NCBI RefSeq assembly: GCF_036321535.1
Contig: NC_087441.1
Location: 32,674,001-32,738,000, forward strand
DNA from: Camelus dromedarius
Lineage: Eukaryota
Reading direction: 5' to 3'
Length of the DNA: 64,000 nt
Below the pieces are notes generated by a model that was not told where the DNA came from, searched no databases, and saw only the letters and a program-made list of their open reading frames with translations. Shown piece by piece: positions 1 through 64,000 of the stretch. Numbering within the stretch: the stretch's first letter is position 1; each line of letters begins with the position of its first letter. The position numbers and the translations under genes were made by a program.

Positions 1-1589
1 CTGTAACTGATCTGCTGAAAGTAAGGCTAGATAGATGGAACTACAATTCTGCTGAGAAGACCTTTGTTTGCGGTCTGCAGTAGCTGAGGGTCTGGCGACC
101 TGGAGTCCTGCAAAGGCGGGAAAGCCAAATTGTCAGCCCCAAACTAAAGTCAGTACAAAAAAAAGTAGGGGACTTCACTGTTCTGAGATGAGGATTTGTG
201 AGCTGATCTTCCTCTGACCCCTGTCAAATGCCTCAGTTATTCTTCCTGCCAGACACACATGATGTTGGTCCCACTAAACAGATGCAGCAAAAATAGTCCA
301 AGGCTCCTGAGAAGGGAATAAATAGTGCTTCCCTAATTCAGGCCACTAGGTGTTACCACCCTGAAGCAGAGACCCAGAGGGGAGCACTGCTCTTAAGGCT
401 AGAGAGATGATTACCAGCCCACCACTGAGAGACCAAATTCTACCTCCAACCAAAGACCATGGCTCTGCCAAGTCTACTGGTCTGGTTTCCAACCATTATG
501 TTTGGCCAATGAAAATAGAATGAAAGCCTGATAATTTCTAAATTTTTAAATGGAATTGCCGGGAAAAAGAAAAAAAAAAAACCCTGCTTTGTCAAACAAA
601 ATGGACTTGTAATTGCTCAACTCTCAAAGGAATCTCTCAGTCTCCATATCTATGCTGTTGGAAAACGGCCACTAACGAAGTCCAATTCCCAGAAGGTTCC
701 TCCTCCGCGTCGTCAGGACAGTGGACCAGAGTCAGCGGCTCTGAGCAGGGCCGGGGCTGCCCCAGGGCTGCCCAGGGACCTGTCCCACGGCCAGAGCAGG
801 CAGAACCGGCCCTTCCTGTTCAGCGAGCCCGGCTGAGTGCAGCAGACCTCTGGCTACCGCAGGCTCCTCCCCAGCGGGCCCCCACTTCAGCGCAATCAGG
901 GTGACTCTGAGTAGGCAGCTGGATGAACTCTTTCCCACCAGGAAGATGGGTGACTGTGGCTGTGGCTGCGGTGGTCTTCCTGTCACCACACAATGAGGGT
1001 CCAGAGCCACCCCGGCAACTCGCAGTAGGGTCTGAGTATGACGAGGGAAGCAGCCGAGAGATGTTGCATATGAACCCAGAAACCCTCTGTTCTTAATGTC
1101 ACGTCTACTCTTCCCACTTGCATGAAAAGGAATACTAATTGAGCAATGATGACTCATAAATAAATAAATGGCATTTACAAAGTTCTTCGTAAGGCTGAAT
1201 GCCAGAATCCACCTCTGAAGTTTCCATCCACTGGTTTGACTTCTCCCTCGTACCTCTGAGAACTCAGGTTTCTGCTCCCTGTGGCAGGCCTTTCAAGCTG
1301 TGAGACAGACCGCACATCCACCCTCACACCAACTTTTATTTCTCCTTCTTCTTCCGGCTAAACACCTACAGTCCCTTCCACTCCTCTTCACACAAGGTAC
1401 ACACGTGCCCCTGCCATGCTCACTGCGCTGCAGCCATCACGGTTCGGGGCCTGCTGTCTCGCACCCAGGCCTGGGCAGGCAGGCGGGGAACACAAGTGGC
1501 CTCCCCTCCCGGAGAGGCTGAGGGCTGGTATGGCGCACTGTCCAACATGGGACAGCCTATGAGTAAACACTGCTGGTGGCGTGGATGGA

Positions 1590-1707
1590 CAAGGAGAAAG
1601 GGGAGAAAGAAAGGAAGGAGAGAAAGAAGAAAGAGAAGACAAAATAAGGAAAGACAGACGAAAAGACGGGAGAAGGAAAGGGGAGGGAGAGAGAGGCTGA
1701 ACAGATC
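1590..1707 (+). repeat. GA-rich low-complexity tract
   Basis: Almost pure purine run (aaggagaaagggagaaagaaaggaaggag...). Confidence 0.8.
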
Positions 1708-1769
1708 AAGACATCCCCCAAGGAGCAACTTTTAAAAAGCATGTGTTTTGAAGCAGAATGGTAACTTCC

Positions 1770-2235
1770 TACAGAAAACACTGCTGGAACAACATTTTTG
1801 GAGGGCAGTTTGGAGTAATGATCGAAATTTTAACTGTACATAGGCTTTGATCACTGTTAGGAATTTATTCTACAGAAATCTTTGCACAAAAACACAAAGA
1901 TAAATATAAAACACAATTTGATGCAAAGAAAAGGGGAACAATCCTTGAAAGATGTCCACATACAGCATTAAGCTTCAAAAGAAAAAATGTGGGGAGCTAC
2001 AGAGCAGTAAGAGCCCAGTAACAGGGGTAGGGGAGAAAGCCGGATTATATATGCATGAGTATTTCCGAAAGGACAGGTATGATGCTATGACCCAGGTTAC
2101 CTTTGGGGAATAGAAACTGCCGAGGAGAAGGGGAGGAAAAAGGTCAGAAGACTTAAACATCATGTGTGATACACTCTTTTATACTGTTTGAATTTCTTAT
2201 CTTTACCACTTATTACTGTTTCAAATCATGAAAAA
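1770..2235 (+). mobile_element. Ancient L1 (L1ME-like) 3' fragment
   Basis: L1M-type motifs (tttggagggcagtttgg...gaatttattctacagaaat; tatactgtttgaatttctt) ending A-rich. Confidence 0.55.
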
Positions 2236-2669
2236 GAGGTGAGCCTCTGCAATTATTAAAAACTGCATTCTTTCTCCCTTACTCTTCTGTTTTTAGATTC
2301 CCTATGTTTTGTTTTAACAAGAAATAATGCTTCCGTGTGCAGCGCCCTTGGCCCGTCTGGATTATGAGCTTCTTGGCATCACAGGATGACACACTCACCC
2401 CGGGATGCTGCAGTCACAGAACGGCGGCTTCAGGAAATGCCCCGCGCAGGCCATGGCAGTGATGCAGAGAGCAGGGCCGGGGCTGTGAGGCCCGAGACTT
2501 TTTCTAATTCTGGCCTCATCTGACCCTTCAGCTGCAAACAACACTGCTGGCCAGATGTTGGCTGGCACCCCTGATGTTCCCCACTCCTCGTGTTGAGGGG
2601 CCGCCCCATCTCAATTCCCTTGGGTTTGTGTTCAGGAGGAAGGCCACCAGCGACGGGGAGGCGGTGCCG

Positions 2670-3070
2670 AGCTAGACACTGGAAAGATGAGACCAGAGAG
2701 GTTGGCAGAGGCGGAGACACACAGGCTTTGTACCAGAATAAGGAGTTTAGATTTTATTCAAGGCCTATGAAAAGCCACTGGAAGATTTAATGCAGAGGAT
2801 GAGATGATCTGATTTGTGTCTTAAAAGTGCTTCTCTGACTCGCACGTGAAGACTGGATTCTAAAGGGCAGGGGTGGAGGCGAGGACGCCAGCTGAAGGTG
2901 ATGGCGGCAATCCGGGAGAGAGGACGGGAACCAGGAGATGAGGTGGACAGATTCAGGTTACCTTCCATAGAAGTCGACAGGGTTTGCTAACGGATTAGGT
3001 GTGGGAAGTGAGGGAAAGAAGGTTAACACGGATCCTAGATTTTTGGCTGAAGTTAATGGGCAGCCGTGCT
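2670..3070 (-). mobile_element. L2 fragment
   Basis: Typical antisense-L2 text (ggagtttagattttattc...agccactggaagattt...atgatctgatttgtgtctt). Confidence 0.65.
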
Positions 3071-3259
3071 TACTGTGATGGGCAAGGTCAGGGATGGAAC
3101 AGGTCTCGGGCTTGTCTCCTCACGCTCTTCTCAGAAGACCCAGCCCGTGGCTTCCACTTTCACTCCCACACCGATGACTCGGCTTTACAACCAGGTCAGA
3201 GTTATGCTGTGAGCGTCTCCCCTGAGGATCCAACCCCCTACTCTACCTTTCTATGTGCT

Positions 3260-3740
3260 CTTCCCACAGACACACCAAACTCAAGACGACCAAACCTGAG
3301 CCTGACATTTGCCTCTCCAAATCCTGGCTTCCTGAGCTGTTTCCTATCTTACCATCACTCAGCTGTTTAAACCTGGACCCTCCATCTGGATCTCCACATC
3401 CCACCACTTCTACTTCCTACTGATCTTACCTGCTACCTTTAGACAAGCTGCTCACGCCCCTCACCTTTACCGACTTCAGACTTGGTTAGGCCTCCCTGCT
3501 CCAGCCTCTATGCTATTATCTACTCTATCTTTGGGGCACTTAGCAATAGTGCAACTGAATAATGACTATCGCAATTAGCTGTTTAATAGCTGGTCCTCTG
3601 TCAGAAAGTAAATTCCACGAGAAAAGGGACAATGCCTATCTTAGTTATCACTGTAGATTTGGTGCTTCACACAGTATCCAGGCTTCAACAGAAGCCAAAT
3701 ATATATCTGCTGAGTGAGTCAATGAATGAATGAATGAATA
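3260..3740 (+). mobile_element. L2 3' end
   Basis: Ends in the L2 terminal (TGAA)n repeat, aatgaatgaatgaat, at ~3722-3738. Confidence 0.65.
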
Positions 3741-6700
3741 ATTCCCTAACTAGCCACTAACTGACCCTTTCAAGACTCTAACAACCTAACTCATCTCTAC
3801 CATGAAGTTAGCTTAAGCAGTTTTTAAAGTATTTTCTAGCCCTAAATGTCTGCAAAAATAAAAAATTTAGTAAATAACAAACATAAACCATATGCAGATT
3901 GATTATTCAGAAAACAAGAATCTTCATTATTTTTTTTTGAAATATCTTAGAATTTTCTTACAGCTGCAGAGGACTAACCTTCCTGTGTCCACATGTATTT
4001 AATAAGCATTGTTTATATTTTTAAGTCAATTTAGCTGTATCCAGTGACTTCAGACATACAGATAGATGTTTCATGAGAGCTTGCTTTCCACGGTTAAAGC
4101 CAAACAGTTGTGTTTATTAAAAAATGAAGCACAAAAATAAGCCACCCACCATGTTTCTTTTAATACTCTCCCACTGGGTATCAAAGCACATCTTATTTTA
4201 AGAGATTCTTTATCAGTTCTTGATAATCTGCCTACCAAATGTTTTGGTATGCATTAGGATTTTTAAAAAGCATGAAAACTCTGCAGCTTAACACGCCAGT
4301 TTTTTTTTTTTTTAAAGGTCCATTATTATTTCTCAGAGGAACAATTTGTAGAACCAACAAAAAGGAAGGAAGAAACAGAGGGAAGGAGGTCTTAAGCAAG
4401 CAACCACTCTCTAATTTCTCTACAGGAAGAAGTGAGGGGCAGACAGAGCTCTGGAGGGGTTAGGAAGACTTGGGGACCTGCCTTAAAGCTGCATCTGCTA
4501 AGCAGACAGATTCTTCTTATTAGGAGTGCATGGTTATTTGGGGCAGCCTGCGGGGTGCTGATGGCAGTGGTGTTCGGGCGGTTACCAAAGCCCCCAGAGC
4601 ACCTCCTGCCCCCACCCTGACGGACACAACAGACCTGCCCTACTTATTCCTTCTAAGCATTTCAGCTGCCAGACAAGATGACTAAATGTTTTATGTGTCT
4701 GTGTGTGATCTTCACTATAAGCACGTTTGTCTTTCCTGGTTTCTGCTTTGTCCTTAATTTATCATTTTCTCCATGATGAAGTTAAACCATGAGAATCACT
4801 TACAATTTATGACCTCAGATTAACAAGTAACTACATTTCTAGGGCCAACAGTTTCACTCTATGGTAACACAGACTGGAGCAAAATTTTACCTTGAAAAAA
4901 TTAACTTGTTTCATTAAACACAGTTTCTGGAAGTTGGAAAACCATTTATATAAGATGCAAGAAAGAAAATTCTTCGGTGGCTCCAGAGAGAAACTGAAAT
5001 CAGTAACAGAACTATGGTGGGCAGAACAGGTGGCAGGGGAGAGAGAAGGCTCAGAGACCATGCCACATTGGGACACAATGAGATGTCACACAGGTGAGAG
5101 AGCTGGACAAGTCCGACTATGGAAAACAACAAAACCTGCTGAGAGATGAGAGCTGTCCTTCCTGAGTCCTGCCAAAGAACTTTCCACTCGTAGCAACACT
5201 TCCCCAGGAGGTAAACTTGGTGATGAGTTTCACCATAACTGGTTGTGGATTTTGAGTAGCCCATCAGTCAAAGCTGATTTTTAAAAAACTGTTAACTTTT
5301 GAGCATCTTGGTATGCTAGACCCTCATGGACCATAAGTGAAGGCTCTTAACTGACCAATGACAAATGGAACTAGTGAAAACCTACTGTTCATGGGCTATG
5401 GACTCAATCCTTTTCTCCAGAATGTAAACTTCAATCCTTCATTAGCAAAAGCAATGAATGAGTGTGTGATCTCTTGCCTGGCAAGTAATAAATTAATTTA
5501 GTGCTTGTTTTGTTGATCACTTTAATAGTTAAAAGAGAAAGAACAAAGTATTCGGGGATCCCTTCTGGGGTGGGGTGGTGGGCAAAAGCAACCAAAATTT
5601 GAGCTGGTTGGGTTAGTTAGGACAAAGTGGCAGAGAACCTCCTAAGAATTATCAGAATCACCAGTCAAGAGGAACCTGTCCAGACACATATTTCAGGGAT
5701 TGATCCACAATGAAAAAAAACCTGAAATGACTCCCTAGTGACTGTGAAGTTCTGGGTAGGAATCTTGTGGATTTGGGTCTTCAGTAATCTCTTTCCCTTG
5801 CCTTCCAGCTGAAGGCTGTGACTGTAAATCAAAAGGAAGATATGCAAGCATAGAGTAGACAGTGCAGAACAACTGACCCAAATGACATAAGGAAATCTTT
5901 CAGTGTCCCAGTCACATACTTTCATGTGACCAAACATCTGCACAGTCTTCCCTCTGTGTGAAGCTCCCTTTCTTTGCCCTCTCTTCAAGGCATCTGAAGA
6001 CAGCCCAATGTCACCTCCTCTGTGATGATGCCCAGGCTTTCTGGACAGTCACTTCTTCTGCCACATACTCATAGCACTTGGCAGGCACACTGGTTCCAGT
6101 ACTTATCCCATTGTTACTACTTTAGAAGCATCCTGTTATTACACCAGACTGTGCATTCCTAAAAAGGTCTGCTGAGGGAAAAAAAAACAGATAAATACGA
6201 CTTCAAGGTCAGAGTCTAAAAGGGAAATGGCTCAAGAGGCATATGTTCTTTCCAAACAAATTCTGCCAACTCCATCACAAACAAGCCTGTTGAAGAGGCA
6301 AAGCAGAAAGCATCTCCAGAAACAAATGCTTCGTGATGAACTCACCTTTTCAATGGGTACGTGTAAGGGAGGGATGGCCGAAAGGCACATAATGAAGCTC
6401 AAAGAAAAGCAAAAAGCAAATGACCTATAAGAACTACAACAGAAAGGTGAAGCTCAGAATAAAGAGAAGTTTGTATACAATGCAGAAAGTAACAAGGAAG
6501 TTTCAGGAATGTTGAGATGATGAAGAGGTAAGAAGCAACAGACCCACCGCCTACTGCACCCTGGATGAAGTTAACTTACAGCAGAGGAAGGAGATCTAGT
6601 TCAATCCTATTTTGCAGCTCTTCAAACAGACTAAGTGAAAAACTAAAAAGGATAGAGCATCATGGCTAAGAAGAAAATAGAATTCGGGACCAAGTCGCTA

Positions 6701-6949
6701 GCCCTGTAAGCAGCAGCTCCTTGAGCTGCAGAACCATTACCAACCATCTCTGAAGGATCACATGGAAAGATTAAACGTAGGGAAAAAAAATCCTGGTTTT
6801 CAAAAACAAACAAAAAACAAAACCCAGATTCTAGAAATGACACACTAAGCAGCTTGATACCAGCTCCTAGAAAAATAAACTGACAAATCATTTGTGATTA
6901 CCTGAAGATGAATTATTGGCGGCTAGATGCCACCATGCGTATGCTAAAA

Positions 6950-7945
6950 TGAGTGAATACAAACTAAAATAATTCTCTTTTTAATAGGGCTGCTAGGTTT
7001 GACCTATTGGTGAGCACATCACAGGAGGCAGTATATCAAGATCTCACTATGGCTCTTGAAAGTGTCTGTTGCTACCTTCTTAAAAGTAGGATAGAAATAG
7101 CTGAGCCAGAGAATTTGGACAAGTGAACTTAGAGCAAGTTGATTTCCAGCAAGTTGAAAGGCTTTAGAGATAATAATTTAATCTACTGATGGTACTAATC
7201 TGCCTTAACACAAAAAGCTCTCCGATTCAGCATTTTGATCAACCACCTGGATAAGGACAAAGAAGGCATGCTGTTCAGTTTGTATAATTCGACCCAAGCT
7301 AGGAAGGACAGCAAATGTGTTTGATGTTAAAAATCAGGCTTTAAAATTCCTGGAAAATTAGAATAATGAATGGAAAACAAATAAGATAAAATTAAAATTC
7401 CAATTATAATGAAAAACACATTTTTTCCCTCAGTGTGAATATGATTGTCAACAAACTAATGAAATAGGATGCTATATTAACAGAAATAAAGGGATCACAA
7501 GTAATATTCCTATAAATGCATTCGCCAGACCATACCAAGACGGTGAAGAATCTGAAAACTGTTTTGTTTTAGGTGCAGAGATTTAGAAACTTACGATATT
7601 CAGCCCGGAGAAAAGAAAGTTCAGGGAACCTGATGTTATCTTCAAATGTGCGAAATGATAATATAGAAAAGAGGGATTTATTTTGTGTGGATCCTAAGTA
7701 ACTGAAAATAACTAGAATTGTAAGAAGTTTCAACTAAAAATTAAAAAAAACAAAAAACTGTCTACTAAAAAGAGCTCTTCAAGCAAGAAACCAGTAGCCT
7801 TGGGAGTCCTTGGGACATTCCTACAGCTGGAAAAGCTCAAATCCAGGTTGGAAAAGGTCTATTTGTCAGATGTAGTGGAGTTTTTGGCCATGGTGTGGTA
7901 GCCCAGATGACCTCTGTCTTTCAGTTAAAAGATTATCTGTTTCTG
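6950..7945 (+). mobile_element. L3/CR1 LINE fragment (RT region to 3' end)
   Basis: cagcattttgatcaaccacctggataaggacaaagaaggcatgctgttcagttt resembles the CR1 RT motif FNIFINDLDEDIEGMLIKF; downstream CR1-like 3' text. Confidence 0.7.
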
Positions 7946-8829
7946 AAGTTAAACATGGTGTTTGCATTAAGATGAGGAGTGGCCAAAGAAAAATGAGATA
8001 TCAAGTTATTGACATTTATTTAAGAAAATGCTGTCTTCTCTTTCTAATCTCTAAGTCACTTCTTCCAGGCCCCCAGGGCACTGCCTAATTACTGTATTAC
8101 CTGGTGCCTCTAAGAGGACTGAATTTTTTCATATAATGTGCCTATAAAATTAAATTGCTGTGAAATAGTGCACTAAAAGAAAGTCATGGAGACACTCAGT
8201 AGATTTCTGACTATAGGAAAAGAAATTTACCAGCCGTTATCAGAGATGCACAGATTCTCCGTCGTACAGTATTACTTGAAAATGTAGGAAGATTTGCTAG
8301 TGCCTGGTTTTCTGTACTTAGAAGAGGACACACAACAGGCCCAACTAGCCATCCTCACCAGGCTGTCCATCGAGTCCCTATGCAGATGTTACCACTCACA
8401 ACATCAAGATTAGCATTTTTCGTTTAAAATAGACATGAACAATTGATGCTCACCTACAACAATAATTATATTAAAATACTAATATTTTAAAATCCGGTCA
8501 CTCAGTTTATTTTTAAAATTTATATCAGTTAAAAAAAAAAGTTAATACCATCAAGGTACTCTGATTCTAAGCTTGTACACCTGTTTCTTAAAATAATGCA
8601 TAGAAGTTCTACTCAGTAAACTTAAACGTTTAGGAATTCTCCAACTACCTGTGGACAAATACTAGAAAGAAGGCATATTCTAATGAATTTTTTTACTAAC
8701 TGTTAAGAAACTTTTTATGGGAAAATTTCTATAAAGTTTTCCATGAAGTTATTACAATTAAAATTTCTATTATGGAACAGATTTATTCTAATTATTTTTA
8801 CATTATACCTAGAGGGCACTCTGGAGATA

Positions 8830-9030
8830 GTAGCTAATAAAGGCTTTGGGGTTGGACACAAAAGGGAAGCAATCCTGGTTCCATTACTTGCTAGCTGTGT
8901 AACCTGGTAAGTTACTAAACCACTCTGAGCCTGTCAAAATGAGAAAAATACCACCATCTACCTCAGGGGTTGTTCTGAGAATTAAATGAGGTCATATCTG
9001 TAAAGCTCCCAGCACAGAGTGAGCAATCAG
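8830..9030 (+). mobile_element. MIR SINE
   Basis: MIR core: ttacttgctagctgtgtaacctggtaagttactaaaccactctgagcct...gaattaaatgag. Confidence 0.75.
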
Positions 9031-9219
9031 CACAGGAGAGGGCAGTGCCACCAATATACACGAGTAAAACTCTACCACATGTTATAGACGCTGGATGGAC
9101 AGGATACAGGCAGCCTGGTGTGGCTCATTTCATGCTTTATTGCCTTGCTAATGTCCTCATGAAGGGTCAGTCATCAAGCTGGCCTCCCTGAGGGACCTCC
9201 CCTTTGACAGTTCATCCCC

Positions 9220-10430
9220 ATTAGCTGACAGACATGCTCAAATCTTCCTTCTCCATCTTTAAAAACATACCCTTCCTTGACCTCTACATCTCCCTCCTGT
9301 TATGGCTCTAATTTTTGTCTTCCCTTTCTAGACAAGTTCCCAGAAGAACTGCCTAGACACTCTGTCTCCACTCCCTTATTTCCCATTTATATTAAACTGG
9401 CTTCTCCCATCACTGCACTGAAGCTACTTTTATTCAATCATCAGTGACCTCCAAGTAGCCATAATGGATACTTTTCAGGCCTCATCTTAATTTATCACTT
9501 ACTGCTTTCACAACTGCTGGTCATTCTCTCCTTCTTGAAATGCTTGCTCTGTTCTCCTGGCTACTGTGACTCCACTTCTGGATTTCATCCTAGTAGATCA
9601 CTAAATATTGGGTTTACCCCATTCTGTTCCCCATTCCTTAGTTCTGTTCTCTTTTCCCTGTACACACTGTCTCATTCCCATGGCTGGAGCCAACAACTCT
9701 TCAATTTCCATCTCAGCACAGACCACTCTGTTTCACACAGATTCACACACTCAATTGTATATTTAGTGGTTCCACAGGGATGTTTCATAGACATCTCAAA
9801 CTTAACACATCCAAACTTAAAGTCTTGAAATTCCCTCTCAAAACTATTACTTTTCTAGTTTTCCCATTTCACGTCATGGCACCCCCATCCATCTTATTGC
9901 TTAATCCATATTCCTAAACATCACCAACAAAGCCCTGCATGACCTGCCCAGCCTCATCTCCACCCTTCCTGTGCTAGCCTCCCTAAATGTACTCTGTTCC
10001 AGCCACACCGGCCTTCTTGCTGATTCAGGAACCTGCCAAGCTTTTTCCCACCTGAAGGATTTGGGTCTCAGTGTTTCGCCTGCTGAGAACAGTCCCCTCC
10101 CTTCGCCTTTCCCCAACACATAGATCATCTGGGAAACTCCTGTTCATACCCAGGATCAGGTTAAGCATCATTTCTCTCCAGAGTTCTTTCTTGAACACCA
10201 CTTTGGTCTAAAGTGGATCTTTCTCTTGCAATTCTCTCATAACACCCTGTTAATTCTCCTCATAACAAACACCAAAATTTCCACTGACACATGCATGTAT
10301 GTGTTTCTTTGTTTAACGTCCTTGTGAAAGGTAATCTCCACAAGAGCAAGACCCACATTTGTTGTGTTCAGTGCACAATCCTCTGGGCTTAACAGGTGCA
10401 GGCACAGACGGTCTGTTTGAGATTTAAGCA
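9220..10430 (+). mobile_element. L2 (L2a-like) long 3' fragment
   Basis: CT-rich L2 ORF2/3'UTR motifs (agacatctcaaacttaacacatccaaact; aaagccctgcatgacctgccc; ccagccacaccggccttcttgct). Confidence 0.75.
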
Positions 10431-12624
10431 ATGTGTACGTTTCTCCTCGTAACACAATAATATATTGCAAATCCAAGGATAAACATTGTGTGACTCTAAT
10501 AAAGTCTTATATTTGATTAAGTCAAAGAACCGGGAGTTCTCTTAAGTATCTACTTGTATCAGATAATATAAAAACCAAATTCAAAATTAGAGAAAGATTT
10601 TCCTATGCATTAAAAATAAATAAGAAGGTAAAGATTATATATATTAGGTTTATAACTCAACCAGTTTTATAATTGTAAGTGTTCAATGACCTGTTAAGAT
10701 AGTGCAAATTGCACATAAAGATGAAATATATGTGTGTTTATAACTAATTCTTAGATTTTAAAAATCCAGATCCTCTTATAAAAGAAAAATTGCTTGCATA
10801 TATGTAACATGCATGTATTACTCATTTTTACATTTAAAATGCATCTACTCTTATAAAAGAAAAAAAAAACTTGAAATCCTGATTATATAAGCTCAGAGTC
10901 GTGGTTTAAAAAATTAAATTTCTCTCATTATCTGGTGAAAGCAGTTGATTTCACAAAGTAAAAGGAAATACTCCCCCACTTAAAAAAAAAAAAGGTGGAG
11001 CCATTGAAATGGAGATGGCTCAGTCCCCAATGACCTCACCAGCATCTGCTTCAATTACCTTCTGAAAATGAAATAACCAAATTACTGTTCAGCTTTCTGC
11101 TGTGCTAACAAAGTTAATCTGAAATTCAAAATTCATCTGCTTTAAATTATATATAATGCAACTTCTAAACCAAAATCCCTTCTAGCTCTAAATTGTGAAG
11201 AATAAGCACCAAGGCTGTCATCATCAACAGTAACACATTGTCACATACACAAAAAATTTAATGGAATAATTAATGACTTAGCTCAAATCATTCATGACAG
11301 TAATTTGATTCAAATCATGCCACCTATTCAAAAGTGAGATCAATTAATTTTGAATCTTTTCTGCTTGATGCAACAGGTATGTTCTTGAACATGTATGTGC
11401 AAACTGTATTTTAAATGCCATAGAGTGATTTAGACACACAATTAGGTTTCATGGTTTTCTTTTTTTAAGGATAGAAAAGAATATTTTAAGCATGAAAAAC
11501 TGGCCTCTAATTTAACTGTTTCCTAAGTTCACATGATCATATTTTGGCCATCTCGTTTGTCAAGTATTACATAAATACATCAATAAATACCATTTTTAAA
11601 TTTTGACGTAATCCAGTCTTGTTCTCTGGTTCTCCTATATGTACTTCATGCTCTCTGTTCACAACTAAACAAATCTTGTCTCAAAACCACCCAGCCACAT
11701 TTCTCATTTCAGTCCATGACACATCCACCTCAAAGTCACCTTGGATTCTTCTTCAAGTGAAATTAGTTGCATGGTTTTAGTAACAGAACCATTAAGGAAA
11801 GCTCTCTTCTTAGCGCCCCCCACCTTCTGCCTCAGCAGCTGTTCGATCCTGTCTTGCTCTGGGGAAGAGACCCAGGAGGTCCCCCAATTCAACTAACACC
11901 TTCCTTCCTTGCCCCTCGGACCCGCAGATGCATGCTCTGTGGTGCTGACTCGTCTGTCTGTTTTACTTGGTGCTGAATCACATCTGTAAACCACAAGCCA
12001 CCCTACATCTTGCTCAGTCTCATTAAACCTGGCCCACTGTCCTTTTCAATACTGTTCCCATTTATGTGTGAGAAGCAAAAAGCTAAAACACGTAGGCAGG
12101 GCTGCTGCGTGTTCACTGTACAATATACCACAAAAGGAGAGCAAGAAAAAGGGGACATTAATGATTTTGTTTATGCAAACTTTATTTAAAATGGTAAATG
12201 AAGGAAGAGGGAAGTGAAAATTCATGAAAACAGGCCCTGTGGCTTAAGCAAGCACGAGGCCTTCACCTTTACAACAGAAGGAAACGTGGGAGAGTTTCAC
12301 CTGTTAGGGCCTCCAACTCTGAATCTAGAGAGGAAATAACAGGGGGATTCTTATTATAGACCCAAATACAGAGCAAGGTCAGGAAATTGCTGGCTTTTCT
12401 GTTGGTAATGTAGGGACTTACAAAGTTTCCCTGAGATTCCCTCGCTTGTTCCAAAGTTCCAAACAGTTCCTTTACACTGAAAATCAGACACTATCGGTTT
12501 AGTACGTAAACACATTTAAGTATTTTGTCATTTAGATCAGTGAGTCACACCTATCCTTGTATGGGTAACTGACAAGGTTCTACAAAATTCAATTCCATAT
12601 ACCTGAATGCAGAATACAACCTGA

Positions 12625-12800
12625 TGATTAGGAGCATGGACTGCGAGGCCAGGCGCACCCAGAGCGTGAGTCCTGGGTCTGCCACTTGATATGTGACGTT
12701 GGGCAAACTACATAACATCTATGATACGGCTTAGCATCTCTGTCTGTAATTAGGACGATAACAGGGTAATTATGAGATTACACAAGTACACAAATCAATC
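12625..12800 (+). mobile_element. MIR SINE
   Basis: gtcctgggtctgccacttgatatgtgacgttgggcaaact MIR core. Confidence 0.65.
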
Positions 12801-12849
12801 TCTGTTACAGAGTAAATGTTCAACCAACGCTAATTATCATTCACAGGGA

Positions 12850-13400
12850 ATGGCTGTTGGGTGCAGGGCATGGAGCTAAGACTCTGAGGAATATAAAAAT
12901 GAATTGAGAACTGATAATAAATAATAAAGGCAAATAAGGCAGAGATGAGAGTGCTACTGGGTGTATCCAAAGACAGACTGTGTCAAAGGCCCCAAGAAAA
13001 GGCATAAGGGAGCCTAGCAATGTCTTAGGTCCAGGGGCAAGGGGTGGGGGGCACAGCAAGTTGTGTGTGGGTGGTGGTGAAGGATTAAATGAAACAGCGT
13101 CAGGAGACAGTCACAAGACGCTCAAGGAGACAGCGTCACAACTGAAGATGGGTTTGCCAGAGTCATGGGTCTGACATCACTGTAGATAAAAAGAGGAAAG
13201 CAAAGAGCTGTTTTCTGTATAATGAAAGCAAAGTTCTGAGGGGGCAAAGAGTATAGAATATCAAAGTGGGAGATAAAGACAGACAGGTAGGAATGAACCA
13301 TATTGTGCAGAACCTCAAATTCCAGAGAAGCAGGGTGCAGAAGGGACATATGAAGTGTGCTGCAGGGAGACTAACCTGGGAGGATGTGTGGGAGGGTGTG
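12850..13400 (-). mobile_element. L2 fragment
   Basis: Purine-rich antisense-L2 character; diverged. Confidence 0.5.
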
Positions 13401-15694
13401 CAATTAGCATCTGACTTAAGAGTTAGAGGAAGTGAAGATTGTTGGAATTTTCAGATATGAATCTGAGCTGGGGGAAGAAGAAAGGGGTATCTCTACTAAA
13501 ATCACCAACAGCTGGACCACAAGTACAAGTTATAAACTTTCAGAGCTGTGAGCACAAAGCACTTCCTGGTTCAGAATTTGATTTTCTCTTGTTGAAGAGT
13601 TGTTGTCCCAACAACAGTGAAAGGTTTCAAACACATGTGACAGACCTATCTCGACCCAGCAGTGCCAAGTTCAAGTCCAAACTCAGGAGTTAGTTCAGCT
13701 GAAGTCTTTCTTGACTGTCAGCAACAACATGAAAGAAGGAGGGAGGAGTCTTAAATGCACTTTGTTCTTTTCTGTCTTGGAGTCATATCTTGAGTATCTC
13801 AACGAAGGCTGTGACCAGAGCATATTTATGGACATGTTTCAAGGGATAAATAAACTCCCTGAAATTAACACAAAATTTATGCCTATATATTTATTCTTAC
13901 TTTTTTCTCATTTTCTCACTTATTCCTGGATTCCTTATTTAGGTAGCATGCTTTTATATTAAAATTCATTAGTGCTTATTTTTCAGTAGCGCTTATTCCA
14001 AAGACTTTATATATCTTAATTCAGTCAATCCTCTCAACAATCTTATAAAATCAGTATTATTATTCTTCTTCTCATTTTAGAGAAAACTACACAGCCCTGC
14101 AGCTTGTAAGTAGTTCTATAGAGAAGAAACCCATGGGAGGCCCCAAAGCAGAAGATGCCCAAGCTTCCTAACCATAGTAGTTCCACCTGGTGGTTTTGCT
14201 GAAACTTCCTTGGGTCTTGTTCCAGGATCTGGGGCAGTCCAGATCAGCAAGGTATCTCAGGTTAAGCAGAGGTGCGCTTGTCATTCATCCTTAAAATCAG
14301 CTTTACAGGGACCCATTACACTGTACTGTAGGAAGGTATATTTATACAACAAGTATTTTATGTATAGCTGTCTTTGAACAATTGGTTAATTTGTGTTTGA
14401 TCAACTGTCAAAGAAATTTGTTTTTCAATGAGGGAAAAAAACCTCAATCCCAGTATATTAACCACCAAAGAATCCGCTAAATCAATGAGTCATTTTTTGA
14501 TCATGGCCTGGCCTACAATAAAAAAAAAATATTTAATTGTGATTCAATATATACACCCTTATAAATATTTAAAACAAAATTTTCATGAAATATTATTTAT
14601 TCTGACTATAGATAACACATTTCTATTCAGTCTAGCTCAGTCCAGACTAATCTATTCTATTCCATTCCATTAAAACAATGCTGGTTCCTATCCACTAAAT
14701 AGATTTCATGACACACCAATGGGTTAGTAACCTACAGCTTGAAAAGCAGTATTCTATATAGAATTAAATCAGGTAACTCTACCTGTTCTTTAAAAATAAA
14801 GCAAAAAGCATGAGTCTAACTGTTAATGGCTAAATGTTTCTATGTCTTGTTTTTAATCTGTTAAAAAAAAAAAAGTTAATGATTTCCTGAAAGCATTAGC
14901 AGGTCAAACTTGGCCATCCATGTTTTTCCCAATAACGAATGATAAGCAAGATGTAAATAAATATTCCCTTAAGAGCAGCCTGATCTGAACTCAATCAAGA
15001 AAACAGGAAACATAAGCCTTAAACAATATTACAGCTCATGCATGAGTTTAATTGGTAACCAGTAATATTTTCAAATAAGGTGTATGCAGTTTTTTTTTAT
15101 AGGAAATGGTCTTAAAATATTCTTAAGTATTTTTAAGATTAAAAAATTTCCAAATACTAAAAAAATTTATAGTGGTAGAAATTAAGATTCATAAACCAGT
15201 TACACCCTACATTAAAGAAGCTGTTCTAAATAAATTTCCTCAGTCTGTCAGTTGGTCAAAAAAATATTTAACACTTGTTATAGGTCAACCAGTATTTAAC
15301 AAAGCACAGGGAAAGATCACTGAACTATAGCCAAGTCCCTTCCCTTCAGATGGCCCATTTGCAGGGAGAATGACTGTAAACACATAAACAAGGAAGTAAG
15401 GGCTAAGGTCACACACAAGAGGGCTCTTGGGTGGGGCTGTGGATCACTACAGGCCTGTGTCCCCGACAGCACCAACAGCCCTGTAGGCTGGCACTTAGCA
15501 GGTAAAATTAGATACGGTTTCCAATAGAGTCAACTAGAACATTTTACTTCCAAATCTGTATACAACTTTCCCGGCTTACCACATTATGATGCTAAGAATA
15601 TGTTCTAATCTCCCACTCAGACAAAGTAAAACTTAATGCTCAGTGCAATTTAGAGTGAGATAACACGGAATAAAGAAAAATAATCAGACAAAGC

Positions 15695-15880
15695 AGATTC
15701 AGGGATTCAGGGCTCAGATCCTCCATTTAAAGGCTACGTGACTGGAGACAAGTTTTTTAACCTTTGAACTATAGATATGTCATCTGCATTTATATCTACT
15801 CAGAGGACCATGGTGAGGTTAAAGTGAGGGAATGCACAAGAAAGCACTTTATAAAGTATCATAAAGCTGTTATTATTAAC
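15695..15880 (+). mobile_element. MIR SINE
   Basis: gtgactggagacaagttttttaacctttgaact...gtgaggttaaagtgag...gttattatt. Confidence 0.65.
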
Positions 15881-17483
15881 TTTCATTATAATCAGTAAGC
15901 ATAGTAAAACTGAGAAGATAAGAGATTAACCAAATATTAAGAAAGTGTAGAGTTAACATGTACCAAGCACTTAAAATGGTTCTATTTGCTTTTCATATGT
16001 CAACTCAATTAAAGTCTGCAATATGGCACTATCTGAATCTAACAGCTGGTAATAATAAGCTTTTTCCTCAAATCTGGGACATACTAAGTTTCTCCTCCAA
16101 TGGTTCTTGGCCAGCAGGAAAAAAACAGCGTAGAGACTGTTAATTAAAGGAAGGGCAAGAGTTCACATCACACCACTCCACCCATGTCACATCTGCATCC
16201 CTAGATACCACAAAGAGATGGCTCTTTCCTAAGGTTCAAAGACTGCCTCCATGGGGCTAGAGCAGGGTGCACTCCCTGTGTCCTCGGCAGTGCTTGGATT
16301 AACCAGCCAGACCCAGCCAGGTGACACCTTCTACTGGATCCTAGACTCTGTACTTGACCAAGAGAGCAAGCTGAGATTTTCTGTCCAAATGTATTTCTGC
16401 ATTCATTTCTGTTACAGGCTACTACTCTTTAGACAAGATGCAATCCTAGGGTATAAAGTGGACCACTGTAATGCAAAAGCTTGCCTTCCACAGGTGGAGT
16501 ATACATACTGCATGTCTCCTACTGCCTTGATTCCTTAATACTCTGCCATTAACCATATTATGGATGGATAAAGTTGACGAGACATGGTTTGTGGGAAATC
16601 TTCAAGTTATAACTGAATTGTTTTTAGAAAAGATCACTTATAAATTAGATCTTTAGACTTCAGGATGCATTTCTGCACATTAACTTACAGTGGTATCAAT
16701 TAATGTTAAACTGTCAGGACCACCCACAGAAATCTAATCAACCCACAATGTGAGTGGCAGCAGGTCAGGTAACCTGTGTTCTACGGGCCCCATTATGCCA
16801 CTGAGTTGCCACTTGGGCCCGGGCAGCATCCAGAGCATAGTCGTTGGAGGAGGAAAGGGCTGGTTCAAATGCTGCCTCATGCACCTGCTACATAATTTCA
16901 CTGAAGTTATTCTGCCCCTTTGAGTCTAAATTTCCACAGCAGACAAATCATATTTAGGGATGAAAATTTTTATATATGAGAGGCTTGGTATGAAGATAAT
17001 TTGGACCAGTTCTCCTAACCTTTTTCACAACAGAGGATGCACAGAATGAGGAAAATATTTACACTGTGCTCTGGGGTAAGATGCTGCTCACTGCTAAAGG
17101 AGACCAGCCCAGGTGTCTGGGCTGAGGTCTGAGGGCTGAGGCGTGTCTCTGGCATGAGACATGAGACTGTGTCAGGCGACACCAGTGGTGAGGTTCTGAT
17201 GAGCAGTGCCCTCGTATGGGACCAACCCATCACCAACACTTCCTCCTCACGGACCTAGGGTCAAACTGATAAATAAAAGTGTGCCATAGATTTCTCAAGG
17301 CCCTTTGGACTACATAAATTCCCTTTCTGACATTCCAGAACCTAACAGTGGTCATTACAATGTACCTTTGGGAAACTGTATAATTGCACTTTGGACTGTT
17401 GTAATTGCTCCCTCGTCCCTGATCTGTCTGAACAGCAGCAGCCCATGGGAAGGGAGTGGTGTATCAAGATGAGGATTCTTTTG

Positions 17484-17604
17484 TTTGTTTTTTTGGGACG
17501 GAGGTAATTAGGTTTATTTATTTATTTTAATGGAGGTGCTGGCGATTGAACTCAGGACCTCATGCATGCTAAGCACACACTCTACCACTGAACTACACCC
17601 TCCC
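17484..17604 (-). mobile_element. Camelid tRNA-derived SINE (Vic-1-like) with target-site duplication
   Basis: Minus strand GGGAGGGTGTAGTTCAGTGGTAGAGTGTGTGCTTAGCATGCATGAGGTCCTGAGTTCAATCGCCAGCACCTCCATTAAAATAAATAAATAAACCTAATTACCTCC plus A-tail. Flanked by TCAAGATGAG(G/A)ATTCTTTTG at 17464-17483 and 17605-17624 (19/20). Confidence 0.9.
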
Positions 17605-20490
17605 TCAAGATGAGAATTCTTTTGGGTGAAGATGAAGGTACAGGTAGACACAGAAGCAAGGTCAGGAATGATGTGTCTTTAAAGAAAAGATTCTTTACTC
17701 ACTGTGCCAGGCACCCTATATGTTACCTCAGCCTTCACAGGTTTTGTTTGGTTTTGTTTGAATGAGAGCTACACAATTTACTATGTATACTTAATAAAAG
17801 GGCTACCCAGTGGGTTCAAGTATCAGACTCCAGATCCTCCCCGCTGAAGAAGGGGGTTAAACCTCAGTCAGCGTGGACAATGGATGAGACCCGGGCCAGC
17901 TCTAGTCGTCCTTGCTGTGTCTCATTCGGGCTCCCTGGTCTGGGCTGAGGAGCTTCCTTCTTCAATACCATCTCATTAGTGGGTTGTTATCAGCCACCCT
18001 CAATGACTGAAGACATGCAGGGTGAAATTTAGAAAACTTGGCCAAGGTTATCCACTGGAGTGATTTTCAAACACCAAGTGTTCTGTTGATGGGTCAGAGG
18101 ACCAAGGCTGAGGAACTGCCAGGGCAGAGGATGGGGCTGGAAGGGGGAGGTGTCAGGGGAGTGGAGACATGAGCTAAGGTGGGTTCCACACTCTACCTCC
18201 TTCGGGATTTGTGAGGCGATGAGGTGAAAAGAAAAACCATCCCCCTCCTTTTTGCCTACCACACGCTCTGGAGGGGTGGGTGAGACAAGAGAGCAGGCAC
18301 AGCAGCAGCCGTCCTGCGCCTCCTGACAGTGGGGAAGTGTGGGAGGGGCAGCAGGTCCCAGGGACCTGCGTGAACCACAGTCTCCCGACGAGTCTCCAGC
18401 ACTCAGGGTCTACTCACAGGCCCTCTCAGATCTTGTCACAGGGGGAAAGTAAATCTAGAAAACACCACTTTGGGTTAACTAAAAATTTTATTTTTTGATA
18501 CCCTAAATTAACCCGATCCTAAAAAACATGTTTTTAAAGAATTTTCAAACACAAACACCAAGAGCACAAAGGGACCTACACAAAAACCACTAAAAGGGTT
18601 CTAAATTCTGCAGAAGCCAAATAATGTCACAGTGGGTGTGGAATAAGAGAGCCCTTGTGGAACCACTTTACAAAAAAGAAACACCTGCATTCTAAACTCT
18701 GGGGGAAGGATGCAGCAGGGCCATGATGAATCATGATCCCTCCAGAGGAGAGTACACAAAGTATCATTTGCTTTAATGCTTCAGTTTTTCATTTGATTTC
18801 AAGACCTGTCAAGTATCAAGGAATTAATACGCATACATATAATATACTAATTTTGTTTATGCAAATTATTTGCGAAAGCATGGGGAAATGTCTCATGACT
18901 CATTCGATCTGGAATGAACAACTGGTACAAAACACTGAAGATGCAGAAAACCATGTGGGCCCGGGCCAGGAGATCCTGAGAAGTCCTTAGGGCTTACCCA
19001 GAACAGGTTTGCCTAGCAGTGATGCTCATTCACACTTCCACTTGGAGCTACACAGGCATGCTTCAAGATAAATTATAGGAAAGCAAGTAAAAGTATAGGG
19101 TGACTCTCAAATCACTAATTTCAACCCAAAATTATTACAACAGGGTCTTTTAAACTTAACTTTGCTTTGATGTTAACTTCAGAGAGAGAGAGAGAGAACC
19201 ATCAACAAAGGGAGAGGATAAAGGATTATTTACTAAACACAATCATACAATGTTTATGAAAGCACAGGGTAAAACAGTGCACCAAGGAAACAGGCTATTT
19301 AACTACTCAGAAGGGAAAAGGGATGGGGTGAGGAGACGAGCCTAAGAGCAATTTTTAGGATCTCTGATACATACTTTGGTAGCTTGCAGAATCAAGGCGA
19401 ACCTTCCTCTGGCTCTCCTCCGCACACTGGCAGAGGTTTGTGCAACATGGTGTGGCCGTATCCATGTGGCCTTAGTCTTGGCCTGACTTTATACTCCTCC
19501 CCGGAGATCTTGCTTGCACTGCCCGTATTCACACTCCAGAGCAAACTTCCCTAGATTGTCAGAAACTGGCTTTCAAGCAGGTCCTATTGGTAATCCCACT
19601 TTATGGAATTCCACAGCTTAGTCAGAGGCATCTGAAAAGACTTATAACTTTGGCTGCCTCTTTTCTGATGATGAAGAGTTTTGTTTCTTTTTGCTTTCAA
19701 CAGCTTGACCATTTTGAGCTGCAACTGCATTAAAACAGCCAAACTGCAGGTTTGTCTGTTCTGTCTCTCTCTCATTTCCTACTAACTGATGACGTTGATT
19801 TACTATTTAATGGTACCACCGCTTGTTGACCTTGTCCTGCCATCTCTGTGCTCCTAAGGTCACAATCCATTTTTGGATATGTTTGTCTTTTTCATTGTTA
19901 GAATACTTTTCACAAGTGGTCAAGACAAGCATGACAATTAAATTTTGTATTTCTGAATTGAAAAAATTATGCTGTTCTTTCAGAAGTTTCATCTTGTATT
20001 CTCAGTTTCAGGAGCTCCCCTCACTCTACATCTTAGGAACAAGACGTGGTTAATTTTGAGCAGCTTGTTCATGAACCACAGTCACTCTTACTGTTGGCAT
20101 CAGTTTGGATGCTGACTGAGAAGGCACCATGGCTTCTGAAAGCACCACGTACAGCATCCATAGGCCAAAAAAAAGAACCTTGACCTAAACTCACATCTTA
20201 TATAAAAATTAACTTAAGATGGATTGACTTAAATATGCAACATAACACTGTTAAATGTTTAGGAAAAAAATGAAAGAAAATCTTCAGGACCTAGGGCTGG
20301 GCAAAAGCACAATCCTTAAAAGGTAAAACAGATTGAATCACATCAAAATTAAAACCTTTTGCTTTGCAAAAGACTCTGTTAAGAAACTGAAAAGAAAAGC
20401 CACAGACTGAAAGACAATATTGGTAAGCCATGTATCAAAGAACTAGTATCTAGAATTTATACAGATCTCTCAAAACTGAATAAGGAAACA

Positions 20491-20643
20491 NNNNNNNNNN
20501 NNNNNNNNNNNNNNNNNNNNNNNNNNNNNNNNNNNNNNNNNNNNNNNNNNNNNNNNNNNNNNNNNNNNNNNNNNNNNNNNNNNNNNNNNNNNNNNNNNNN
20601 NNNNNNNNNNNNNNNNNNNNNNNNNNNNNNNNNNNNNNNNNNN
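20491..20643. other. Assembly gap / N run (153 nt)
   Basis: Run of n. Confidence 1.
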
Positions 20644-21038
20644 GGTTAAAACAAAAAATAGTGGCAATACCAAATGCTGATAAGGATGCCAAGAAACTGG
20701 ATCATTTAACAGACTGCTGATGGGAAGGAATGGAAAATGGTACAGCCACTCTGGAGAAGAGTCTGGAAGAGTTTCTTACAAAATTAAACATATATTTATC
20801 ATTTCACTCAGCCGCTCTTTTGGGCATTTTTCCCAGATAAATTAAACCTGATACCCTCAAAAAAACACTTTCACACAAATGATCCTAGCTTTATGTCTAA
20901 TAGTCCTAAACTGGAAACAACTCAAATATCCTTCAATGGGTGAATGGTTAAAAAACTGTGAAACACCCATATCTTGGGAATACTACTTAGTAACAAAAAG
21001 GAACAAACTATTGATTTATGCAACATCTTGGGCAGCTC

Positions 21039-21185
21039 NNNNNNNNNNNNNNNNNNNNNNNNNNNNNNNNNNNNNNNNNNNNNNNNNNNNNNNNNNNNNN
21101 NNNNNNNNNNNNNNNNNNNNNNNNNNNNNNNNNNNNNNNNNNNNNNNNNNNNNNNNNNNNNNNNNNNNNNNNNNNNNNNNNNNNN
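21039..21185. other. Assembly gap / N run (147 nt)
   Basis: Run of n. Confidence 1.
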
Positions 21186-21277
21186 CTTATAAAAGATGAG
21201 AAAGTCTGAGAAAGCTCCTTGCCCCTTTCACCATGTGAGGTGACAGTAAGAAGATGGCCTTTTATGAACCAGGACTT
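21186..21277 (+). mobile_element. MLT1A-type (MaLR) LTR internal fragment between two gaps
   Basis: cttataaaag...gctccttgcccctttcaccatgtgagg...agaagatggcc...tatgaaccagga matches the middle of MLT1A0. Confidence 0.75.
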
Positions 21278-21426
21278 NNNNNNNNNNNNNNNNNNNNNNN
21301 NNNNNNNNNNNNNNNNNNNNNNNNNNNNNNNNNNNNNNNNNNNNNNNNNNNNNNNNNNNNNNNNNNNNNNNNNNNNNNNNNNNNNNNNNNNNNNNNNNNN
21401 NNNNNNNNNNNNNNNNNNNNNNNNNN
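21278..21426. other. Assembly gap / N run (149 nt)
   Basis: Run of n. Confidence 1.
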
Positions 21427-23152
21427 AGGGAATTGAACTAAGTGAAAAAAATCTAATCTCAAAAGGTTAGATACTGTGTGATTCCATTTATATAATATTT
21501 TTGAAATGATCAATTATAGACATGGAGAACAGATTAGTGGTTGTCAGGAATGACGGGCAGAAGGAAAGAGGTGAATGTGGCTACAAAAGGGTAGCATGTG
21601 GGCTCTTTTTGATGGAATTGTTTGTATCGTGATCGTGATAGTGGCCATACAAATCTACACGTGATAAAACTGAATAGAACTAAATTCACACACACCTGCA
21701 TACACAAATGAGTGCTTGTAAACCGAGTGAAATCTGAATAAGGTTAGTGGATTGTATCAACATCAATTTCCCAGTTGTGATATTTATTATATGATAGTTA
21801 CATAAGGTGGGAAACTGGGTGAACGGTATAAGGTATCTCTGTATTATTTCTTAGAACTACATGTGTATCTACAATTATCTCAAAATAAACATTTTTAAAA
21901 GGCGTTATATAGTTCTTACTTATTCTAAGTGTCCTACCTTTTTAATGTTTCACTCATTAGATGCCTAAGTTCTTCCCTCCCCAAACAATCTTGGTCCTAA
22001 TCGCAGAAAACGGTTCATTACAATTAGTTTAACTCTTGCTTTCTAAAAACTCTTATTCATGGTTTCCTATTATCAAGTGAAACATGCTCTTTGGACATAA
22101 CCCTACATTTGAATACTGACTCTCATACTGCAAGAAATGGACAAAATATTTACTGAGTTACCTCACGGATAAAATAGGGGGAAAACCTATCTCACAAGTT
22201 TATTGCAAAGATAAAGACAATAATAAATCAAGTACTTGGCACACAGTAGTTCCTTAAATGTTCATTACCTTCTTTTTCCCAGGAATAATTTAAAACCTAG
22301 CTTAATTTCTGGATAAAAACATCAACAAAAAAACTTTGGTTTTCAGTTTCCAAGACTTGTATGTGGAAAATAGAAAATGTATCTTTAAAGAGCATAGATT
22401 GGGGGTTGGGGATATGATGAGGCTGAATTCAGTTCACAAGAAATATTCCAATTTAGGAGATTATAATGACCATTTTAAGTGAATGCTCTCACTCTGAGTT
22501 TGAAAACATTCCAGCCATCAAAATGATTCATAAATGTTTTTGGTGTACCATGCATGGTATTACGATTAGTAGTGGCTGCCATATAGATGTTTAAATCTGT
22601 AAAGAGTAACCAATTATAAGTAGATTGCTTCTATTCAGATACCAACTTGTGTATACATGTTGGATGAGTTCAAGCTTTAAAAATGCCAGGGACTCCAATG
22701 ATACAATTTCATCCATTCCATTTACCTACAAAAACACTTTTCAGTGATAGACTCCCCACCAGGTAGTAAGTTTTAAATATGTCACAGATTTTTAGTTATA
22801 GCTCAACCAATTAAGCCACAGAACAGCAGGAACTAAATATTCAGGATTTAAAATTCAATGCAGGTTGCTAAACACGGGATTCTGAGCAATCTGCAGTTCA
22901 ATGCTTAAGGACCGCTAGATTCCCTGAGCAGCACTGGCCTGAGAGAACCGTCAAAGATACAGAAGAACCAAATGTTATTTCTCTAGTATCAACAAGAAAA
23001 AGGATGAAACAAAGTATATTGAACTTCTATCGGTTACCTGCTCTGATTATGAACAGTCACAAATCACAAAATGCCAAGTAACACTCAAGGACAAAGTCCT
23101 CTCAAACATTTTTTTTTAAGCACTGATACAATTTTGCAAAGCGAATGCTTAC

Positions 23153-23202
23153 CGAGCAAAATAACTTTGTTTCCGTTCCTTCTTCTCTTCCTTGGTATCC
23201 AT
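23153..23202 (-). CDS. NCOA7: Nuclear receptor coactivator 7, first coding segment (MDTKEEKKERKQSYFAR, phase-2 end); rest of CDS lies outside the window
   Basis: Minus strand reads ATG GAT ACC AAG GAA GAG AAG AAG GAA CGG AAA CAA AGT TAT TTT GCT CG|gtaagc. This matches the NCOA7 N-terminus as I recall it. Strong Kozak context (A at -3, G at +4). Missing from the ORF track because it is only 50 nt. Confidence 0.95.
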
Positions 23203-23263
23203 AATATGCAATCAAAAGTGCAAAGTATTTGGAAAAGTTCTTTTTAATTAATGAGTCATAACC
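23153..23263 (-). other. NCOA7: NCOA7 exon containing the start codon (111 nt; 61 nt 5'UTR + 50 nt CDS)
   Basis: Acceptor ttattttttttttacag|GGTTATG (AG at 23265-23264) and donor CG|gtaagc (GT at 23152-23151). Confidence 0.9.
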
Positions 23264-24759
23264 CTGTAAAAAAAAAATAACAAAGTGACTGTCAATTAAG
23301 AAGTTTATAATGGCCAGTATGAAGAATGAAGCAGACCTACATGGTCCCAACAAATGGAAGATAAACTTTAACCCGTAAGCAGCCACATGAGTCATATACA
23401 AAATACAAATGTCTTTGCAGGAAAGAGGGGACGACAATTAGAACAGAGGTGGTAAACTGTAAAATAAAAAGTGGCTGGAAAAATAAACTGAAGTATCTTC
23501 CTCATAATTAACAATTCTTTCAAAATGTGCCAAAATGAAAACCACTGACTTCGGAGGATTTTAGACTAGCTATGCAGAAGCTATTTGTTTTTAATTTTTA
23601 ATTCATAATCACTCTTTTCAAGTCATTAACGATGAAGGTGTCTCACATATAATGATGAAAAATGGATCACTTAAGTGTTTTACAAGAATGTTCTTTCTTT
23701 AAAAAATAAAAGTAACATTAGTGTTCTGTTTTATTTTCAGAAACATGCCAGCAAGTACATCCCACTTGAGCACATGTGGAAATGAAATTACAGGCGTCAG
23801 GAAGCTGTTCTCCAGATCGGCCTTCCATGCTTGCCCCTGCCTCCTCTCCTCTCCCCCTCTGCAAGCCTCACCTGTTTCCCAGGAGCAACCTGGTTTAAAC
23901 CTATAATAAGAGGTTGTCTCCAGATCAGTCTTTCCTTAAATACCCCTTTCATCATGCCACACTCTAGCTCAAAAAGCCCCAATGTCTTACTGCCCGATTC
24001 ACTCATCTAAGCTTTCTGCAGAGCATTATCCTTTCCTAAAATCTGTCTTTTCACCCTGAATGAGTCTCATAGTAAAAGCAAAGAATGTTCATCAATCAAA
24101 ATTATTTACTGATTTATTTCAACTCCATAAACAATTTAATTCACAATACAAATTACAGGAAAGACACTGTGATAACGATCAGAGACCAAAGATAAATAAG
24201 ACATGCCCTTCACCATAGTGGAACCTACTGCCTCACAAAGACGACACTTAGGATGGCACGTCATGGGGGATACAAACCGCTATGGAGAAAGCACAGAGCC
24301 CAGAGGAAGGACACTGAGCCTTAGGCAGGGCCCACCCCTTCAACCCCCACAGGCACCAAGATGCGAAGGGTGAGCATGCAGGAAACGGGTCCAGCTTGCA
24401 GAAGAGCAAGGAGACACAGTGTTTCCCTGCTGCTCCAGGATTAAGTGTGGGAGCTGAGGATGAAGACATGGGCAGGATGAGGGTCATGGGAGACCTTCTA
24501 CGTCCTGCTGAAGAGCAGGGACTTAATCCTAGCTATGTGATATGTGCTGCCACCCACTCCACTGGACCATGTCACACCATGTCACTAAGTGTCATGCTGA
24601 CCCTGCAGCAGCGCTCCCAGCAGACAATACCAGAGGGAGGGAGGGAGTGTAATGCATGCAGATTACAGACGATGGATCCAAGAGGACTGAGAACAGGGTG
24701 AACAGACCTTTTGGAAAGAAATTACCGTAAAACTAGTTGAGAGAGGAGGGTCCACACTT

Positions 24760-25105
24760 AGGCCAGCAGTATCTGACATAGGAAGAGGGCATATGAGTTT
24801 AAGTGGTATTTAGGAGGCAAATGAGTCCAGATTTGATGACTCATTCCACGTAGACAACATGGGAGACATGCCCTCCAAACTTCTGCTCTGGGGACTGGGT
24901 AGACTGTGATGCCACAGATACGACACAATCTATAAGAAGGGGGCATGTGTGTGGGATGGGGGGGGCAGAAACAGATGCCTTTGAGAGGCCCACTGGCTAG
25001 TCAGCTGTAGACATCCAGCAGATGTTTGACTTCATCTAAAGCACAGGAGTGTGGTGAGGGCTAGAGAAAAATATTTAGAAATTATCAGCATATGGTTATA
25101 GTAAA
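24760..25105 (-). mobile_element. L2 fragment
   Basis: Antisense-L2 motifs (gggctagagaaaaatatttagaaattatcagcatatgg). Confidence 0.55.
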
Positions 25106-25589
25106 GGGGGAAAAAAGGACAAAAACAGTATGATGATAACACCCTGCATGCATCACAACTATGCACAGGGCCCTGTGTGGAAACAATGGGGGCCCCGGTC
25201 TCAGCCCTTAGCGGTTCACCTCCGTGTCCCTGACATGGGCGCTGCCCTCAAGGAACTCACCAACCAGTAGGGAAAATAAGATGTGTGCCGATAACTAAAA
25301 CGTAGGGTTAGTAACTTGAAGCTGTCCAAAGAATAACACCAAGAGTCCAGAAGACACAAGGTTCAGTTCTGGCTGAGGGGACAAAGTAAACCTGTCAGGG
25401 TGGTGAAGATTCACTAGGTACAAGAGGACAAAGGGACAGCGTTCCAGAATGAGAGAACACTTGAGCATAGGTGCGAACCTGAAAAGGGCGAGACGCATCG
25501 GCGAGAGGGGCAGAGCGGCCCCTGGGCAGGGAAAGGGAGCTGACCGTGAGGCCTGCATCCAGAAGTCATTATCTCCACACATCAGCCAC

Positions 25590-25742
25590 TTGTTCTCCTT
25601 CAAACCCCTACAACCACACTGTCAGTCAGGTATCCTCATTCCCCTAAACCGAGGCCAAGAGATAATAATTTGCCTGGTTCAACATTACCTGTTATGGTGG
25701 AGCAGAGATCTAAATCCAGTTTGGTGTATACTTCAATGCCTT
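25590..25742 (-). mobile_element. MIR SINE
   Basis: tatcctcattcccctaaaccgaggccaagagataataatttgcc...gagatctaaatccag. Confidence 0.55.
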
Positions 25743-28089
25743 TCAGTAACCTTTGGGGCCAGAAAGCATGTGGAGATGAGCTAGAAAAAGTCGTCTGGAA
25801 TCAGCAGCATCCAATATCTCACCTAGATTCTTCAGGGTAAGACAAATGTACCTGGCCCTGGGGGAGGGGGTCACTGAGGCCTCCACCAGGACCACCTCAG
25901 TAGAGCAGTGGGAACGGAAGCCACGCCTCCATGGCGCAGGATAGTGCTCATTCAAGAACTGAATGAAAGAAAGCAGGAAAAGAAAAGACACTGGCAGAGT
26001 GTCCAGCTCTCAAGAGCTCCATTTCACACTGTGGCCTGAACCCACTGGGCTCCTCCCCATCTCTGTACCTGAATCCTGACCCTTTCCCCAGGCTAAAGGT
26101 ACCTTTGCTACATTCCTCCTCCTGACCGGATCTAGCACAAGGTCCAACTCTGCTTTAAAGCCTTCCCTGACCACTTGTGTGCCCTTCTCTCTTTTTTAAA
26201 GCTTATTTCACATGCCCTTATCACTCACTGCGAGGCACCAAATCGCACACTGCGCGACAATGCCACTTCACTTAGCCTCCTCAGGCCCGAACACACTGAA
26301 ATTTCTTCAAGTCAAAAACCACCGTGTTTCACTTCCTTAGACTTCCCTAAATACCTAACACAGAACTAGGCAGAAAACCCACATAAAAGCCAAGCAAGGA
26401 ACTAATCCAGTCTTGGGGATAAGGTCACTTATCTGGCAGACTGATACCAACCCAAGGACTCCTCCCAAAGTAAAAATTACTTGGATACCAGGAGCATAGG
26501 CTCAAGCCAGCATATCTTGAACTCTAGAAAGAATTAGAATCCTGGCATTCGGCCCTGTGCTGGGCCAGGTGGTTTATTTTAAAGTTCCTCTCCTGCGTGC
26601 CACCATATGTGATGATCTCTGTTTATTAGATTTCCCTTCATGAATAAAAATGAAGTCATAACAATCTAATTGGAAAATTTTTATATTGCAAGCTGAGCCA
26701 GAAACTAATATTTGGTTCTAGTGGAAAAATATTGACAAAAATAAGCACAAGAGAAAAAGATTAAATGATCCAAGAACTGACATCTGGTGTGGCTGTGTCT
26801 GCTTAGAACTGGCAGGGCTCCTTCTCCATTTTCTATTTGATAAATTAAAAATATCTTAATCTTTGGTTTCTTTACAATTTCTGGTAATTTATACATTTCT
26901 TAAACAAGACAGATGCAGCCCTTTCAGGTCTAGACACACCAACAGATTAACCAGAAAGAGATCAGCAAAGGATGCTATAAAAATGATTTGCACAGAGCAC
27001 CACCCAGCAGCCTTCATGCTTCAGTGAAGAACCAGAGCTCCTTAAATCAGTCTCTAATGGGAACTACATTTTCCATTATAAGTGGTTATAATGGACTTTC
27101 TAAAAGCCCTTCTTTCATTTAACGTTGCCGTCTTCCTCACATCAATAAACCCCAGACTGGCCCAAACACTGAATTACAACAGTCTTCTGCATTTACGGTG
27201 TGTTACAGACCCAAAAGAACTTTATGAGGAAGCACAAGATGTATCTTCTATCTAAATATTTCTCTTTTGTGATCTTAAATCAGGATGGTCAATTTAAACA
27301 TAAATCTGGTTCATCACTCAAAAAAAAGCACATACAAACCCTTACTTCCTAAGCACTATGTTAAAGACAAAGTACTTTCTGTATTACCAGCAAATGCTTG
27401 ATGTTCCCCATGATGTCACTTAGAAGGGATTGAAGGACAGAGTGATCAGAGACTCCCAAACTACATCGAACCGGTGTGGACCCACACAGCCCAGGGCGAC
27501 TGCCTGGCTTCGCATCTAATGCACTGCAGCTCCTTGTTCATTCAGGTATAACCAGTCAGGACCAGAAAAACAGCAGAGCACCCATGATGCCTATCAATTG
27601 TTTTCCCAACAACATGTTTCCTTTACACAAATGAAATAATGACAAGAGCGTGCTTTGAGGCTTGGTCACACTAAATCTGGCCACATAAGCAACAGACCGA
27701 AATGTACCTTTCTACGCGGACATTCCCTCCTAGACAATACTTACAGAAACAAGTAACAAAACTTAATGGCCACAAAGAGCTAAAAAGTTAAGCCTGAATC
27801 AAGGTGATGATCAAAGGTGGGTCAATGGTCTACTACCTAAATGGGATGAAGCCAGTGGATAGCAAAATGAATGGAGACCCCGTCAGCTCTTATTCCATTC
27901 TTCTCTGCCTGGGGAACTGAAATTAGGCCTGGAAAGAATTAAATGTGGGTTTCAGTGCTCTCTTACCTAAGATGAGCAGAGAGATTTCATCAAAGTTCTC
28001 AGATACTCAAAATGAAGACCCATCTCTGGGCTAGACAGATCACTTTATAAATTCTCTCTAGGAAGAGAATGTGCAAATGAGATTTCTAA

Positions 28090-29345
28090 AATGTCATTGG
28101 CAGGGTCAGGAATTGTTGAAGATGTGGGAAGTGCCAAAAGCCTGACAAGAGGCAAACACACTTTAATTTCCAACAATAGAAAGAAAAGGGAATGTGCAAA
28201 TTATACACTGGAGAACATCACATATTTGCCCAGCAAAATTTTAGACATGATAATTAAAGGCAAGTTGGCAAGGACTTAGAAGAGGAGGAGGTGAACACTA
28301 AGATCCAGAATGTTCACAGAAAACCAACCACTCAGCACAACAACAACAAGCAAGCGGATCCCCTGTTGAAGCATCTACCATAGGCCAAGTACTCTGCCAG
28401 AGATACAAAGATGAAGACAGCGTTCGTGGGCCAGGAAGCTCAGGTGGAACAGGCAACTGACACCCATCAGCTGGTAAGACAAATGGCAAGTGGTCTGATA
28501 TTGGTGGGTACAAGGAACCACACAGCAAAGAGCGGAAGCAACTATTTTGTCAGCAGGGAAAGGAGGGTCAGGGAAACTCCACAGGTGATGCCAGAGCTGG
28601 ACTATGAAGGAAGAACAGTAGTTTGATGCTGAATGCAAAAGAGACTGGTCTCATTAGGCAGAATGAGGATGTACAAGCCTTCGGGAGGGGACATGGGGCT
28701 CAGGGAGGCCTGAGTGGTTTGGTACGGCCGGAGCGGAGAGCTGGTAGAAGGGAGGAAGTCAAGGAATGGTGGCTTAACCCAACTATACTGACCTAATTTC
28801 CCTTTTAGACATAGTTACTATTCTAGTGCATCAAGCAAATTAGGTGAACACAGTGTAACCATACTTAAAGGTGCTTTGTAAGTTTCTCTTGATCTGCTTA
28901 CCAATAAGATGGAGAAATGTGACATGGATGGAGTCTTCTATGATTAGATGGATTAAGGGAAGCACTGAAGCACTGTATCAAGAGGTAACTGCTGACCAGC
29001 TGACTGTCCTCAACCCGGAGCTGGGAGCTGGCTTCCTTCTCAACATGGAGGGAAGATGCTAACAGCTTAATGCAGTATTCATTCTTAAGACTTGTCCTCA
29101 TCAGTAAATTGACCACTGACTTGAGTGAAAATAGGGCATTAGACTTTTGGAGGGATAAACAACATCCTGGATAACAACACTTGGATTCAGACAGATCTCA
29201 GCTGTGTGTACATGAGTTCAGGGTTCTCCATCTGGGCTCAACATAAGGGATTGATGCAAAGAGCTGCCTCCAGAGATAGCAGCTTCCTAATCTCCAAAGG
29301 TGACTGAGCACAAGCTGGACAACCACCTCGTGGGATGGCTGTAGA
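28090..29345 (+). mobile_element. L3/CR1 LINE pieces (RT N-terminal part, RT core, 3' end), interrupted by an L2 fragment (~28480-28770)
   Basis: ORF 28091-28279 (RGKHTLISNNRKKRECANYTLENITYLPSKILDMIIK) resembles the CR1 motif [37 protein letters not shown]. 28871-29062 has a TVRWI-like motif; 29260-29345 resembles the L3 3' end. Confidence 0.7.
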
Positions 29346-29396
29346 CTAGCAGTTCTCAGCCTTATCAGAAACCAATACCCCTCACCTAAATAAATA

Positions 29397-29592
29397 CGGT
29401 TGATCCTTGAACAACAGGGGTTTGAACTTCATGGGTCCACTTAGATTATTTTTCACTAAATACACTGTAACATCCACGATTCACAGTTTTGGAGAAACTC
29501 CATAATGGAGTTCCCACTATAAGTCATACACATTTTTTTAACTACATGGAGGGTCAGGGTCCCTAACCACCAAATTTTTCACTGGTCAACTG
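29397..29592 (+). mobile_element. Tigger2/MER8-type TcMar MITE
   Basis: TA|CGGTTGATCCTTGAACAAC ... TTTTTCACTGGTCAACTG|TA: degenerate TIRs with TA target duplication. Confidence 0.8.
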
Positions 29593-30139
29593 TATATAAA
29601 TATCTCATTATGTACCCTTTATAATACTTAAATGAAGTTCATAGCTAATATAGTCTACTTGCCCACTTAATTTTATGAAGTTAATATAATGCCCCAAAGG
29701 AAAGTAACTGACAACAGGTAAATAAGTTCTCAGGTTTCAAAAATCAATACAATGTCAAAAGAAAAGTAGTTTATAACAGGTAAGTTATAAGTTACTAATT
29801 CATAATCATAAAGTAAATTCTCAGGCACAAGTTCATTGAAAGACACAATAAAATACTCAGATGCTTATATCAATCTATACAGGACAAGTTTAGCTACAGG
29901 TGAAACGAGATCAGAAACAATTTCACTATATACAGGAAAGTGAGAGAGCAGAGATGAGGGGATGGGACAGGGTGGGTAATGGGGCATTGGGGGTGCACTG
30001 AACATTAGAATAAAAACTAGTGCTATAAATAATAACCAAACAGATATTTCTATACATGGTGATTTAGAACAAATTTCTTTTCTTTAGAATGTCCCAATAA
30101 CCACTCACGTAGGTCGTACAGATGATAGGAAGCTTCCAA

Positions 30140-30298
30140 GAATAAGGGACAATTCTTCGTTGTCTAGGACTGTCCTGCTCATCGCAGGGCACTTGGCACC
30201 TCTGCTTGCCCCAACTAAATGCTACTGTCCCTCCCCAGTAACCATGCCCATCAAACAGCACCCTGGTGGGCTGATACTACACTCACCAAAAACCACTA
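30140..30298 (+). mobile_element. MER20-like hAT-Charlie fragment
   Basis: acaattcttcgttgtctaggactgtcctgctcatcgcagg...aaatgctactgtccctccccag...aaaaccact. Confidence 0.6.
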
Positions 30299-30494
30299 TT
30301 ATAGAGGAAAGTCAAATTCTATGGATGAACTAATATTTTTAATTATTTTTCTAATTAAAAATTTCTAATTTCAAAAATTCCTTCAAAGCTGAGACTTTAT
30401 AAACCCCACACACCTGAGTAGTTCTCTATTTTCAAGATTCTCTGTGCCTTACCTGACCAGCTCCTCTGACCCACGCTACTAAGGCAGCACCTTT

Positions 30495-30650
30495 AAGAAG
30501 GACAAGTGGGTTGGAATCCAGACTCCAGCATCTCCAAGCTATGCAGCCTTGGGGAAGTTACTCAGTTTCTCTAGCCCCCAGGTTCCTTATCTGTAAAAGG
30601 ACTGGCATAGAGATTAAATGTGTCCAAAAGGTGTCTCTAGAGTCTAGTGC
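30495..30650 (+). mobile_element. MIR SINE
   Basis: gctatgcagccttggggaagttactcagtttctctagccccaggttccttatctgtaaaa. Confidence 0.7.
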
Positions 30651-30849
30651 CCCATGGAACAGAAAATTCTCTCCACTGGGATTTCAATGAGCCCAGATGT
30701 TCCTGTGTTCATGAAAATTATGCCTGCCTTCATAAGCACCTGGAAAGCTAGATTCAAATTAGCCCCTAAACAAAAACATTATGTTGTGAACGAACTCAAG
30801 CCAGGCAGCCTGGTAAGTACAGAAATGACAGCAAGCAGCAACAGTGAAA

Positions 30850-31045
30850 ACACTTATTGAACATTAACCATATGTACCAAATTTTGTGTTCAGTGCTATT
30901 ACACATGCTGTTTAATCTTTTTTAACCATATGAGAGAATCCATATTCGCAATGCTTTTTAGACAAAGAATCTGAAGTTTAGAAAGGTTAAAAAGTGTATT
31001 CAAGGTCAAACAGCCATAAGAGTTGGGGCCAGGATGATTTGCTTT
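30850..31045 (-). mobile_element. MIR SINE
   Basis: cacttattgaacattaaccatatgtacc...gaatctgaagtttagaaaggttaa...tcaaggtcaaacagc. Confidence 0.65.
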
Positions 31046-32441
31046 GTATGATGCCAAAGTCAGAACCACTAATAATGGCCTCTAATGCAAGGCACGGATA
31101 ACACAGAACAAGAGCACAGAATTTTCACATCAGTCACCTGGTTCTTCCTGTACTTATCCACCATTAAAAAGAACAAGAAGGTGAATACCAGTTTTCTGGT
31201 CAGCTGTCCTTTAGGACATCAATCCTGAACTGTATTCAGGTTAGTCATTACTATTGATCAATAAATGCACTACACTGAACATGTCCATGCAGTTAATAAA
31301 TATTTATTGCATTGAACTAGATTTTTAAAGAGCTAACTGAAAAGCACATTACCTTAATTCACTAAATTAAGTGAATTACCTCTTAAGTTTTAAGAAGTAA
31401 TGATATAACTTTGAATTGCCAGAAATATTTCTCTTAGCAGCTGGCAATTTTTTGTTTCTTTTGTTTTGAAAAGTCATCTTCTGCCAATCCACTTAGTTCC
31501 CCACTGAAAATGAAAACAGTAAATACAGAGAATCAGAATTTAAAAATGGAATTTTGACCTTTTAAAAAAAATTTCTTTATTAATTTGAAGCTACAAAACC
31601 CCCCTTTTTCTAGGGACTAAAACTGAAGGTCCTTTTTCGAACTAAAATTTTTGATTCTATAAAAATTCTACCAGGGGTCTTTAGTATATTGCATACATTC
31701 TCCCATTAATACTTATAAGGATATAATAATTCAGTTTTGAACAGTTTTCTACTCGTAAAGAAAGATAGATTAAAGGGGGGAAAATATGCAGGAAGTCATA
31801 TAAAAAGTTATTGGAGACAATGAACACAGAGCAGTCTACTCTGCTGACCTCATATCTCAACCCTAAGAGAAAATCTTCCCTTTCTCACCATCAGTCCCCA
31901 TTTACTGGGTGTCTGCTACACCCATATGATCATCTCTACGTTCACCAGAGTTGAAAAACATCTGATGCCTGCATCCCCACCAAGGCGGTTTCTAGGGACA
32001 GCCCCTTCTACTGCTCCAGCACCACAAGATCACTTCAGATCATCTCCAAGGTGAATCTAAAGATGGTAGGTTCCAAATGACATCAATAAATAAACAGGTG
32101 ACATGGGAAGAAAAGTATGTCTTCAATCACTTCTGGAATTCATTTTAATATTATCAGACAGACCCACTGCTAAAATCCTAGGATCTCTGGCCTGTTTGAT
32201 TTTCTTTGCAGACAAATCCCAAAAGGAATAAGCTCCACAGTCTTCTGGAGTCTCTCTCCACAGTACAGAACTCAAGCCTACTTCCCAAGGCCTTCCAGAG
32301 AACCAATATGAATCGCTTCCCCAGCTCCCTGTGCTCACAGCAAACGCCACCACTACTGCATGGGTTCTGGTCTTGCACCATGCCCCAGCTCCTTCAGTTT
32401 TAGGGTAGAAGTAAGTGTAAGCAGTGGTCACTACCACTACT

Positions 32442-32495
32442 TTATTATTATTATTATTGTTATTGTTACTATTATCATTATCATCGTCATTATTA
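32442..32495 (+). repeat. Degenerate (TTA/TCA)n trinucleotide repeat
   Basis: ttattattattattattgttattgttactattatcattatcatcgtcattatta. Confidence 0.9.
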
Positions 32496-34451
32496 CTTGG
32501 TGAGAGTTATCTATTTGATGGATTTGAATTAGAGTTAATTGATGCAAATAGAAACAACAAAATTTGCCAGATGAAAGATATAATAAATGGAATGCCTTTC
32601 CAAAGAACACACAGTATATGGGCTGCAAACACTAGCTTCCAAGAATTAAATTTGAGTATCTTTTGACCCTATCAAGAGACGTAAAGTTCACTTTACCTGG
32701 TAAATTGCCATTTTGCTAAGCAAAAGCCACCTGTTTCTTTGTTCTCATGTGGATGGTACTGGCAGTTGAATGCATTTTCAAAATACACTGGCATACACTC
32801 ATACTTGTAGAAATACAAAATAATTGAATTATCACTCTTTTTAACGTGTTTTCAGCATATTTATTTACATGGCAAGTACAGATGGCAATAAACAATTTAT
32901 ATTTACTCCAAAATAGTGTGTCATCACATACTGACAAGCAGTCACTTCAATTCAATAAGCATCTACTAGGAACCCGTTTTATGCTGACCACTGTACTGTT
33001 TATCTAAAGCCTATGCATAGAAACAGGACTCGATATACTCTACGAAAACTTCAATTTTTGGCAAGAAAATAAAATTTACATAAACAAAACAATCAGAAAA
33101 AATAGGCATGATGGAAATTAATGCCCAATAAAATGTGTTATGCACAGAGAAGTGCTAACAGAAAGAAAAGGGCCAGGTCACACGGGCCAGTGTTCTCTGG
33201 GAAGGTGTCTGAAGTGGGGCAACACCAAAACAGCCAGTCATGATTACAGTTCAACAGACAGTGCTACACAGTCAGTGATCACATCTGTAAACTATTAACA
33301 GATTTATCTTTAATGCAAACATCCTCTATCACAGCATGCTCAAGAGGACTGCAGCTGCACCGGGCTCTGCTTCCGACAAGCAGGGTAAAGATGGAGAGGA
33401 GCACACAGTGCTCTGGTCAGAACAGCGCAAAATGTGGTAAACGGACAACATGGGTCCAGGAAGAAGGCATAATGAAAGGTGTCTATGGGGCCAGAAATCT
33501 GCCCAGCACACAATTAAACCAGCAGTGGGAAGTACTGTGACCTCTTCTTGGGGAAAAAAAAATTATGTATACAATATTCAACTCCAGTTTTTCAAGAGAT
33601 TGGGTCGATGGTTTAAGTCTGTTTTCTTTTAAAGGTTTATTAAGTTCTTCAATATAAAAGTTCTTGCAGAATTCAAATGAAAAAGGGCCCTTTGGCTGTT
33701 CTGGCCAGAGTGGACTGTTGTCCTCAATCACGCACTCCCTCCTTGTAAGAGAATCATACACCCGTGCCCTTTCCCATGCCACTTTGTGGGGCTTTGCACA
33801 GTATATACAGTATACTTCTCCACCTACTTGGCCACGTGGCTTGTTGTGGCCAACGGACTGAAGATTAACAGAGGACCCATTTCAACTGGAGGCCCTAAGG
33901 CAAGTTTCTGTTCTGCACCAGAAAAGTATGCCCCAAGTAAAGGGTTCTTCAGCACAGGCTCCAGGATGAAGACATGCAGAACAGACCTGAACTCCTACCA
34001 CAACTTTGGAGTCCAGACCAGCCCTGCCGAACCCAGCCAAGAGCAGCCCAACCACATTTCAACCTGCAGGTTCATAAGTGTGAAAGAAATATTTGTGGTT
34101 CTAAGCCACTAAGATTTGGAGGCTGTTTTGCAGTATTATCACAACAAAAAACCCAGTACGCCTTTCAAAATGTCCTGATCCACAAACTACTTTGTGGATT
34201 TTTATCAGGAAGATCAAAGCCACATAAGACACATTATTGTCTATAAGGCATAATTCTACCAAGGCCTGGAATACCAAAGCCCAGAGACAGAAGCAGCCAA
34301 TTAGCAAAAATAGCCAAGAAAGCTTCCCTTTCTTCCAGCTGTCATTCACCCCATAACCAACGTGCATGACTGTGGAAGTTTAGCTGTAAGGAGGCATCCT
34401 TTACTTATGTACACCTTGGTACATTCATCTAAAGATTTTGATATTACTTAC

Positions 34452-34916
34452 TGTTATGGGTTAAATTGTGTGCCCCCTGCACACACACCAGAAGTGTTGA
34501 AGTTGTACCCACTGTATCCCAGGATGTGACCTTGTTTGGAAAGAGGGTCACTGCGGATGTCATCAGTTAAGATGAGGCCATACTGGGGTTTGGGGGCCCT
34601 CAATTTCAACATGACAGGCATCCTTATAAGAAGATGGCCGTATGAAGACCAGACACACAGGGAGAATGCCACGTGGAGACAGCAGAGATTAGAACTAGGC
34701 AGCGGTAAGCCAAGGAAGGCCAAGGACGGCCAGCTAATCACCAGAAGCCAGAAAGAGCTAGAAAGGATCCCTTTACATGTTTCAGAGAGATCACCGCCCT
34801 GCCAACACCTAGATTTTAGACCTCCATCCTCCAGAATTGTAATACAATGAATTTCTATTGTTTTAAGCTACCCAGTTTTTGGTACTTTGTCAGTTCAGCC
34901 TTAGGAAACTAATTCA
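34452..34916 (+). mobile_element. MLT1C-type MaLR solo LTR, full length (465 bp)
   Basis: TGTTATGGGTTAAATTGTGT...GGAAACTAATTCA with TG...CA ends; 5-bp TSD CTTAC/CTTAT. Confidence 0.9.
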
Positions 34917-35324
34917 CTTATTTTAAACCTTATACACTGTTCCAAAAGGAAACTGCATCAAAAATATTATTACTTTCCCATCATGTCTGTTCTGCCACTT
35001 TCTTTTATAATTTAAAGGAAATGTGGGCATGTAACTGAGAGCACCAGTAAATATTATTCTGAATATTAGAGCAGAAAGCTCACATGGTTAACATCTGTAC
35101 CCAGGAGATAATTCATCACCGTGCATCAGGCCATTCTCACCACCCTTCAGTGACTTTAGCCTAACACACTCACACTGCTAGGTTTCTCACACACATGCCT
35201 GGTCTCTTCTACCATTTTCTGATTAATTGCTCCTCGTGCCCACATTCTTTTCACTCAGACTGTAAGCTCTCAAAAGGCAGGGAATGTGTCATGTGCCACA
35301 TGCATGAGCAAGTGTGCACGCACT

Positions 35325-35328
<4 letters not shown>

Positions 35329-35356
<28 letters not shown>
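35329..35356 (+). repeat. (CA)14 microsatellite, within an L2 3' fragment
   Basis: Direct reading. Confidence 0.95.
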
Positions 35357-35358
<2 letters not shown>

Positions 35359-37184
35359 TTACAACCCCTAGTTCAGGTCAGACATAGGATTTATGTTGAA
35401 TAGGTTGATTTTTTTGTTGTTAAAAGGTTGATTTCATTTGTTATGGCTAAATACATGACAGAAACTTACTTCAGGTTATGGAATAATAAAGTCTTGCCTT
35501 TTATTTAGATTAGTGGTCTACATTTTTTAAAGTTATATACCACATCAATAAAAGTATCTGAGCATGAAATCCTAATATGTATAGTTTTTACATTAAAAAA
35601 AAACCATGTCTTCCACACTAAGATGCTTTATAATGCATTGTAATTATAATATACTACACATGCATTATAAAAGATATAAGAAAAATAGAAGTCATGAAAA
35701 GATGACATAGACATTCTAACAATTTCTTCCCCTACCCTCAAGGGGCACACGAACCCCAGCTGGGAAACCACTGGTCCAGACTATGAGAGCAGACACGTGA
35801 AAACATTTCCTAGGATTTGGTCTTTTCTAGGAAATGCAAAATCTATGAGAACCTAACATATATATGAACTTTAAGCACACTCTCCAGCAGATTCATGAAG
35901 TTGTCTTGATCAATCAAGCAATATTTTAGAGTTGATGACAGAGTTGTCCTTGCAACTAGGATTAATTCATATATTACTGAGCCCCAGCTGTAAATGCATT
36001 TGCTAACTATGGTGTTCTTTGCAATTGAACCTTTTAGTTTTTAGACCTTGGGAATGAAAATCTATTATCAAAATTTCAGGTAAATATCTGTAAGGCTGAG
36101 AGAACCAAATGAGGTACCATTCTGATCTTGAAAATAAAGAAATGAGTAGGATGGGCAAAGCAGAAGATGGAACAGAAAACTCATAAATCATCTCCCAAGA
36201 ATGTTATCAGCACGACACCACCCAATCTTCCTGTGTTCCATGTGCATGTACGTGGACAGCACTGTGAGAGAAACCTGAAGGGCACAGAGTAAAACAAGAC
36301 CTGGCCCCCATCAGCTCACTATAAGAAGTAAGCCATAAAGCAAGCCTGTAATTTGTAGTACTAATAGTTAAGTGCCAAAAGAAACTGAAATTAGGGGTAG
36401 TGTAGCTGTTTTGGAAAGTGTTCATGGAATTAAATTTCAACCTGGTACAGAATATTGGCTTGAAAGGAAGAAATACACGAGGAAGTTTCAGACAGAGCGG
36501 GCAGCCAAAAGCCTGAAGGCAGCAATTACCCCCATGTCTGTGAGGGGTACTGAGGGCTCTCCTGACCCTACAGAAGTGCTGAGTTTACACAGGTTGGGGG
36601 TGAGAGGTGAGGCTGAGTGCCTGAAATGTGGAGGGGATACAGTGCCATTAACACCTAAGCAGCATTCTCTGGCCTAAATTTCTAAGAGAAAGCCACCACC
36701 ACTGAAATCTCATAAATCCTTTCACTTGGTCTACATGTTCTTGAAGAACCAGCGTTGGGGCTGATCTATAAGCCAAACAAGCAAGCTAAATGCAAGAAAA
36801 TACCAAGCAGATGGTGTGTGGGTGAAGATGTTGAGGAAGTGAAATATTAGTCGCTTTGAAAAGAGGAAGAGAAAGTAAAATATGTCAAGATGAATATGAA
36901 TTTGGCAAAGAAAAGTCAAGTATATAAGAATCCCATGATATATTCCTTTTAATTATTTCTAACAATTATCACTGTGATACATATCGATAAAAAAATATGA
37001 AAATAGAAATTATCTGTGATCCCATCAGTGTGACTTTGTCACCTTCCTGTCTTCTCTTCCATGCAGCTGCACTTTATAATCAAATTAGGGTCTTTTTCTA
37101 CATACAGTTTGGAGTACTATCACTTAAAAAACAACTCCACTGTAGGATTTGTCTCCAGTTTTCACAATATCACCCTTGCTAAAA

Positions 37185-37410
37185 ACTAATACTTACATAG
37201 TTGCTTACTCTGTGACAGAGTTCCAAGTATCTTACGTGTGTTAACTTATCTAATTCTCAATACAATGTGAGGGGTGGATATCATTATTATCTTCATTTCA
37301 CAGATGAAAGAATCAAAGAGAAAGCAACTTGCCGAAGTTCACTTAGCTGATAAGCGGTGGAAGAGGACTCCAAGCCAGGCAACTGGCTCCAGCATCCCTG
37401 CTCTTAACCC
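37185..37410 (-). mobile_element. MIR SINE
   Basis: attattatcttcatttcacagatgaaagaatcaaagag...caacttgccgaagttcac. Confidence 0.75.
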
Positions 37411-37744
37411 ACCTACCAGACCACCTGCCTCCCAGAGACATGCACTCATCACTGAAATTAAGCCTCATCTTTGATTTTTTTTTTTTTTTAGGCTGTACTC
37501 TTAAAACAGATTCACTGGTGCCAAGGGATTCTATGAGCTAAACTGCTCTCCATCAAAGACATAATACCCCCATACACCCTCCTATCGTCTGTGAAAAGTG
37601 AATGGGACCCAACCTCAACCTTGCCAGCACTGTTATGGACTCTTAAAATCTAATTATAGTCAGCATTTCTTTGATGCAATGAAGCTGAATATTTTTTTCA
37701 TGTGTTGGCCATTTGTAGTTCCTGTTTTGTGAATTTTCTATTCC

Positions 37745-38099
37745 TGTTATATGGCCCGTTTGTGTCCCCCAACCCCACTCCAAATTCTTATGTTGAAAAC
37801 CTGATGCCCAAGGTGATGATATGAGGTGGGGCCTTCAGGAGGAGATAAGCTCACGGGGGCTCTGCCCTCACAGGATTAGTGCCTTCATAAAGGCGGCCCA
37901 GAGAGATCCTTCGCTCCTTCCACTACGTGAGGACACAAGTCTACCGTCTGCAACCTGGAAGAGGGCCCTCACTAGAACCCAACCAAGGCCCCCCAGTCCT
38001 GGACTTCCAGCCTCCAGAACTGTGAGCAATACATGGCTGCTGTTTATAAGCCACCTGGTCTAAGGTATTTTGTTACAGAAGCCCAAGTGGACTAAAATG
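37745..38099 (+). mobile_element. MLT1A0-type MaLR solo LTR, adjacent to/inserted in an L1ME fragment
   Basis: Full MLT1A0-like text; perfect 5-bp TSD ATTCC at 37740-37744 and 38100-38104. Confidence 0.9.
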
Positions 38100-39159
38100 A
38101 TTCCTTCCTAGAATGCTTTTTAAAGAGTTAAAGCTTGTTAAATTGAAACTACTTTAGAAGATGTTGTAATTCAAGGTATCAGAGGGTTGCTAACTAGCTG
38201 TCTCACTGGGAGCCAAGGACAGGCAAGTGCCCTGGGGGAATTACCAGGACCCAGGGCTGAGGCTCAGCTGTAAACTCCAGGGACCACAAGGGCTGAGCAG
38301 GCCCTCCCCGCAGACTGCCAGCCTGCAGTTGTGCTCCACACCACAAGGCAGGGGCTGCGCTCATCTAACGGCTGAATATTCGTTATTGTTACTCAGGACA
38401 CACCCTCAATTCCTCGCATCACCATGTTTGGGGAAACAAATCAGTAAATGTGATGTTTGTTTAGTGAGATCAGAATTACAGAAAGAAAATGGAAGTTCTC
38501 AAGGGACCTCACACCTGCACAGCAGTCTCACAAAATTTTCCTATTCTACACGGCTAATCTAGTTAGTGATCAGAATCATCCATGAGTCAGAGGATTCCAC
38601 AGGAACAGTGCTGAACAAACGCTATTCAATTCTTATTCGCCAAATCCTCTGTTAATCAGTCAACAGCAATTTATCTCATGCCAGGCACCTCGCAGTAAAA
38701 CCGAGCATCTAGGACACCCTCCGATTATATGGCTGGGAAAGAAAAATACCTCATTCACAGACTCAGGAGTCACTCCTTAGGATGGGCTACTATCTCTAGA
38801 GGGCTCATGTCATCTACCAGGTTGTTTAATGCTTCCGGTTTTTTAAGATTGACACCATAGTTGGAGGGTTTTGCATCTTTCTGTACCAATTAAAGAGGCA
38901 AACCCAGGAATGAAGGCAAAAAGGACACTCTGTTAGGTAAGGGCCATAATAAATATGAAAGGTTTTTTTAAATGCAAGTTAACACAATGTTTGAGAAAGA
39001 ATTAATAAGGTAAGGCAGGGATGTTAAAAAAAATGATATGAACAGGAGTTCTACTGAGGGAAGGAAAGGAGGTGGGGGCAGGGTTAGAAAAGGGATGAAT
39101 AGTTAAATAAAAGCTTCAACCTTGAGCTTTTTTTTGTTTTTTTTTAACCAATCATAAAA

Positions 39160-39362
39160 TGCTCTCCAAAATCATAGTTAATTTTTACTCGAAAGACAAT
39201 TTTCTCTTTATGAGAAATGCCTGTTCCCAGGATGGAAGCCTTCTATAAACTCATGGAGCCTTCCACATGAAATTTAGTACCCCAAGTAGGCTTCCATAAA
39301 GGCATTTCTCATAAAGAGATAACTGTCTTTCAAGTAAAAATTAACTATGATTTTGGCTAGCA
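39160..39362. repeat. Long inverted repeat (57-bp core arms, 54/57 identical; 77-nt spacer containing an extra 10-bp helix)
   Basis: 39166-39222 versus the reverse complement of 39300-39356, compared base by base; inner ATGGAAGCCT (39232-39241) / AGGCTTCCAT (39288-39297). Confidence 0.97.
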
Positions 39363-42300
39363 ACCTGAAGTTGACATCATACAGATGTAAGTAACTATTT
39401 ACCAGGTTAAAGTCAACTAACTTAATAAGTCAAAATACCAGAATGAAGAAAGTCTGATAGATTAACTCATGGATCTCACTCTTTTAAATTTTATGGTGAA
39501 TAAAAGAGGCTCAAGGAAGAATATCTATCTGATTTATAAAAACAAAGATGCATCAGATAAATTACTGATGTAAAAGAGGTCAGATGTGAGGGCGAGTGTG
39601 GTGAGGGTTAAGGCTAGCCCTTTAGCTAAAAATGACTTTTTTAATTAAATGGAATGATTCTCCTGTTCAGCCTAACAATAGCATACAAGGCCAGTACTCC
39701 AGAAATGACTGACTTAAATTGAATGGTTCTTACCAACCTTAAATTAGTCAGAAGTGGACATGAATTTAATAGCTAAAAAATAAGTGGATCTCAGTTTTGC
39801 AAAACTACGTAACACTGTTTTCCACTTGGCTATATAAGTTCAAATATACTAAATTTGCAATACTTGTTCAAAACATATTTAATGGAACCTATTAAACTTG
39901 TTAATCAAAATCATACTGTGTCCAGAGATCAACTCAGTAAATGTTCTCACTGATTAATTTTATGTTTTATATTTTGCATTGTTTTACAAAGGAAGTGAGT
40001 CAGCTTAAAATAATATATTCAATAAAATGGAAAAATATAATTAGATAAAAATCAGAATCAAAAATAAAACAAGGTAGAGCAGAAGCTCAAGGGAAAGTTA
40101 GAACATCAATTTTAGGTCATAGGTTTTAACAAGGTTATTAAAATTAAGTTGCAAATTTGACTCTGAGTTTCCTGGTTGCCAAATTAGAAACGGAAATATA
40201 ATCGATTACCTAATTCTAGTTTTGCATGATGAAAAAAAGACACTCAATAATTGCTCAGGGGAAGTAAAGCTTTCCTTTGACATTTAAAGCAGAATGGAAT
40301 TTCTTGCATAAGTTTTCAAACAGGAGCTGTAGAAGAAATTGCAATCTTAAATAACCACATCTCTTAAGTAACGTAACAGTAGGTTTCTTGTTACTGTTTT
40401 TTATTAATAAAATGCTTCTGTAAGAGCACAGTTTCGGGGGAGGGGGTGCAAAGGATGCAAAACAAGGGAACCGAAGTACATAGCTTCTGAAGATGTCTAG
40501 ACTCCTGGCCTAACACTTAGAATTGGTGGAAAATGGGTGGACATCATTTTGCTCAGCCAACTCTTTAAAAACATCATCTCTCTCAGTTAAGCTTCTGATC
40601 AAATTTATGAGCAGACAATTCATATTCCCTGGCATTGAATACCACTGTTGAGGGGAGATTAATACACAACAATCATTCTTCAACCGCCAGCCAGTTCCCT
40701 ATATTTGAAATTTAAGGTTAAAGAAATTTTCCTTTCTATAACTTTTAGGCAACCGTAACAATTTTGGTTCTAATATATGTGAATTGGGTGGATCCTACTG
40801 GATGTAAACAACAACAAAAATGGGCTGGGATAATAAAAAAGACAGTAAGTAACATTTAGCCAGGAAGGAAGAGAGGTTTTGGCAATAAAATCTTAGGAGA
40901 GACACAGGAAAAATAAGAGTAAATCCAGGTTTCAGGATTGCATTCCAGGGCTGCCTGTGGAGGCAGGGTGCAGGGGGCTTACTAGACAGGACCCAGGTAC
41001 TGAGTCATTCAGTCGCAGAGATGCTGCGCATTTGGATGCAAGACACGCACACAGAAAAATGCCTCTTCCATCCTGACATTAGGAACTGGTTTCAGGCCAA
41101 GAGTGCCAGTACAGTCTAAGTGCTCAACTTCTCTTTCTCAAATGAACAAATAAATGTCTATTAACTGCAACAAAGTAAAGGGTTTACTGTAACCATAGGA
41201 GAGGGCTCTTTGAGAAGTTTAAAAGGAAGAACAATGTAAATTAACTGTGCAATATCCTTGATTACAAACTTAAGATGTGTGAAATGTAATAATTTTTATT
41301 TCATGGGAGACTTTTTGCTCTGGTTGAATAAATCAGAGCATATTTTTCATAAGCTCTCTCCCACTGATGGTTCCCCCAATTTCACTACCATTTACCTAAA
41401 AATGTTATTTCCTCACCATCTAGGGAGAACCCAAGTAGGCTGGAGAAACAATAGTAATAAACTATGGCTTACTATAGTTTTATTACAAGTCTTTTGGGTA
41501 ATAAGTAGTAAAGATGGTGAAGATGTATTAAAATGACAAGAAAGAAGGAAAGAGAGGAAATAAGTGACTGGAACATTCCCAGATAATTTTTGCTAAACAA
41601 AGTGAAAAATGGTTAATACTGACTCATCAAACTTACATAATGAGAAAATAAAAACAAAATCAAAACAGTAAATATCATGGTGCAGAAAGAAAGCACATGA
41701 AACATAACACAGTTATCCTTGATTATTTCAAGATAACATAAAATTTAAAAGCAGAAAATGCACTAAATCTTCCAAATCCTGGATTTCACAACCACCCTGG
41801 TTGTCAAACTTGGAAACTGATACGTTTATATACTTAGGAAAACCCATGCAGTTTAAAATGTGTGACTACACCATGAATTGTGAATCACTTAGGATTTACA
41901 AACATTTCTAAATGCTTTATTTTCACCATTACCTGTAATAAAATACATTATAATTAGGTCAACCATAACAACTCAATTCCAAAATGAGTTAATATGTCAC
42001 CTATTAACCACATCACTGTTACCTCTGGAGTAACCTAGAATTTCCTTTAAACATGAACTGTACTTTTTTAAACTGTGTTTTAGAGTTTAATTAAAATAAG
42101 TCTTATTACCAATTAGAAAAAAATTGCAAGCTTAGAAGTGAAATTATATTAGGAGCTGAGGAGAATTACCTTATTTAATTATATATTAGACTAAGAAGGA
42201 ATAACATATGGTCCTAAAACTGACAAAATTCAACTTAAATCTTGGGATAACCAATTTTAAACTTCAATGGCCACAGGACAAATACATTTTAATCCTAAAT

Positions 42301-43079
42301 TGTCTTTAGATGAAGCTTGAAACACAGTTCATTCAACAAAAAACTAACGGGGGTCCATTATGCATCAGGCCAGGGGATTACAGGATTGAACAAGATGAGG
42401 ACTCTGTCCTCCTGGAGTTTACACCAGGTTCATTTTCCAAAGCTCTAAACCTTAATACGTTAATAAAATTGGAGCTTACAACAATTCACTTTCCAAAACT
42501 CTAAACCGTCTTGCTTAATATGAAATTTAGAAAGAATAGAGACAATCTTGCCAAAAGCTCTGATGTATGAACTTTACACTTGGGAAAGAAGAAGGAATTC
42601 ATAACCAGTTTTTCAGAAATACAAACCTTAACATCTAGTTGGAAGCCAGGCTGCGCCCGAGGCTGCCTCTGCTGGACGACTCCGTGCATCCTTCCAGCAG
42701 ATTCTCAACTCCCTACACCTGTATCAAACTTGCCAGGCTCTTAAGCACACGCCTTCACGAAAGCAGGAGGCTCCCAAGAAAGCAGCGCGAGAATACCCCA
42801 GCCTCATCTATCTCCTAAATACTGGACTTCTAGAAGGGCCTTCTCTAACTGGCCCTAAAATGCTGACTGTAAGGGTTTGAGATATCAATTTTATATATCA
42901 GCCAGCTACCTCTGAAATACACAAAAATCCACAGCGACTTCTATATGCCGCTGAAATAACGCTTTCCGTGGCTACATATTGGGAGAAAACAGGAAGAACG
43001 CATCTGTTCATCAAGCCGAAAAAATATGGTGACATATTTCCACCTGAGCTGCTGAAAATCCAACGGTCTCCCCCCTCAC

Positions 43080-44200
43080 CCCAATAATTCACACATCAAC
43101 CCGTCCTCTCCACCCTTGCGCGAACACAACCGGGCCCAGGGGGGTGGGCAAAAAAGGGTCAAGCTCTCCGTTGCCACCGCTCGATCTCCCGAACTCAAAA
43201 AGATGTTGTCAGGTTTACAGGGGCTGCGCCCAGCGCCATTAGCACACCTCCGAGTGAAGCACCGAGCTCCGGAGGGAGGCAAGTTTGGCGGGTCCTGGCC
43301 CCGGCCCCCCGCCCTCCCCAGCGGCAGGATCAGACGCGGACAGCGGCAAGGTCTGGTCCCGGCTTCACCCACCTACCTACAGGGCGGGGGCGCCGGCTCC
43401 TCGGGTCCGGGAGAAGAGGATCTGGCGCACGCATTTCTGGGAGCGGTGGCCTCTGCCGCTCAGCGCGGGGGAGAGCATCCTCCAGGGTGGGTGGAAGGAG
43501 GGGTCTAGGGAGGACCGTGCGGTGACGAGGAGCTGGGGCTGGAGGGAGGAGCGCCCAGGCGCGCCCCAGGGGACCGGCGTCCAGAGTTGGTGGACGCGGC
43601 CGCCGCCAGGACTCCTCAAGCCTCTCCTCACGCGCGGCGCCTGGCCAACCCTGCAGAAGCGCCCGCAGTCAGGACATCGGCCACGACAGGCTCCCGGGCC
43701 CGGCCGGAGGCGGGGAGCTGCGGGTGGCGCGACGCGGTGCAGAAGCCCGCCTCTAGCTCCGCCCGGCCCGCGCTACGCTCTGCGCCCCTCCGCTGCGGCG
43801 GGGGCCGGGGAGCTCGGCGGCCGGGCTCGGAGGCTCGGGCTGCAGCTGCGGCATCCTCCCCACCCAGGAGACCTCCGAGCTGGGAGGCTGGGTACCCCCG
43901 CCACCCGCCGGCGGCTGCCGCCTCCACTGCCCCGTCGCAGCCCCAGCCTGGGCCCGGCGGCTCCGCCCCGAGAGCTGCGTGCGCGGCCTCCGCAGGCCTC
44001 GGCCCTTTGTGACGCCTCCCGGGAGCGAGCTCGTTGCGACTCGGGCGGCCGGACTCCCTGTGGCGGACCCTGGGAAGGTCTTCTTACCTCGCCCCAGGCC
44101 GCATCCCCTAAAGCTGGCCCGCCGTGGCCACTACTCTTCGTGGGAAGTGAACCTTTGAGAGCAGAGCTGGAATTTGAGCGCCTCCCTGCGCTTTAAAGCC
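43080..44200 (-). promoter_or_regulatory. NCOA7: CpG island; main NCOA7 promoter / non-coding first exon region
   Basis: Abrupt switch to very GC- and CpG-rich sequence with GC boxes, ~20 kb upstream of the ATG exon. Minus-strand donor-like sites at 44088 (GAG|gtaaga), 43632 (CGC|gtgagg) and 43377 (TAG|gtaggt). Confidence 0.88.
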
Positions 44201-47200
44201 TAGAGTTTCCTTCCAGCTCAGGGACCACTGGTCACAATAAATTCACCCTTCTGTCCTTTTCCGGCGTTCGGTTTCGCAAAAGAGCCCACCATCCCCTTCC
44301 TCCTCCTGCCCCCTTCCCCGGTACAGCATCCCGGATGCTGCCAAGTTGCAATCATTACAGCAATCGGGACGTAGCAATTGAGCTCTCCAGACCGACTCTT
44401 GGCAGAGACCCGAGAGAGCCTTGGTTGGGAGGATTTGCATCATCAGCGGGGCAGTGCCTGTGAGCTTCCCATCCCCACTTGGGAGCTGTTCCTTCTAAGA
44501 TCCCATGACTAGCACTGCAAGATGACTAGGAGGATTTGGCCGTGAAGTTTACCCTTACACATAGAAAAAAACTTCATGGAGGAGCCTGCAGTTGGTCAGA
44601 TAACACTGGTGTGCCACAGGCCAAGTACACAGGCACGCTAGATAGCGGCCTCCCCTGGCTTGTTGATGCTGCTTATGCTGTAACCGCCTCTCGTGGAAGG
44701 TGGAGCGAAGCGCTTAACAGCGATGGCTTTGGGATGTCAGCTTCAAGTGGTCATGTTATACAATCCTGCAAAATACGGAATCATCGCCCGATTCTGCTCT
44801 CAGCACGTATGAAGTGGGACCTCAGGTTTACATCCTTTTGGTTTGAATGTGAAGAATTGATTTTCTCTTTTTTCTTCAGGCACTGTGTTATTTGAAAACT
44901 ATTTTCAAGGGAAAATTAGTCTCCTAAAATATAAAGAGCTGATTTCATTGAATCAGAACACGGTTTGGGATCTCCAGATAAACTGAGCTGCTCTCACACT
45001 TCTTTCGTGAGTGTTTTTGTAATTTGAAATCTAAGGTTAATCTTTTAAAAACAGTCAAAGAAGAGACATGTCCCATAGCAGTACAAACTGTGACAAAATC
45101 GCAAAGGCTTTTTGAGATGAGTTAAGCAAAGTGGAGCTGCATCATGTACGGGTCAGGAAACACAGGGCACATGACTTGGCAACTTTCAGGGACTCTGATT
45201 TGATTTAGAGCCCCAGTTTATTTTCAAAAGATATCCTTTATTATTCATGATAATTTGCCCCAAATTCAGAACAAGCTGACTATAGGAATGTATATGTATC
45301 TATGTGATGTATAAGTGACAGAATGAAGACACTGAGAATTTGGCAGTTGCTTACTCATTTGTAAACAGGTATGCTTTAGATTGTAGTTTGCAGGAAATGT
45401 CCATTGAGTTGCAATTCTTGACTGTTTCCATCCTTTCACCACCAGGGGTCCCCTTTTGTTTTTCCTCTCTATATACCCCATGCTTTGTCAAGAGAAAAAT
45501 TAAGCAATGATCTTTTTTATTAGACAAAGATATAACTGAGTATGTTTTCTAAAAGTAATAACCATCAACTATAGGTCTGTCAGCCTTTCAAAAACACTGC
45601 CTGTAATTTAGGGACCCTCTTCACTGTCTTCAACTCCTCTAGGGCTGCAGGCTGTATCATAGGCAAATTATAACATTTTATTACAGTGAAAGTCCCGGGA
45701 ATAAAGTCTTCTGCTCTTCAGTTTAAAGGGGGAGAAAATCCCCCCTTAAACCTTGTTCATTCGTTCGTTTTCATTAACTCAGCATTTATTGATTTGCCTA
45801 AGTCTTGTGTGTGAATGACAAATTATATTGCTACACTGATTTTAAGGGTGTGAGGGCCTCTGTTAAATATGAAAACTGACCTTTCTGTCTCTGCTGAAGG
45901 GTAGAGGGCATTGTAGAACAATTTAGGTAGAATTGTCATCTTACTTTTTCTGGGGTAAAGAATGCTGTCTGATGAGACTTTGGTGTAGACAGAGAGAAGT
46001 GGAGATCACTTAAGCTCTTAAAGGAAGAAAAGAGGGTCGCTTGCCATCCTCTTTTTTCCCCCACAGGGTAGGAATTGGACCAGATGGGGGCAACTGGTTC
46101 CCTCAGTTCAGGCATCAGGTGTTCTCCCAAGAGATTTCCTGGAGGAGGTGGGTAGGAATTCCACACCAAATAATAACAACCATTGTAACAAATGTATTTT
46201 TCTTATATATCTATTTAATAATGGTTTTGTAATGAAGAAGTATGGCTAGTATTCCTGTTTTTTAACCACAACACTGGTAATCTCTCATGGAACTGGCATT
46301 CCAGGCACATTGGCAAATACTGCTCCAACACTTTGTCAAAAGGAAAGCTCGCTGGTAAATAATGAGTTCACAGCCACAGAGAGAATTGAAATTTCTTTGG
46401 GAGTTTTCTCTGTAAAGGCGTTGGAGAAGGGATTTTTGTACTGGGTGATGAGTTTAACCTACCAGCACTAAGAAAGCTCATTCTCTAGAGGTTAAACTAG
46501 CCTGCTTTTTCTAGCACAGAGAGAAACACCTTCTTTCACACACCTGACTCAGACTGGCTGAGACACAGGAGTTCCGTGGGAGGTAAACACTGATTAACGT
46601 CTGTGGAGGTCTGTGGGGAGACATCCCGCACTTAAAGGGGCAGGACGGAGTTCACTATTTAATAATGTTGAAGGCAGTGGCTCATTTTCACAACTAGGAT
46701 CACTGGTCTGGCACATCACAGACATCACCTTGATTTTTGAGAAGGATGTAAACAGGTCCTTCTGTGAATGGGCCTAGGTTCAGTCCTTCTCTCAGCTTGT
46801 TATAAAAAGGAGGTAGAAATCTTGTCTAAAGAGGAGGTAGAAATCTCTTGTCATTTAAAAGGAGGAAGAGCCAGCCAGAGTGTTTGAGAAAGAAATACTG
46901 ACATCTATAGGAACAGACTGCTGTCTGGGTGCCTGTCAGGGAGTAGAATTTACGGCTGTTTATTTAGAATAAGCGCAATAGATTTGCCCTCTTCTTTTAT
47001 TTACAGTTAATCAAAAAGTATCTACCCTTAGACAGTTTCTGCCGTCTTATTTCTGCTAAAAAATACTCTGTTCAATAGCTTGAGATTTCATTTTTTTTAT
47101 AATTTCTGAAAAACTTATTCAAATAATCTCGTACTAAGATATTGTGATAAGATATAATTTAAAATTCTGAAATGAATCCCTAAGCTCAAGGTGATATTAA

Positions 47201-47264
47201 GTGCTGATTGTTGTTTGGATTTACTGAGTGAAAAAATGTATACAGCAATAAGCTGAAAGGGGAG

Positions 47265-47447
47265 TTTTTCGAGGGAAATAGAGATTCACAAAAAGTTGCA
47301 AAACATGTACAGGGAAGTCCCGGGTTTTCCCCCAGTTATCCCCCATGACAACACCTTAATTATAGTACAAAATCAAAACCAGAAAATTGACATTGGTATG
47401 ATCTTTAGAACTCATTGAGATTTCACCAGTTTTACACACGTTCCTGC

Positions 47448-47486
<39 letters not shown>

Positions 47487-48060
47487 ATGCAATTTTATCA
47501 TCTGTATAGATTCTTCTCCCACCACCACTATAAGATACAGGACTGTTCCTTTACTCCCACAAAGGTACCACAACCTACCCCTATACAGTCATCTCCATTC
47601 TCCTCCCTACATCTCTAATTCCTGTCAATCACTGCTCTGTTCCCATCTCTATAATTTCAAAAATTCTACAGAAATAGAATCATATTGTGCATAAACTTTG
47701 GGATTGGCTTTTTTTTTTTTCATTCAGCATAATTCCCTTGGGATCCATCCAAGTTGTTACATATATCAATGGTTTGTTCCTTTTTTTGATAAATCTTCTA
47801 TGGTATGGATATACCACAGTTTATCAGTTCACAAATTGAATGTTTCAGTTGTTTTCAGTTTTAAACTATTATGAATAAAGCTGCTACAGACATTCGTGTG
47901 CAGATTCTATGTGAATATAAGTTTTCATTTCTCTGATATAAGTGCCTACGGGTACAACTGAAGAGTCATATATTAAGTGCATCTTTCATTTTATAAGAAA
48001 CTGCCAAACTATTTTCTAGGGTGGCTGTACCATTTTACATTCCTATTGGCAAAGTATACG
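47265..48060 (-). mobile_element. L1MC-type LINE 3' portion
   Basis: agattcacaaaaagttgcaaaa...tatagtacaaaatcaaaaccagaaaattgacattggt...aaactgccaaactattttctagggtggctgtaccattttacattcc. Confidence 0.85.
47451..47480 (+). repeat. (TG)15 microsatellite inside L1MC
   Basis: Direct reading. Confidence 0.95.
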
Positions 48061-49308
48061 TGATATATATAATGTGTTTTTAATCTGTTAAATAAACTAA
48101 TTTAATTGAAGAATTGTCAATATTTAATTGAAGAATACATTTCTTTTCCTATTCGCTTCTCTATGAACCGTAATTGCTTGTTTACTTGAACCCCGCCAGA
48201 GTAAACTTCAAGATCACAGGCATCCTGTGCCTAACATAGTGCCTTAACATGTATTAGATAGTCAATAAATATTTGTTCAGCAAACAAACAAATGAACAGA
48301 AGAATAGCTGAGTCAGATTGAAATCAAAATTGAAAAATTAAATTTTCCATGAATTATGACTATAACTGAATTTTAATTGGATGTCATGATTTTTCTTCCA
48401 ATACATAACATTTTCAAGTCAGAAATTGGCATTCTATAAAGTGAGTCACTTGTGGACCAATTAATAAAAATCAAATGCCAAATTATGTCGGCCAAGGTTA
48501 CTCATTGTACTACTTTGGTAATAGCAAAATATTGAAAATAATCTAAATGAACAGTCATATAAAACTGCTTTAATAAAATACACAGTGGAATACCATGTAG
48601 TTATCAAAAATGATGAAAAAATACTTTATATAAAAAATGGACAGCCTTCAAAAGAAATTAATTTTAAAAATTACAGAAGAGTATGTAGAGTATGCCCCTC
48701 CTTGTGTATAAATTTTAAAAATGAAATTAACAGAGAAAAGCTATATTCATAAAGATGTTTATTCTCCCTAAATCAATATTTTATAAAGTACAGAACATGC
48801 CTGGACCACCTTGCGCTAGAAAGTAAAGTGCTGAAAAATTTATAGGGACATGTCAAAAGAACACAGGAGCCAGCTTAAAGGTCTCCTTCTGGCCAAATTT
48901 GGGACAATTTCAGTATTAAATGAATAATGACAGTGGTAGATTACAATACATTGACTGAAAACACAAAGATAAGAAAAAGAATATAAGTCCAAACCGATAT
49001 TTTAACATTAAATGAAAGATAAAAAGAGGGAGTAGAGAAAGGAAGGTTCTTTACATGAGAATGATAAAATAACACCATTCTGTAACCACCATAGTAGTAA
49101 CTGATTCAGGCAAGGATTGTCAGTGGTTGCTAAAACCACTGAGTGAAATTTTGCTGAGGGAAAGAAAATTCATACATTTTCCAAGTATTATTTCCAGGGG
49201 TGATATGTGCCTTTTTTTTTTTTTTTGAAATTTGTTCATGATAAGTGTCAAAGGTAACTTTATAGTGGAGAAATATGGCAGACACCATCACCAAATGATC
49301 AGACTTAC

Positions 49309-49792
49309 TGTATCTGTTTCTTATTGGCACCATAAAAAATTACCACAAACTTAGTGGCTTACAGCAGCACAAATTTATTATCTTACAGTTCTGTAGTCCA
49401 GAATTCTGACACGGCTCTCACTAGGCTAAAATCTAAGTTTTGGCAGGGCTGTTTCTTTCTGGTGGGTCTTCCTTGCCTTCTACAGCGTCTAAAGGCCTCC
49501 TGTATTCCTTAGTTCATGGTCCCCTTCCTCCATCTTCAAAGCCAGAAAAGGCTAGTTGAGTCTTCCTCAGATCACATCACTAGGACTCAAGTCTCCCGGC
49601 TCCCTCCCTTACTTATAAAGACCCTTATGATGATTTTGGACCCAACCAGATAATCTGGGATAATCTCCTCTGTCTCAAAGTCCTTAATTTAATCATATCT
49701 GCAACATTCCTATTGCCACATGAAGTAACATTCATGTATACTGGAGATTAGGGCAGGGACATCTCACAGGGGCCATTATTCTGCCTCCCACA
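49309..49792 (-). mobile_element. MLT1D-type MaLR solo LTR
   Basis: Minus strand starts TGTGGGAGGCAGAATAATGGCCCC; TG...CA ends; TSD CTTAC/TTTAC (4/5). Confidence 0.88.
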
Positions 49793-50301
49793 TTTACCTT
49801 TAGAGACAACACAATACACTAGCATTATGCAAATTCTGATGTAATGCACTGAGAAGGACACATCATTTAAGGTAGTTTTCCTGGCAAAAGAAGTATTTGT
49901 CTAAACTGAGGGACTTTCTGAAGCAACTGTCCTCCACTATTCAAAAAGGTCAATGCTGTTTAAAAAAAAAAAAAGATTGGGGAATTGTTTCAGATTAAAG
50001 GACGAAGACTACAGAAACATGACAACTAATGTAATGTATAATCCTTGAGTGGATCCTGGATAAAAAGGAAAACATATAAAAGGTGGTAGGACAATTGGAA
50101 AATCTGATTATGAACTGTATGACAAATAATATGGTATTAAATTTAAATTTCCTAAATGTGGTTATTGTATTGCTCGTTCTTAGGAAATATATGGTATAGT
50201 ACTTAGAAGTAAAGTATCATGTGTCTGCAACTAACCTCAGTTGATTCAGAAAAAGGTCAAGAGGCAAATATGGAAAAATATTAACAACTGGTGAATCTAG
50301 A

Positions 50302-50615
50302 TTAGTACTATAAAATATAAATATAATGCAAGCCATATATATAATTTTAAATAGTCTAGTAGCTACATTAAAAAGTAAAAAGTAAGTGGAACTAATTTTA
50401 ATAATATTTTAACTCAATATATTCAATTATGATTTAAAATGTAATCAGTGTAAAAATCATTAATGACATATTTTACATGCTTTTTTTTTTCAAGTTAAGG
50501 CTCAAAAATCCAGTATGTATTCAACACCTGGAGAGCACCTAAATTCTTACTAGCCACGCTTCAGTGCACAATAGTCACAGGATGGATGCTGGTACCACTA
50601 AATTAGACAGCACAG
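50302..50615 (-). mobile_element. MER33 (hAT-Charlie MITE)
   Basis: aaatataatgcaagcc...ctagtagctacattaaaaagtaaaaag...actagccacgcttcagtgcacaatag...attagacagcacag; inserted at a TCTAGA-type site. Confidence 0.8.
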
Positions 50616-51049
50616 ATGCAGGATATGTGTGTGTTCATTTTCTATACTTGCAATTTTCTGTAGGTTTGGAATGTTTCAATATTAAAAGTTGGGGAAAAAA
50701 GAAATGGGAATTTCTAGGAAATAAAAAATAAAATAAATAAAACTTAAAATAGCATAGACCATTTCTAGGAGGTTACAGAAGAAACTGTTAACCCGGATTA
50801 ACTGTGGGAAGAAATGAGGCGTAATGAGGGGAAAACACAGGGATGATAGTTCTCACTGTACCCTTTCGTACCTTTGTAATTAAGTTTAGAAATTTCCGCT
50901 GGTGATGTTTCCATCTTTACTTATTAGTCTTAATAAGTCCTTTTAATCTTCCTGTTCTCATATTATTAAATAATTTTAGGTAAATTTCATTAATAATTTA
51001 AATTCCATTTCTGAGTTGCTGAAACAAGAAAAAAAAAAAAGTATTTCAG

Positions 51050-62174: not shown

Positions 62175-62430
62175 GGGCTTATGGGTCAGACAGGCCTGGG
62201 CTGAGTCACAGCTCAGCTGGCTAGGTATGACCTTGGATAATCAACCTTTTTTTCTTCAGTTCCTAACATGTAAAGATAATAAGACTATATATACTTGAGA
62301 CTAACATTGTAAATTGAAGTGACTACACTTCAATAAAAAATAAGAATTTAAAAAAATTTTAAAAAAGACTGTCTACTCTTTAGGACAGTTAATGAGGCTT
62401 AAATGAGGCAACAGATTCAAACACTTACTC
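62175..62430 (+). mobile_element. MIR SINE split by an L1 tail insertion
   Basis: gggtcagacaggcctgggctgagtcacagctc...tatgaccttgga...atgtaaagataataagact|insert|gtctactctttaggacagttaatgaggcttaaatgag. Confidence 0.7.
62287..62364 (+). mobile_element. Extremely 5'-truncated L1 3' tail (78 nt) with TSD AAGACT
   Basis: actaacattgtaaatt...gactacacttcaataaaaaa resembles laurasiatherian L1 3' ends; AAGACT at 62281-62286 and 62365-62370. Confidence 0.7.
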
Positions 62431-64000
62431 ATTCTAATTGACAGAGTTTAGCAGAGAACTGAACAGTATTAGTGGTTTAGTATTACATGTTGTATTCGTT
62501 TTTAGACCTGTGATTTAGGACCCAATTCCCTGACCAACCCCATTCCTGTCTGATCCTCTGAAGTGAGAAGTGAAGTTAGAAAGTGCCACATGGTACCTAA
62601 GGAACCATTTCTCATCTGCCTCTGGCAACATGTACAGGATTGTCTATGGAAGCCAAGGGGATTTTTTTCTTTCTAAGATCTCTCAACCAAGTTCAAAGAC
62701 TTACCCTTCCTTCCAAAGAATATGAGCTATAGTCACAGTTTATGATGTCATATTTGCTACGCTTTTTTGTAGTTGCTGAAATATTCACAACCTCAGTTAT
62801 TGCTTAGATCTTAAGAGAATTACAAGGGGAAGTTAAACCCCATTCTTCAGTAAAATGCAGAACTAGGAGTAGTCCCATTGGGCAATAAAAACATGAAAAG
62901 CTTAAAAAAATACATCTATCGTGAGACCATTACAAAGTCAATCCAGATCCTTTGACTAAGACCCTATGCTGATGGGATATTTTTTAAATTAAGCTAAATC
63001 ACCCATATTTTAATCTTTGAACATCTCTAGCCAAGGATTTATAAAATTACATTCAAGTGCAACATTACAATATTGCCTCAACTCCAAGATGCCATTAAAT
63101 TTTTTTTTACACTTAGGAAATTGGGATGTGTAAAGTTATGTTGTGGTGGTACTTTTCCTTAAAAACTGAACTTAAACCAATAATATATCTTGCAACTGAT
63201 GGGGTCTTAGACTTAAGTAAATATGAAATTCTAAAATTATCTTGCTTTGTGATGATGTTACCTAAGGTGATTACTGTCATTTTGTGTTAACTTAATTATT
63301 GGCGAAAGGGACAAGTTGAATACATGATGAAAATAATTTAAAAGGCTTTATTAAGATTAATGATACACATGTACATGTGGATCTTAGAGCCATCATTCTA
63401 ACTGATATTTGGACTTTTTATGTTTCAGCTTTACTTTAAAAGTCCCTCAGAGTTCTCCAAATATGATAGGAAACATTATATTTGTAATTGCAAAAGATCT
63501 CAAGGAGAGAAAAAGCCTCCCTAAGGAGTTCTGTGAAACGCCTTTCCTCATAGTCTCAGGGCACCTCTTTCTTTTGAGGGTCCCTGGGTGGCAGCCATGC
63601 CCATCAGTGCCCGGGCGCAGGACCACACATTCAGATGGTCCTACACAACAGCAGAAAGCTGATATACACAGCACATGATAGGTATTCAATACTACTTCTG
63701 GCTCACTGATATGAAACACAAACTGTGTTCTGATTAAGAATACATACAGCCTTTATCATTTAGGGAAAACCAGATTTCTAAAAATATCCCTTTTCCTTTC
63801 TTTTCCCCCTTTTCTCCCACTCAAAATCCTTTGAGTTAATTTTGGGATTAACTTTTATACAAGCAAAAGCCATAAATAAATCAAACCCTAAAAGTTATTT
63901 TCCCCTTGAGCAATAAAAACACTTTTTTTTTTCTGTTTTGGTAGCAAACATGAAAATTCCCACACCTGAAGGTAGAATACCACTTTCGCAAAACATTGGA

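What the first reader, a model, noticed from the sequence alone, without database searches (positions are those of the whole stretch)
39160..39362. Unassigned near-perfect 57-bp hairpin in NCOA7 intron 1 with strand-biased G-U compatibility
Seen: the left arm 39166-39222 (CCAAAATCATAGTTAATTTTTACTCGAAAGACAATTTTCTCTTTATGAGAAATGCCT) is the reverse complement of 39300-39356 at 54 of 57 positions. Four more pairs lie outside after a 2-nt mismatch, and a 10-bp inner helix (39232-39241/39288-39297) closes a 46-nt loop. On the + strand the three mismatches are C-A, A-C and U-U. In the minus-strand (NCOA7 sense) RNA they become G-U, U-G and A-A, so the pre-mRNA stem has a single true mismatch. I see no TG..CA, TA or 8-bp TSD signature, and the arms are far more similar to each other than neighbouring repeats appear to be to their families. 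Inference: a palindromic MITE homogenised by gene conversion, a recent fold-back duplication, or a selected RNA structure (ADAR substrate, hairpin small-RNA source, dsRNA-sensor ligand) in a gene linked to interferon and V-ATPase biology. As DNA it could extrude a cruciform ~4 kb downstream of the TSS.
Basis: partly seen in the sequence, partly recalled or inferred. Interest (0 to 1): 0.8.

Follow-up and report, generated by a model that had tools for sequence, protein, structure and literature searches.

The report
Single-copy intronic palindrome, probably template-switch born
A real, very stable 203-bp DNA palindrome sits in an intron, but it has no other copies in the genome and no transposon hallmarks, so it is most likely a harmless by-product of DNA polymerase copying the opposite strand for a short stretch.

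Summary
Arms 39160-39222 and 39300-39362 are 58/63 complementary, with a 54/57 core. A 13-bp inner helix closes a 40-nt loop. Folding z-scores are about -16 on both strands, and it is the only such repeat in the 64 kb. It is not an assembly artefact: a DNA contig of a sister species and RNA-seq contigs cover it.

It is not a recognisable MITE. It has no TSD and no canonical termini. The window holds no second copy, and none at 80% likeness or more was laid from about 2 Gb of contigs in each of two genomes. Rfam gave no mir-1302 (MER53) or mir-548 (MADE1) match, and metagenome hits were chance matches.

The G-U strand bias rests on two transitions (chance 1/4), one at a CpG, so it is not evidence of selection. 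RNA contigs show no A-to-G change in the hairpin.

The near-perfect outer arms surround a non-random but indel-ridden inner palindrome. This fits expansion or homogenisation of an older short inverted repeat by replication template switching, a documented mechanism. Function is unsupported. Orthologues beyond the sister species could not be reached, so origin and age are inferred. Low interest.

The parts
39160..39222 (.). Left arm of the palindrome (core 39166-39222; outer 4 bp 39160-39163 after a 2-nt mismatch). It holds the CpG at 39190-39191.
39300..39362 (.). Right arm, the reverse complement of the left arm at 58/63 positions (54/57 in the core 39300-39356).
39223..39231 (.). Asymmetric bulge: 9 nt on the left against 2 nt (39298-39299) on the right. 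It marks the break between the near-perfect outer arms and the older inner palindrome, and is a possible switch point.
39232..39244 (.). Left half of the inner 13-bp helix (one mismatch). Proposed older short inverted repeat that nucleated the fold-back.
   Evidence: 0 of 1000 shuffles of the spacer give a helix this long
39285..39297 (.). Right half of the inner 13-bp helix.
39245..39284 (.). 40-nt loop. It contains a 5-bp mini-palindrome (39251-39255/39266-39270) centred at 39260.5, close to the axis of the whole element (39261). The rest aligns to its own reverse complement only with many gaps.
39127..39146 (.). T-rich tract (T8 G T9) 14 nt left of the palindrome. Context only: tested as the tail of a minus-strand retrocopy and not supported.
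43001..44000 (.). G+C island (70% G+C), the likely promoter about 4 kb from the hairpin. Context only.
23153..23202 (-). Coding start of a minus-strand exon (ATG at 23202, GTAAGC donor after 23153). It places the hairpin in an upstream intron of a minus-strand gene. Context only.

Best explanation
The element is a single-copy, locus-specific palindrome made by local replication template switching (fold-back synthesis, or inverted-repeat expansion and homogenisation). An older short inverted repeat survives as the 13-bp inner helix and the small central palindrome. I infer that it let the nascent strand fold back on itself, or jump to the opposite strand. The polymerase then copied about 57-63 nt of the neighbouring sequence in reverse complement before returning to its template. 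That produced two initially identical arms around a pre-existing spacer. The arms have since picked up three substitutions, one of them a CpG transition. The event predates the split of the window's species from its sister species. Today it is most likely a neutral intronic sequence. As pre-mRNA it can fold into a roughly 76-bp interrupted duplex, and as DNA it could extrude a hairpin or cruciform, but nothing shows that either matters. Shown: the anatomy, the single-copy status, the lack of transposon hallmarks and the presence in two species. Inferred: the mechanism, the order of events and neutrality.
For: (1) It is single copy. There is no second copy in the window. At 80% likeness or more, the only other contig piece laid from about 2 Gb of DNA contigs in either species was a 35-nt chance match outside the hairpin, so such short partial matches are reported. 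Metagenome hits were 14 chance matches without extended similarity. (2) There is no TSD and no hAT, Tc1/mariner or piggyBac termini. No transposase or other Pfam domain lies in ORFs within about 3.5 kb. (3) The anatomy is two-tier. The outer arms have 5 mismatches and no indel in 63 nt. The inner part is significantly palindromic (0 of 1000 shuffles) and shares the same axis, but aligns only with six gap runs. Uniform decay of one perfect palindrome does not predict this. A recent copying event nucleated on an older short inverted repeat does. (4) The mechanism is documented. Template-switch mutations create perfect hairpin stems in one event and gave over 6,000 hairpins in primates, and the miRNAs born this way are enriched in introns (PMC10710096; PMC8794818). 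In yeast a 48-bp arm arose where the reference strain carries only 10- and 6-bp inverted repeats (PMC13100816). (5) The mismatches are what neutral decay gives: two transitions, one at a CpG, and one transversion.
Against: No outgroup sequence could be obtained, so the ancestral state (one arm only) was not observed. Arms of 57-63 nt are at the long end of reported short-range template-switch events. Dfam/RepeatMasker was not available, so an old family below 80% identity cannot be excluded as the source of the seed palindrome. The tool warns that its copy-number test drops human-like contigs.
Confidence: 0.6

Rival explanations
1. It is a copy of a palindromic non-autonomous DNA transposon (MITE) that inserted as such. 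Either it is recent, or it is ancient with its arms later homogenised.
For: The full-length palindromic layout of about 200 bp, with an imperfect core, resembles mammalian MITEs. Dfam was not available, so old families were not screened.
Against: There is no TSD and no canonical termini. No other copy at 80% or more was laid from about 2 Gb of contigs in each of two genomes, none is in the window and none was found in metagenomes. A MITE young enough to keep 95% arm identity should have near-identical siblings. An ancient MITE should have arms about 65-75% alike. Rfam models of MITE-derived miRNAs (mir-1302 from MER53, mir-548 from MADE1) gave no hit at E up to 10.
Confidence: 0.15
2. It is a selected RNA hairpin in the pre-mRNA: a lineage-specific miRNA or endo-siRNA precursor, an ADAR substrate, or a ligand for a dsRNA sensor.
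For: The sense-strand fold is very stable (-110.6 kcal/mol). The sense strand has only one true mismatch. RNA-seq contigs cover the region. The hairpin is identical in the two species, against 5 differences in 905 flanking nt. A sub-threshold Rfam hairpin hit exists (MIR9408, 37 bits).
Against: The G-U bias rests on two transitions, with probability 1/4 by chance. Zero differences in 203 nt is expected one time in three at the flanking rate. The RNA contigs match the sister species' DNA contig at every position of the hairpin they cover, so there is no consensus-level A-to-G change. The stem, about 76 bp, is far longer than the roughly 35 bp preferred for pri-miRNAs (PMC10710096). The MIR9408 score is far below its gathering score of 90. 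I recall that family as a plant one, and long perfect hairpins inflate covariance-model scores. RNA libraries can also hold DNA or unspliced intron.
Confidence: 0.08
3. It is an L1-mediated retrocopy of a structured RNA. The T-rich tract at 39127-39146 would be the poly(A) tail of a minus-strand insert.
For: A T8 G T9 tract lies 14 nt from the left arm. A 6-nt direct match (CAACCT) lies on both sides.
Against: The flank match is not significant: 569 of 2000 shuffles do as well. No source copy at 80% or more was laid from the genome contigs.
Confidence: 0.03
4. It is an assembly artefact, such as a chimeric fold-back read.
For: Palindromes are a known artefact of some library preparations.
Against: By sampled 31-mers, every word of the hairpin stretch (20 sampled) is held by DNA runs from four studies of the window's species and by one DNA run of its sister species, and every word of the 1.7-kb stretch (179 sampled) by runs of unrecorded kind from three further studies of the window's species. 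A 1805-nt DNA contig of the sister species spans flank, arm, loop, arm and flank. RNA contigs span arm, loop and arm.
Confidence: 0.01

Closest known systems
Hairpins created by template-switch mutation, and inverted-repeat expansion or homogenisation (Ripley quasi-palindrome model; Loytynoja and Goldman four-point model; PMC10710096, PMC8794818, PMC13100816)
   Same: It is a reverse-complement copy of adjacent sequence. It is single-locus and intronic. Near-perfect arms sit around a pre-existing spacer, and a short older inverted repeat is available as the nucleation site.
   Different: The arms (57-63 nt) and the spacer (77 nt) are at the upper end of what those studies report: 10-48-bp arms and spacers up to 70 bp in the yeast screen. 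The before-and-after states were not observed here.
Palindromic mammalian MITEs such as MER53 (source of mir-1302) and MADE1 (source of mir-548)
   Same: It is about 200 bp and palindromic over the whole length. It folds into a long hairpin when transcribed and lies in an intron.
   Different: It has no TSD, no family copies and no match to the Rfam models of the miRNA families derived from these MITEs. Arm identity of 95% is incompatible with an ancient insertion.
Long intronic dsRNA hairpins edited by ADAR (for example inverted Alu pairs)
   Same: A long, nearly perfect intramolecular duplex in a pre-mRNA.
   Different: It is much shorter than an Alu pair (about 300 bp) and is not made of repeats. 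The available RNA contigs show no A-to-G change.

Membership tests
MITE / non-autonomous DNA transposon | Target-site duplication flanking the element | tested here: not met
   By inspection there are no direct repeats of 2, 4 or 8 bp at either candidate boundary (39160/39362 or 39166/39356), apart from a trivial CT/CT.
MITE / non-autonomous DNA transposon | Multiple dispersed copies in the genome | tested here: not met
   No second copy in the 64-kb window. No other contig at 80% likeness or more was laid on the hairpin from about 2 Gb of contigs in each of two genomes. Copies below 80% were not testable.
MITE / non-autonomous DNA transposon | Superfamily-typical termini (hAT CAG/TAG, Tc1/mariner TA plus CAGT, piggyBac TTAA plus CCC) | tested here: not met
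   The ends read TGCTCTCC...GGCTAGCA.
MITE / non-autonomous DNA transposon | Match to a curated consensus (Dfam/Repbase) | not testable with these tools
   No repeat library is available. A remembered motif of a hAT MITE was searched in the window and not found.
MER53 (mir-1302) and MADE1 (mir-548) derived hairpins | Match to the Rfam covariance model | tested here: not met
   cmscan of 38000-40500 at E up to 10 returned only MIR9408 (37.2 bits, gathering score 90) and a chance snR13 hit. That Rfam holds these two families is from my own knowledge.
miRNA precursor | Stem of about 35 bp with an apical loop, and mature 22-nt reads | tested here: inconclusive
   The stem is about 76 bp, much longer than the preferred geometry (PMC10710096). 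Small-RNA reads could not be examined. No arm sequence appears in the literature library.
Hairpin generated by template switching / inverted-repeat expansion | Reverse-complement copy of immediately adjacent sequence, unique to the locus | tested here: met
Hairpin generated by template switching / inverted-repeat expansion | Pre-existing short quasi-palindrome at the axis | tested here: met
   The inner 13-bp helix shares the axis to within 3.5 nt, and 0 of 1000 shuffles match it. That it is older than the arms is inferred from its indel-rich surroundings.
Hairpin generated by template switching / inverted-repeat expansion | Ancestral or outgroup state lacking the second arm | not testable with these tools
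   Only the window's species and a sister species about 0.3-1.3% diverged were reachable, and both carry the hairpin.
ADAR-edited dsRNA | Clustered A-to-G differences between RNA and DNA | tested here: inconclusive
   RNA contigs X3 and X40 differ from the DNA contig of the sister species at no hairpin position they cover.
L1-mediated retrocopy | Poly(A) tail plus a 7-20-bp TSD | tested here: not met
   A T tract is present, but the flank match has p = 0.28.

The most novel reading that the evidence does not exclude
The hairpin is a lineage-specific RNA gene born in one step by template switching inside an expressed intron. It would yield small RNAs (endo-siRNA or miRNA-like), or act as an intronic dsRNA ligand for ADAR or PKR in a gene tied to innate immunity.
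Probability: 0.06. Interest if true: 0.5.

Novelty: new member of a known kind. Interest (0 to 1): 0.15.

Why it matters
The hairpin shows how a long, almost perfect stem can arise without a transposon, and such hairpins are the raw material from which new miRNAs are thought to emerge. As it stands, though, it is one more neutral intronic palindrome. It would matter only if small RNAs, editing or deep conservation were shown. For the scan, the lesson is that G-U strand asymmetry based on two transitions carries no weight.

Tried and rejected
- **Rfam:** the scan of 38000-40500 gave only a sub-threshold MIR9408 hit, which I treat as a hairpin-shape artefact.
- **Remembered motif:** a hAT MITE motif recalled from memory was searched in the window. 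No match.
- **Literature:** a search for six arm-derived RNA words found nothing. A search for the exon peptide, to confirm the gene name, also found nothing.
- **Collection scans:** Two mixed patterns on viral contigs gave 0 hits. One mixed pattern on metagenome contigs gave 14 hits. All are limited to about the pattern length, and the three with the longest extended matches, which I checked, had no inverted repeat, so I read them as chance.
- **Retrocopy idea:** the T tract plus a possible TSD was tested and the flank match was not significant.
- **Viral or transposase remnants:** no Pfam domain in flanking ORFs.
- **Orthologues through spurious ORFs in the protein collections:** the 111-aa ORF next to the hairpin is not on record. 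Of ten intronic ORFs only one, 3 kb away and on contigs of 1.3 kb or less, is on record. I dropped the route rather than spend a large homology search with a low chance of success.
- **Earlier findings of this scan:** nothing bears on this locus.

Full report
**Observation.** The repeat finder reports arms 39160-39222 and 39300-39362, 63 nt long, 92% complementary and 77 nt apart. It also reports an inner pair, 39232-39244 and 39285-39297, of 13 nt at 92%. In a position-by-position table the 57-nt core has three mismatches:
- C-A at 39190/39332
- A-C at 39199/39323
- T-T at 39202/39320

On the minus strand the first two become G-U wobble pairs and the third an A-A mismatch. A 2-nt mismatch at 39164-65/39357-58 is followed by four outer pairs.

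As RNA the + strand folds at -98.3 kcal/mol and the - strand at -110.6 kcal/mol. The z-scores are -16.0 and -16.3, and none of 200 shuffles folds as well. As DNA the value is -64.3 kcal/mol with z -15.3. No other inverted repeat of comparable quality exists in the 64-kb window.

**Context.** A 70% G+C island lies at 43001-44000. A minus-strand exon begins with ATG at 23202 and ends in a GTAAGC donor. The hairpin therefore lies in an upstream intron of a minus-strand gene, about 4 kb from the likely promoter. The encoded peptide matches my memory of the NCOA7 N-terminus. That is a recollection, not a tool result, and a literature search for the peptide found nothing.

**Not an artefact.**
- By sampled 31-mers, every word of the hairpin stretch (20 sampled) is held by DNA runs from four studies of the window's species and by one DNA run of its sister species. 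Every word of the 1.7-kb stretch (179 sampled) is held by runs of unrecorded kind from three further studies of the window's species.
- When contigs were laid on 38700-39900, a 1805-nt DNA contig of the sister species spanned the whole structure and both flanks. It had three substitutions and two single-base insertions, all outside the hairpin.
- RNA-seq contigs cover 38700-39356, 39333-39529 and 39137-39323.

**Not a recognisable transposon.**
- By inspection no target-site duplication exists at either candidate boundary. The ends (TGCTCTCC...GGCTAGCA) do not resemble hAT, Tc1/mariner or piggyBac termini.
- blastn of the element against the window finds only itself.
- At a likeness threshold of 80%, no other contig was laid on the hairpin from about 2 Gb of contigs in each of two genomes. 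The tool did report a 35-nt chance match elsewhere in the stretch, so short partial matches are within its reach.
- A MITE young enough to keep its arms 95% alike should have near-identical siblings. An ancient one should have arms only about 65-75% alike. Neither pattern fits.
It returned only a 37-bit match to MIR9408, far below that family's gathering score of 90. I recall MIR9408 as a plant family and read the hit as a hairpin-shape artefact.
- Two pattern scans of viral contigs found nothing. One scan of metagenome contigs found 14 matches limited to about the pattern length, which is roughly the number I estimated by chance. The three with the longest extended matches had no inverted repeat around them.
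- Flanking ORFs carry no Pfam domain.

**No support for selection or function.**
- The 'strand-biased G-U compatibility' rests on two transitions. Each transition gives a wobble pair on one strand or the other, so the chance that both favour the sense strand is 1/4.
- One of the two sits in a CpG (39190-39191), where the partner arm shows the expected decay product.
- The hairpin is identical in the two species, but the flanks differ at only 5 positions in 905 nt. About 1.1 differences would be expected in 203 nt, and zero occurs one time in three.
- RNA contigs of two runs match the sister species' DNA contig at every hairpin position they cover, so there is no consensus-level A-to-G editing. 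Contigs hide minority variants, and an RNA library may contain DNA or unspliced intron, so this result is weak either way.
- The stem, about 76 bp in total, is much longer than the roughly 35 bp preferred for pri-miRNA processing (PMC10710096).

**What the anatomy says.** Aligning the element to its own reverse complement shows symmetry over the whole 203 bp, in two tiers. The outer 63 nt have five mismatches and no indel. The inner 77 nt align only with six gap runs. Yet the inner part contains a 13-bp helix that no shuffle of the spacer reproduces (0 of 1000). It also holds a 5-bp central palindrome. Both inner features share the axis of the outer arms to within 3.5 nt.

A single perfect palindrome decaying uniformly would not look like this. 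The pattern is what one expects if an older short inverted repeat nucleated a fold-back, or strand switch, of the replicating polymerase. The polymerase would then have copied about 60 nt of neighbouring sequence in reverse complement. The 9-nt/2-nt bulge at 39223-39231/39298-39299 would mark the junction.

This mechanism is documented:
- Template-switch mutations create perfect stems in one event.
- They gave over 6,000 hairpins in primates, and the miRNAs born this way are enriched in introns (PMC10710096, PMC8794818).
- In yeast a 48-bp arm arose at a locus where the reference strain has only 10- and 6-bp repeats (PMC13100816).

**Age.** Arm divergence of 3/57 is roughly 4 to 20 times the divergence between the two species. 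The lower figure uses 1.3% from 31-mer sharing, and the higher uses 0.27% from substitutions in the laid contig. If neutral, the event long predates their split. The counts are tiny and this is only an order of magnitude.

**Rejected side ideas.** The T-rich tract at 39127-39146 suggested a retrocopy tail. The only flank match is a 6-mer, and 569 of 2000 shuffles do as well. No source copy was found either.

**Limits.**
- No repeat library and no mammalian genome collection were available.
- Orthologues beyond the sister species could not be fetched.
- Attempts to reach them through spurious ORFs in the protein collections failed.
- The mechanism, the polarity (which arm is the copy) and neutrality are therefore inferences.

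**Verdict.** The hairpin is real and striking to look at, but most likely an ordinary product of local template switching. It is single-copy and shared by two sister species, with no evidence of function. Interest is low. The small chance that it is a young hairpin RNA gene is stated separately.

Noticed in passing
window 38929: RNA run X3 reads C where the window and the sister-species DNA contig read T. On the minus (sense) strand this would be A-to-G. It could be a SNP of that animal or a single editing site about 230 nt from the hairpin. No matched DNA was available.
   Followed up: no
window 42310-42501 (+): A 64-aa intronic ORF is on record as a 'protein' in the large protein collection (source Logan, 4 contigs, id P0001). 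Spurious ORFs from mammalian non-coding DNA are therefore present in that collection.
   Followed up: partly
window 23153-23202 (-): A short coding exon start, ATG followed by 50 nt and a GTAAGC donor. It encodes a lysine- and glutamate-rich N-terminus that I recall as NCOA7's. The next coding exon was not found in the window by motif search.
   Followed up: partly
window 20491-20643, 21039-21185, 21278-21426: Three runs of N (449 bases in all) in an AT-rich stretch. I left them as they are.
   Followed up: no
window 43001-44000: A sharp G+C island (70% G+C, against 40% for the window), presumably the promoter and first exon of the minus-strand gene.
   Followed up: no
window 40129-40231 (+): A weak Rfam match to the yeast snoRNA snR13 (20.7 bits, E = 2). 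I take it as chance.
   Followed up: no
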